The notes under the pieces: model-generated | The model's input: the letters and a program-made list of their open reading frames with translations, nothing else | What the model was told of the DNA's origin: nothing | Databases searched by the model: none | Made by a program: the position numbers and the translations under genes | Origin: Schizochytrium sp. TIO01 | Lineage: Eukaryota > Protista > Bigyra: Labyrinthulomycetes | Direction of reading: 5' to 3' | DNA length: 64,000 nt | NCBI GenBank assembly: GCA_004764695.1 | Contig: SMSO01000034.1 | Coordinates: 558,001 to 622,000 of the forward strand | Shown here: piece after piece, positions 1-64,000 of the stretch | How positions within the stretch are numbered: position 1 is the first letter of the stretch | Layout: each line of letters starts with the position of its first letter

Positions 1-839
1 TTCTCTTGAAAATAGAATGAACCTTCACGCCCCGGTTTCTACAGTTTCCTTACCACATACTTAATTTCCAAGCTCATCTATTATACAGTATACAGTGCTT
101 TAATACTAATTCAGGTTTGTCCTTACTTAATCCTTTAGTTGCCTAGTATAATTTCACTCTTGAGGTACCCTGGTCTCAACGCTTCGCCTCGATAGCCACG
201 TTCTTATAATATGCAACGCCTAATAGTTCAGGACTTTTAATCGTAGCCAAGAGTATGCCAAGAACTCTGGTAACGTTCACATGACCCTTCGATTGATGAT
301 CCCAGAACTGTCTTATGGCATTTTTGAACCATTATGGTTAAAGAGCAAGCCTAGGATAGAAAAATTTCTACTTGAATGGCTTGGAAATCGTCAGTGATCA
401 ATGAAGTTGTATACAACTTAGATTGTTGGGGCTTAGGTAGACTTGCTAGAGGCTATCATTATGTCTTTATACATAGATGCTCAATTATGGAGGTGTTGGC
501 ACCTGAATAGCTCCCAGTATAGTTGATCAGTTAGTGTAGGCCTATGCAAATATGAATATAAAAGCCTTCCAGCAGGAATTGAGATAATTCAGACTTATTG
601 TTTGGATCTGTTAATCATATTCTCTCAAGCTGAGGTACTGAGGACTGTTGAAAAGAATGCGACCCAAAATTTTGTATAGCCAGTGCAAGCAACCCTGGGA
701 ATTCTCAAATATTCAAAGCACAAGCAAGCCAACACGAAGCGAGATAGCTTCAGAGTATCTGCTAAAAGATGATTCTGGACAGCTTGAGATTGACTGTAAA
801 GGCGAGGGTCTTTATGAAGTCTTTAAGAAGGTTGATTTC

Positions 840-903
840 AGAGTTAGCAAACTGCTGTCCTGGAGAATGAAAGAGTTAGCAAACTGCTGTCCTGGAGAAT
901 GAA
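840..903. repeat. Perfect 32-bp tandem duplication
   Basis: AGAGTTAGCAAACTGCTGTCCTGGAGAATGAA at 840-871 and 872-903. Confidence 0.95.
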
Positions 904-3845
904 TTCCAGGAGAGATGGATTCATGTAGTAATTAAGGAGGCTAAGACATTCTTGGAAAAATTTTAGAGATAATTGATGGGGTTAGGTTAACTCACCCTCT
1001 TCAACCATCGATTCAAGTTACACCATACTTGGGTGCAGGTTATTTGTAGTCACACTTTTGATTCCTGACTCCGGCAGCCACATGAATCTGACGACCTACT
1101 CTTGTTCTATTGTATGCCCTATGTCTACGAGGGTTTTACAAAGGGACGCTGCCAAGAACTATAGTAGTGTCTTGTCCACTAGTCCCTTCGATTGGAAATC
1201 TCAGAAGTATCTTTATCATCTACATTTTGAGCGGATCCTACACTTGAATATGAAATAAATATCTGTGCTGTCCTTGTGCTCCTAATCTTTATCTTGCAAT
1301 GTGAATCTTCGATGGTCTTGCATATCGGATGATGAAGCTTTACAAGAAATTACTTGGCGGTTCGTTTGATCTGAGATTTTCCTTGAAAATTAATCTAAGA
1401 ATTCAGAAAAAGTCTGAGGTATCTTAAAAGAAAGTCAAGAAATTGAAATTTATGTCATTGAATTCCTCATTTTGTGAGAAACACGCATGGTAGTTTTTTG
1501 AAGTCATAAAATTTAGAGCTCAGAAACGAAATAACCAAATCATGAATTCAAAGGCCATGGATTAGATAGAATAAGCAGCACATATCTATTCATTAATATC
1601 GAATGCGATGGGTATTCATTTCAAGGTTAGAAATAAATATGACCGGAAAGATGTCTTACTGTGCGCCATGTTTTGGTTTTCTGTTTTACTATTGGGCTAG
1701 TACAGTTTACTTGAATTCCGTTATACATAAATCTCAACTTGCAACGCTCTGCACAAACTCCACCATAGCTATGACAGACTACTTATGCCTTTATCTAACC
1801 TTAGATCTATGCGTGTTATAGTTATACCAAGTTGTCGCAGTAATCGTAGTTTCACTATGTGTATACTACGTAAGATTGAGCAGGAAATCAGTATAAATTT
1901 TTGTATATGGATATTTGGAATTACATTCAATTGCCTAGCTTGTTTAACTAGGTGTATTTCCCCCCAAATTTGACAACAATCTACATACCTTCTCTAGACG
2001 CAGAAATGCAAACTTTAAGAGTACTTCTCTGATTTGTTTCCTTGGTCTCTTTCCTAAGAATGCTTCTCAAAGATTGAGCGGGCCACCACTTCGTAGGCTA
2101 TTGGAAGCAAGAGCCGATGGTTCCTGCACAGTCTTGCTGCAGTATACCTGGATACATGTTGTGCAATTTATCACAGGCATGTGCACAACACTTTACTACA
2201 ACATAAGAAACGCCTCCTCTCAGATAGACCGACTGCTGGTTTTTTATTGCTGCTTGTGAGACCTCTTCCATTCCAAGTTTCAAGTGGAATATGATCCATT
2301 AGGATGACTACCCTCCACCGACCTTCGGATGCCGCTGTCATCACACAAACCTAGCCCTCATTGACAATATACTTCACTAACAAGCTCTTTCTTTGGCTAG
2401 AAAGATATTTCATTCCGTTTTGGTGAGTTCTTGGTAAAAATTATCCCACTTCAATTGCCGTTCGCGCGTATCTATTATCCTTCTTATGTGTCAAAAAATT
2501 GCACAGGCGTCGCATCCTGGGAGTATCATCTAGGAGCTAGAGGAGATCTTTACGCTCTGTATTCGATTCTATCTTCATGGGCTAGAATGACAAGATATAA
2601 AATTGAGGGTCGCGAAGCAGATCGTTGGGTATGTAAACTTCTTCGTTTGCACTCTAGAGACTGTGGTTTGGGACCTGTGAGGGGTCTCTTTGAAAGAAGT
2701 GGCCGCAGCGACATCAAAGACCATAACAATTAAACAAGACGACATGACTCGGTGCGTACAAAGCAAGATTACCCAGCCTTCAACTTCACTAAAAGAGGAG
2801 GCTGCGAAGCAGACACTTTTTGAGTTGTTTTGCAGTGAAGTAGGTCCCTGCTGCTCGTATTTAAATTAAAAACAATGGAATGCAAATGAACTTCGAATCA
2901 CACGGGGACAGACAAAACGTCAATACTCTGAATGGTCGAAAGGGCGACAATTGTGCATGCGTAAGTATTTCCCGCTCTTTAATTACGTGGTGTTAGCTTT
3001 GCTGCTAGCTAGCAAAACCATTTCACAGGCTCTGCACAGTGTAGGTCGACTTCATTTAAGTAGGCTCTCCTTCAAAGTTTCATCCGCGTGCTGCTTGGCA
3101 TCTTCGTAGAGCAAGGTACGATTTTATCCAGCACGCCAAACCATAAAACTGGCCACGAAGCACCCGCCGGTTTACAAACCAAAGCAAGCCAGAACCAGCT
3201 GGAGTAATGGACATACTTGTCAGCAAACTCTTATGGTCTATCGTCTATGCATCTGTTTCTTCGCTTGGTTGCTTTATGCTCGTCTGTCGATTTGGGGCCA
3301 GGTGTGTGTGTGTGTACGCGCGTGAAAGACCTTCATCTCGTTCACGGTCATCAGCTCATTCACTCATTTTCAAGGAAAGGGGAAACCTTCTGGTACAGAC
3401 TCGCTTTGCAACTTAAATTGCGCTTGGGCATGCGAGCGTACCTCTGAAAAGTACCTGAACAGTCCTTCAGGTCATGTCAAAAGCAAGAAAAAAGCGAGCA
3501 ACGCACCGCACTAGAGTACGGGTTTTTCAGCAGATTGGCTCGTCCGTCTTGAAACTTGCAAGGCTCGCTCACTCGAACAGGTCTTTCGGATCTTAAAGAC
3601 GTAGCAGTAGCGATAATGGAAGAGTAGTTGAGTTTCTCGGCACCATCTCGTAGACAGCGATGGCTGGTGAGTGGATGGATGAGACTACCATGAGACCTGA
3701 CTTGAGGAAGGCTGTGCCGATCTTCTGGGAGAAGCATGTTGGGGAAGGCGGTCGAAGTCTAAGCTCTTCATTCAAAGATCCGTGCCTGTGCTTTGCGAGT
3801 GAACTCGCCGCTCCGACACGAGCTTTCGTTCGAGCCGGTCAGTAG

Positions 3846-4003
3846 ATTACTGGGTTCTTGAACAACCTGTACACATTCATTACTGGATTCTTGAACAACT
3901 TGTACACATTTATTTATTCATTCATTCATTCATGCATTCACTTATTCATTTATTCATTCATTCATTCATTCATTCATTCATTCATTCACTTATTCATTTA
4001 TTC
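3846..4003. repeat. 33-bp tandem duplication followed by an (ATTC)n microsatellite
   Basis: ATTACTGG(G/A)TTCTTGAACAAC(C/T)TGTACACATT(C/T) at 3846-3878 and 3879-3911, then an imperfect ATTC array. Confidence 0.9.
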
Positions 4004-7000
4004 AGGCTTGGTATGCACGTGCGCAGCGTACACTGGTGTCAGCTCCTCAGCAGAACCAGCAAGGGATAACAAGTAAATGGTCAAAGCTAGCAACAGCTGA
4101 TTGTCACGAATCCTGAGCGAATGGCGACACTTCACGTGGCAATTTGAAGAATGGCCGACTCTGTTCCAACGTCGAAAAGCCTGGAAGAACGTCAAACCTC
4201 AAGGCAACGGCCACACCGGGGATGAAAGAAAGTAAGAAATAAAGTAAGAAAGTAGATGAGGGCAAAATGTGCGCCTTGATATATATATATTCTTATTTGT
4301 GTTGCAACTCTTTTGAGGGGTTGGAATATGATGCTCCAGAGGCTCCTGTGATAGCGCCTGGGTGGTCTTTCAGGAACCCTCGTATCTATCCTCAAAATTA
4401 AAGTTCAGGGTCTACCAAAAAGAATCGAGCACATGCTTTGTCCCGACAGAGCAAGTTGGGATGCTATACGATGTAGATTCTATGTACCTACTCGCTTCTT
4501 AGGCGCTCGTACTGTTCTAAAAGGGATGTGCCGCGCATGCAGTTCTACGGTCAATCGTTTCGTTTACTCTGTCTTTTTACGGTTCAAGGCACAGACAGAC
4601 TAATGACTTAATTCTATTCTAAATTAAAAAAAAGTAAAAGTGAAAGTAAAAAATATATTTAATTAAAAATAAAATTAAAAAATCAATCAATCACAATCTA
4701 TAAACACAAACGCAAAGCGAAGACGAAGGAAGGAAGGAAGTACAAAATCAACTTGAAAACCCAACAAGAATGCGACATCCATCATCCTCAATTTCAAAGA
4801 GCCTCCCTGGGATACGAAAAACCAACAACTATGCGCCCCCCTCATGTTTCACAGGTTCCTGCGCCAACAAATAATACCATTACCATCCCCTGCTAATTCC
4901 GTTGGATCTTGGTACTTTCAAGCCAAGTTCCTCGGCCACACCACTGACGAGGTGTCGCCAGCCCTGTGTAGAGGCCACGGCCGCCTTGAAGACGGCTCCG
5001 CTGCGCCAAACGAGACCCTCGTGCCGCCCATCCAGCCTGTCTGAGACAGCCGAGCTGGACAAGCAAGCTCTCGACCACGCCCACTTTCTTCCGGGCGAGA
5101 TCTGCGATTCGGCGAACTTGAGCTCAGGACAAAGAGTTCACAACTCCGCGTGGCTTTGTCCCTAGGAAGCCAAGCCCGCGACACGACTCGAGCTGGCTGG
5201 GAAGCTGGTGGTAGCGCCATCCTGTACTCGGGTTGAGCGCAACGGATGTTTCTTTTCGGGCGAAGAAACCGCGCCGTGGCGACGATCTCATGACTGCTCG
5301 TTTACCCTGCTGGTCAACTTGCCCACAAACACCGTTCTGAGCGTGTGGAGAGGCGAGCGACGAACGAGATGCTCTGACTCGCTTCGTTGGTCAAAACCCC
5401 GTCGGGCGCTTTGGTCTGTCTTCAGGAGATTGCTTGGAATTCGACTTCGTCGCATTCTTGCAACTCGAGGTTGGTCTTCTTCAGGTGTCGTGCGATGAGT
5501 TGCGAAGTTTGAGGGGCGAGGCTTCCTGCACGCTGCACGCAAGGTCCTCGTTTTTATGGTTGGTAGAGAGAGCTGTCGTCCTTCGAAGTGGGCAGACTTT
5601 CATTCTGGTTCAACTTCAACGTCAACACGTCAACCTCAGCTCCAAGTTGGTTGTTGAGTTCTTTTCGTTGCACTGCTCTAGCTAGAGAAGAACTTTCAAG
5701 TGCTCTTGTGGCGCTTTACGACCTTGTTTGTTGGGTGCCTTTCGTGCCACGTGCAAAATTCGACACGGTACCCGAGCACCGGCAACGTCGCCACGCCGAG
5801 GCGAGGCCCGGTCCACACCAGGCCTGAGCAGCTTAAATCGTTCAGGCGAGCTAGTTGATCGGTTGGCGTCCTTCTCAAACTGTGCAACGAAAGAGCGAAT
5901 TTTACCAATTGGCCACATCTGTCACACATGCATGTGCACTACAACTCAAGTAATTCCAGTCGAAAGTATCTATTTAATTTAAAAAAAAACTAAAAATTAA
6001 AAAATAAATTGGAAAAAATAAGTAATTAATCAAAATAATTCTATGAAATTAAAAATGAAACACGAGTGTATAGATCAGAGTACCATAAAGCCCTGACAAG
6101 AATGAATTGTGCTACCCTACGAAGAAAATAGTTCTACTGTAGAGACATGTTCCAAGTATCATATGGATCTTAGCGAAGGGTCAAAAAGTAGCTGCGACAC
6201 TCTCGCTCATATTGAAGAGGTTCTCGTAGAGCCTATGTTTTGTAGATCTTCGGGCCTCCCGATTGCGTCGAAAGGTCGACGGGGTAATTTGGATGACTTG
6301 GCCGTGCATGCGCAGATAAAATTGACAGCTACCGCGCTGGTCAACAGAGATGTATTCTTGACCTGTCAGGGTCTACAGACGATTGATGGCAGGCATCCTC
6401 TTTCACGGCGTCTGGCGAGCAGAACGAGGGATGGAAGTGTGCTTTGGAAGGTGTTTGAACGTACCGGAGTGGCGCATTGCGGACGGTCTGCGCGGTTTCG
6501 TTTCTTTGTCGGCAGCGCCCAACCAAAGATCGATTTGTGCCAATCAATCCAACATGTCGAACGAAGATACCACCTATGTAATGATCATTTCCTCTCAGCG
6601 AGGGCCAATTCGCTCACACAAGAGAGATCTGCGAAAGGGCATGCTCCCCTGCTCTTTTTCATAAATTATTCTGAGTAAAATGGATTGAGGGAGTGCGCTG
6701 CTAGAGAGATTCGACAAGCCGACATATTTGGAAAAGCCTTGAAGGCTCAGCTATTGGAAAGTAGCTCGAGCGCCTTGGACTGCAATAACCTTCACCTTCT
6801 CTTGCTCTTAGATTTGATCTAGCTCCCGAGTGAGGGACAACGTCTTTGAGTCAAGCCATGCTATTACTGGAAATTGGCATAATTAAAATAAAATGATGGT
6901 TCGTGTCAACCATGTTTGTAGATTTATTTATTTAGCAGATCGAGACTATTGTCATATGCATGAAGCGCTATTGCATTCTCTGAAATTAAGATCTTTTTCT

Positions 7001-10000
7001 TTACGGGTATGCCGATTGTGATCACTACAGAGTACTAGAAGTTTACATACCCGCAATGATTTTACTCTCAATACCTCTTTATAACTTGAAGATAGTGGTA
7101 AAAGCGAGGCTTTATGCTAGGTAGCGAGCGTTACGTTTCCAACCTGCAGATAGACAGGTTAACGGTCACAATGTAGAGTGTCATTGAAGGATAAAAGCCT
7201 TGCAGCTTGAATCAGCTTTCAGACAAGATGAGTTTTGTGAAACATAAGCTTATACAAAGGCAAATTATGACAGTACTCTAATCTATAGCCTCTCGCGCAC
7301 GGAGTCTTAAAAAAAAAACACTGTAGAAAGCTTGTAATATTTCCCTGTTCTAACCATTTTCTGCATCCAGATAATGCAAGGCTTTGTTCATTTGATAGAC
7401 TTGTTACGAAGGGAGCTATATTAGTTACTTCAGGTCCTCATCTGAAATTTGCAACGAGCGAATTGTTGATGCTACATTCTTTGTTATATCAATAGCCAAT
7501 ATTTAACTGCTAATCGTATAATTCCTTCCTTTTGAGCTGTAGCTGTGTTATAGCACAACATGTTATTAGCTTAGCTGTTTCTGTGAGTTCATTGGGCACC
7601 TTCCATAACGACAGGAACTCATAAAAATGCAAATGATTGATGCAAGTGTTCTCAACGATATGGTAAGAGTAGCCACACTTTTACATTGTATTATCAGAAA
7701 CAACAGCACCATTTGGATGAATGCCAAGGATGTTTATTTGTAACAGTTTATTGTTTGTGCTATACTTCTCCTTTACTCCTCGCTGTACACAGCTCTAATA
7801 TACAAACACTCCAACTCAAATTAAATAATAATTTGACGCGATTAAATAATACTTAACCTTTGAATCGTGTCTCAGCTCAAGAGTCCTGAAAACCATGTGA
7901 GAATACTTAAGTATTGTAATTTATCGCCAACTGCTACGCGATCCTGGTACAAAATGAAATAAGAATTCTTACAAGTTTCCAGGGAATTAACCATATTTTT
8001 TATTGTTCAAGTAAAGTGACCTTCTTACTTAAAAAAGGAAAAAGTCATCAACAAATAAAGAAAACTAATTGAACATCGAAAATAATCTTATGTTATGCGG
8101 CCCCACACCCCAAGGCAAACACCACTGAGCTCAAAGGCCGAGTTTTTAGTCCTGTATGTGTAAACTTACAACTCATTTTTTACTTCATTTAAAACAAAAA
8201 ATCCAGCAATCAAGCAAGATAAGCAGTCAAAGCAATAATAGACGCGCAAATTCCATGGCCTGCTCTTGGAAATCCGTATTCATCGTCGCGTACCACCATC
8301 TTTCTCTTGGATCGTTGAATCAACCGTTCACCAGCTTGTAGAACAAAGGTTCCTAGCGACAGGGTGCGTTTACGCATGTTGACTAAAGAAGCACTAGCAG
8401 CTTCCCTTCTAAACCCATCCAGGAAGAGGAAGCTTTGTGTTCTTGTCGCTACCACACGTATTTTGTAAACTGATTAACTACAGGTCCTTCAAAAAGAAAC
8501 GGCCATTACTCCATTAAAAATCGAGCGAGCACTATGACAGCAACTTGTACATAATACGTACCTCCTCTAGGTTGAGAGGTGGAATAATCTACTACAATTA
8601 TCTTCATGAAATGATCTCAGTGCGTAATTTGCTCGAAAGTTAATTAGCTCAAAAGTTCTGCCTTCTCTTGAAAGCGAGAGATAATACACCAATAGTAGAG
8701 GTACCTGGGTAGGTAGGTAGGTAGGTAAGTATAGACTGAAGAAGCCCCGAGGAAGCAGCACAAATGAAGAGGAAGAAGGTTTTCATTTCCCTCGCTAGTT
8801 ACTTAGCTAGAGGGAGTTGAAGCTACTACTGGTAAACAAGCATAAATGATAAGTGTAAGTGCTTAATGTTTTAACATTGTTTATTAAAATGAAGGATAGA
8901 TTCTTCGTTCTCCCGGCTTCTCATGGTCCGTGTTTCCGCACGCGCACACCCCTTATTTAGTGCACAAACCCGAACAATAAAACTCCCCAGAGACGCCCCA
9001 GCCTCTGCCCCACAAGGCCTGAAATTGTGCTCCCGATTGGCGCGGTGGATTGCGATAATCGGCGGCACGCTTCTGTCATCTCTCGAAACTCGTTTCCCCA
9101 TTTCTTCGTCGTGCTTTTGCTCCTCACATGAATGAATGAATGAATGAATCAATCAATCAATCAAACAGCCAACTTTAGAAATAAATAGGAGAAACGACCA
9201 ACCAACCAACCAACCAAACAAACAATCATCATCGTTCGGAATTAGAGAAAGAAGAATTCATCGCTTACTTCTCAAAGTTGCAGCATAAAAAATTAAATTG
9301 GCAGGCTTCATTAAAGTGGCCTCGCTGACTCTCGCGACTTGAAATCGCTGACTAAAACCTCCCAATCCCCGTTGCCGTGTTTCCAAAGAGCAGAATAGCG
9401 CTGCCTCGCACTTGAAGTTTGGCGCGCAGCTTCGGCTACGGTTGACTCGAACGGCACATTATCAAGCCTCAACTCCTCCTGACGAAAACAATTGATCATT
9501 CTGTTTATTGCAAAACATTGTATTTTATAGCTATTGTAGGCATTTATTTTATAAAATATAAGATAATGATAAAAGTACATGAAGAAGAAAAAAGTAGTAG
9601 TGCATGAACTTCAAGAGTGGCGGTTCAATTAGACATATGAAATCTTGTCTGGCTTCCAAGTGCATGCGCTGCTTTTTTATTTATTTTAAAAACAGAAAAG
9701 AAAAGGGAAATGTACGAGATACTGGCGGCTGGACCAGCTGTAATAATTAAATAAAATCGATGTAACTTAACTTTACTAACAACTTGAAAAAATAAAGATA
9801 TAAATAAATTAATATAAAAGTTTTAATGCAATGAAGGGGAACTAACTTGTTGGACAGTTGTGATTCTTTTATGCCCTCCCCCAAAAAAGGGGAAGTCTTA
9901 AATTAAAAATTGAAAGAAAAAACGAAAGAAGGATAAGTTGAAGTAAAGGCTGTTTGGATGTAATTGCGGCTTCGAATGCAACCAATATTAATTCCTCTTC

Positions 10001-11304
10001 CTTCCTCAGGCATTGTCTCACTTGTCTTCCAGGTGGAATACTGCTACTTGGGCGAATCGAAATGCTGTTGAGGGAAGGGAGAGAATCGGAAGGGAAGCTG
10101 CCCTTCAATCAAGATCACTCTGCACGGAATATAACTATACCTATATATATATCAATTAAAAAAAAGAAACACGTTCTATTCATTCAAAAGTTTTATTTAG
10201 TTTCAAGAAGAAGGAGAAGAAAATAAGAATAGAAAAATAACAACAGAAGCCAACAAAGCCTGAAGAAAGACACGAAAGATGTGAAAGACGCGTCTACCCC
10301 TTTCAATCCTTCTCCTGCGAAAGGACCTGTGAACCAATCCTTCATTCTGAGTGCGACGGCCAATCGATCGCCTAAGAAGCCTTAGTGGGTTTATGCTGAC
10401 CGCCGTAACTCCGGCGCTGCAATTGTGTAAATGAGCGAATAAACTCACCCTGTCATGACCAATGTGAGTGAATGAATGTACAACGCATATATATATTTAT
10501 ACTCAAGATTAATGCCTCAAATTCCGGGACCTTGTGTCATTCGTTGGCAATGAGGCTGCAAAGCCTGCTCCTGTTTCGCTGCTGTTTATGGTCGATGTCA
10601 GTTCTCGAAGCACGGCTTTCTTCGCCTCACATGGTCGCATCTACTGCTGCCTCCGTTCCTGCGCACTGATTTCCACAGGAAGTGGAAACGATGCTCCTCC
10701 GCTCGTGCGCGCCCTCTTCCGTTCCTGCGTTGATTAAGCACCTTTTTTACACATTCGAGTCATTGGCTTTTAATTCATTTTTGCAAAAGAATATCTAAAA
10801 AAGAAAAGAAGAGAACAGAAAAAGAGCTTCAAACAGAAAGAAGAAGGATGGGGTTGTTGGTTCTTGATTACCCACCTACCTTCTTCTAGCTCGATACCTT
10901 TTCACTTTGAAGTTTATTGTCCTTATATAATAGGCTATTTGACAATCTCGAATAGATCGAGGCCTAATTAAGCTGCGCAAGTTCTCCTTTTTTCCATCTT
11001 TTTTTTTCTTATGGTTCGAAGGCAATCTTTATGTCCACACCAAGATGCTTATATACAAGGGCGGTACGGCGATAAGAGTCGTCGTAAGCATTTCGCAGCT
11101 CTGAGTGTCAGCTGAGCTGCCCCGCAGGCCATGACAACGGTCAAACGTATGAATTATATACTAGGTTTTGCGCCGACACAGTAACGCTATCGAGAAATGA
11201 AGTCGAAATCAACGAACTAAATAAAGAAGTAAATAAATACATTGAGAAGCGCAAGAAAAACTGGAACAATACAGTCAAAACATCTGCAGTAAAGAAGGTT
11301 GCGC

Positions 11305-11525
<221 letters not shown>

Positions 11526-11881
11526 TTTATCTATATCCTGTTTGAGGCTTGGCTTCTCACACCTGCCCACAACCTGCCCTCCCCTTTACCAATTCAAAGC
11601 CGGCTTACTCGTCTTGATTTGATTGGCCACGCCTTGAAAGTTAAAGTTTTATTTTACTTTCGGGAGGCTGAAACGTGGTGCCCAATCGTACGGTGGAAGG
11701 ACTGAGACAGAGGAGGTACGCCAAACTGAATGAGCCAGAGAGCAAAACGCAAGCCTTGAGACCTCAAAGGTTCTGGTAGGATGCCAGCCAGCGAATTTCA
11801 GGAGGTGCTTCCTGCTGATGATGTATAGGATCACAGTCGCTCGTAGTCTCCTTTCTAGAGCTGCACATACCGCGTGCTTCT

Positions 11882-11997
11882 ACTCCAATCCGATGGAAGA
11901 ATCGGAAACTCCAATCCGATGGAAGAATCGAAAATCCAGCCTTCATTTGACGTTCATCATTCATTCATTCATTCATTCATTCATTCATTCATTCATC
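11882..11997. repeat. 26-bp tandem duplication with internal hairpin, plus a short (TCAT)n array
   Basis: ACTCCAATCCGATGGAAGAATCG(G/A)AA twice (11882-11933); TCAT array at ~11957-11997. Confidence 0.9.
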
Positions 11998-12144
11998 AGT
12001 ACAAAGCAGGAAGCCCGGGCCTCCGTGTCTCGTCGCTACATCGCCACGAGGTTCCCCAGCCTCCTTGTAAATTTCGCCGCCACCATCAAGCCTGAAGTAC
12101 GCCTGTGCTGTGCATTGTCGATCGGCCTTGAGCTTTATTGAATT

Positions 12145-12250
12145 ATTATTGATTGATTGATTTGATTTGTTTATTGATTTGATTTGTTTATTGATTTGAT
12201 TTGTTTATTGATTGATTTGTTTATTGATTGATTTGTTTATTGATTGATTG
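12145..12250. repeat. Compound TTATTGATT(T)GATTTGT minisatellite
   Basis: About five 16-17 bp units built from ATTG/TTTG. Confidence 0.9.
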
Positions 12251-12794
12251 AACCGCGGCATTTCCTCCGCCAAGTCCACTTCTTCTTCTTCTTCTTCTTC
12301 GCCTGAACTGCGTACGCGGAGGCCTCATCCGTTTATTATTTCCTGCTCCTTAAAGAAAGACCCGTTTCGCAGCAGCCCTGAACTCTCTCTCTCTCTGTGT
12401 GTGAGAAGTCAGACAGACCTTCTTTCTTCCTTCGGTGTGGGCTCAACTGATTGAATTGATACTGCTGCCCTGTAATTCTTATACTCGAGATGCAGTAGTA
12501 TCAGCGCTGCCAGAACCCGAGGCAATCAATCAATCAATCAATCAATGGATGGATGGATGAATGTTCGTTTGCACCAAAACCTACTAACTGCCTGTTCAGG
12601 CGTGGCGTGGCTCCGTGTTCACAATTGGCAGCTGCACGCACGGGGCGGCGGCAGGGAGCGGGAAACAAAGCTGGACCAGAGGCGAATCGCGACGGAGTGT
12701 AGCAGCTGCAGCTATAGCTTGTAAATTACAGCTGGTACTGCTTTGCATGTATTATATACAAGAAGGGGTCTCTTACTTACAGCAAAAAGGATTC

Positions 12795-12934
12795 TTTGTT
12801 TGTTTGTTTGTTTGTTTGTTTGTTTGTTTGTTTGTTTGTTTGTTTGTTTGTTTGTTTGTTTGTTTGTTTGTTTGTTTGTTTGTTTGTTTGTTTGTTTGTT
12901 TGTTTGTTTCTTTCTTTGTTTCTTTGTTTCTTTC
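12795..12934. repeat. (TTTG)n microsatellite grading into TTTC
   Basis: Directly visible. Confidence 0.98.
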
Positions 12935-15900
12935 TGCTAGTACCGCATGGACTGGCAGGACTGCAATACGATGCTCTCTGGAGGAGGCTGGTGAACCCGG
13001 ACCTGTTGACTTTGGGGCAGCGAGGTCGGTGGGTAGGAAGGAAGGCAGAGAGCCTCTCGGCCAGGCAGCCGGCCTGCACTGAGTCTGGCGGCGACATCGA
13101 ATGGAGCAAACGACGTCTTCTTCGAACGGTCCTCTACTTGTATCGCTTCTGGCTAAGAATATATATATATATTTTTATTTTTTTTCTTCTTCAAGTCAAT
13201 AAATTCTTTTATTGTTAGAAGATTTTGTTTCAAGAAGGTTAAACAGAATTGTATGGAGTATGTTCTGAAAAACAAAAGTCGCAGAAGAAAATGCGAAGAA
13301 CATAGGATGCCAGTCAAAGTAGATTTAGCGCTTGAAGGAGAGACATGAGAGTCTTCCTTCCTTTACCCACCACGAGTTTTATCGAACTGGCTACGGCAAG
13401 ATACTATTTGAGAGTATGCGAGTTATGATGGGTAGTAGAAGAAAAAATTAAACAAACAAACAAATGAATAAAAAATCGACAATGAATGATATGAAAGGTT
13501 TTATGATGCGCACAAACGTGTTGAGATTAAGATTGGAGCGGAGCCTGGAGGTAGAGGGTCATTTGGGGCTGCACGGAGCTTCCTGCCAACCAGAGCGCGG
13601 AAATTTAAGTGGAACAATAAAGCACGCCTCCGTCACCATTACTCCGGTCTCAACCTCTGCTCTGGTAGCCTTGTGAGCTTTCGCGAGGCTGCCATACTCA
13701 GGTTTTGCAAGAAAAAGTAGAAAAAACCAAGGAAGAGAAAGAAAAAAAGAAAGAAAGAAGAGCCCTAAACTACATGATGATGAGGTTGCTCTTGAGGATT
13801 TAGGTATCGAACTCACAAATGCCAAGCCTGGCCCAAACCCAACAGACTCTGCTTCAGCAGCCAACAAAGTTCCTTCCCAACGCCTGCATTCAAGCCCACG
13901 AAAGCTTACTGGAACAAGTTTGACTTTTTTGTTCTCAACAAAACAAACAGATTAAACAAAGAATTGTTTTATTATTATTAACTTGACAAGATAAAGAAGA
14001 AAAAAGTAATTAGTTCGGAGAATTGAATTTTATCAGGGATAATTTGACAGGTGTGGATTGAATGAGCAGGTAATAGCTATAAATATAGCTGTTTGAAATT
14101 AAACGGTTTTCTGACCAGTTTTATAGTAGTAGGTACAAACTAAGCCAAGTTATGGCGATAGTTTTAGTATATCCAAAGAGAGGAAGATTTTCTTTCCTTT
14201 TATCTTTTCTTTTGTAGGGGGGCGGCTTGTGTTCTTTGGATAAGTTATCCCTATCTCGTGTTTAAGAGTCATTTTCCAAGGATATATTGATGTTGCTGGC
14301 AGTTACTAACTTTGGTATCTTCCTACTGGTGCGTGCCTTTCCCTACGTGTAGCCCTTTCCAGTGCTTTCACGATCCAATACACGTGTTACTTTCATTTTT
14401 ATTTTTTTTACTTTCTGGAAAGGATACCTTTTGAGAGTAAATTTGAGAAGAAGTGGGCTCTGCTTCCAATCCATTAGATCGTTCTAGGCATGATTATTTA
14501 TAACTTGTGCTCTGTAGTATAACGAGTGCAGGTGGGGGGCACAGATAGGGAAGGAGTAAATCAAGTAAACTGTGAAGCGATGACATCATAAAGTAAGAGA
14601 AAATATCTCGCAAATGCATGACACTTTTGGCTTTTCAAGTCAGACGTCGTGAGTGCAAAATTGAGTTCCACTCGGCCGAAAGTAATACGAAAGTGCTTGG
14701 CTGTTTGGCTGTTTGCTACCTTCAACATAGAGCACGTTGCATCATTAAAATACTGTGACAGGCATGGCGAGTGGTTTCTAATCTAATTTCTGACTATTTT
14801 TGTTAGTATCAAGTACAACATTGTGAGTAAACAGTGTGTAGTCGCCCGTTCATGAAATCTTTGCAAATGTATTCAATGTATTATCTCACTTCTACCTTGA
14901 GCAAAAGTAACTGGAAAGATTCTGTCGCGTGCAACTGCCGAGTGAGTATTGAGAGCTAGGCACGTCTCGTTTGATACAAGAACATACATATTAAAGACAA
15001 GAAAATCTTAATCAAGCCCTTGGAGCGCAATGTCTTCTTTGCTTCATACTACTATCTCTTTAAACCTATCCTATTTGCGAGGAGTTAAGTCAAAGATTAG
15101 CTCTCTTCGCTGTGAAGCTCTGAGCGAAACTTGGGGAACACTCCGTCATGTGCATACTCAGACTCCTCATAAGCCAGTATTTCCCAACACAAGTAACAAT
15201 CTTTCCAATTGTATATTTGATGAGCATTACTCTTGCCTGCATTCATTCATTCATTTGACTATGGAATAACGTTATCCTACTTTGAGATGATCTGATCTGA
15301 CCCTTTCTGAGTATTTTAAAGAGCTCAAGCCCAACAAGGTAGGTACTCTACCTTTAGCTTATATGGATGATTCATCTCGAGAACGTGGGCTTCCTATTGT
15401 TTATATATATATTCTTCTATGGGAGAGGCAGAGCGGTGAACGTAGGTTCTTCCCAGTTGGGGCGAGGAAGCCAACGTTCTTACACAAGGCACCGAGCTGT
15501 TCAAGCTTTGCCACTGCCTCCAAAAGTGGGTCTTTCTTCATCTTCCTCAAGCAGCAAGGGCACATACATGTATTAGCTGAACAATGATTCATCTAAGAGA
15601 TAAGGTGAAGCCCCGTCGTGATAAACGGCAACAAAAATAGAGAGAGCTCCATGCGGCTGAGATTTGAATAGGCAGCCACAAACAGCGAGCGAAAAGAAGA
15701 TGGAGCATAATCTTGATTTTTTTTTTTCTTTTTTTTCTAAACTCTCTGCCGGTAGTACCCATCTAGCTTCTGGGGCACTACCGTGATGAGCATCACGCAG
15801 TTGCTTGCTTGTTGTGTCATTCAACCGTCAGACCACTTCATGTTGCTGTTGTTCCTCTGTTCGCACAACTAAGTTCTTCGGGGAGAGAAGCAATCAATGT

Positions 15901-18022
15901 TTTCTTTAACTCCTGCTTGGCGGGGCGTGATGTGGAGACTGGATGTATTGTATCTTCTTTACGCCGATATAGTGCAGCGATACCATTGATCAAGTAGGGT
16001 AATCGTGATCAACCTTCGAAGTAAGTGTCGCGACTTATAATTTGACTATTCGCAAGGCAAGCCAATCATCTCAAGACTGATGATCTTCGTGAAAGACAGC
16101 AATCGCTAGTAAAACGAAGATTCGTGTCTTTCAACTGATTTGTGAAAGACCATATGTCATTGTTAGTAGCGGTACATAGTAGAACAGACAGGCTGCGGCA
16201 GGATTTCGATAGTAGCTGATTTGCTTCTTCCTCGAATGTTGCCCATATGTCTGCACTGCTACTGGCTTAGTTATACCTCGATATCTTTCCTCTGAATCAT
16301 GTCTTGAGAAAGAGAATAGGTCCCTCCTAGTAGACTTGCATACATCATATAACTAACCAAACCATAGTTCTTCTATTCTTTACCATACACTCAAGCGATG
16401 GTAAACTCTCTAATTGAACATCGAAAGCTCAGGTAGACTACTTTTAGACTAAGACGAGAAAACACGGTTCTTTGCGAATCCAATTTGCTGTTCGGCGTTC
16501 AAGTTCCCCTTGCATCTGCATTGCGCTATCTGGCCACCCTCCATATCATCTGATGACGAATATCTAGGTGCTTGGCGCCAAACCAACATGTTCGCACAAG
16601 AGAAAGAGTGACGACGCTCTGTGGTGAACATGTTTTAATTCTCTGTGTGGTGATCCACCTTTCTTGGTTGATGTCGATTAGAGTGATGGTACGAGCATTT
16701 TGCACCTTCATCATGGGACATTGATAATTTGAAGCACCACAGAAGTTCTCAGCTTTTCAAGGCCATTCAATGCAGGCAAGACAATTGAAGGGGCTAGTCT
16801 TGTCCTCTTTTATCATGCGATTCGTTGTATTCCTTTAGATAAGGCCGACCCAGGGTTATGAATATAACTCTTTTCGGCCGCTTCCAGCTTACGATTCGTG
16901 AATAAACATTAAAATTATGAGCCACGTTGAGATGACAAGTTGGAACTGATCTGCTTTGTGGTATTGACTGCGTGAGAAAAGCAAGGAAATAGGCACTTAC
17001 TAAGAAGTTGCGAGTTTGTTCGTACTCTTTGCTGCCTTTATATGACAATTCTTTGGGACACGCACAATAAAGAGAATGAGTTCAGTTTTGCGAGTATGCA
17101 AATACGAAATGGGACTTATTTATAAAGGGATGATGTTCGTGGGTAGATGAGTTAGATGGAAAAAACATCATATATGAATTTAGAGACCGATACAATGCCT
17201 TGTCAATGTGCAGTGTTATGATACATTTTTCGCTTTCCTAAAGTGTCCTTCTTCTATGCTGAAGGCGTGTTTTCCTTGGGTACCTTGTTTTACTTTGTGC
17301 GAACACAAGAGATGAACTCGTCTTGTCGATCTGACGACACCCTGTGCGAGATTAAGGTGAGGAGAGAAACCATTATTTGTTGAGACTCCCTTTCCTGCTT
17401 TAAGTTTTATTTGTTGTAGCTTGTCGCAAACTTGTAAACTTGTGGTAGGTAGGCAATTGAGCAAAGGTAAGTCAAATAAATACAAGAGCAATCGCAACAA
17501 CTAAAGGAAAGGGAATTTGCAATACATTAAGAGAAGAGAAAGTACAGCATCGCGAGAGTGCAATAAGATTGTTGCGAATTCTATAATTTATCCACTAATA
17601 GAGATAAAAGGTAGGGTGAAATTAATTTTCCATACTTCATGACTAGCAATAAATAGCTGTTCTTCTCAAGTAGCCCAAATCACCATTTCTAGAACAAAGA
17701 AATTATAATTTGATCTCTCGGAAGCTTGTTTCCGTATTCTTCCCCCACCTATCAACCGCGCTGAGACCTATCAACAGCGCTGAGTACTGTTGTGCATCAC
17801 TGCCTCGACGAACCAGGTTGTTGCGAAAATTGCGATGCTGGCAGCAGTGATCGGTGGACAAAGTTGCCCCAGACATGCAACTGTCCACCTTGCTATTCCG
17901 AAATGTTGCATGTCATTTCGGTAGCTGACTCCTAACCCTTTCTTTTCCTCTGGTACACATTAAAAAAGAATTGAACAAATCACCTATGATTTATACAAAC
18001 GGGGTTAATATGTTGATAAAAT

Positions 18023-18415
18023 AAAAGAATAGAAAAGAAAAGAAAAGAAAAGAATAGAATAGAAAAGAATAGAAAAGAATAGAAAAGAATAGAAAAGAAT
18101 AGAAAAGAATAGAAAAGAATAGAAAAGAATAGAAAAGAATAGAAAAGAATAGAAAAGAATAGAAAAGAATAGAAAAGAATAGAAAAGAATAGAAAAGAAT
18201 AGAAAAGAATAGAAAAGAATAGAAAAGAATAGAAAAGAATAGAAAAGAATAGAAAAGAATAGAAAAGAATAGAAAAGAATAGAAAAGAATAGAAAAGAAT
18301 AGAAAAGAATAGAAAAGAACAGAAAAGAATAGAAAAGAATAGAAAAGAATAGAAAAGAATAGAATAGAATAAAAAAGAATAGAAAAGAGTAGAATAGAAT
18401 AGAATAGAATAAGAA
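18023..18415. repeat. (AGAAAAGAAT)n 10-bp satellite
   Basis: 30 near-perfect units at 18061-18360 (one variant) with degenerate pentamer flanks. Confidence 0.98.
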
Positions 18416-21168
18416 CCCTTGTTTATACTAAAATATAAAGAAATAATATAAAATCTATAGAAAGAACATCAATAAAAGAAAAGAGAGAGAGGAACACTCA
18501 CGGCAAAAAGCCATATAAAGCAATACTGACTTTTCAATCGCTAAAGGAAAGCGCTTTCTACCAAGAATGAAAGGAAATTGAAAGGGAGTTGAAAAGAGCT
18601 TGAAAAGAAAAAGCTGCAAATTGTGATGGCAAAGCAACTTAATGTCTCATTCTAGGGAAATTAAATAGCTCCTTGGGACTCTATGACCTCATTGCTTCAT
18701 CCGTGTGAGGCCTCAAAAGTTTAAAAGTCGTATAGATATTATAATTGATCTTGGTTAACTAATTTTAGCCTTTTGCCCAATTCATCTCTCAGAAAGGTAA
18801 ACCGTACGAAATGCGATAAAACTCCGGAGGCAAGATTCTCACTACCCCGATTATGCGACATTACAATAGATCTAACAATCGCTGCATTCCCATCAACTTC
18901 GTCTGCGAACGTCTCGCACCCCATTCCCATCATCATGTGCCGTCTTGTGGCTGGCTGCCAACACTCTTATTTAATTAAAAAACACAATGTATTAATAAAA
19001 ACAATGTATGTATAGTATGAGAGATGCCTTCGTGAAATAAGGTAGTTGACTCGAATCGTACTTAAACTGGAAAGAGTTGCTCCCTATTGAGTTCTCCATA
19101 TGTCGCTAAAAAAAGGTTGATCGCACAATTAATTAGCTCTGCGCGACGGTCCTCTGATGCGTGGGACTAGTTTTTCTTTCTATTTCCCCATTAAAAGCTT
19201 CCTACAGCTCCTCTTTAAAACTAGACCTTCTTCTTTTTTATTATTATTTTTTAATTTTAAATAAAATAAAAATAAATTAAACTCCACACAAGACCACCAA
19301 AAAACTATGTAGTCGCTCGTCATTATCGAGTTCTTTCAGAACACGCTCTGTTTCTTCGATCGCAGAGCGAAGTAGATATATCGAGAGGTACTGAAAGCAA
19401 GAAGAGTCGGCTTGGAAGCTTTGAGGCACCCCTAACAAGAGCGCAGGAACCGAGGCGAGGTAAGTTTCTTTTCAATTAAAAACTCGTAAACCAACCACAA
19501 CAGAAACATCTTGATCGAAAATCACTACAAAACAACGAAAACACTGCAAAAGAATGATTGCTCCAAGTAATGCAACAAAGCAAGCAAGCAAGCAAGCAAA
19601 AGCACCGGCGCCAAGAACATCTGCCAAACAATCCATCCTCGAGGCTCTCACTTGCATGGCTTCTGGCTCCGCCTCCTCCTGCACCTTCTTTGGTTTCCAA
19701 ATGCCGCCACGGACCTGAGTATCTACCTCCACCTCTCCGGGAGAGGCAGCGACGACGCTTGCTTTCTCTCGCCTTCATCGATGCATGTCTTTTGTTATTA
19801 TAATCAATAAAACCCGCACGTACTTTACCCGCTCTTGTTGGTTGGTCCTACCACCACCTCTGTCCAAGCTATCAAAGCACAGCTGTGCTCTCTGCGGAGA
19901 CCCTCTCGCTGTCCTTGAGCTCCCTGAAGCTGGTCGCGGTGACAGAGTAGGTAAGTAAGCACACAAGCAAGCACGCAAGCTCGAGCTTCACGTTCTCTGC
20001 CCGTTGCGAGTTTACATACTTGTAAGCCCGGCTTCGGGTTCCTCGCTTGAAGCTGCTTTGGTTTGCTTTGGTTTGCTTTGGTTTGCTTGCTTTGGTTTGC
20101 TTTGCTTGCTTTGCTTGTACTTGTGCACGTCGCTGTCAGTCTGTGTCTTCGTGGGCCTCGAATGCTGCTTAATTGCCAGAGTTTGAGGCAGGTACCTCCG
20201 TCAGTCAGCGAGTCGAGTCCAGTTGAGAATGGCAGAGACGATGCAGACGCGCCAAGCGACCAAGCGAGCGACTGCTTTTCTGTGGGATCTACGATCGCAG
20301 CAGAGCAGAGCACAGCAAAGCAAAGCGCAGCAAAGCAAAGCGCAGCAAAGCTCAGCGTGCGCGTTCAGGTTGCTCTAAGCTCCAGGACCAAGAGGAGGCA
20401 GAACCGCACGCACGTGAGGAAAGAAACCAGCACGGCTCTTCGAGCCCCGCGGGTCCGACTGCCGCGGCGAGTCAACCGCCAAGCGTGAATTCATGCATGC
20501 ATGCTTGCAATGCATGCTTCGAGCAGAGCTCTCTGTCCACCGGCGGCAGACCGGATAGCCTCCAGACAGCCTAGCACGGCGTGCAAGCCGACCTTTCGAA
20601 CGCCGTGGTGAACATAAATGCATTCATTCATTCATTCATTCATTCATACCGTCGATCAATAAACATGCTGCACGGTTGTCAGATAGATGGACAGCCACAT
20701 CTTGAATGTAACGCATCCCATGAAAAGGTCAAACGACGGTTGGTGTTTGTATTTATGTATGTATTTATGTATGTATGTATGTATGTATGTATGTACCTCT
20801 GAAAAATGAAAACCCCCCAATCTTAAACCCTCTTCAACAGAGGAGCTCAAACAAATAAACTTAAACAGACACGCTAAAACAAATAAACTGAAACAAATAA
20901 ACTGAAACAAATAAACGGATGCTTTCTTGAAGGCGCAGAAGCAAGGAAAGCCAGGTACCTTGAGAGCCTTCCTTGGGTCAGTCAGACAGATGCCCGGGCC
21001 CGTCCAACCACAAAGCGCTGCATCGCCGCTGTCTCATCACGATTCTCATTCTCCTGTTGCTTCATAACGAGCTGCCAAAGAGCCCAGTTGATTGGTCGGT
21101 CAGTCGAGTTGACTTGAGTTGACTTGGCTTTGACTTGAGCTGACTGGACTGTTGGCAAAGCTTTGCTC

Positions 21169-21375
21169 GCATTACATTGCATTACATTGCATTACATTGC
21201 ATTACATTGCATTACATTGCATTACATTGCATTACATTGCATTACATTGCATTACATTGCATTACATTGCATTACATTGCATTACATTGCATTACATTGC
21301 ATTACATTGCATTACATTGCATTACATTGCATTACATTACATTCAATTACATTACATTCAATTACATTACATTCA
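21169..21375. repeat. (GCATTACATT)n 10-bp satellite
   Basis: About 17 perfect units, then ATTAC/ATTCA variants. Confidence 0.98.
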
Positions 21376-22056
21376 AGACCGCACTTACTCACTCACGCAG
21401 TCATCAACAAACAACACATCGACAAGCGCCTTCGCAGCCTCGGCCAAGAACTCTGATTCACGGCCAGTTGGATCCAACAAAGGGCTCGCGCGGCCAGCAA
21501 GTTTTTGTACGCTAAGGGGTTGATAGTTTGCAGTTTCGGGGCTTCGCTATGTGGCTTTGTAGCTAGCTTTGTTGCGTTGGATGGAGCGCATGAAATGGCT
21601 TCGGGGAGCGGCTTGCCTAAACTCCATCCATCCATCCATCGATCTATTCTTCTATCTCACGTCGAACTCCGCGGCGTGGAGCCAATCGAATGACAGCCGT
21701 AGCGGCTCTCAAAGAGAGACGCGAGTGACGTGAATGACAAGCAAAACGCAGCAAGTGAGTGAGTGACACCCTTCTTCTGAACGCAGGTAACGCCAGCGAG
21801 TGAGTGAGTGAGTCAGACAGCAGTCCGTCGAGCGAGCGAACAGCCTTCGTAGCGGTCCCCTGGTGGACGACTGCTTCCGCTTCCTTTCCCCTTCCTTCAA
21901 TATGTATTGGATTGCATCGCATTGGATTGCATTGCATTGCTTTTTTTGCTGAGGTCAGTGAGCGCAAGCCACGATAAAGTAATTTTCAGACGGAGGCAGA
22001 GCAGTTTGGTCATCGTGGCTTTTGAAGAAGATGGGTCCATCAGACGCAAGCGACCA

Positions 22057-22221
22057 TGAATGAATGAAAGAATGAAAGAATTTGAAGGAATGGAAGAATA
22101 TGAAGGAATGAAAGAATATGAAAGAATGAAAGAATATGAAGGAATGAAAGATTGAAAGAATGAAAGAATATGAAAGAATGAAAGAATGAAGGAATGAAAG
22201 AATATGAAGGAATGAAAGAAT
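22057..22221. repeat. Compound purine-rich GAAT/GAAAGAATAT/GAAGGAAT array
   Basis: Directly visible degenerate array. Confidence 0.9.
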
Positions 22222-23393
22222 GGATCAATTAGTGCTCAGCTCTCAGTTAGGCAGGTACCTACCTCCTTCTTGTACCAATGCCGGGTATCTGCAGCTCGAA
22301 TTCGTAAACCAGGCTCGCGGAGGCGGGGCAAGGAGCCTCGAAGGAAAGAAACCAGCCCCTTCGCCGCCTGCACTATGATCACGTCCTCATGGAGACTCCA
22401 AGAGCCGCCCGGGACCTTGAGCGCGCGCCTCTGTACTTTCCTCGCCTCCAACTTGGACCAGGTCGGCATTTCTTCACTTCTCAAGTCCCAGAGTTGCGAA
22501 GAATGTTAAACATATGATGTGCTCGCTATATATATATGTATAAATAAATGTTTTATAATTATTAATAAAACTTTTAAGTTTGAATTAAAATCAACAGCGA
22601 ATTGTATCGCAATGCATTTGAGAGAGAAAAGAATTTTTTTTTGTAGTTGGTGGCAGTTTTTTTTCTATCTTTTTAATTTTTTCGCTCTTTTCAATTTCGA
22701 TTTCGAACTTTCTTGCGTTTCATTTCATTATTCGATGTCCATATTATTAAAAAGTAAGTCGTAAGCAGCAACTTTTAATTTAATTTTATTAAAATAAATA
22801 AATTATCATCTTCCTCCTCTTCTGACACTTGTTGATACTTTGTATTAGGAGAAAGAAAGAGGCTGATTTCAATAGTTATGCTATGGACGGGAGTTTATTA
22901 CTCGATCACGTGGAAGAGAGCCTTACTGCTTTCCTCTTGCGAATGAACGAATCAATGAATGAACGAGTGAACTATTTTGCTTTCTAAGACTCTCTAACGA
23001 GCTCGAATCGATTACTTTTTTTAACCTACCTTTCTTTTAATTAACAACTTAATTGCACAATGCACATAATAGGGAGAGAACACCCTTTTCGCCGCATTCT
23101 TTCTATTAGCACGTTATACCTCTACTGTGAAAGAGGAGGAAACTAACTAACTAACTAACTAACTAGCCCAAGAGACGAGCGTGATCGCTTGAAAGACGAT
23201 CCCAGTGCTCGCGCGAGAGGGAATAACCAGCAACGGAAGCTTCGTTTCCCGAAGTGCAGCGCAGCGCAGAGCAGAGCAGAGCAAAACAAAGCAAAGCAAA
23301 GCGAAGAGCCCGTTTCGTGAAACACGTCTCTAAGCGAGAGCGGCCTCAATCAGCTCAAACCAACTGATTCTCTCTTAGTTATTCCATCGTTTT

Positions 23394-23520
23394 GCTAACT
23401 TAACTTGCTAAGTCGTTGCTAAAATTACTAAATCTTTGCCAAAATGCTAAATTGTACATTGTCGCTAAATCTTCGCTAAATCTTCGCTAAATCTTCGCTA
23501 AATCTTCGCTAAATTGCTCA
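23394..23520. repeat. 11-bp (CGCTAAATCTT)n minisatellite with degenerate GCTAA units upstream
   Basis: Four perfect units plus a partial one at 23463-23514. Confidence 0.9.
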
Positions 23521-23963
23521 CGTGAAGGATTATATTATAAAAGCGGTTCTGTTCCCGTTATTCCGCACGACATGTGCGACAGTTCATTCGTGTTTGTTCG
23601 CTGCCTTCGAATTGACTCACGAATTCCTCGCCTCCCTCCCGCCCGAGCACTGAAGAAGTCTGTCTGTGTACGCCAGGAATCCTGCACTTTGGGGAGTCCG
23701 CGAAGGCTTCGTCGGCTCCCTTCGCGAGCTTTCTCTGTACGCGGTGGTGGGGTGGTGGGCGATCCTTGTATTGGCGAGAAACAAACCGCGCACTTGAGCT
23801 ACGAAAGATCCATCCATCCATCCATCCATATCCATCCTCGTTACCGTTACGAATTTCCTTTCGCCATCGTTGCGGATTTCGATCCCACTCTTCGCTCTGC
23901 AAGATCAAGTCTGGTCTAAAACGCAGCTTCAGCCGCCGTCGTCCAGCACGTACCGAGAAGCGT

Positions 23964-24047
23964 AAGCAAGCAATCAATCAATCAAGAAAGCAATCAAGAA
24001 AGCAATCAAGAAAGCAATCAAGAAAGCAATCAAGAAAGCAAACAAAC
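23964..24047. repeat. 12-bp (AAGCAATCAAGA)n minisatellite
   Basis: Four to five units, flanked by AAGC/AATC/AAAC tetramers. Confidence 0.9.
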
Positions 24048-24880
24048 AGCCGCCTCAGCGCGCGACGAGAGAGGAAACCAACCTTGAAACAAAACGCGCG
24101 CGTACCAAGCTTTCGCAAACCTCTGCTGTAAAAAACAGGCTCCCGGCGCGCCTAGCACTACCCTACCCCACAGTAGGAGTCGGCGGGCCTCGCTAAAGGC
24201 TTTCAAGAAAGAGGGCACTTTGAAGGAAGGAAAGGAAAGCAGAGCAGAGCAATGCAAAGCAGATCAAAGCGATGTAAATAAAATATACACCCGATCGATA
24301 AGACTGTATCCGATCCGCACATACCATTCGTGGTCATCAGTATATCTCTTCTTGTTTTTGCTTTCCTCCGTCTCTCCTTGCGTGCGGGTCGGTTGGCTTC
24401 GCGATGGATGGGCGGAGCGCCGCCGCGATTTCCCGAGTCGCTTTGAGCGCCCTACAATACGATCACAGGAACACAGGGTGCCCCATGAAAGACAGGCAGG
24501 CCTTTCATCCCGCTTTCTGTTAAACAGCATCCGCCTAGGCGGCGCTAGTGTCCCGCTAGCGCTATTTCTTTTTAAAGATTAGTTTTCATTGTCGCGAGGA
24601 TCTACTATCTATCTCGAGGCTTTTCATTATTTTTTTATTTTAAATTGATTGTTTGTTCGATTTGCCTCGCTCAACTTGTTTTTCTTCAAGACGAAACCAA
24701 TCTTTGGTCTTTGGAGAAAGCAGCGGCGTTGCCTTCTTTCTTGCGGTTGCACGCTCCTTCGAAGTGGCCGGGCGAGACACGCAAAGTGGAGACGAACAAC
24801 GCATACTCTGTCGTCGCGAAAAAGCTGCACCGGCGAGGAAGCAGTGGCGCTGGCGCAGGCTGGATCACGATGGAAGGCAC

Positions 24881-24931
<51 letters not shown>

Positions 24932-24932
24932 A
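24881..24932. repeat. (AGAA)n microsatellite
   Basis: Directly visible. Confidence 0.95.
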
Positions 24933-25577
24933 AAAAAGTAAGTAGTAGCACTCGAGAGCCTGAAAGATACTGGAGAGTTTGGAGTTTTCCTTCAAACTCT
25001 GAGGTAAATGCTAATCATAATAAATGAAAACATGACTTTCAAGCTTGATCGCACAACGTGACTTGAAGAGAATCTTCATCGCGAATGGGCTTTCGAAGAA
25101 GTGAGCGATAAGAAGCCGCGCCCTCAATCTGAACAGTTAGTTCTTGCTCTAGAGCCAAGACGAAGAAGACGAAAAAGACGAAATAGATGGAAAAGAGATG
25201 GAAAAGATGGAAAAGATGGAAAAGATTAAAAGAGAAGCACCCTCCACAGCTGGTGGTTCCCGCCACTCCCTCACATGGGGCTAATAACTTCGCCGCTGTG
25301 GATATTATATTGCTCTGGGATGGCGCACTGTGGTAGGAGTAAACACTCTTCGGTACTCATTCAGCAAGCCAGCCAGCCCCCCCTCGGGCCGGACGCGAAC
25401 CGGAAAACGCGGTCCAGGCGTCGATGGCTGTTCAGCTTTGTGAGTGAGCGAAGAAGTGGCGAAAAGCCGTCTCGTTAGTTGCTCCATCTGCAGGTGCTAA
25501 TCGTTCGTCGTTCGTTCGTTTGTTTGGCTGATTGATTCATTGATTGATTATTGATTATTGATTGATTAGTTGACCAG

Positions 25578-26153
<576 letters not shown>

Positions 26154-29134
26154 TTTATTTTACTGTATTTTGTTTTATTTCAATTCTTTAATTTAATTTT
26201 ATTCTTAACTTCATTTTTCTGGCTGGCTAACAGTGAGTGGTCCTTTTCGCGCTGCTCCAGTTTCCTTCCTATCTGTCTGTTGTGCTTGCCAACAATTATT
26301 TATTTCCTCCTTCGTGGTGGTAAATGCAATAGCAAGTGCAAGGTTCTGTTTTTTAATTTGTAGGAACTTCAAAGTAAAAAATGAAAAAAAGAGTGGAAAA
26401 GACAAGAGAAAGGGGATCAAGTAATGCCAACAAGTGTGGCAGCGTTCGAGTGGATGGATGGATGATGATCTTCTATGTATCCTTGTGATTGGCTGATGAG
26501 AGACTTGAAAGACCCCGTCTCTCTATTCCACCTGAGATAGCCTCGCGGCGAGATTATAATTATGTCGATCGATGGTCAGCTTTTAAGCCAAAAAGATGTG
26601 CCATTACGCGGTTTGCATTCGGGTTGCATGCTGCGACATGGCATGGCATGGCGTAGGAATCGTAGATTCATCGCCGTTCGCACCACTCGCAAAACGAAGC
26701 GATTGTGAAGAAGTTTCCGTTTATGCATTTCTGTACATACCATTCATAGCGGAACAAAGACAACTCACCTAGTCTTTGTAAAAACTTGTGGCAGGCTCTC
26801 CTTTCCGCCGGAATAGCAGAACACAGTTACACAACAAAAGCAGCGATCGCAGGATGTTGGGATCCCGTTCGTCGCGTGGGCTCGCTGGGACTCTGACTTA
26901 TCTCTGCTGGAGGCGCCAAACGGGATACCGCAACTGCTGCTTGTATCCATATGGGACTCACATATGCTTATACGCACTTCAAACAGCCTATCGACACCTT
27001 TCCGAGTAGCCAACAACAACAAGTGAAAACATGTGAAGCTCCTTTCCCTGCGTGTATTATAACCACTTGCTTGTACTGGGACCTGCCTGCTAATGAAATC
27101 ATTAAGTCGGTTCAATAAAACTCAAAGGTAAGCTTGCTGAAAATGAAATGATTTTCAACAGAACAATATCAACGTCTAGACCCTCTCTCGATCGACAACG
27201 GAAACAGATGACGAGGAAAGAGGAATATATGCGAATGAATGAAGCCATCAACCCCCAAGTCTATCTTTTCCTTATCCTATTTTTCTTTTCTTTTTTCAAT
27301 GATTGATTTTTTGTTTCCAAAGTTAATTTCTGTTATAGTGATCTGAAAGAGGAAGAAAAAGAAGCGATGAAGTGATAGATATCAGGTTTCATTGACACTT
27401 TGTTTCGCCCAGCAGCATTGAGCAGGCGCGCGCCCTTTCTATCGTGAACCTTGCGGCCAATCGTTGAAAAACAGAAGACGCAAAAGGCAAAAGGTAGATG
27501 TATGATAACAGGCACGCGTATCGCTTACTTTCTCGCCCGCACTCCACGTTCTGCTCAACCGTGTTCGGGTTATATTACTATTATTTTATATCCCGTATCC
27601 CGTCTTCGGCGACGAAGAAGCTTATTTTTTCCATTTTTATCGCCAGTTCCTTTTTATTTTTTAAAAACATAAGATGAAATACTTTGTAATTAATTAAAGT
27701 TGCTACTTCTTTTTCTTCAAGGGGATCAATAAATTAGAAAAGAATGCGACACTACTTACTTACAGCTCTATATGTTTGTTTAGGCAGGGTAAACGAGCTT
27801 GCCCTCAACAAGGACATACACAAACAAATGGAAGCCAAGATTGGACAAAACAAAACAAACGTAGAAGTTGAGCAAATCAAGCGAGGAGCCCAAGCCAGTT
27901 CATCTTGGCAACGGAAACGAGCACATCCATCGGACCAGCTCAAACCAAACAAAACAGCGACAATTTTCTCTATTATAAGAACACCAAACCTGGTCCATTC
28001 GCCAATTGATCCTTCTTTCGCCCAGTCATTCATTGATTACCTGCTATTTCACTCATTCTCATCTCTAAAATACATTTATGTACAAAGATATATTCTTTCA
28101 ATTTTCAAATTCAATTGGAGTGAACAGCTTAAATGAAAAGATCGATTCCCAGGACACAAGGCCCACTTCAGCAGCCAGCCACCTGTTCTTTGCTTGCTCC
28201 CATCCAAGTCAGCAAGAACAGAACAAAAGCAGGCCGCCTAAAGCCTGTGAGTGGGAAGGGACGAACGCCTGTGAGGACTTCTTGTGAGCTTTGACCCTGG
28301 CGTGCACTCGAGTCGGCCGCCAACGGTCGCTCGCTGGCGGAGCCGTGCACTAGGGTAAAGCATAGGAGGCAGTCGGCGCCGGTCCGGGAAATCGACCAAG
28401 GGTTGAGGGTGAGAAGAAAGATGGAGAAGAAAGAGCCAACGAATAAATAATAATTAAATGAATAGCTAGAATCAAAGAATGGAAGGAAAGGAGGAGGGCT
28501 TCGTTGGGTGGCAACTATTGAAGAGTTTGTGCCTCGTGACGGTGCCAAGTTTCCCTGCTCTATGGCGTTTGTGTGCGGCCGAGGGGATTGATTGATCACC
28601 TGAGAAGCCCTGTCCGTATGAGATGATGGATGGACAAAATTGTTGGGGCGGGCTTCCTGCTAATCAGCAGACGGGTAGGCAGGTAGCTAACTAGACCAGG
28701 CTCCTCCAGAATGACTAACGAAAGGAGGAGAGCGGAGCCTTCACTCACCAAAGAGTCTTACCTCAAACCCTGAGCCCTAACTAGGACAAACTCATTGCTC
28801 GCTTTGCATATTTATTTTCGATTGATTAAAAGAAATCAAAATTGAAAAATGAAATATTATCAGATTATTATCATCTCCCTATATTTGAATATACAGTGAG
28901 TGAGTGGTCTTTCACAAGCGATTAGAAGAGAGGCGGCAGCGTCTTTCATTCCAGACTTGATATAGTATCTCACTTACCTGCGCGCTTGTTCGTAGTAGTT
29001 GCCCACGCGTATTCCTACCAATTGCCTATCGGTTATAATCTTCGCCAAAGAAATAGGTTCTACAGCAACGATGGCAATCAACAATTTTGGGAGCTTGACT
29101 GACTTCTTTCTGTTCTTCTTCTCAGTGCGAGGCC

Positions 29135-29135
<1 letters not shown>

Positions 29136-29213
<78 letters not shown>
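29136..29213. repeat. (TGCT)n microsatellite
   Basis: About 19 perfect units. Confidence 0.97.
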
Positions 29214-29215
<2 letters not shown>

Positions 29216-32200
29216 ATAAGCCAGTACCTGGGTACGGGTTGTTGAAACGCCGAGGAGGAGAGAGCAAAGGCCTCTGCTTTGCGAGAGAGCGCGATCGCTC
29301 TTCCGGGCGAACCTCGAGGATAAAGGGCAGAAGAACTGGTCGAATAATCGATTGAAAGCCACTCAAGCGCAATGGACGGAGCTGTTGCTGTGGCTGTGAG
29401 TGTGATTGAATTGAGAGTTTGTGAGGGTGAGTGAGTGTATGTGTGGGAGGGAGTGTGAAAGCCACGCTCAGCCATCTCGAGAAAGAACTTTGAACATCGT
29501 GCGACGAGAAGAAGAACCGCACGCCGAGAGGCACTGCGATGCTTCTCGAGGTCGGCGAGGGGAGGTTCTTGCGAGGTAGGTGCCTGGGTAGGTGGGTAGA
29601 AGGTACCCAGGTGCGTGCAGGGACTTCGAAGCGAACCGCAAGGAGCCACGTGTCTCTGGAGATGAGATGACGGGGAACGAGCGGTGCTTCTTTCTTATTG
29701 CTTACTTACTTACTTACTTACTTTCTTTCTTTCTTTCTACTTTCTTTCTACTTTCTTTCTCGTTAACCGCAACAAGACGAATCTATAAGAGAGCTAGCTA
29801 GCTAACTGAGCTGTTTAGCGCTGTTTCGCGCCGCGTGGCTGTGGTTCCCTGCGACTTGGACACGCAATGCAATGCTCATTGCTGCTGCTTCGAGGAGGAG
29901 GTCCTTCTTAAGATCCAACCCATGGCATCCAAGCAGGCGAAGGAGTCGGGAAAGAGGCGTCTTTCACTCAGGAGACCATGAAAGACGCGACCTGCCGTTT
30001 CTCAAGATAGCCCTGCACTTTTTGTTGTTGTTGTTGTTGTTTTTGTTGTTGTTGTTGCTTTTGTTATTGCTGCTCTCGCTCGCATGCGCGAAAGAAGTAA
30101 ATGCAGACACGCAGCGCTATGGATTCTATGCGATCGCCGCCTCCGCTCTCGGTCAGAAGACGTGAAGAACCATGCACGCATCGACGCGGTTACGGCTCCC
30201 GAATCGAAGCGTCGTATACTCTGGAGAAGAGATCTTTAGGTTTATGGAGTACAATCAATAACACAAAGCACGCTCTTCGTGATTTCTCATCGAACGATAG
30301 CTGCACAAAGCGAGGCATCTCGAGCCAAGTGAATGAATGAGTTCTTATGGCGCTGGCCGTCTCAAGGAGAGAATCTCAACTGCCTCGCACGCGGGGAGGG
30401 TCCAGGCTAACGAGGCATCCCCGTACCGTAAAGCAGATCCGAGAGAGCAGCACAGCTGATCAATAGCGAGTTACTTCCTTCCATTGCGTCGAGCATTGCG
30501 TGAGCCATTCCTTGCTTTGGTCCTCTTCTTTCGATCACTCAGTCACTCACTCATTAGTCTGTTTGAAAGTTATACTCCCTCCTACATTTGCTTCAATTTT
30601 AAAAATTTAATTTAGAAAAGAAAAGAAAAGAACTGGTAAGCAAAAGAACATTTTTGTTGGTCTCGGTTTCCTCAAAGCTCCACTCGCACAACAAGAGGAA
30701 GTGGCACAGATGTGAGCTGCTGATGCATCCCCGCAGCTTCCAGGAAGTTACCAGCAATTGCGCTATGAAGCCCTAGAGCCGTCTGTGCCTCGCGCCCCAC
30801 AGTGGGCTGGTGAATCATCAACAGACAGCCTCTCAGGCCTGCCCTGAGTTCTTCCTGATCCGCCGGAGTACTACTACTGTGAATGTTATGAAAGACACGC
30901 TCCGCGAGACGCTTCAAAAGCCTCCTTCGAAAGGTGAAAAGCAAACATGGCGAAAGGGTGTCGAGGAGGAGGGCCGTACCTCCCTCCGCGAGGTTGGTGA
31001 ACTGCTACGCTAAGGAGGCGATCGAGCGCCTCGTGCAATGGCCCAAGGGTGCCCAAGGCAGAAAGTGAGGCGCAAGTTCACTGGTTCAGGTTTTTATTTT
31101 ATTTTCGAACATGGGTGTCTTTCCTCGTCCTTCTTACTCTGTTTAATTACGAAAAACAAGATATCATATACTAAAAATATAATAAGAATATGGCAAGTTG
31201 ACCACGGACACTAGTATATATATATAAATTAAATATATAATTAAATATTTTACAAAAATACTGGAATGGCATGGAAAGGCTCTGAGCTTTCTGACTTCTT
31301 TCTATAAATTCATTGGGCAGCCGAAGAAGACCAAACTGAACGCCGCAAGCTTGGGATAGGTAGAGACTACAGCAAGCGAAGCAGGCGAGTGAGTCGTGAG
31401 GTCAACTGGCGGCCTCTCTCTCCCTCTCTCCCCCAGGCCACTTTGTGGAGTATCTCTCTGTCCTCGCTTCCTCGCCCTTCGCTCATGTTGGCTTGAAGCA
31501 CAAAATTGACGCACAGACTTGTGGCCAACAGAGCAAAGTTTCTGCTCACAAGCCAACTTTCATTGCAACTTATTTTTATTTTTAATTTATTTTAACTTAT
31601 TTGCTAATAAGAAAAGGAAAGGAATTTAATTCAATCCCAACGAGTCTGCGCCAACAGCATGCATGATTTTACTATGAACACAAAATAAATAAATAAAAAA
31701 TAGATGAATAATAAATAAATAAATTAATTAATATATGCGAATACGCTCCGAGTAAAGAGGATCAATTACTGGACAATCGCAGCTTTTCGAGGAAGGAAGC
31801 CCATTCCGTGGTCGACTCGCAGGCAATCGAAGCGACACTCACTCAGACGGCTTGAGTCCAAAGGTTGCATACATATGCATGCATGCAAGCACGCATGTAA
31901 TTAGTCAAGATTTGGCCATGGCAAAGGAGTGCGTTGAATTCTTCGATTCGAGTTCCCTTTTGCAACCACAACCCTGTGCTTCCAGTCCTCTCGCTGCCCG
32001 AGAGTTTCCTAATAGTAGTATCAGATACCCAAGAGAAAGGCGCAAGAGCGAAGACTAAGCCTCTGTAGAAGCTACTGTAGGAGCGACTCAAAGGGCGCTC
32101 TCCCAAGAAGAAAAGAAAGGCTGCCTGTCTTTCACCCCTCCTTAGCCTCCCGTAGCCAAGCTTAGAAAGCCCTGTCCCGAATCTCAGACTTCCTTGACAT

Positions 32201-33040
32201 ATGTAATTAATTGGCTAGCTACCAAACTACCAGCCTACCACCTAAGAATACCTACTTCTTCTGACAAGAAAGGTTTTAGTTTAGTTTTTAAAAAATATAA
32301 AAAACATTATTATTTTAAGAGAAGAAAAGAAAAGAAAAGAAAACTTTATACGTACTCATAGCGACGTCTTTACTTTACAATTTGTATGTAAGAAAATAAG
32401 AATTATTGATAAGAACAAGTCAAGTCAACCAAAGAAAAAGTGAAGAGCAGAGACTGCGAGTTTCCGCTCGCTCCAGTATCATCGATTGATCCGCTGTCAT
32501 AGTCCAACAAACAAACTTCTTGCGATCGGGCAGTTCCCCTCATTATCATCTTTCCCACTTTAACACCATAAGTCCTCAGCATAGGCGGTGCTCTTTCATT
32601 CGCCGCCCAATCTGTTCCTCTACATGTTTTCCTGTATTTCGTTTCTTTAAATTTTAAAAAATCGAACAGAATACGCCTAAAGTACTATGTACCAGCCCGT
32701 ATAAAAGAAAGGGAAAGAAGGTACCTGGTTTTATTTTATTTTATTTCATTTCTTTTTCTTTTTTTTTAAATCTGTCTCCTCTCTTCGCATAAGGCAAGAG
32801 GCCAAAACCAAACAAAACGAGATAGAGAACAGAGAACAAAACAAAAGAGAACAAGCCTGAGAGGGCCAGAACTTCGCCGCTGTCCTCGCAGAAGACCGAG
32901 CTCATGGAGGCTGCAGCGGCAGACTCAGCCCTTTCTCCGCCAATCTACGCATATAAGCAGCTCCGACGGATGGGTTGACGGATCCCCTGACGCATCGACT
33001 GACCGGAAAGGAACCTTTGCAGCACCATCGCTTCGAACAG

Positions 33041-33280
33041 TACATTCCATTCCATTCCATTCCATTCCATTACATTCCATTACATTACATAACATTCCAT
33101 TACATTACATAACATTCCATTACATTCCATTACATTACATTACATTACATTACATTACATTACATTACATTCCATTACATTACATTACATAACATTACAT
33201 TCATACATACATACATACATACATACATACATACATACATACATACATACATACATACATACATACATACATACATACAT
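33041..33280. repeat. Compound (ATTCC/ATTAC)n pentamer array followed by (ACAT)n
   Basis: Pentamers at 33041-~33203 and tetramers at ~33203-33280. Confidence 0.97.
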
Positions 33281-36200
33281 GTATGTGCGTGCCTACGCAC
33301 TACCTAGAGGAAACAATAGGGAACATGGGCTTGAGAGGTTGTTAGTCCTACTATAGGGGCTCAGGAACTTGGCCTCTCTCGCCTCTGCTGGAGCCGGGAG
33401 AAAGGAGGAGAGGTCAGGTTTCCTCGCGGCCCAGCCCCTGGAGAACGCGAGGATGCGCTAACGCACGCGAGCGAGCGTACCCACGCATCTCTCCTGGCCC
33501 CGTGCGGGCACGGCTCGAGGTTTCCTCAGGACGAGGTCAACGGGTCTTTCATGGCTTTCTTTCTTTCTTTATCCTCTTCATCGCCCTTTTCAATTAATGA
33601 ATTAATTCATGAATTAATTAACTGCGATGCTACGTGCGTCTACGCTTGAAAGACCCGCTGGTCTTTCAAAGCCCTCTCGACATAGCCGCAGCAGTAGCAG
33701 TCCGTAGCACTCTCTTCTTTCTGGCCTTCAGCTCACCGTGAATGCCTTCATTTGATGAGATTGCAATTCGTGAGATTTTGCGAAGGAATGGAGCAATGCA
33801 GCGATGGATGGATGGGTGAGTGAATGAAGGGATGAACGAAGGAATGCACGTCGATCGAAGGAGACGACGCCGGCTCTGATGAAGGAACCTCGATCCCCTG
33901 CGCGATTCACGAGGAGGCCCTCCCATGGCAAAGCAGGGATATCTATATAATCAATATAATATATAAGTATGTATGTATGTATGCAAGACCTTCAAGGACA
34001 TGTCCTCTCAGCACGGTTCTTTGTTTGTTTGGGTGATTTATAATCGCTGTAGCAGCAGCAAGCATGCCGAGAAGCAAGCCATCAGCCGCAGCGACCGGTT
34101 GTCCTTTTTGTATGCTTCTGTCTTATCTGCTGTAGCTGGGGCGAGCTTTCTAAAGTTCTCTCCAAAACTGCGATCAATGCTTTTGCGATCAGTATTAGGC
34201 ACTGGTAATGAAGTTAGCCTCACAGTAGTCTGACCATGGGATTGATAGATAGCGAGGAAGCAAGGCAGAGCAAAGCAAAGCAAAGGGAAGAGGAAGCGCA
34301 GACGTTGAAGAGAGAGCGAGGGACCCGAAGAAGCTTCCGCCTTTTGGACACACAGCGCTGGCGATAGGGACGAAGCAGCGGAAAGCAGAAAGCAGAAAGC
34401 AGGCGAAGTTCACGCGATGAATGAAAGAATGAATGAATGAATTAACAAATGGGAGCGTAGGTGAGGAGGCCTCGCGAGGACATCAGAAGTGGAGGCAGTC
34501 AATCCAGCTGTTCCCCTTTTTCTTTCCTCTCTGCTGTAAGAAAGAATATGATCTACCCTTGAAAGTTTTTTTATTCATTAATATTTATTTCATATTATAT
34601 TTTAGTTATTTAATGAAGTACATATTTTGCTTTATTTGCGAGGGGAGGCGCTAGGAAGTGGCTAGTTCTCTGAAAATGAAAGATTATGTAAGGGATGTTG
34701 GCGTTTATTTTGTCTTTTGTTTGTTTCAATAATATAGGCTCGCTAAACTGCGATGTTATTTCTTTCACTTCGCTACTTAGTTCTTTCTCTACGCAGACAG
34801 AGGAGAGAAGAAGGAAATATGGGAAAGTGTACGTAAACAGTAAACAGAGAGAGGAGAGAGGCTTCCTTACCTTAAAAAAGCAAGCAAAACTTATTAGACG
34901 TCGTGGATATATAGCACCAATGAGGTTATATTCATCTCATGAACGCCACGGAGTTGCGAATATTGCGGATGCTGGCCCCGCCCATAATCGGCAGAGGGCT
35001 CCTCAGAGCTGTTCATCGACAGCTGAGCGCAGACCCTTTCGCCACACGAAGTAGTTTGTTCCTTATGAAGTAAAAAGGAAAGCAGGCAGGTGTTGTCTAT
35101 CTATTCATCTATATTTTCGAAACTTAATTTATCAAGAACAATAATGATTAACTAAGCAGTTTCTTTGAAGCTAAAAGTAAAAATATGATATTAATGAGGA
35201 GGTGGGTGGCGTTTTCTTTTGAAGACGCTAAAGAGGAAGCTTCCCCCTTCTTTTGGGATTATGAGCCAATACCGCGAGGCTTTACAGAGGAGCAGCACAA
35301 GCGAAGAAGGAGAACTAAACCAAAGCAGAGCAGAGCAAAAACTTAGCGAATAAAACAATTACCCATCGATTTGAGGCAACACCTGCAAAACAACGCGACC
35401 AGGTTGAATTAAGAAGCAGTATAAAAGAAACCAAAACGGATTTTTATTAAGAGAAATACCCACTGAAGGAGGAGGCGGGAAGGAAAAGATTTAAGTAAGG
35501 TGAAAGGAGGGCGAAAAAACAGACAGACAGTGTTTCATTGAAAGATCGAGGGACTGAAAATCTGACTGACTGTTTCTTTAGTCTTTTTTTATTCTTTCTT
35601 TCAGATGTTCTTTGACTGTTCTTTTGAACAGGGGAGTTGTCTGATAAAACACTTTCTTTTAAAGCAAAAAGCAAACAAACAAACAGAATTAAAAAATATA
35701 TATGTGTATAGTAAACCTCATCTAAGTTTTTAAAAAGAAAAAGTTTTTTTTTTGTAATGAGTAGAGGGAGCTGGGAAAGAGAGAGTCAGTCGGAGGAGAG
35801 ACGTCGTGCCAAACAGACAGACACAGACAGACACAGGGAAACAATAGGAGAGGAAGAGCGAAGCGAAGAAGTAAGCGGATTCTTTTAAGATTAGAAAGAA
35901 AAGACAGAAAAAGAAAAAGCATAGAAAATGAGTTTGAAGTGGACCCACTAAGGGTAGTCGCTGAACTTGGAGGAGAGAGGAAACAGCTCCAATGAAGACT
36001 AAAGAAAGAAACAGTATCAGAAAGATAAAATACCTCAGCATGTTGGCTTGCTACCCGCCTAAGGCGGACTAGCTGGCCCATTGGCGGAGCCAGGGAGCCT
36101 GTTTCAACATTTTCATATTTTGTATTTTTTTAATTTTTTGAAATGGTATGGACAGATGAATAATTATTAAAATAAAATGGAAGTCGGCATGAAAAAGAAC

Positions 36201-36503
36201 AAAATAAAAGTGTGAAAAGGGGGCTCTTAGAAGTAGGTAGTTCGAACTTCCTTTCTTTGCGGACATAATTATTTAATTGAAAAACTAATAGAAAGAAAAG
36301 AAAGAAAGGAAAGAAGAAAGAAGCAGCAAACATCAAATAGCGATCAGGCGGTCTCGGCGAGCGCAGGGCCCTCGCTGCCGACGCCTCGCCTCGCCGCAAA
36401 CTCCCTTGCAGCACGGCTCGCCCCTGGAGGGTGAAGGCTTGCTTAAGCAAACCAAAGCAGGAGACTCACTCCTGCAAACAACTATCAGACACAACCGCAC
36501 GGT

Positions 36504-38465
36504 ATGCAGAGCCCCGGCCTGCGCGAAGAAGCCTCCAACCAGCTGGCCCCCCTGAGGCGGCCCAGGCCCATCGCGCGCTCTCCAACTCAGACGCAAACCC
36601 AAACCCAAACACAGGTGCCGACCTCACCCTCGTCATCGTCGTCGTGCTCGTCGGGATCCTCCACGTCGACCTCGTCCGGAACCTTCTCCACTATGTTCGC
36701 AGATCCCAAAGAAAAATCGGCAGTGATCAGCTCATCCTCGAAAAAACAGTCGTCAAGAGGTATGGTCGCAGAGGAAAAAGACATGTCCGCGTCTTCGACC
36801 TCGTCCTCAATTTCCTCATCCTCGCCCTCACTGGCCTCGCGTCACATTGAACAAACCATCCAGCAAAATAACCTTGATTTGCTCCTCCCACGCCCGTATT
36901 CCCCTGTCTCTTCTCTGGATACCGGCGCGATCTCCGCAACATCTTCAAGATGCAACTCAGTGCTAGACAGAGCGGTCGATAGCTCAGACGAATTGGATAA
37001 CGAAGATAGCGGATCGGAGCGTGTTATTATGCCCAACGAAACGAGACCCTCACAAGAGTCCAGACCGGGCCGCTCCAGACCTAGACCCGAAGGACTCTGG
37101 GTCAACACCAAATCTAGCAGCTCGAGTGAAAGCAGTCCCCAACAGCAGCAACAACAACAGCAACAAAACGGCGCCGCGGTCAACGTTCTCGCGCAAGACG
37201 CCGAGGTGCCTGAGTCGGAAGAGTCTTTTGACGCTGACACACTCGAGATGATGATGATGATGCACGAAGGCGATCAAAACAACACTAAAAATAATAACAA
37301 ACACTACACTCACAACAGCGCCGATGATGATGACTTCTCTATTGAAGAAGATCAGAAGGAGCGTGAAGAGGATGAGAACGAAGACGTTGAGCAGGAGGAA
37401 GTACTCCACCTTGGAGCAGGCGACAGCTTCCCGACAGCTCTAGTCCAGGAGGAGATTATTGCCTCCAATTCTGGTGCATCAAGAGCTGGAATTGCTACTT
37501 CTGAGCCTACCTCATCACAGCGCACCCTCGTGGCGCTTCAAGGACTTGGATCCGAGGACCTTCAAGGTACCTACGGCCAAGTCTCCTTGGTGGAGCGTTC
37601 AAGACTGCGCAGCATCCTCAGCCCAGACTACACGGTAAGCGGAATTCAAGGAAGCTGCCCCCTGGTCGTCGTTAAATCTGTGCCACTCTCACCTCGTAAA
37701 TCTGCTCAGCACGGCAGGTCAGAACTCGCCGTCCTCGAGCAGATGTTACACGAGGAATCTGAAAACATTGTCAAATTAGAATTTGCACGAATCATCGATA
37801 ATCATGCCATTCTCGTCCTCGAGTACTGTGAACAGGGTGACCTTTACAGCGTATGGGGATGTGAACCGCTCCGTACTTCAGAACACCTTGTCATCCTCGC
37901 CGATATTGCACAGGGCCTCGCATGCCTGCACAGACACAACATAATTCACGGTGACCTCAAACCGGAAAACATTGGCATTTCCAGACACGGAACTGCCAAG
38001 CTTCTCGACTTCGGTCTTTCCACCGAACTCAAACCGAACAAGCACTATAATCCGCAAAACGGACGCCTTGAGTGCGTTACTCAGTCTGGTACTTTGGCCT
38101 ACGCTGCTCCCGAGATCTTCAAGCGCCGCCCCCATGGTACAGAAACAGACTGGTGGTCCTTTGCCGTGCTTGTTTACGAGGCACTCTTTGCCACCTGGCC
38201 ATGGCAACACGAGGACCCTAACATTATGTGTGATCTCATCTGTCAGGCACCCGTGGAGGTCCCCGACTTTCTTGAGACTCGTGAGTCCGAACGGACTCCT
38301 ATGGCTCTACGAACATTTTTTGCCGCCAGCTTCCGCAAGTCCCCAAATGGCCGCCTTGGCTACTCTCTTGGTTTCGAAGAAATTCAAACCAGCCGTTTCT
38401 GGGAGGCCCTTGCACCCTGGTGGAGGTGGGATCATGCTACTGCGTACGGAAGTGCATCCTGGTAA
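36504..38465 (+). CDS. Ser/Thr protein kinase, AGC-like, non-RD, with long low-complexity N-terminus (653 aa)
   Basis: C-terminal kinase domain: GTYGQV loop, VVVK lysine, alphaC Glu (RSELAVL), VLEYCEQGDL hinge, HGDLKPEN, DFG, SGTLAYAAPE, DWWSFAVLVYE, RLG..GFEEIQ (AGC-like). The N-terminal ~340 aa are Ser-rich, poly-Q and acidic. The start codon could be a later ATG. Confidence 0.93.
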   Translation: MQSPGLREEASNQLAPLRRPRPIARSPTQTQTQTQTQVPTSPSSSSSCSSGSSTSTSSGTFSTMFADPKEKSAVISSSSKKQSSRGMVAEEKDMSASSTSSSISSSSPSLASRHIEQTIQQNNLDLLLPRPYSPVSSLDTGAISATSSRCNSVLDRAVDSSDELDNEDSGSERVIMPNETRPSQESRPGRSRPRPEGLWVNTKSSSSSESSPQQQQQQQQQNGAAVNVLAQDAEVPESEESFDADTLEMMMMMHEGDQNNTKNNNKHYTHNSADDDDFSIEEDQKEREEDENEDVEQEEVLHLGAGDSFPTALVQEEIIASNSGASRAGIATSEPTSSQRTLVALQGLGSEDLQGTYGQVSLVERSRLRSILSPDYTVSGIQGSCPLVVVKSVPLSPRKSAQHGRSELAVLEQMLHEESENIVKLEFARIIDNHAILVLEYCEQGDLYSVWGCEPLRTSEHLVILADIAQGLACLHRHNIIHGDLKPENIGISRHGTAKLLDFGLSTELKPNKHYNPQNGRLECVTQSGTLAYAAPEIFKRRPHGTETDWWSFAVLVYEALFATWPWQHEDPNIMCDLICQAPVEVPDFLETRESERTPMALRTFFAASFRKSPNGRLGYSLGFEEIQTSRFWEALAPWWRWDHATAYGSASW

Positions 38466-39401
38466 GCAACAAGCACATACGAAGAGTAAAAAAGAATGCA
38501 TTTATTCTGAGAAGGTGCGTGCACTCACGCCTGCCAGCGTATCCTGCATCATCAAATTGTCTGTTCCCAGAGTTCTTCAGTGCATTGCTTACGAATATGC
38601 ACAATCATATCCACCATTTTATCAAGTTGAACGTCCACCGTGTATGTACCACAGGCAATGCCAAGTGTTCTTTGATACTACTATTCACCACCTCCGAAGA
38701 TTGAGCCGGTTAACTCTAGCCTACCCTTCACGTTCTTACTCTCTATTATTCTCAAATCCGCTCCACTACCTCACCTCCCTGTTGTCTATCCACCTTTTGC
38801 AAACGCACTCTACTCGCACTTTACATTGTTCTCCTGCCCTTTCAATTTTTTGCTTTCATTTTTTCTCTTCGCTTCGCACAATTAAACTGACCACAACCTG
38901 CCTGCAAAGCCAAGTATATTTTTATATCAACTGTGTATGAACCATTGCACGATTGCCATGATCTTATCATAAATATCTGAGCCTTATTCTATCATATTCC
39001 TTTCGTTTCTTAATCCAAATACGTATGCTTCCTCATGTATGGATGTACATCGCTATTGTCTGATGAATTGCGCTTGTTTGAAACCTGCTTGAGCATCATC
39101 TTTCTGTTTTCTAGCGTAGCTTTGATGGCAGGAACCGAGATGCAGGTGTCTCCTCAAACTCCTTCGGTACCACATTTCTCTTTACGAGCCTTACACAGGA
39201 ACCAATGCTTAGCTCCATGGAGACGCCCAGGCAAACTCTTTAAATCTTAGCCCAAGGGTGAGAAAGAAATGCGCATTGCCTAAACAACATCTCAAAAAGC
39301 AAAACATGACCATCCCATGAGGCAATTGAGGGAAAATAACAAATGAATATAAATGAAATTAGTGATGGGTAGGCAAGAATTCATATGTACGAAATTTGAA
39401 T

Positions 39402-40277
39402 TTAAAGACGAGGATGAGTCTTCACCTCATACCACCAAGGGTAAAATTCAGGCAACTCACGGAACGGATCCGTGGTAAAGTTTGCTTGGCGCTTTTCCAA
39501 GAAAGATTTCCGACCTTCTTCAAAGTCAGGGCCTCCCATGGCATGGTGAATCATTCGTGACTCCACCAAGTGAGCCTCCTCAGGGCTCATACCAAAGTTG
39601 CGTAGAAGAGCAAACTTGGATAAACTTACGCCAACAGGGCTGGTGTTATCAGCAATCTCGCGAGCAAGCTCCATTGCCTTTGACATTACCTGGTCTGCAG
39701 GCACCACATAGTTGAAGAGGCCAGGGGGGGCATCCTGAGATTTAAACACGCGACCAGAAAGTACAAGCTCCATGGCTTTGCCCATGCCAATCAACTTGGC
39801 CAAGGTCCAGGAGGAGATCGACTCGCAGGCAATGCCACGGCGGACAAACACAAAGCCGCACTTGGAATCCGCAGCCATCACACGCATGTCGCAGCAGCAC
39901 GCAAGAGTCATGCCAACACCAACCGCAGCACCGTTCATGGCCGCAATCACAGGCTTCGTGCAGCGCATAATCGCCAGTGAGGCAATTCCACCACCATCAC
40001 GGAAGGTCGAATTGTCAGACTTGCGACCATCCGGAATGTCACGGTCCAGAACAGCCTGGGACTCGCGATCGCCCTTGAGCTGCATGCCAGCACAAAATGC
40101 CTTGCCAGCCGGGTCACCTGTAAGGATAACGACACGCACACTTGGGTCTTTGTTGGCACGATCCACGGCCTCCATGATCTCCTCGCGCAGCTTTTCAGTC
40201 CATGCATTGCGTTGCTCAGGCCTTGAAATTGTCATGGTCATGATCTTATCCTTAACTTCTACCTTGAGGTTCACCAT
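39402..40277 (-). CDS. Crotonase-superfamily enoyl-CoA hydratase/isomerase (291 aa), probably peroxisomal
   Basis: Motifs ISRPEQRNA, AFCAG, KPVIAAMNGAAVGVG, CDMR, GMGKAMELVLSG, EGRKSFLEKR. Good start context (gcaaagATGg). C-terminus ends in -PRL. Confidence 0.95.
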   Translation of the reverse strand: MVNLKVEVKDKIMTMTISRPEQRNAWTEKLREEIMEAVDRANKDPSVRVVILTGDPAGKAFCAGMQLKGDRESQAVLDRDIPDGRKSDNSTFRDGGGIASLAIMRCTKPVIAAMNGAAVGVGMTLACCCDMRVMAADSKCGFVFVRRGIACESISSWTLAKLIGMGKAMELVLSGRVFKSQDAPPGLFNYVVPADQVMSKAMELAREIADNTSPVGVSLSKFALLRNFGMSPEEAHLVESRMIHHAMGGPDFEEGRKSFLEKRQANFTTDPFRELPEFYPWWYEVKTHPRL

Positions 40278-41361
40278 CTTTGCAATTCCTTTTCAACAAA
40301 CTCAACTCCAGCTTTCGCTCTTCTCACACAACACAATACCGTTCGTCAACTCAAAGTAGACTCCCTTGTTTGACTTCTGTGCTCCTGCGTCCTCTTCAAA
40401 GACAACGCGACCTCCGGTCTTCAATTAAGGTTTTGCTTCCTCAGTACAGGTTTTGCCTCAAATGTACTTTGAAGGATCCTTTCCTCCTTTCTTTCACAGG
40501 CCGTGCTAACACCCACTTAACCTAAACGTTAAGGTCTCTCTATCTCTGGTCAATCCCATCCTTCCTGGCAACCCAATCAGTGATGTCAACCCTAACATGC
40601 CAGGTTTCAAGCTAGTCTTAAAGCCAGGTTTCACGCCCAAACGAAATCAGAGAGCAAGATCTGCAGGTGACTTGGTTTAAACCCACCTCAAAACCTCACC
40701 AGAAGTACATCCACATTGATCCTGCCTGTGAAGTCTTCGTTGAGGCAATCTAGCGCCTGCCGGTCCGATGTCCCCATTCCGCTCACTGGAAGTAGTCCCC
40801 GTGTTCCCTCTTGACAAAAATGGGTTGCGAAGAAATGCGTTGCGCGAAGCCTGATAAAATAGACCTCTTTTTCTAAAGTTTAACTTACAATAGGCCCTTT
40901 AAAAAGCAAAGTTTTGTTTTGGGGGTAAAGTTTTGTTTTGGGGGGCCTTGCCAAGTTGGGCCCTTCGCTCCTACCTGACCTTGTAAACCGACTGCACAAA
41001 GGGGTCGCCTCTTTGGATGCCTAAGGCGTGCAGAGCGTCAAGGGCTGCAACGTGGTTGGAAAGACGTCTTACTGTGGCTGAGGTAGAGGCTTGTTCCGGA
41101 CAATCTCGCTGGAGGAGAGGTTCCTGAACGTCGGTTCATGGTGCTCTTGTGAACAACAAGAACAACTACGGCAGTATCCCCTTCAAAGTAGAAAGCGGAT
41201 TTAAAGCCAAGCTAAGAGCGAACCACCCGAAGCTACTTCCAAGGCGAACGAGTAGGTGTTCAAGGTACTTCAGGTGTGGATTTCGAGAAGAGTGTTTGCG
41301 ACGGTACTAAGCTTGGCTGTTTTGAAGTACACGAATAAACGGTTGCAAAGAACTCACCACC
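40278..41361. promoter_or_regulatory. Divergent (head-to-head) intergenic/promoter region between the crotonase and first hexosaminidase genes
   Basis: Gene orientation. Contains CCAAT near 40573, GCCAGGTTTCA twice (40599, 40623) and a 19-bp duplication AAAGTTTTGTTTTGGGGG at ~40908-40945. Confidence 0.5.
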
Positions 41362-43479
41362 ATGGTGCCGTCTTCAACAGAGCAGAGGTCCTCGCAAGGC
41401 GTACTTTTCAAATACCTTATCTTGGCTATTCTCGTTGGTACATTTATCTTCGTTAGTATCGTTGAAGCTCCACTCAATAGCACGAACAATTATCTCCCAG
41501 CCGCCTTCACAGATCTTCTTGTGGGTGAAAGAGTGGTGGCAGCAGGGAGTGCGCCCACTGCTCCCCCCGCAACCACGCCAAATCTCCGAACCGACAGTGC
41601 AGAGGCTAAAAATGACCAGCATTTAGAACATAATAATAGTGACGAGGAAAAAGATATCCAAGAATCCGAAGTCTTAGCGCCTAAACCTGAGTTTCAACCT
41701 GCAGAGACGGGTGCACCAACCAATGCTCCAACAACAGCAACACCTGAGGAAAAGGAAATCGCTGCATCTCCAGCTGAGAATGTAAGACCCACCGAGACTT
41801 CCACAAATAAGACCACACATGCTCTAACTAAGGAACCAACGAGGACACCGACTAAGGAGCCAACAAAACTTGCAACATTGGCTCCCACTTTGCCACAAAC
41901 CAAATCTCAATCAAGTATAGCCCCCAAAATTGCTTCAAGCAAGCTTATCCAAGGTGAAAATCTTTCTGGTGATATCCCATTTAATATTCCATTCCCAATG
42001 CCACGGGCACTATCCTTTGGTTCGAAAACTGTCGAATTGAATTCAAAAACGTTTGGATGGACATTTGCAAGTTGCGGGAAGTCTACGTCTTCCGATAAGA
42101 TCCAGCAACAATGTGCTGATTTGGTTCTTGCCACCGAGCGATACTCAGAAATGCTCTTTCCTCATGGAACAAGTGTCTCGTGTACCTCCTCCAACGCTTG
42201 TCTTTCAACAGTAGTTCTTAATGTGAAGGACAGCAAGGAGGGATTAGATGTGCACACTGATGAAAGCTATGAACTTATTGTGAACAACGACGGCATCTAT
42301 CTCTCTGCAGTGAGCATGTATGGTGCCATGCATGGTCTCGAATCATTGAGTCAGCTTGTTCATTATAATTTTGAAAGCAATGTATATGAAATTCAGCACG
42401 CCGATTGGATCATCCAAGATGCTCCTCGTTTTCCGCATCGCGAGCTCCTCATTGACTCTAGTAGGCACTTCTTGCCCGTTCCAGTCATTGAGAGTGCAAT
42501 CCGAGCGGCATCTTACACAAAGATTAATATCCTGCACTGGCACATCATTGACGACCAGTCGTTTCCGTGGTGTAGCGACGCTGTCCCTGAGCTTTGTCGT
42601 GAGGGTTCATTCTCGCCCGATGAAAAGTACTCTCGCGAGGAACTCAAACATTTAGTTGTGTTTGCCCGGCAACACGGGATTCGAATCATTCCTGAACTTG
42701 ATGTTCCGGGTCATACTGCATCCTGGTGTCGTGGCCGCCCGGACATTTGTACCGCAAAGGGTGACATTCTTAGCCCCGTTGATGACCACGCCAAACCTGT
42801 AATTAAGAAGCTACTTACTGAACTGCGAGGGATTTTTCCTGATACCCTTATTCACCTGGGCGGTGACGAGGTTGATGAGTCAAAGTGGTTTATAGATATT
42901 CGAACCAGAAACTATCTTTCCTCGCACAGCATGCGCGCCAAAGATGCTTACCTAGACTTTGTCAAAACCACTGCGGATGAGGCTGTGAAGCTTGGCTATC
43001 GTCCCATTGTCTGGGATGATGTATGGCATAACTTTGGTTCTCGCCTTGACAAGAAAATTATTGTTCACATGTGGCTTCGCAACAAGGTGAGCAAGGAAGC
43101 TGCATCTGCAGGTTACGACGTATTGTATTCCCCTGTATACCCCTGGTATTTGGACAATATGGAGATGTCTTATGCAAATGCGTTGGAGCGGGAGCCTTGT
43201 GAAACTCTTGCTGGAGATCTCTGCAAGCATGCCTTAGGTGGAGGCGGAGAAATGTGGGGTGAAAAGGTAGATACCTCTAATTTTTACAACACAGTATGGC
43301 CTAAATTGGCTGCCATCTCAGAGCGCCTTTGGGCTCTTCCAACCGTTAAAGTAGCACAGATTCAACGAGGCGAGTTTTTCCGTTGCCATCTGAACCGCCG
43401 TGGTATTCCTGCTGCTCCCATCCTGAATAAAATGCCACGTACTGCTCCTGGAGGCCCTGGTAGTTGTTATAACCAATAA
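41362..43479 (+). CDS. GH20 beta-N-acetylhexosaminidase, type II membrane-anchored with Thr/Pro-rich stalk (705 aa)
   Basis: DESYEL, GAMHGLESLSQL, DAPRFPHRELLIDSSRHF, LHWHIIDDQSFP, PELDVPGH, catalytic HLGGDE, WYLD, MWGE, WPKLAAISERLW. N-terminal hydrophobic helix at ~aa 13-34, then PT/TKEP repeats. Confidence 0.96.
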   Translation: MVPSSTEQRSSQGVLFKYLILAILVGTFIFVSIVEAPLNSTNNYLPAAFTDLLVGERVVAAGSAPTAPPATTPNLRTDSAEAKNDQHLEHNNSDEEKDIQESEVLAPKPEFQPAETGAPTNAPTTATPEEKEIAASPAENVRPTETSTNKTTHALTKEPTRTPTKEPTKLATLAPTLPQTKSQSSIAPKIASSKLIQGENLSGDIPFNIPFPMPRALSFGSKTVELNSKTFGWTFASCGKSTSSDKIQQQCADLVLATERYSEMLFPHGTSVSCTSSNACLSTVVLNVKDSKEGLDVHTDESYELIVNNDGIYLSAVSMYGAMHGLESLSQLVHYNFESNVYEIQHADWIIQDAPRFPHRELLIDSSRHFLPVPVIESAIRAASYTKINILHWHIIDDQSFPWCSDAVPELCREGSFSPDEKYSREELKHLVVFARQHGIRIIPELDVPGHTASWCRGRPDICTAKGDILSPVDDHAKPVIKKLLTELRGIFPDTLIHLGGDEVDESKWFIDIRTRNYLSSHSMRAKDAYLDFVKTTADEAVKLGYRPIVWDDVWHNFGSRLDKKIIVHMWLRNKVSKEAASAGYDVLYSPVYPWYLDNMEMSYANALEREPCETLAGDLCKHALGGGGEMWGEKVDTSNFYNTVWPKLAAISERLWALPTVKVAQIQRGEFFRCHLNRRGIPAAPILNKMPRTAPGGPGSCYNQ

Positions 43480-44212
43480 AGCATCGCTTTTTTATTTTTA
43501 CATGTATCTATATACTGCATGGACGTCTGCTTTAGCTTGTATTCTCACTTTTCCCACTTTTCGAAGTCGTCCGTCATGGCGTGCCAAATTCAAGCTTGAG
43601 TAGAGAGCAAAGCATTTCAAGCAAGTAAGACAGAACTATTGACACGACTACATGTGCTGTTCATACTTTCTCGCAGAAGTAGAGAACTGCCATCTATCTT
43701 TGCTCTCAGCACGTTGACAGAAAGATTTGCATTCACATTTAACGCTATAATACATATATTTGTAAACATGGATATACACTGTACAGGTACGATTCCGGTC
43801 TAGAATAATTCGCCAATAGCGATAAAACATACTTCCAAAAGAATGTGTTTTCACTGTTTAAAATTCCAAGTAAGTGAATAAACATTTACCGTATCTTCTA
43901 ATAATATTAACCTCAATAGAATGTACTTAACAACTCTTAGGCCGAAGTCTTTTACCAGAGCAGATCGAGTAAGAGATGGTTACGTACTTTTTGGTTACAG
44001 GAGGCCGTTAATACTGAGTGTAAAATAGTACTTCATATCACAAACTATAGCATGCAATTATTTTAAAATTGAAACTTTCTGGGCTCCTTAACGAAAGACT
44101 GTATGTTTCTCAGGAACTTCGAGAGGGTTGGAGTGGTGATCAACGTGGCAACAGAATGCGAACGACTGCAGCATTGGCGAGGAGTTGCTGATAACGAGGA
44201 GGCGTGAAGACC

Positions 44213-45853
44213 ATGGCAGGGCTGTTGCTCCTCGTGGTGCTGGTTTGCGTGCTTACAAGTCGTGCACAGGGCAAGGTCATTGTGAGACCGAAGGGAAGCA
44301 ACCTCAAGACAAACCTCGATTGGAGTCAACCCCTTCCGGCAAACGTGCCTTTTCCACTGCCTGTAGAGGTCTACAAAGGCAGTACCACTGTTTACATCGA
44401 CGTACCTTCATTCCAGTGGGATGTGAAATCTTGCGGGAACGCCAAAGGCTACGCCAATGCAGTCAAATCCTGCCCACTACTGGGAAATGCGCTTCAAAGA
44501 TATACAGGATTGACCTTCCCGCACCCGTTAGAAGGCAACGGCTCGTGCTTAAAGCCTTGCCTCAACAAAGCTACCATTATTGTACAGAATGACTCAGAGG
44601 AAAATGGCCTCACCACTGACGAGAGCTATGAGCTCAAAGTTACGAAATCGGAAATTCAACTCAAAGCAACAACCGTTTTTGGAGCCATGCATGGTCTTGA
44701 GACTCTTAGCCAGCTTGTCCACTTCAACTTTGACAGCAAAATGTATATGATAGAAAATGCAGACTGGTTAATCAAGGATAGACCAGAGTTCCCGCATCGA
44801 GAACTCTTGGTGGATTCAAGTCGCCACTATATTCCACTGCCGATACTGCGTAGAATCATCCAAGGCATGTCCTACACGAAAGTCAACGTGCTACATTGGC
44901 ATCTTGTCGACGACCAGTCTTTCCCATGGTGCAGTGAGGCGGTTCCTGAGATGTGCAAGGGTGCGTACAATCGCGATGATCGGTACACAAAGGCGGACCT
45001 CAAGGGCATCGTAGAATTTGCTCGCCAATACGGAATACGTGTGGTCCCAGAGCTTGACGTCCCAGGTCACTCTAGCTCATGGTGTATCGGGCGTCCTGAT
45101 ATCTGCACAGCAAAAGGTGAAATCATTTCTCCTGCTGGCGGGCGTGCCATGAACGTGGTCTCTCTTCTCATGGATGAGATGCATGAAATCTTTCCTGATG
45201 CTTTTATTCATCTCGGTGGTGATGAGGTTCAGCAGGCAAAGTGGTCAAAAGATCCCAATGCAATGGCTTATGTACACGAGCACAATATGTCATCCGCAAA
45301 GGAGATTTACCTGGAGTTTGTCAACAAAGCGCATGAGAAAGCCGAGCAGCTTGGCAAAACGCACATCGGTTGGGAGGAGATTTACATAAATTTTAAAACA
45401 AAGTTGCCAAAAAGCACGATCATCCACGGGTGGTGGCATATTGAAGGTATCATTGAGGCTTCGAGCAAGGGTTACAACTGCCTCCATTCAAATATTGGCA
45501 TGTGGTATTTTGATCAGCAGACGACATATTCGCAAGCCCGTCTTAAGGATCCTTGTGAGCGTCTCGGCAAGGGCTGTTCGTATCTTTTGGGTGGCGGGGG
45601 CGCTGCGTGGGCAGAAAAGGTTGACAGCTCCGTTATATTTCAATCTATTTGGCCTCGTCTTTCTGGTATTGCTGAAAGTCTATGGTCCCCCAGAGATTCT
45701 GCTTATTTAATTGTTGAAAGAGCTCGGCAATTTCGCTGTCATCTTAACCGTCGTGATATTCCTTCGGCACCGATTCCTTTTGATAAAGAAATCAGAGGCA
45801 AACCGAGCCTCCGCCCAGAGCTCTTGGGACCGGGTGGATGCCTTCATCAATAG
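44213..45853 (+). CDS. GH20 beta-N-acetylhexosaminidase, secreted/lysosomal paralog
   Basis: The ORF track starts at GTG 44204; the first in-frame ATG is 44213 (accATGg), with an in-frame TAA at 44192. Signal peptide MAGLLLLVVLVCVLTSRAQG. Motifs DSSRHY, LHWHLVDDQSFP, PELDVPGH, HLGGDE, WYFD, AWAE, WPRLSGIAESLW. Confidence 0.96.
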   Translation: MAGLLLLVVLVCVLTSRAQGKVIVRPKGSNLKTNLDWSQPLPANVPFPLPVEVYKGSTTVYIDVPSFQWDVKSCGNAKGYANAVKSCPLLGNALQRYTGLTFPHPLEGNGSCLKPCLNKATIIVQNDSEENGLTTDESYELKVTKSEIQLKATTVFGAMHGLETLSQLVHFNFDSKMYMIENADWLIKDRPEFPHRELLVDSSRHYIPLPILRRIIQGMSYTKVNVLHWHLVDDQSFPWCSEAVPEMCKGAYNRDDRYTKADLKGIVEFARQYGIRVVPELDVPGHSSSWCIGRPDICTAKGEIISPAGGRAMNVVSLLMDEMHEIFPDAFIHLGGDEVQQAKWSKDPNAMAYVHEHNMSSAKEIYLEFVNKAHEKAEQLGKTHIGWEEIYINFKTKLPKSTIIHGWWHIEGIIEASSKGYNCLHSNIGMWYFDQQTTYSQARLKDPCERLGKGCSYLLGGGGAAWAEKVDSSVIFQSIWPRLSGIAESLWSPRDSAYLIVERARQFRCHLNRRDIPSAPIPFDKEIRGKPSLRPELLGPGGCLHQ

Positions 45854-46392
45854 ATGATAATGGGAAAGGCATGAAATCAATTGTTAATTCTTGACAGTTA
45901 TTATAGAGCCAATACCTTTGTCAAGTTCTCTTCATAGCATCGTTCATTATTCTCTCTTTTTCTTTTTTCTTAAATGTGGTCGGTGCTATTTGCTTCTTAG
46001 ATATAGTATCATATCGTTCGTAGACCCTTTCATTGCACCGTTCATATCGTTTCTCTGTCATTCGTTCCTTTTTCGTCAATTGATTTCTTAGTATAAGATA
46101 CCATAAGATGCATCATACGCTCACTTGCCTAACCTAAGTACTGTACCAATATACATAAAATATGTATAATATGCGGAATACTTTTGCACTTCTTGGCGTA
46201 CCTTGCTTCGAGTATTCCACTCCTGGCCAGCATCTATCGAGTTCTTCCCTCCAGCGCTCAATCAACTCAACCTCAACTTGAAGTCAACCTTTCGCGCCTT
46301 CATCATGCATAGTGTGTACTCGTACCATTGTAGTGCACTCAGGACAGTTTCCACCGCCATGATGATCAGAAATAAAATCAATCGTCTCCTCA

Positions 46393-46460
46393 GTAGGTAG
46401 GTTAGGTACCTACCTACCTACCTACCTACCTACTACCTACCTACCTACCTACCTACCTAT
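46393..46460. repeat. (TAGG)n/(CCTA)n inverted microsatellite centred on AGGTACCT
   Basis: gtaggtaggttAGGTACCTacctacctacc... Confidence 0.9.
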
Positions 46461-49400
46461 CTACGCGATCGATCAAATTGAAGATGGCACTGGCAGCCCG
46501 TGACTCAAGCTGGTGGCCTCCTCGTGATCGACTGACTGACTGACTGCAGTCCCAAGTTCCGAGCTTCGCTTCGCAGTGCCACTTCACTATCAGCCGCGCG
46601 TACGATGCATTACCGACATTACAACAATTTTGCATTTTACAATTGCCCTTGAGCGGTCTCCATGATCGGTGATGATGTCAATCAGCTCGAGTCTGGGCTC
46701 CTCAAGATGAAGAGAGAGCGAGAGAGGCTCGCAATACCAATAGCCAATCGAAGCGAAGTGCAAATTAGTTGGCAAAAGGCAAATCAAAATGGGCGGGAGG
46801 TGTGCACCCCAAAGTCCGGGTCTCAAGGTCTCTCAAAATGGCCAACTTTATCAAGTCAGAGCGAAACCCTCAGAGCCTGCGAAGTAGGTGCGTCTTCCCA
46901 AGCAAGCAAGCCGAGCCTCGCTACGCTCACTCCGGCCAGCGCTGTGGAGTTTGCAAGTCATTCGAAGGGCATTGTGCCGTGATTCTCGACTCCCTAGAAC
47001 CGCTCTCGCCATTCTTCAGACTGGGCACCAGAATTAATCATGAGAGCTCTGATCTCTCTTTTGGGGGAAGGGCAATTCATTCATTCATTCATTCATTCAT
47101 TCATTCAAGATTTAGCCTGTTTCAACTCGAGTGCGGAGGAGAGGATGTCTGAGCACATGTGTGTTCCGACCATAATTAGCAGCAGCGGTTTCGGGTTTCA
47201 AGATTGGCAGATCCTTCGGTCTTGAGCTGGACTGGAAACGAATCAGCATTCAACATTCGGCATTCAAGGTCGCCAAGATCAATCAACGTCTTCTCCTTCT
47301 CCTTCTTCTTTCTATTCTTCTTGTCGCTTAAACGCTCTGCAACTCCTGGCAGCTCGAGCCAGTGAGCAAACGAGCAAGCTCCAGGACTTGGAGGACCTCC
47401 TTCCGCCAAACGATTTCATCCCAGCCAAGCAACCGATCGCTCATTCCAATCGACGCACAGAAGAGTTTTACATTCATTTACAACTACATTCAGGTACGTG
47501 CCGCTTCTACCACTTAACTATGCGCGGTAACGAGCACGTACAGAAAGACACACCTTGCACGGCAAAATCGAGGTTGCGTTATCTCGCACAGAAGAAAGCA
47601 AGCAGCAAAGAAGTGAAGACCGCCATGGCGCAGAGACCAGCGCGAATTGACTAGGTAGGCAAGGGCCTAGCTCCTTGCCCACCTCGAGCTCCTTCAGGTT
47701 CTCCACCCAGTAGCGGGCAGGCACCGAGAGCTTTGGACTTCTACCCGAGTTGTCATGACTGATGGCTAGCTAGCTAGCACGCCGCTAGGGGGCCTTAGGC
47801 GGTGCGAGCGCTAGCAAGCGGCTAAGGGGTGCTAGCGGCTGTTCCCACTGCTAGCGCAAAGAGAAAAAAAGTGAGTGAGGTGAAAGAACGAATGGAAAGA
47901 ACGAAAAGCGCGAAAACGCAGCCAGCTATAGCGACACTTCTTCGACTTGTAGTGCCTTGGATTTGGAGAAAGAGTGGCGTGCGCCGCAGAACCCAATCAA
48001 GGCCATAGGAGATCACGCCAGGAGGCAGGTACCTGGCAAGTAAATAACAGGCAAACGCTGGGAAGGCGAACGAACAGCACAATGATCGCATGATTTGGAG
48101 TTTTCAAGAGTTTTTTATTTGTTTCCTCTTTTTTTAATTAGAAGAAGAAGAAGAAGAACCAGAAGAAGGTGGTTTTCTTTGTTTTAGTATCTGGCATGAT
48201 CGATAGAAGAAAAAGAGCGACGAACTGGAATGCTAAACTAACTGCAGGAAGCTCCAACATGTCGTTCTTCGCGATTTGCTTCAGACCATACCTTTGGCTC
48301 AAACGCACTGTGCCTGGCCATGCCTCAGAATTAATAGTCAGTCCTGGTTCTTGATGCCAAGCACTTCGTGGCAAACAAATGCCATTCTAAGTCTGCATTT
48401 TACTACATTGGCCATGCTGATGACTTGCGATATATAAAGCTGCGAGAGGGTGATGCTGTCATGGGAGGTCGTTTGCGCTTGTGATAAAAGCAAGGTCTTG
48501 CAGCTCCATTTGCAAGCATTCCCCGATGATTTACTTTGACACGACGTGCGGTCCGGCTACCTGGAGGCATTACAAACCGCTGTATTCGACCCGCATGAGG
48601 CAATGGCGAAGACCATCCCGACACCCGATGGTCGAATAAATTCGCTGCGATGATTATGGAGAGCACTTCGATTCAAGGGGTTTGTTTACTCGCTCGCTAG
48701 GTACCCAGGAACAAATTTGCAAGATTCTCATAACCGTGTTGCTACTTGCAGTGAAATCAATCTTCGTAAAACTGACGAAGGAAGCTCCAAGCGGTCCAGA
48801 GGAGCTCCAGAGCTTGGGCCGCGGCGTAGTCAGCGAGCCGCGCGCAAGCCCAGAGCATGCCGGAAACTAATTTAGAGAACGAACTCAATATCGAGAAAGT
48901 GTTGCGTTCAATCAAGAGAAGTTGAACTCAAACGTAGAATATAAAATAAAATAACATAAAATAACAATTTTAAATATAAAACAAGTATTTTAAAACTTGA
49001 AAACACCTTAATCCTTTTTTCCAGGTAGTACGAACTATCCTATACATAACATTAGCATATCCTTCAAGTATTGAAAATAAATAAATGTTTTCTTCTGGTC
49101 AAAAATAAATTTGCTATCGCGTTCTCTTCCTCTGCAGCAGACCCCGTTCGCAGAGCCTCCTTCGTGGCACCTGCCGCGCTCGAGGAAGGCCTGGGCGGCG
49201 GTGACCGTGGTTCCACGGCGCACAAGCCACGAGGGATCAGCCAGAACCCCGTGACGTCTCTCCCGTGCTCTCAGCCGTGGGTCTTGCGGCGCTGGGCCAA
49301 CCTGGATCGTTGTTTATTCAACACGATTTAGTGATTCAAGGAGATCCAACTCGGCCGGCCTGCGTGCCTGCACTTGCCTATTATCGTGGCTACAATCGTC

Positions 49401-49816
49401 AGAGCCAAAGCAGGACGCAACTAGTATCAGGAACTCCATCACCAGAGACTCCCTCGCCAGAGGCTACCGGAAGGGAAGACAGCAGCGCAGCAAAGGAATA
49501 GCGCCGGAGAACCTAATTCTGACCGACTGTTTCTCTTGCTGAAAAAATTATATCGAAGTACTCGGTCGCGTGCACGCGCTTCTTCAGCTGAAGGAGGTGG
49601 TTACACTTTACCGGACAGCGTTTCCATATATAAATAGGGTAAAAGTACGCTATTTAGGTGGTGCGCCTAAAACGGACGGCAGAGTGGAACGCCACCTCGA
49701 GAGGACAGAGTAGTCGTACAGCAGATCTGGGCTCACGGAAGGGGTTGCTGTGATTGTGGCAGTGAGGAAGGGCCTTTTATGCGATAGCAAACTGCATTGA
49801 GCTCATTCGCGGCGGC

Positions 49817-51232
49817 ATGGGCTCTGAGGATGCGAGCACGTGGATTTCAGGGGCTGTGAGGGATGGTGCACTAGTAGAAGCAAGTCAAAGGGTAGTTAAT
49901 GGTGTCGTCACAACAACCTCGCTGTACCCGTTCATGGCCTCACTCATTGTGAGTAGTGCTAATAAGACGGTGACATGCTCTGGGACTTATGTGGGAACCT
50001 ACGACAGTGCCGCATGGGTGCTTACTGCAGGCCATTGTCTCGTTGATGAACCAACTTCAATTCAAGCTTATTTCCTCCGAGAGGTTTTTCTACAGGCAAG
50101 TGATGACGAGATCGAGCTTGAAGCCAGCAAGTTCTTCATCCACTCGGGTTTTAAAGATGAGACTGGGGATAATGGGAGTATCTACAACGATCTCGGCATC
50201 ATCCGCTTTCCACTCTCTTCGAACACCACGCTCCCGTTTGACCCAGTGGCGCTAGCAACAGAGGGCTCTGAAGTAGACCACGGAGCGGATCTCTCCATTG
50301 TGGGATGGGGAGTACTCACGGAAGACCAGAGTGCATCAACGCAACGTGCTCTGCACAATGCTACTTTAGATGCTATCTGCACAAAGCAATGTCAACACAG
50401 CTTTTTCTCAACTAATGTCGACATAATCACAGAGGAACATATCTGCGCAGGAAGTACCGGATCTAGCATATGCTATGGCGACTCTGGAGGCCCTCTGTTG
50501 TATAAAACCCCCACTGGAACATTCGTACAGGTCGGAGTTGCATCATTTTCCGCAACATGTGACTCATCCAAGCCTAATGTATTCACCCGCATGTCTACCT
50601 ATACGGATCTCATTAAAACTTCTGTACCAACAATTAATTCCACTGACGTTGATGCCGCAGGCAGTGGTGTCTGCGACCTCAAATTCAGGCTTGGACTTTC
50701 TTTTGCTATTATAGGGTTTGTGTTACTAACTACGCTTTTATCAATCTGGGCTTGGCGTTGCGATCGAGCCAAACAGCGCGCCTCGCTTAGAGAAATGAAT
50801 ACTACCGATAATCAGCTTGCTGCCTATAACGAATCACTCGCTGGATCAAAGCAGACCCGTCGAGAATTGGGAACAGGTTGCAGCAATAAATCCGGCTCTT
50901 CATCTTCATCAGGGGAAATTTATGGTGCTGGTTCAACGATAGGCCATCACAATAGAACAGGCAGCGATGTTGACGACGATGATGACTCCACTGACGTTGA
51001 TGATGATCATCCGTACCGTTCAAGAAGCCACGGAAGTAGTTCCAGCGCAGGTACTAGTAGCTCAAACCACAGCCCAAGCGACCTACGCCACACAGAGACG
51101 TTCGCACGTCCAGAGCGCCCCCCAAAAGAAGGGCGCATTCATGCACTTTCTGCATCGATGGCTGGTTTTTGGCATTCAAAATTTAAGCGCAGTGACAAAG
51201 AAGGCTCTAGTGATGATCACGCAGTAGTTTAA
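49817..51232 (+). CDS. S1 (trypsin/chymotrypsin-fold) serine protease with transmembrane helix and long low-complexity tail (471 aa)
   Basis: Activation site SQR|VVNG. Triad LTAGHC (His), NDLGII (Asp), CYGDSGGPL (Ser). Also VGWG, ICAG, VGVASF, PNVFTR. TM segment LGLSFAIIGFVLLTTLLSIWAW followed by basic RCDRAKQR. Confidence 0.93.
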   Translation: MGSEDASTWISGAVRDGALVEASQRVVNGVVTTTSLYPFMASLIVSSANKTVTCSGTYVGTYDSAAWVLTAGHCLVDEPTSIQAYFLREVFLQASDDEIELEASKFFIHSGFKDETGDNGSIYNDLGIIRFPLSSNTTLPFDPVALATEGSEVDHGADLSIVGWGVLTEDQSASTQRALHNATLDAICTKQCQHSFFSTNVDIITEEHICAGSTGSSICYGDSGGPLLYKTPTGTFVQVGVASFSATCDSSKPNVFTRMSTYTDLIKTSVPTINSTDVDAAGSGVCDLKFRLGLSFAIIGFVLLTTLLSIWAWRCDRAKQRASLREMNTTDNQLAAYNESLAGSKQTRRELGTGCSNKSGSSSSSGEIYGAGSTIGHHNRTGSDVDDDDDSTDVDDDHPYRSRSHGSSSSAGTSSSNHSPSDLRHTETFARPERPPKEGRIHALSASMAGFWHSKFKRSDKEGSSDDHAVV

Positions 51233-53264
51233 TCTTCATCGACTGTGGCGCACTAGCTTTTGATCCTTAGAAAAAGAACCACCTTCGAAGAGCTTCCGCA
51301 TACTGGCTATCTATTCGACTCAATTTGGGCAAGCTGTCCTTATAATTTCTATGCACACTTCCTGCATGAAAGCCTACGTCTGTGCCATTTGTTTCTCATT
51401 TTGTGACTGTAGATGTTGTGGCTTCTATCTGATTCGAGAGCAATTAGAGCCTACGAAAGGAGTCTTCGCTGCACAACAGCACATTGTTAGAGCCCACTTT
51501 CGACTTTGGGCTATTCTGTTTTATGTGTTTTCTTTCTCAAGCTATCTACCTGCACACATCAAGCAAGCAAGCGAGGCGAACGAACGAATGAATGAACGCC
51601 TACTCTGAGCGTTTTTGTACTTCTATTTGCAGATCAGAGCATTGTCTCAGAACCTTGTTGCAAATCAAACCAAACCTGCACCAAATTCTTAAGCGCCAAC
51701 CCGAGTGCGTTCGATTCCTTCACCTTTCAGGTAGACGACCACCCTGATAAAGACTGAGAGCTCGAGTTCGCCTGAGCCTGCGAGAGCTTCATCGAAATAC
51801 TTTCTTTCGAACAAATGAGGATCATTTGCTCCTCAGCAGTAGTTTGCCTATCCTGATCTCGTTTGCCGAGCTCTCGCAACCCCATGCTCGCTAGCGGCTC
51901 AAACCTTCTGCGTAGTCGTAAGAGGTACCTATAAACTTGCGATTGCTTTTCTGAATTTATTGGAAGGGGTCCAAAGGAGAAGCCTAGAGCCCCTCTCGTG
52001 ACAATGATGTCTGAGAAAGATCTTTCGCAGATCTGATGCCTGAGCCCCTGACGTTAAACTTCCCTCAATTAGACTTGATTATCATGACCAAATAAAGATA
52101 TGTGTATCAACTGTGTTTACCAATGCTTTCTCTCATCCTAAGAATAGAAGTAGTGCACTGTTCGCAATTCCTACATTCTTCTGCATGGAACTGCAGAAGA
52201 TGTGTCCTTCTGTCACACTCGCCAGTCTTCGTGCCTTGTCTTGGTGGCATATGGTACTATTAGATAGGCATTTTCCTTGCTTCTGCTCGGGATATTGAGA
52301 TAAATTTCAAGATCTTTTACTCTGCAAAAGCTTCCTCTCCATGCTTGATAAGCTCCAAAATAATATTAATCCCCGCTACGATATCTATGATTTCTATGTG
52401 ATCTTCTGCTAGTACCATCATCATCAACAACTATTGCCACAAGCCAACCTGGCGACGAAATCGTCGAGAATGGCTGCGGCCATCGAGAGCTTCGGTCCTC
52501 CCACCTTGATTAGCCCTATTAGATTGAATCGTTGTCAATGTATCGAATCCTTGCCTTCCTCTGCTTGAACTCGCACAGTCACAATGGTTTTGGTGTGTGA
52601 AGCACAACCAAAGCACAGCTCAAGCTCTGTGGGCAGCTTTTTAAAAGAAGTATCGCTTAATGCTTACAGTAGTAGCGATAAGTTTTACCATATATATATT
52701 TCTAACAAATATATAAATTGATTAAATAGAATTAAAAAGCACAGTGGTCTCTAGTAGGCAGATAGGCATTTGCTCCGTCTTGACATTGCAAATTAACCTG
52801 ACAAAGCAGCGGCGAACCCGCGGGAAGGGAGCTTCTAGAACAGTTGATACACGAGATGCTTCTTTGGATAGTTCTATGTATGATCGATTGATGGCATTGA
52901 TTCTTTGATTCACTCCTCCCACTTCTTCGCAATGCTTGATCTTGAAGCTTAGATGTCCCAGAACGAACGCAATGGCTTGATATACACCGAGTCCACTGCA
53001 CTCGGAACATGGTGTTATAGTTTTGTGTCTATTACAAGATTAGAGGCAAGTAGGCGAAGCGGAGCGCGTGGGCATCATCTTACGCGCGGGAAACGACTCG
53101 GCAAATGGTGAGCTTCGAATTACAATTTGAAGGCAATCCTTAGATTAAACAGAAAGCCGGGGACCGGAAGGCCAAAGCAAAAGCGAAAGCAAAACCAAAA
53201 CTCCAAATCAAAACTCAATCAGCAACACCAAGGAATTTGTTAAGTAAACTCTAAAGAAGACATC

Positions 53265-53576
53265 ATGGGTTACGATAACCAGCAGCAGACCACCCAGACC
53301 TCCGCCGTGAACAACGTGCCGGAGACCATGCCCAAGGATGCTGACCCGTCCAAGTGGAACTCTGTCAACAACCCGTACCCTCAGCCGGTCAAGCCGGAGA
53401 ACTTCCCTGAGAAGGAGACCAGCACCGGCGAGCCCCAGGCTACTGATGCCCATGTCAAAGAGCTCCTCGAGGCTGCTGCCCACAAAGAGGAGATCCAGGC
53501 TGCCTCCGGTGACAAGTGCGCTCAGATGACCATCGATAACAAGAAGCAGATGGAGCAGGAGAAACAGCAGCAGTAA
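53265..53576 (+). CDS. Small hydrophilic uncharacterised protein (103 aa), probably highly expressed
   Basis: Strong C/G third-position codon bias (AAC, CAG, ACC, GAG, AAG) against AT-rich flanks. CA-rich leader and atcATGg start context. No recognisable domain. Confidence 0.8.
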   Translation: MGYDNQQQTTQTSAVNNVPETMPKDADPSKWNSVNNPYPQPVKPENFPEKETSTGEPQATDAHVKELLEAAAHKEEIQAASGDKCAQMTIDNKKQMEQEKQQQ

Positions 53577-54671
53577 ATCGTAAATTATGAACCTAGATAT
53601 CACAATTTATTACCCTGTAAATCCATCCATTCACATTTCTAATGCCACGTCAGGAATCCCTCCCTTTCTGGTATGCTTGTTCCTTCCTTGCTCACAAACA
53701 CATGTCAGAATCGTATACAATAGTAGCTTTAATTGCATCTATATGGCATGAGCCTAGATTCTCTCACTTCCGAATGTACTCAGACCTTACACAGATTTTA
53801 CATTCTCCAAGGTTGACCTTGAAGTGGATACTCCAGATTCTGCTAACTTGAAACTGAAGATTGCACTACGCCCCCAGATCTTCTGACTTGTGCACTTCGA
53901 ACTTGTTTAAAGGATACATAGTTGGACTTTACACAACTTGATTGCTAGATATCTCTGGCCCATGTGCTTGTTTACTTGCTTACATTCGTCAACAGGGATT
54001 GCAAATAATGATCCAACGCTGAATTCTGGTCATTTTAAACCTTTGTATTTTTTCGAATACAGAACTTGAGCACCCAAATGTGTGGTTCAAAAAGTTTCTT
54101 TTAGCTCAGCAATGATATAGCGACGAGTAGACTCTCAGATCACAATGAATCACATCCGGTCGGCTTTTGTATAAAAGGCATATGCCTACTTGTTGAAGAG
54201 TGGCTGCATGTTATATTGGGTAAGAGAAATCAAATAGATGTGGGAGGAGCGCTAAGTCGTAATACCATATAGAGGTAAATAGACACAGATAGTAGCAGTA
54301 GTTAATACAAAAGCGCACACTCTTGTGAACACTATGTCTTTAAATATAGCAATTATGAATCAACTAATGCATGTGATAGCAAATAAAACTATTTTAATAT
54401 AAACGGACTAGGTAAAATAGCTCTCTGTGCACGTGCGATCAATGAGCAATACTTTGTTTTCAATATAGGGGACAATAAGGATCAGCAAACCAGGTTCACT
54501 CGCCACGAAAGAACTATCAGCGTCTACTTGACGCTTGGCAGAGAGAACGCGTGTGTCTATTCTCCTCGCGGAGCTGTGCTGCTGATACAGCACTGAAAAC
54601 GGCAACCTGCAACGTTTGACGGACCATATCACGCCTGCTGAACGAAGGAGGAGTGCACGCACCCACATTGT

Positions 54672-57044
54672 ATGTGCACCACAACGATAATGGCCGCCAG
54701 CAATACGCTCAATTGCAGCTTCACACGGAGGTTGAAGACAATCTTGGCGCTTGTGATAGCCCAAACGGCGATCCTGGCAAGATTAAGCAACGCTTTCAAT
54801 CAGCTAAATGAGGCTTCATCGGACAGCCATGAGCGCCGGAGCCTTTACATCGGCGACACATGGACACAAAGCTCAGAAAGCCAAAGCGCTCTAGTGCTTG
54901 TGGTGCTGCCATCAGACGAAGATTCTAGCACGGATCCAGGAACAGCGTATTGGACGACCAAACAAGAACAGTTGCAAAATGTGACAGACTTTTTCAACGC
55001 AAACTCGGGTGGCACACAAGTAATAGATTTCGAATTGCCCACCACCCTTATGGTGAGCAGCGACTTCACCCGTGCCGACTGCTCATCGAGCTCTTCATGT
55101 CCAGATGGTGTCCAGGTTGCAGCAAACCTTATCAGTGCATATAACGCATCAGCGAGCTATGACCGTGTGGTCCTGGCCTATCGGGATGGGTGCTCATGTC
55201 TCTCAACCGCGTCGACTGATGTCCTTGGATCGGTTGTCCAAATTGGAGCAAGTGATGAAAGCGAGTTGTTTTCAGAAATAGTTGCACGAGGCATTGCCCA
55301 TACTAATGGTGCAAGCCGAGGATCACCGGATGACGATTTGTACAATAACCCATTCAGCGTAATGGGTGGTGACGCGGGTCTCCCAGAAGGCCATTTTACT
55401 GTTTTAGGAAAGGTCGCCTTCGGATGGCTAGACCCAGCAACGCAGGTTTCAACCTTTGCGCGAGCTGACCACCCCGAATGTGGCCCTGTAGATGGTGGAT
55501 CGTGTACGGAGTCTGGGCAGGTTTGGCTTGAAGCACATGATGTTGGTGGAACTTATGATGACACGAAGGTTTATGCACTTCGCATCTATACTGGTCTTCG
55601 AGGTACTGCACTATGGGTTGAATATCGCAAAGCCTACCGGGATATAAATGGTCTCACTGGTGCTATAATGACTTGGGGCCCTGAGAATCCACCTTTAGGT
55701 GAAGCAGGTAGCGATGCTATGCTTCTCTCTAGATATGGCCCAGCTCAAACCATCCGTTACAGACTGGGAGATGATGATGTCACCGACTACGAAATTCCTG
55801 TCGGTGGAAGCTTTGTGTATGACCTTGATGGCACTGCTGTGGAAATCCGTGTGCTTGCTCGGGACGATGATGATGGAGCTTCGACTGGCCGATTGCAAAT
55901 TGAAATAGCAATGCTTGATAGAACGTTTGAACGTAGTTATCCGTATCCCACAACAGAGGAGTCTGAAGAGGATGGTGGCCCTATTCGTGAAGCGGGTGTT
56001 ATTGCATGCGAACACTCAAGATGGCTATATCTTAGTAATGAGACTATTGCCGAAGATAGTTTCTTTTTGTATCGTCTTACGGTACCGGACCCACGCGAAG
56101 TAACTTTTCAACAATACAGTTGCCGTGCAGGATCGAGCGGAGTTGATTTTGCTACCCTGTATGTTTATGATGCGTATCCAATTCATTTGATGCGCCAAGC
56201 TAATCGTGGAGAGACTGTAGATGTTGCGGTTGGAGCAATCGGTGCATTTGATGTAACATGCAATGGCGCAGTTCACAATTTCGAGATCGATCTTCTCAAT
56301 GATTATAGTTTAGAGGAAGAACCTTACAGGCCGATGGCTCTTGACTATTATGTGGTCATGTATCGCTCTAGTGATGAAGATGAGCCCCTGTTATCGCGCC
56401 TTTGGTTTGAAGTTACATGCTCGACCGGTGATATAGATTGTCGTGACAACTTTTATACAAATCGTACAGGGGATTGTCTCCAATGCACCTCAGGTCTTGA
56501 ATCTGTACTAGGATCGAATAGCGAAGATGATTGTTTCGAGAGTGCTGCGTCTGTGTCACTGGAGTGGAGTGTACAAACAACTCTAAGTGGCACATATGTT
56601 CAGTCTGAAGCCTCACATGGGGCTGCACCTGTTTTTGTGCGCTCATCTCCATCTGTTGCATACTTGCTAAAGAGCAGCGAAGAAGGAACATGGGGTGTTC
56701 TCACTGCATCTAGCCTAGAAGCAGATTATGCTAATCCCACTCTTGTTGAGCTTCCTGTGCTTTCCAGTTTACACCGCCATCCCATGGCAGCCGGTTCGAC
56801 CCTTACAAGCAGTACTAGCTCTGAGACTGTAACGCTTTCAGCCGTTGCATCGTCTACATCTTCATACGTAGATCCGTACGGTAATTCTTTTACTGCGACA
56901 TATTTGGGTTGGTCTTTTCATAACTATGTACCTAGTGAATCTGACCTCACAGGGGTTCCTTCGAGCGCTTTGCGCCAAATACAGCCAGTTTCCACAGTTT
57001 TCTGTACATTTTTGCTCGGTTCTATTTTCCGATTGGCCTTTTAA
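54672..57044 (+). CDS. Cell-surface M11/M6-like metzincin homolog with degenerate zinc motif, probable GPI anchor (790 aa)
   Basis: Long uninterrupted ORF; the start may be ATG 54690. Hydrophobic N-terminal leader. ARGIAHTNGASR sits in place of HExxHxxGxxH, followed by YNNPFSVMG (Met-turn), HF...K..FGWL and LWVEYR. Cys-rich CRDNFY...CLQC...DDC module. Hydrophobic C-terminus VFCTFLLGSIFRLAF. Confidence 0.85.
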   Translation: MCTTTIMAASNTLNCSFTRRLKTILALVIAQTAILARLSNAFNQLNEASSDSHERRSLYIGDTWTQSSESQSALVLVVLPSDEDSSTDPGTAYWTTKQEQLQNVTDFFNANSGGTQVIDFELPTTLMVSSDFTRADCSSSSSCPDGVQVAANLISAYNASASYDRVVLAYRDGCSCLSTASTDVLGSVVQIGASDESELFSEIVARGIAHTNGASRGSPDDDLYNNPFSVMGGDAGLPEGHFTVLGKVAFGWLDPATQVSTFARADHPECGPVDGGSCTESGQVWLEAHDVGGTYDDTKVYALRIYTGLRGTALWVEYRKAYRDINGLTGAIMTWGPENPPLGEAGSDAMLLSRYGPAQTIRYRLGDDDVTDYEIPVGGSFVYDLDGTAVEIRVLARDDDDGASTGRLQIEIAMLDRTFERSYPYPTTEESEEDGGPIREAGVIACEHSRWLYLSNETIAEDSFFLYRLTVPDPREVTFQQYSCRAGSSGVDFATLYVYDAYPIHLMRQANRGETVDVAVGAIGAFDVTCNGAVHNFEIDLLNDYSLEEEPYRPMALDYYVVMYRSSDEDEPLLSRLWFEVTCSTGDIDCRDNFYTNRTGDCLQCTSGLESVLGSNSEDDCFESAASVSLEWSVQTTLSGTYVQSEASHGAAPVFVRSSPSVAYLLKSSEEGTWGVLTASSLEADYANPTLVELPVLSSLHRHPMAAGSTLTSSTSSETVTLSAVASSTSSYVDPYGNSFTATYLGWSFHNYVPSESDLTGVPSSALRQIQPVSTVFCTFLLGSIFRLAF

Positions 57045-60000
57045 TGTTCATGGTCTTTGGTTGCCAAAAATTTCTTTTTACAAGTTGTATCAAGTCTTGG
57101 ACATCTTCCTCTGCAAAATTTTCAACGTGGTGCTGGTGCAAGACTGATTACTCACTTTGTTTCGTCATCTTGGAAAGCACAATTATGTTTTTTGTTCACT
57201 TTTTATAATCATGTTTTGCCTTCTTCTAAAATTTCATTTACTATATTAATGCTACTGTGCTTTCCTTATTGAGACCAACATCGAAATTCGTTTTGATTTC
57301 TCTCTCTCTCTCTTGATGTCCCTCTCAAATCATGTCTTGATTAACTATCCAACATCTTCAAGCTAAAATTAACTCCTAAATTTTCACCATGCTGCCTAGC
57401 TAAATGTGAAGTGATTTCGCACGCCCAGATTTGAAGAGCGTGCGCTTGTACGTGCTCCTGTCAAGCTGGCTTTCAGCACACGCCCACATGAATGATAAGA
57501 CAGAACATAGACTGTCTAAAAGCATGGCCAGTAATAGTCATACATTATTTTGCGACAAAATTCCTATTCGCACTACATTTGAGCCAATAAGGAGCCCCAG
57601 TGATTGTATGAAAGCTCTCTAAGCGCCAAACAAGAAAGTATGCGAGCGAGCGAGGGATGGAGGTTTAGGCTATCATGATCAGTTGCAGCTACTCTTAATA
57701 GGTCTTCTTGTAAAGAAGTCTGCTTTAATCGCGACATACGCACCCTCTTCTACCTACCAGGTCCCTCTTTCGAGCGGCAGCGCGGGCTAGAGCGTGGACT
57801 GGCTCGAGCTCCCGCGTTTAGAGCATGAACAATCGATCAAACATTGGATTTGTATCTTGGGTGGTCTCACCAAATAGCCGGCGTACGAAGTGATTTGCTT
57901 TTATGCCGTCAGCTTTGATCCCTAATCTCCCTTAGCCTAAAATTTAGAACTCAGTTTTTCGTACAATTTTCATTATCGTAATCATTCTTTACAAAAACAG
58001 CAGTAACAACATTTTGAAAATCGATTCATCAGATCGTGATTCATATTTCTAGCATCGTCACGATACCGAGCCTGAAACAACCTCAAAAGCTGAAGAGTCT
58101 ATGCACAAGCGCATACGACGTCTTTCGAGGTCTTGCAACCAAACTCGTAATGAAAAGCACTTTTACTGAACTTTTAATACAACTCTAATCATCCATGATT
58201 TGTTGCGATGTGCAATTTTTGATTTGCAAACCTTAAAGTCTCTTGAGTTTCTTTTTTCGTTTCCTTCTTTTTGGTCCTTGGGTATGAAATATTTTGTTCC
58301 TTTTTTTGCTTTCTTTCTTGATAGTAAGTAAATATAAAGTTATAACAGGCTATCCCCGTGTGCAAGCTTCGAGCACCTGGTGCTGCTCGAGGTAAATGCG
58401 AAGACCCCTGACTGTTTAGCTTTTATATTCATAGCCGAGGCCTAGGAACGAGCTAGCTCAAGCAAGTGTTGCTCTGTTGTGAGGGTTGGTGGCTCTGTCA
58501 ATCGCAAGTTGTGAGTGGACTGCCTCCATTACAGATTTTTTGTTGTAGCGCACACCCTCGGAAGTAAGCGAGGACAGCACTGGGTAGGTACACAAACATT
58601 GGTGACAGCCTTGTACTAACAAGTGTTTATTTGGGCTTGGGCTTTTACCCAAATTAAAAGACTGCAATGTGTTGCCTGACAAGTTATTAGAAGAGCATAA
58701 ATATTGAACTAGGTATTCAAGAACTGAATGAGAAGCTGCTATGTTGCAAATGCAGACATTCTACAACAAGAACACCCGATTGGTCAGACTCTGCCAGTGG
58801 GTGAATAACTTTGCAGCTGAATATAGTTAGTTTAAATCTTGAGTAGAAGAAGCTGTCGTCTTTACAATGGTAGCAGTCCGATGCGAAGTAGTCGTAGGGT
58901 GGAGCTCCATCACTTATTACAGAGATGATCTTGGCAGAAGCAATATCCTAGTAGGTACCTATTACTACCTAGTGTGCTCGATCTACGAGCACATCCTATT
59001 ACACCGAGAGCACTCTGTTTATTTTATGTTTAAATTAATAAAGACAGAGCACTCAGTCTTGAGTCATCATGAACAGAAGGCGATGGTTCATTGCTCTCTA
59101 CGTCAAGGACCGTGAAGTTATACTACTGCAATGAAGAACTGCTTGCAGCGTAGTCTCAGATCTATTGATTTCGTAATCTCTAGGTGCTTATGATGACCCA
59201 CCCCATCAGCCAGCACCTGCGCAGAAACAGTGGAGCGAGTCCCCGGTGGAGCCCTAGTTTTGCCTAGAGACAATGATTCTGGTGGATGAGCATTGATCTT
59301 TGGACCACCATGGTGCAATAAAATTCCATTTTTTACGTATTCCTGAATTTCTAAGCGAGAAAACAGCAAGCCAACTGAACAACTGGAGGAACCAAAGAAC
59401 GGCACAGGCTGAGAGGAGGCCACGTCAGTGCCGCCTCCAACACGAATACCTCAATCATCAGCAACCCCAAATACTCGGAAGAGCTATAGTCTTGTGCCTT
59501 GCAGATTGGCCTATTCATTCACTTTTCAGTTTGTTTGAGTGTGCGATCGGGTAATCTATAAAGGTTGATTAAGTCATTAGCCTGCACGTGTGGGGTCAGC
59601 GCGTGTCGGCCCGCCGCGGCGAGGGTACTTTATAGGAGCAGGGTGTGTGCGCACAATACAACTTCTTGGGTTGCAATACCCTTGTTTGGTTAAGAGCATC
59701 GGAAATAAGACATTCATAATAGCAACTTGCTACAATTCCAAATACCTTGCTCATAGTAGTAGAGATAGGTTTGAGGTCAATACAATCAAGGCTAGATAAG
59801 GTCACTGGTGGATGCGCACAGAACAACAACATGAACTTGAACAGTGCTTTTCTTTTCTTTTCTTTTTTAAACATTGGTACCCATGCTGTTGATGATGATG
59901 ATGCTGCAAGATGAAACCCCAAAACCTCAAGTTGGTCTTCCCGTTTAATCAATAGGTATTGGAGCCTGGCAATTATAGATCCTTTAAAAGCCGTGAGGAA

Positions 60001-62957
60001 GTTATTTCTCATTAGATTATGGCTTGAGAATCCGTCCTCGTCGACGCGTATGACTCCGTGAGGCATGACGGGCTGGCTGACAAGTTTTAATTCTTCAGGT
60101 TGCAAATAATCGCTTAGCTGACTTACTGACTGACTGTTGATTAACTGACAGTATCTTATCTTCGTGGATAGCAGCGGGTTCGCCCGTGTAAATGTCCATC
60201 TTGCAGTAGTGAGTCCCATTTTAGAGACTTACTTACATCTAAAGTGAAGTTATCTGATTTTGATCAAGATGATCTTTTAGTTTTGATAAACTCATCAGAA
60301 CTTCAGAGATTGCTGCCAGAGATGAAAAAAGGAGAACAAGAAAAACAATAAGAAACAGCAGCTATGCCTTCATTATGCGTGGCAGTAGTGCCTCTAGTAC
60401 CTATTGCGCGGCAGTAGAGAGCGAGCCCACTTTTTCACTTTTTTACTCTCATTCCACTTGAGACAAAACGGAGATATTTTAACAGTATTTTCAATCACCA
60501 GATTGTATCGTACCGTCAGCAAACGCATTACGCAGTTCAAGCAGCAAAGCAATGTCTTCAAAGAGGCAATTTTAGCAGCAGCTGAAGACCTTTGTCGACG
60601 AGCTTATCGAGTGCTGGGGAGTCCGTCTGTCTATCTACACGTGTGTCTACAAGTTGCATTTCAGTCATCTATTCTTCTGAGAAAATTAAGAATTAAAAAA
60701 AGTCATTTTGTAATCTACCTACTGCTATCCTACAACAAGTTGAACTTATGCCTTCTAACTCAAATAGACAACAAGCTTTATTGTCGTCATTCACGTGATG
60801 GGATCTGGTTGCTGCGGTTTGCGATGTGAGTGGCGAAGGAGGCCCATACCAAGTCGCGGCAGGGCTTAAATCTGAAAACTGGCCCTGTCCGTATTTATGA
60901 TGCAGCTCTCTGCAATTTCCCATGATGATGACTAAAGAATGAAGAAGCAATTGAAATGTTTTTATTTGTTTGTTTTTTATGCTCTCTCTTTTCATTAGAG
61001 TTGGGCTTTTTAGATTCCGATAAAAGAAAACTGAAAAGAGGGGAAATAAGCTTCATGTTCTAGTACTTCCATAACTTTATTTTTTGTTCTTATTGCCGCT
61101 ACTTTATTCACATTCTCTAAGAGAAACCTCAGGGATTTTCTCCCTCGGCATTGCGTAGGTAGGTACTTTATTCGCCTACCTTCCTAGTGAACGACTTGAG
61201 AACGTAAGAACCTACTTCGAACTTCTCCTAAAAACCATCATTTATAGGTGCCGTGATAACCTTAGCTATGCCCTATATATTGTAATATTTAAACTACTTT
61301 TTACTTTTAGTACTTTAAAAAAATAAAAATAAAAAATTCATCTAAGTTCACAGCCGAATTGCATTGCACTAGTACTTCTTTACCAAGTCGAGTGGGAAAA
61401 CATAGTTTTTGCAAGACTTGGCCCGATGCAATGCACGTCTTTGCATAATCGTGGGCGCGTTGAACTGCCCAAGAGCTGCTGCAACGCTGGAATGTGTACT
61501 ATTTATTTTCTAAACTAGAGTATGGACCCAAGAATACCTCACCCCCTGTTCTGGAGCTTTCCCTGTCCTCGTCATGAACGTAAGTTGGAAAGCATTCGAC
61601 GAATAAATGAATACGCCTTTGGCAGCCAGAAACAGGAAGTGAATCAGAGAAGCCTCAGCTTTGCAGGAAACGGCGCTGGATTTGGAAAGACCACCGCCCT
61701 TTAAGTTACCCAAGGCGGCACGTGAGAACTACTTCGCGCCCAGCACTTCCAGTCTAGACCACGACGAGGCCTGCTACAAATACGCACTCACCTGAGGTTC
61801 TCTTCTTTTGCTGAGCTTTTCACGGGTATCTTTCGGAACCGTGGCTGCCTGATGTTATCATCCGCCGAAAGCCAAGCAAGTCTTGCAAGGCGCTTGCATC
61901 CATCCATAGCGCGAAGATCGACAACGTCTAAACTCAACACCAAGTGGTGGTGGCTTCTCACATCTCTGTGCACGTGACGATTTTTGGTAGGCGCTTTTTA
62001 GTAATGTTTTATTTTTTTAAAGAAGAAGAAGAAGAAGAAGAAGAAGAAGAAGAATACTCTAGCTGGTAATAACTTTCTTCAGAGCTGTATTGCGCTCTTT
62101 TCTACCGCTTTCCTTCCTCCTATTCCTTTCAAGTTCTTTCTCTTTCTTATGAGTTGTTTTTCGTTTATTTATTTTTTAATGAAAGTAATTTAATGAAAGT
62201 AAGCGTCGACTCATCACACTGAAAGTGAGCGACGTGAGTCCTACAGTATGGGCTGATAGGTTGATAGCTCTGACGGAGCTCGCGTTGTGAGAAACCCTTC
62301 TAGGAACCTGCTAGCGTAGTGGTAGTGTCAGGAGGTAAGGAGTTCCTCAAAAAAAGAAAGAATGAAAACTGAGAGAGTGAAAGAGAAGAGTGACTCAGAA
62401 GAATAGAGATTACAATTCTTGCACACATACAAGTTGGGTAGGATAGGGGAGGCTTCCTTGTAAACAAAGAAGCTCAATACATGAGAAGTAAAAATGTATT
62501 TCTTTCTTTTCCTTTCCCTCTTCTTATTATTGCTTTCTTTCCCCTTTTAGGCGGGAAAAAATTTCTTTATTCGTTTATTTAGTTTGTTTGTGTGCTTGAA
62601 CATTAAATCATTTTCTTAACAAGCGTGCAAGAGCACTCCGTAGAGCAGCAAAACTGCATTCTCCGGTCACCACGCCAACCCAAACTGTAGTCGAGACGCA
62701 ACGTCTGCAGATCAAGCAGAACCTTAGAAGCTCTGCCTCCACACGTGGCAGCCCCCTTCCCGTTGGCATTCTGGGTTGCAAAGCAGCTGAGCTGTTGCAG
62801 TCTTGAGCAGGTAGAAGTACTACACGACCTCTCCAGGTACCGCTTCTGCTTCGTGAGACTTACTCCACGTCGCCATCGTTACTTCAGAGGTCCGTAAATA
62901 AGACATTGGTCGATCGCCGCCAAACTTTTGTAGACAAAAAAACAAACAGAAAGCACA

Positions 62958-64000
62958 ATGGGCTGCGTGTTGAGCAAAAACCCTGGTCGTGACCTAAGCG
63001 AGGTCGACGTTATCTTCTTCGATATGGATGACACCTTGTATCAGAACAACTGGGCAACTGCCGAGCGGCTCAAAGAATCCATTGAGCGTTACACTGTGGA
63101 TGACCTTGGCCTTGATGAAGGCTATGCGTTCCAGTTGTACCTCGAGCATGGCACTGCTCTTCGCGGCCTGCTCAAGATGAACCTCTTGCCCGAAGATCAA
63201 ATCGAGCACTTCTTGCAGAAGATCCACGATGTCTCCCTTGAGGAAATTGAGCCCAACCCAGCCCTCGCCAAGATGCTCAAAGAGCTCTCTGAGCACAAAC
63301 GCATCTGGATCTTCACTGCCTCAATCAAGGAGCATGCCCAGCGCTGCCTCGCCAAGCTCGGAATACCTGAGAGCATCTTTGAGGGAATTATTGACTCTCG
63401 CAGTGTTGGTCTCGTCACAAAGCACTCCCCAATGGCCTTTGTCCAGGCCATGGAAATCGCCAACGTTACTGAAGGCCACAACTGCATGTTCTTCGATGAT
63501 TCTGTCAAGAATATCAAGACTGCTAAGCAGATGGGTTGGCACACTTGCACAGTCGGTCGCGAGCGTGGCACTGGTGAGCCACTCAACTGCCCTGACGCTG
63601 ATTTCGCAGTAGACTCTGTCATGGAGCTCCCTGAGAAGATCCCGGATCTTTTCCTTGGTGAACGTCACAACAACTCTGTGATTGCCGTGCAGGACGCCAC
63701 TACTGGAGATGCCTCGGACCCATACTCTGCCAAGGTTGTCGAGGACGAGTCTGATGATGAGTCTGATGACGGCAAGCACGAGGAAGTTGAGCCAGAGGAC
63801 AGCGATGTGGACATCGACGATGTTCTGATGGAGGACGAGGTCGAGGATGAGGTCCCGGAGGCCCAGCCTCGCCACGCCATTTTCATTCTTGGTGGCCCTG
63901 GTTCCGGCAAGGGTACGCAGTCTCAAAAGCTTCAGAAGAAGAAGAAGGGTGATGTTGTGCATCTGAGTGCTGGCGACCTTCTTCGTGCGGAGCTCCAGAA
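62958..64000 (+). CDS. Fusion of HAD pyrimidine 5'-nucleotidase (SDT1/PHM8-type) and UMP-CMP/adenylate kinase; N-terminal MGC acylation motif; 3'-truncated by the window end
   Basis: Manual translation gives 347 codons with no stop: MGCVLSK...IFFDMDDTLY (motif I, 63021), WIFTAS (II), TKHSP (III), MFFDDSVKNI (IV, 63489), an acidic linker, then IFILGGPGSGKGTQ (P-loop, 63891) and HLSAGDLLRAE (63960). Strong codon bias. Absent from the ORF track because it has no stop in the window. Confidence 0.95.
   Translation, partial: MGCVLSKNPGRDLSEVDVIFFDMDDTLYQNNWATAERLKESIERYTVDDLGLDEGYAFQLYLEHGTALRGLLKMNLLPEDQIEHFLQKIHDVSLEEIEPNPALAKMLKELSEHKRIWIFTASIKEHAQRCLAKLGIPESIFEGIIDSRSVGLVTKHSPMAFVQAMEIANVTEGHNCMFFDDSVKNIKTAKQMGWHTCTVGRERGTGEPLNCPDADFAVDSVMELPEKIPDLFLGERHNNSVIAVQDATTGDASDPYSAKVVEDESDDESDDGKHEEVEPEDSDVDIDDVLMEDEVEDEVPEAQPRHAIFILGGPGSGKGTQSQKLQKKKKGDVVHLSAGDLLRAELQ

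What the first reader, a model, noticed from the sequence alone, without database searches (positions are those of the whole stretch)
62958..64000. Membrane-targeted pyrimidine 5'-nucleotidase / UMP-CMP kinase fusion: opposing enzymes for the same NMP on one chain
Seen: one stop-free frame joins a complete HAD domain (DMDDTLY, FTAS, K, FFDDS..NI) through a ~70-aa very acidic linker to an NMP-kinase start (GGPGSGKGTQ, HLSAGDLLRAE). The ORF track misses it. Established: DxDDTLY/FFDDS marks SDT1/PHM8-type pyrimidine nucleotidases. HLSAG (Ala) is typical of UMP-CMP kinases, whereas AK1-type adenylate kinases have HLSTG. Inference: both domains would act on UMP/CMP in opposite directions (to nucleoside or to NDP). 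The protein could therefore be a branch-point switch, or a proofreader that removes damaged or non-canonical NMPs before phosphorylation. I know of no characterised protein with this architecture.
Basis: partly seen in the sequence, partly recalled or inferred. Interest (0 to 1): 0.85.

Follow-up and report, generated by a model that had tools for sequence, protein, structure and literature searches.

The report
Lipid-anchored nucleotidase fused to UMP-CMP kinase
A real, expressed, intron-free gene of a marine protist joins a nucleotide-dephosphorylating enzyme and a pyrimidine-nucleotide kinase on one probably membrane-anchored chain; the design recurs in a few zoospore-forming microbes and I found no study of it.

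Summary
The frame that starts at window 62958 runs past the window edge. It closes as one 503-aa ORF (G000:C33:620958-622469). It has four parts:
- an MGCVLSK start, which fits the myristoyl plus palmitoyl signal;
- an SDT1-type HAD nucleotidase (residues 16-235);
- a disordered linker of 67 residues, 27 of them Asp or Glu;
- a complete short-LID UMP-CMP kinase (residues 305-498).

All catalytic motifs of both domains are intact. Transcript-like contigs of about 2.2-2.3 kb from four studies cover the whole ORF without a joint. The near-identical protein (one D17E difference) is also in a transcriptome collection.

The architecture is not unique. About 20 fused homologues exist, including Batrachochytrium salamandrivorans KAH9258139.1 and an Aplanochytrium transcript. 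They make only four clusters at 50% identity among 1.84 billion representatives. Their HAD domains form one clade, and most keep the MGC start. Five paper searches found no study of the fusion.

SDT1-family base preference varies (pyrimidine, GMP, XMP), and the known switch residue has no clear counterpart here.

Verdict: a real, rare, uncharacterised bifunctional enzyme and a new variant of known kinds. The same stretch was noted once more by this scan, in an overlapping window (s1-833220).

The parts
62660..62957 (+). 5' untranslated region. The transcript-like contigs begin at window 62660-62704. There is no ATG before the start codon.
   Evidence: Contig ends at L001 1161-1205 in four runs, with an Illumina adapter as the loose end in X7. 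No ATG in the 298 nt upstream. Start context is ACAATGG.
62958..62978 (+). Start codon and MGCVLSK. Gly2, Cys3 and Ser6 fit the N-myristoylation plus S-palmitoylation signal, so this is a probable membrane anchor.
   Evidence: Translation. MGC is at the aligned start in 12 of 16 relatives that have an N-terminus, and MGH, MGG or MGGC in three more. The stand-alone SDT1-like proteins sampled lack it. Residues 1-10 are disordered in the model.
63003..63662 (+). SDT1-type HAD 5'-nucleotidase domain (residues 16-235). Motif I D22-x-D24-x-T26 lies at 63021-63035. Motif II is T120, motif III is K155 and motif IV is D180/D181.
   Evidence: Pfam PF00702 and PF13419. TIGR01993 scores 139.7 bits. PDB sequence hits are Sdt1/SSM1 3ONN at 1e-24 and XMP phosphatase 7EF6 at 1e-19. 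Fold TMt is 0.76-0.83. The motif residues are invariant in 19 fused homologues. pLDDT is above 90 over most of the domain.
63666..63866 (+). Disordered acidic linker (residues 237-303). It holds Ser-Asp/Glu clusters that resemble casein-kinase-2 sites (ESDDESDD).
   Evidence: 27 Asp or Glu and 2 Lys or Arg in 67 residues. pLDDT is below 50 over 238-301. The linker is not conserved between lineages; the chytrid-type relatives have a basic KRFS..RRLS linker instead.
63870..64000 (+). First 43 residues of the UMP-CMP kinase domain (residues 305-347). The P-loop G312-T320 lies at 63891-63917, followed by HLSAGDLLR. The domain continues to residue 498, and the stop codon is at G000:C33:622467-622469 (L001 2968-2970), outside the window.
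   Evidence: full ORF. Pfam ADK at 310-472, 116.7 bits. TIGR01359 at 184.8 bits against AK1 at 139.2. Human CMPK1 1TEV scores 160 bits against about 110 for AK1. Fold TMt is 0.90-0.93 to yeast and Dictyostelium UMP kinases.

Best explanation
This is one intron-free, expressed gene for a 503-aa bifunctional enzyme.

Shown:
- It is a single ORF and a single transcript.
- An SDT1-type HAD phosphatase domain and a short-LID UMP-CMP-type NMP kinase domain both keep every catalytic residue.
- The two domains are joined by a flexible acidic linker.
- An MGC start is conserved in the family.

Inferred:
- Gly2 is myristoylated and Cys3 palmitoylated, which holds the protein on the cytosolic face of a membrane.
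- There the two independent domains compete for the local pool of pyrimidine nucleoside monophosphates. The kinase uses ATP to make UDP or CDP, which retains the nucleotide and commits it to use. The nucleotidase hydrolyses the NMP through an aspartyl-phosphate on Asp22 to a nucleoside that can leave through the cell's ENT-type transporters.
- The protein would therefore set the retain-or-release decision for salvaged or membrane-generated UMP/CMP.
- The variable, phosphorylatable linker is the likely control point.
For: - One ORF: 503 aa with no stop.
- One transcript: one whole contig of 2162-2305 nt per run in four studies lies on L001 1161/1205-3321/3479. There are no joints. The contig ends coincide, and an AATAAA sits just before the 3' end.
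- Expression: the near-identical 503-aa protein (one D17E difference) is in the MMETSP transcriptome set.
- Purifying selection: all 7 ORF differences in another strain fall on third codon positions, and 6 are synonymous.
- Domain identities.
- Catalytic residues: D22, D24, T120, K155, D180, K318, R343, R396, R432, R436, R444, D447 and R455 are invariant or nearly so across 19 fused homologues.
- Kinase specificity: N400 aligns with the Asn of human CMPK1 in the motif DGFPRNQDN.
- Selected unit: the HAD domains of the 18 fused proteins with intact kinases form one clade (SH-aLRT 93), and the fused kinase domains cluster too.
- Anchor: the MGC start is conserved in the family and absent from stand-alone HAD relatives.
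- Independent domains: two domains with pLDDT above 90, a disordered linker, and pTM 0.52.
- Salvage context: the genome holds a uridine kinase and three ENT-type nucleoside transporters. The SDT1-type domain is single-copy in the genome.
Against: - No enzyme assay exists.
- Both curated NCBIfam cut-offs are narrowly or moderately missed (139.7 against 142.9, and 184.8 against 207.6).
- SDT1-family base preference is tunable (PMC13059787; PDB 7EF6 is an XMP phosphatase). The cap region that holds the Sdt1-Asn/Ifn1-Arg switch is 4 residues shorter here, with Ala57 or a gap at that place.
- Two fused relatives (P0102 from Aplanochytrium, and P0172) have lost the kinase's NMP-binding arginines, so catalysis by the kinase is not essential to the family everywhere.
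- Acylation and location are predicted only.
- The runs are RNA only by the tool's guess.
- The genome has three other UMP-CMP-kinase-type domains, so this copy is not needed for bulk UDP or CDP synthesis.
Confidence: 0.45

Rival explanations
1. House-cleaning or a different substrate. The HAD domain does not take normal UMP or CMP. It takes another phosphate ester instead: a purine NMP such as GMP, IMP or XMP, NMN, or damaged or modified pyrimidine NMPs. The fusion would then either proofread what the kinase is offered or couple two different pathways.
For: Family members differ widely in substrate, and one cap residue switches the preference (PMC13059787). The XMP phosphatase 7EF6 is as good a structural match as Sdt1. 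The switch position is not Asn here. Close SDT1-type domains are also fused to NUDIX hydrolases and to RidA, which are typical sanitising partners.
Against: The best-scoring curated model is the pyrimidine 5'-nucleotidase equivalog TIGR01993. Fused domains usually share a metabolite. There is no direct evidence for any alternative substrate.
Confidence: 0.25
2. Sequential catabolic channel. The reversible kinase runs backwards (UDP or CDP plus ADP gives UMP or CMP plus ATP). The nucleotidase then pulls the equilibrium by hydrolysing the NMP. This would clear UDP and CMP, which inhibit glycosyl- and phospholipid-synthases, at the membrane where they are made.
For: NMP kinases are freely reversible (established knowledge). 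The conserved lipid anchor places the enzyme at membranes. Fusions often join consecutive steps.
Against: There is no evidence of direction. Nucleoside-diphosphate kinase normally recycles NDPs. No docking between the domains is predicted (pTM 0.52).
Confidence: 0.1
3. The kinase domain is mainly a nucleotide sensor. It binds ATP or NMP and regulates the nucleotidase, which is the only important catalyst.
For: In P0102 and P0172 the HAD motifs are intact, but the kinase has lost the LLR arginine, the PR arginine (PQ in P0102) and the RxDDN motif.
Against: In the window's protein and 17 relatives every kinase catalytic residue is kept. The two degenerate proteins sit on long branches and also lack the MG start.
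Confidence: 0.12
4. Artefact. Two neighbouring genes were joined by an assembly or reading error, or an unseen intron or stop separates the domains.
Against: The frame is continuous in the genome. Identical unspliced contigs come from four studies. The same 503-aa product, apart from one D17E difference, is in a transcriptome set. The same architecture is seen in about 20 other organisms.
Confidence: 0.02

Closest known systems
Saccharomyces cerevisiae Sdt1/Ssm1 (PDB 3ONN, 3OPX) and its relatives Phm8, S. pombe Ifn1 and Arabidopsis XMP phosphatase (7EF6)
   Same: It shares the HAD-IA fold with a helical cap, DxDxT, T/S, K and DD motifs, and the stacking Tyr (Y61 here). These are the best sequence and fold matches of residues 16-235.
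   Different: Those enzymes are soluble and single-domain, with no lipid anchor. Here the cap segment with the base-specificity switch is 4 residues shorter. The domain is followed by a kinase.
Eukaryotic UMP-CMP kinases: human CMPK1 (1TEV, 7E9V), yeast Ura6 (1UKY), Dictyostelium UmpK (1UKE, 2UKD)
   Same: Identity is 39-44%. It has the short LID with RxxxR..RxDDN, the P-loop, HLSAG, and Asn at the place where AK1 has Gln. TMt is 0.83-0.93.
   Different: Those kinases are stand-alone proteins of about 195 aa. Here the kinase is C-terminal to a phosphatase, and DGFPRN has become DGCPRD.
6-phosphofructo-2-kinase / fructose-2,6-bisphosphatase
   Same: The logic is the same (from established knowledge). 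A P-loop, NMP-kinase-like kinase and a phosphatase sit on one chain around one metabolite. The balance is set by phosphorylation of a flexible segment.
   Different: The phosphatase is of another fold (histidine phosphatase), the substrates are sugar phosphates, and the two reactions are true reverses of each other. There is no homology beyond the P-loop fold. This was not tested here.
Polynucleotide kinase/phosphatase (mammalian PNKP, phage T4 Pnkp)
   Same: A HAD phosphatase and a P-loop kinase share one polypeptide. In mammalian PNKP they are in the same order (from established knowledge).
   Different: PNKP acts on nucleic-acid ends. There is no match to the PNKP phosphatase model, and the PNKP-type kinase model AAA_33 scores only 20.4 bits against a cut-off of 27, compared with 116.7 bits for ADK.
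Unstudied fused homologues, such as Batrachochytrium salamandrivorans KAH9258139.1 ('pyrimidine 5'-nucleotidase') and the Aplanochytrium minuta MMETSP transcript
   Same: They have the same architecture at 41-58% identity over the full length, and most have the same MGC start.
   Different: The chytrid-type members have a basic linker with conserved KRFS and RRLS motifs instead of the acidic one. The Aplanochytrium copy has a degenerate kinase and no MG start.

Membership tests
SDT1/PHM8-type 5'-nucleotidase (HAD-IA; TIGR01993) | HAD motif I DxDxT with the nucleophile Asp | tested here: met
   D22-M-D24-D-T26. The aspartates are present in all 17 fused homologues whose sequence covers motif I (2 of the 19 are N-terminally truncated).
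SDT1/PHM8-type 5'-nucleotidase (HAD-IA; TIGR01993) | Motifs II (T/S), III (K) and IV (DD) | tested here: met
   T120, K155 and D180 are invariant, and D181 is at least 90% conserved.
SDT1/PHM8-type 5'-nucleotidase (HAD-IA; TIGR01993) | Score above the curated cut-off of the equivalog model | tested here: not met
   139.7 bits against a cut-off of 142.9, over the full model (1-182 of 183). It is a near miss.
SDT1/PHM8-type 5'-nucleotidase (HAD-IA; TIGR01993) | Fold and closest solved relatives | tested here: met
   Sdt1 3ONN at E 1e-24 and XMPP 7EF6 at 1e-19. TMt is 0.76-0.83.
SDT1/PHM8-type 5'-nucleotidase (HAD-IA; TIGR01993) | Pyrimidine NMP preference (Sdt1 has Asn where Ifn1 has Arg50) | tested here: inconclusive
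   The cap segment is 4 residues shorter. HMMER places a gap opposite the Sdt1 Asn pair, and helix register gives Ala57 (PMC13059787). The activity cannot be assayed here.
UMP-CMP kinase family (TIGR01359) | P-loop GxPGxGKGT and the NMP- and LID-site arginines | tested here: met
   G312-T320, R343, R396, R432, R436, R444, D446/D447 and R455 are invariant or at least 90% conserved.
UMP-CMP kinase family (TIGR01359) | Short LID, and closer to UMP-CMP kinases than to adenylate kinases | tested here: met
   CMPK1 scores 160 bits, Ura6 141 and UmpK 122, against about 104-112 for AK1. TIGR01359 scores 184.8 against 139.2 for TIGR01360.
UMP-CMP kinase family (TIGR01359) | Score above the curated cut-off | tested here: not met
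   184.8 bits against a cut-off of 207.6.
UMP-CMP kinase family (TIGR01359) | Asn in place of the adenine-reading Gln of AK1 (motif PRxxxN) | tested here: met
   N400 aligns with the second Asn of CMPK1 DGFPRNQDN and is at least 90% conserved. The role of this residue is from memory of the UmpK structures.
Dually acylated (myristoyl-Gly2, palmitoyl-Cys3) membrane proteins | The M-G-C-x-x-S/T start | tested here: met
   MGCVLSK. It is conserved in most of the family. It is the first AUG of the transcript.
Dually acylated (myristoyl-Gly2, palmitoyl-Cys3) membrane proteins | Actual lipid attachment and membrane location | not testable with these tools
   This needs metabolic labelling and localisation of G2A and C3S mutants.
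PNKP-type HAD phosphatase plus kinase | PNKP-type phosphatase and AAA_33-type kinase domains | tested here: not met
   There is no PNK3P match. AAA_33 scores 20.4 bits, below its cut-off of 27.

The most novel reading that the evidence does not exclude
The fusion is a membrane-resident (plasma-membrane or flagellar) metabolic switch for pyrimidine nucleotides. It would be a counterpart of PFK-2/FBPase-2. Phosphorylation of the linker, at acidic CK2-like sites here and at conserved KRFS/RRLS PKA-like sites in chytrids, would tip one chain between trapping pyrimidines (kinase) and releasing them (nucleotidase). The fusion would have arisen once and then been shared, by descent with loss or by transfer, between two unrelated groups of zoospore-forming osmotrophs: labyrinthulomycetes and chytrid fungi.
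Probability: 0.15. Interest if true: 0.75.

Novelty: new variant of a known kind. Interest (0 to 1): 0.55.

Why it matters
Nucleotidases and nucleotide kinases are normally separate soluble enzymes, and their balance sets nucleotide pools and the fate of nucleoside drugs. A natural chain that holds both at a membrane offers three things:
- a compact system to study how a cell decides between keeping and discarding a nucleotide;
- a 'Rosetta-stone' hint that SDT1-type nucleotidases and UMP-CMP kinases work on a common pool;
- a possible lineage marker, or a case of gene transfer, linking thraustochytrids and chytrids. Chytrids include the amphibian pathogen Batrachochytrium, and mammals have no such fused enzyme.

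It also corrects database annotation, because current records name only one of the two activities.

Tried and rejected
- Complex prediction of the HAD domain against the kinase domain gave no verdict (score 0.00). It is not evidence either way.
- The protein-atlas search gave only sub-0.9 leads. It pointed to other phosphatase-kinase architectures: HAD plus thymidylate kinase, NT5C plus guanylate kinase, HAD plus CoaE, and HAD plus PRK. I did not verify them.
- Five paper searches found nothing on the fusion.
- I tried to read the nucleotidase's base preference from the Ifn1/Sdt1 switch residue. The result was inconclusive because of a 4-residue length difference in the cap.
- The kinase tree alone did not resolve one origin against several. 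No conclusion on transfer is possible, because stand-alone kinases of about 200 aa were outside the length range of the search.
- I rejected a PNKP-like end-healing enzyme, an adenylate kinase of AK1 type, and an assembly or annotation artefact.
- The run kinds are only guessed as RNA, so I did not count the contigs as proof of expression on their own.
Full report
**1. The observation**

The window is G000:C33:558001-622000, in a 64-Mb genome of 37 contigs. Translation from the ATG at 62958 gives 347 codons without a stop up to the window end. The ORF tool omits the frame only because it runs off the window.

In the flanking genome (L001 = C33:619500-623500; L001 position = window position minus 61499) the frame closes as one 503-aa ORF, L001:1459-2970.

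**2. Is it one gene and one message?**

Contigs of four public runs from four different studies were laid on L001:800-3700.
- In each run exactly one whole contig (2162, 2287, 2298 or 2305 nt) lies on L001 1161/1205 to 3321/3479. There are no joints, so no intron.
- The contig ends agree between studies to within about 45 nt at the 5' end in all four. They fall at 3455-3479 at the 3' end in three; the fourth contig stops earlier, at 3321.
- One 5' end carries an Illumina adapter as its loose end.
- An AATAAA lies about 10-30 nt before the 3' ends of those three contigs. The 298-nt leader has no ATG, so the MGC codon is the first AUG. Its context is ACAATGG.

The tool marks these runs as RNA only by guess. 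However, contigs that stop at both ends of one gene are what transcripts give, not what genomic assemblies give. Independently, a protein with one D17E difference (P0001) is on record from the MMETSP transcriptome project.

A second strain differs at 12 positions. All 7 differences inside the ORF are at third codon positions, and 6 of them are synonymous (the seventh is D17E). That is the mark of purifying selection across both domains.

**3. Domain identities**

*HAD domain.*
- Pfam finds Hydrolase/HAD_2 at 16-199.
- The best NCBIfam model for this half is TIGR01993, pyrimidine 5'-nucleotidase. It scores 139.7 bits over the full model, against a cut-off of 142.9.
- Among solved structures, residues 1-235 match yeast Sdt1/Ssm1 (3ONN, E 1e-24) and Arabidopsis XMP phosphatase (7EF6, 1e-19).

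*Kinase domain.*
- Pfam finds ADK at 310-472.
- The best NCBIfam model is TIGR01359, the UMP-CMP kinase family, at 184.8 bits against a cut-off of 207.6. The AK1 model gets 139.2.
- Residues 300-503 match human UMP-CMP kinase (1TEV, 160 bits), yeast Ura6 (141) and Dictyostelium UmpK (122). AK1-type adenylate kinases trail at about 104-112 bits.

*Structure model.* An AlphaFold2 model built on 19 homologues has two confident domains (pLDDT mostly above 90). Residues 1-10 and the linker 238-301 are disordered, and pTM is 0.52, so there is no fixed mutual orientation.

*Fold search.* Foldseek gives TMt 0.90-0.93 to 1UKY, 5UKD and 2UKD for the kinase. It gives 0.76-0.83 to 7EF6 and 3ONN for the phosphatase. 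No chain covers both domains.

**4. Catalytic competence**

In an alignment of 19 fused proteins the following are invariant or at least 90% conserved:
- HAD domain: T120, K155, D180 and D181.
- Kinase domain: the P-loop (G312-T320), H335, S337, R343, R396, N400, R432, R436, R444, D446, D447 and R455.

The two motif I aspartates (D22, D24) are present in all 17 sequences that cover motif I. The other two are N-terminally truncated fragments.

N400 aligns with the second Asn of human CMPK1 in DGFPRNQDN, where AK1 has Gln. From memory of the UmpK structures, this residue discriminates pyrimidine from adenine.

The genome's own AK-type paralogue has HLSTG, while its UMP-CMP-type paralogues have HLSAG.

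**5. The anchor and the linker**

MGCVLSK has Gly2, Cys3 and Ser6. This is the classical myristoylation plus palmitoylation start, as in G-alpha-i and Src-family kinases (established knowledge).
- Among relatives with an N-terminus, 12 of 16 have MGC at the aligned start. In several, the gene caller added a spurious upstream extension.
- Three more have MGH, MGG or MGGC.
- None of the roughly 25 closest stand-alone SDT1-like proteins sampled has MGC; one begins MGH.

The linker here has 67 residues, 27 of them acidic, with ESDDESDD clusters. In the chytrid-type group it is replaced by a basic segment with conserved KRFS and RRLS motifs. So the linker is a lineage-specific, probably phosphorylatable tether rather than a conserved domain.

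**6. How common is it?**

A word-indexed search found about 20 proteins with the same two-domain architecture at 33-58% identity. Among them:
- P0002, at 53% identity, from a 253-kb contig;
- Batrachochytrium salamandrivorans KAH9258139.1, annotated only as 'pyrimidine 5'-nucleotidase';
- an Aplanochytrium minuta MMETSP transcript.

A profile search of 1.84 billion cluster representatives found only four fused clusters among the best 150 hits: P0017, P0001, P0102 and P0172. The family is real but rare.

Trees give the following.
- The HAD domains of the 18 members with intact kinases form one clade (SH-aLRT 93). The best tree puts all 21 fused proteins on one side of a branch, but with weak support (26).
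- The kinase domains fall into three fused groups. Two of them share a clade (support 92) with this genome's other UMP-CMP-type kinases. One origin is not excluded.

From the named relatives, the genome size and the lack of introns, the window's organism is probably a thraustochytrid. This is inference. The only other named holders are a chytrid fungus and Aplanochytrium.

**7. What speaks against 'the same NMP'**

The SDT1 family is not uniformly pyrimidine-specific.
- Sdt1 prefers UMP, CMP and NMN.
- Phm8 prefers CMP and XMP.
- S. pombe Ifn1 prefers GMP over IMP over CMP. A single Arg50-to-Asn change, Asn being the Sdt1 residue, switches its preference (PMC13059787).
- 7EF6 is an XMP phosphatase.

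Counting from the nucleophile, the stacking Tyr (Ifn1 Y54) corresponds to the invariant Y61 here. The segment before it is 4 residues shorter. The switch position falls on Ala57 or on a gap. The base preference of this nucleotidase therefore cannot be read from sequence.

Two fused relatives (P0102, P0172) keep all HAD motifs but have lost the kinase's NMP-site arginines and the RxDDN motif. They also lack the MG start. In those lineages the kinase half may have become a binding or regulatory module.

**8. Genomic context**

- The SDT1-type domain is single-copy in this genome.
- UMP-CMP-kinase-type domains occur three more times, never alone. Two sit in tandem behind a Suc_Fer-like domain, with a C-terminal hydrophobic tail (C30). 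One sits between an unknown N-terminal region and an aldo-keto reductase (C33, 4.75 Mb). The fused gene is therefore not the only route to UDP or CDP.
- A uridine kinase and three ENT-type nucleoside transporters are present, so a salvage-and-release route exists.

**9. Most likely mechanism**

*Shown:* one transcript, one chain, two intact catalytic centres, a flexible tether and a conserved acylation motif.

*Inferred:* the protein sits on the cytosolic face of a membrane. There the kinase (ATP plus UMP or CMP gives UDP or CDP) and the nucleotidase (NMP gives nucleoside plus phosphate, through aspartyl-phosphate on D22) compete for the local pyrimidine NMP pool. This would set retention against release. 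I give this 0.45.

*Rivals:*
- a different or non-canonical substrate for the HAD half, meaning proofreading or cross-pathway coupling (0.25);
- the kinase half as a sensor (0.12);
- a reverse-kinase-then-nucleotidase channel that clears UDP or CDP/CMP at membranes (0.10);
- artefact (0.02; refuted).

**10. Comparison with the known, and novelty**

Each half is an ordinary member-like relative of a well-known family, although both miss the strict curated cut-offs. The combination with a lipid anchor has no solved structure, and no paper was found in five searches. In logic it resembles PFK-2/FBPase-2, and in domain types it resembles PNKP. It is a member of neither.

I rate it a new variant of a known kind, with interest 0.55. 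It is a solid, testable and rare bifunctional enzyme, but its physiological role is unproven. The 'opposing enzymes on one substrate' idea is still an inference.

**Limits**

- The complex prediction gave no verdict.
- The run kinds are guessed.

Noticed in passing
G000:C30:8246265-8248496 (L003:34-2265, + strand): A paralogue of at least 743 aa. It has a Suc_Fer-like (thioredoxin-like 2Fe-2S) domain, two tandem UMP-CMP-kinase domains (47-49% identical to the window's kinase) and a C-terminal hydrophobic tail.
   Followed up: partly
G000:C33:4749646-4752156 (L005:703-3213, + strand): An 836-aa ORF with an unknown N-terminal region, one UMP-CMP-kinase domain and a C-terminal aldo/keto reductase. 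Together with the C30 gene, this means no stand-alone UMP-CMP kinase was seen in this genome.
   Followed up: partly
G000:C24:1603894-1607238 (L006:61-3405, - strand): A 1114-aa ORF with an NDK-like domain and AK1-type (HLSTG) adenylate kinase domains. It looks like a flagellar-type multi-kinase protein.
   Followed up: no
window 62935-62942 (L001 1436): The A7 run in the 5' UTR is one A longer in three of the four contigs, including the otherwise identical X1, and two A longer in the fourth. This is probably a homopolymer-length error of the genome assembly. It is outside the ORF.
   Followed up: no
window 62022-62055: A perfect (GAA)n microsatellite about 900 bp upstream of the gene.
   Followed up: no
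proteins P0226, P0233, P0201, P0203: Close SDT1-type HAD domains are also found fused to NUDIX hydrolases and to a RidA/YjgF domain, and as a tandem pair with a Dpy-30 docking motif. These are further unstudied nucleotide-handling fusions.
   Followed up: partly
alignment A1, linker columns about 400-440 (P0011-P0022, P0033, P0059): The chytrid-type fused proteins share a conserved basic linker motif, G-(G/D)-K-R-(F/Y)-S-x-(I/V)-A-x-R-(R/H)-(L/I/F)-S. It holds two protein-kinase-A-like sites. The window's lineage has an acidic linker there.
   Followed up: no
proteins P0102 (Aplanochytrium minuta) and P0172: These fused relatives have an intact HAD but a kinase domain that has lost its NMP-site and LID arginines. 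Both also lack the MG acylation start.
   Followed up: partly
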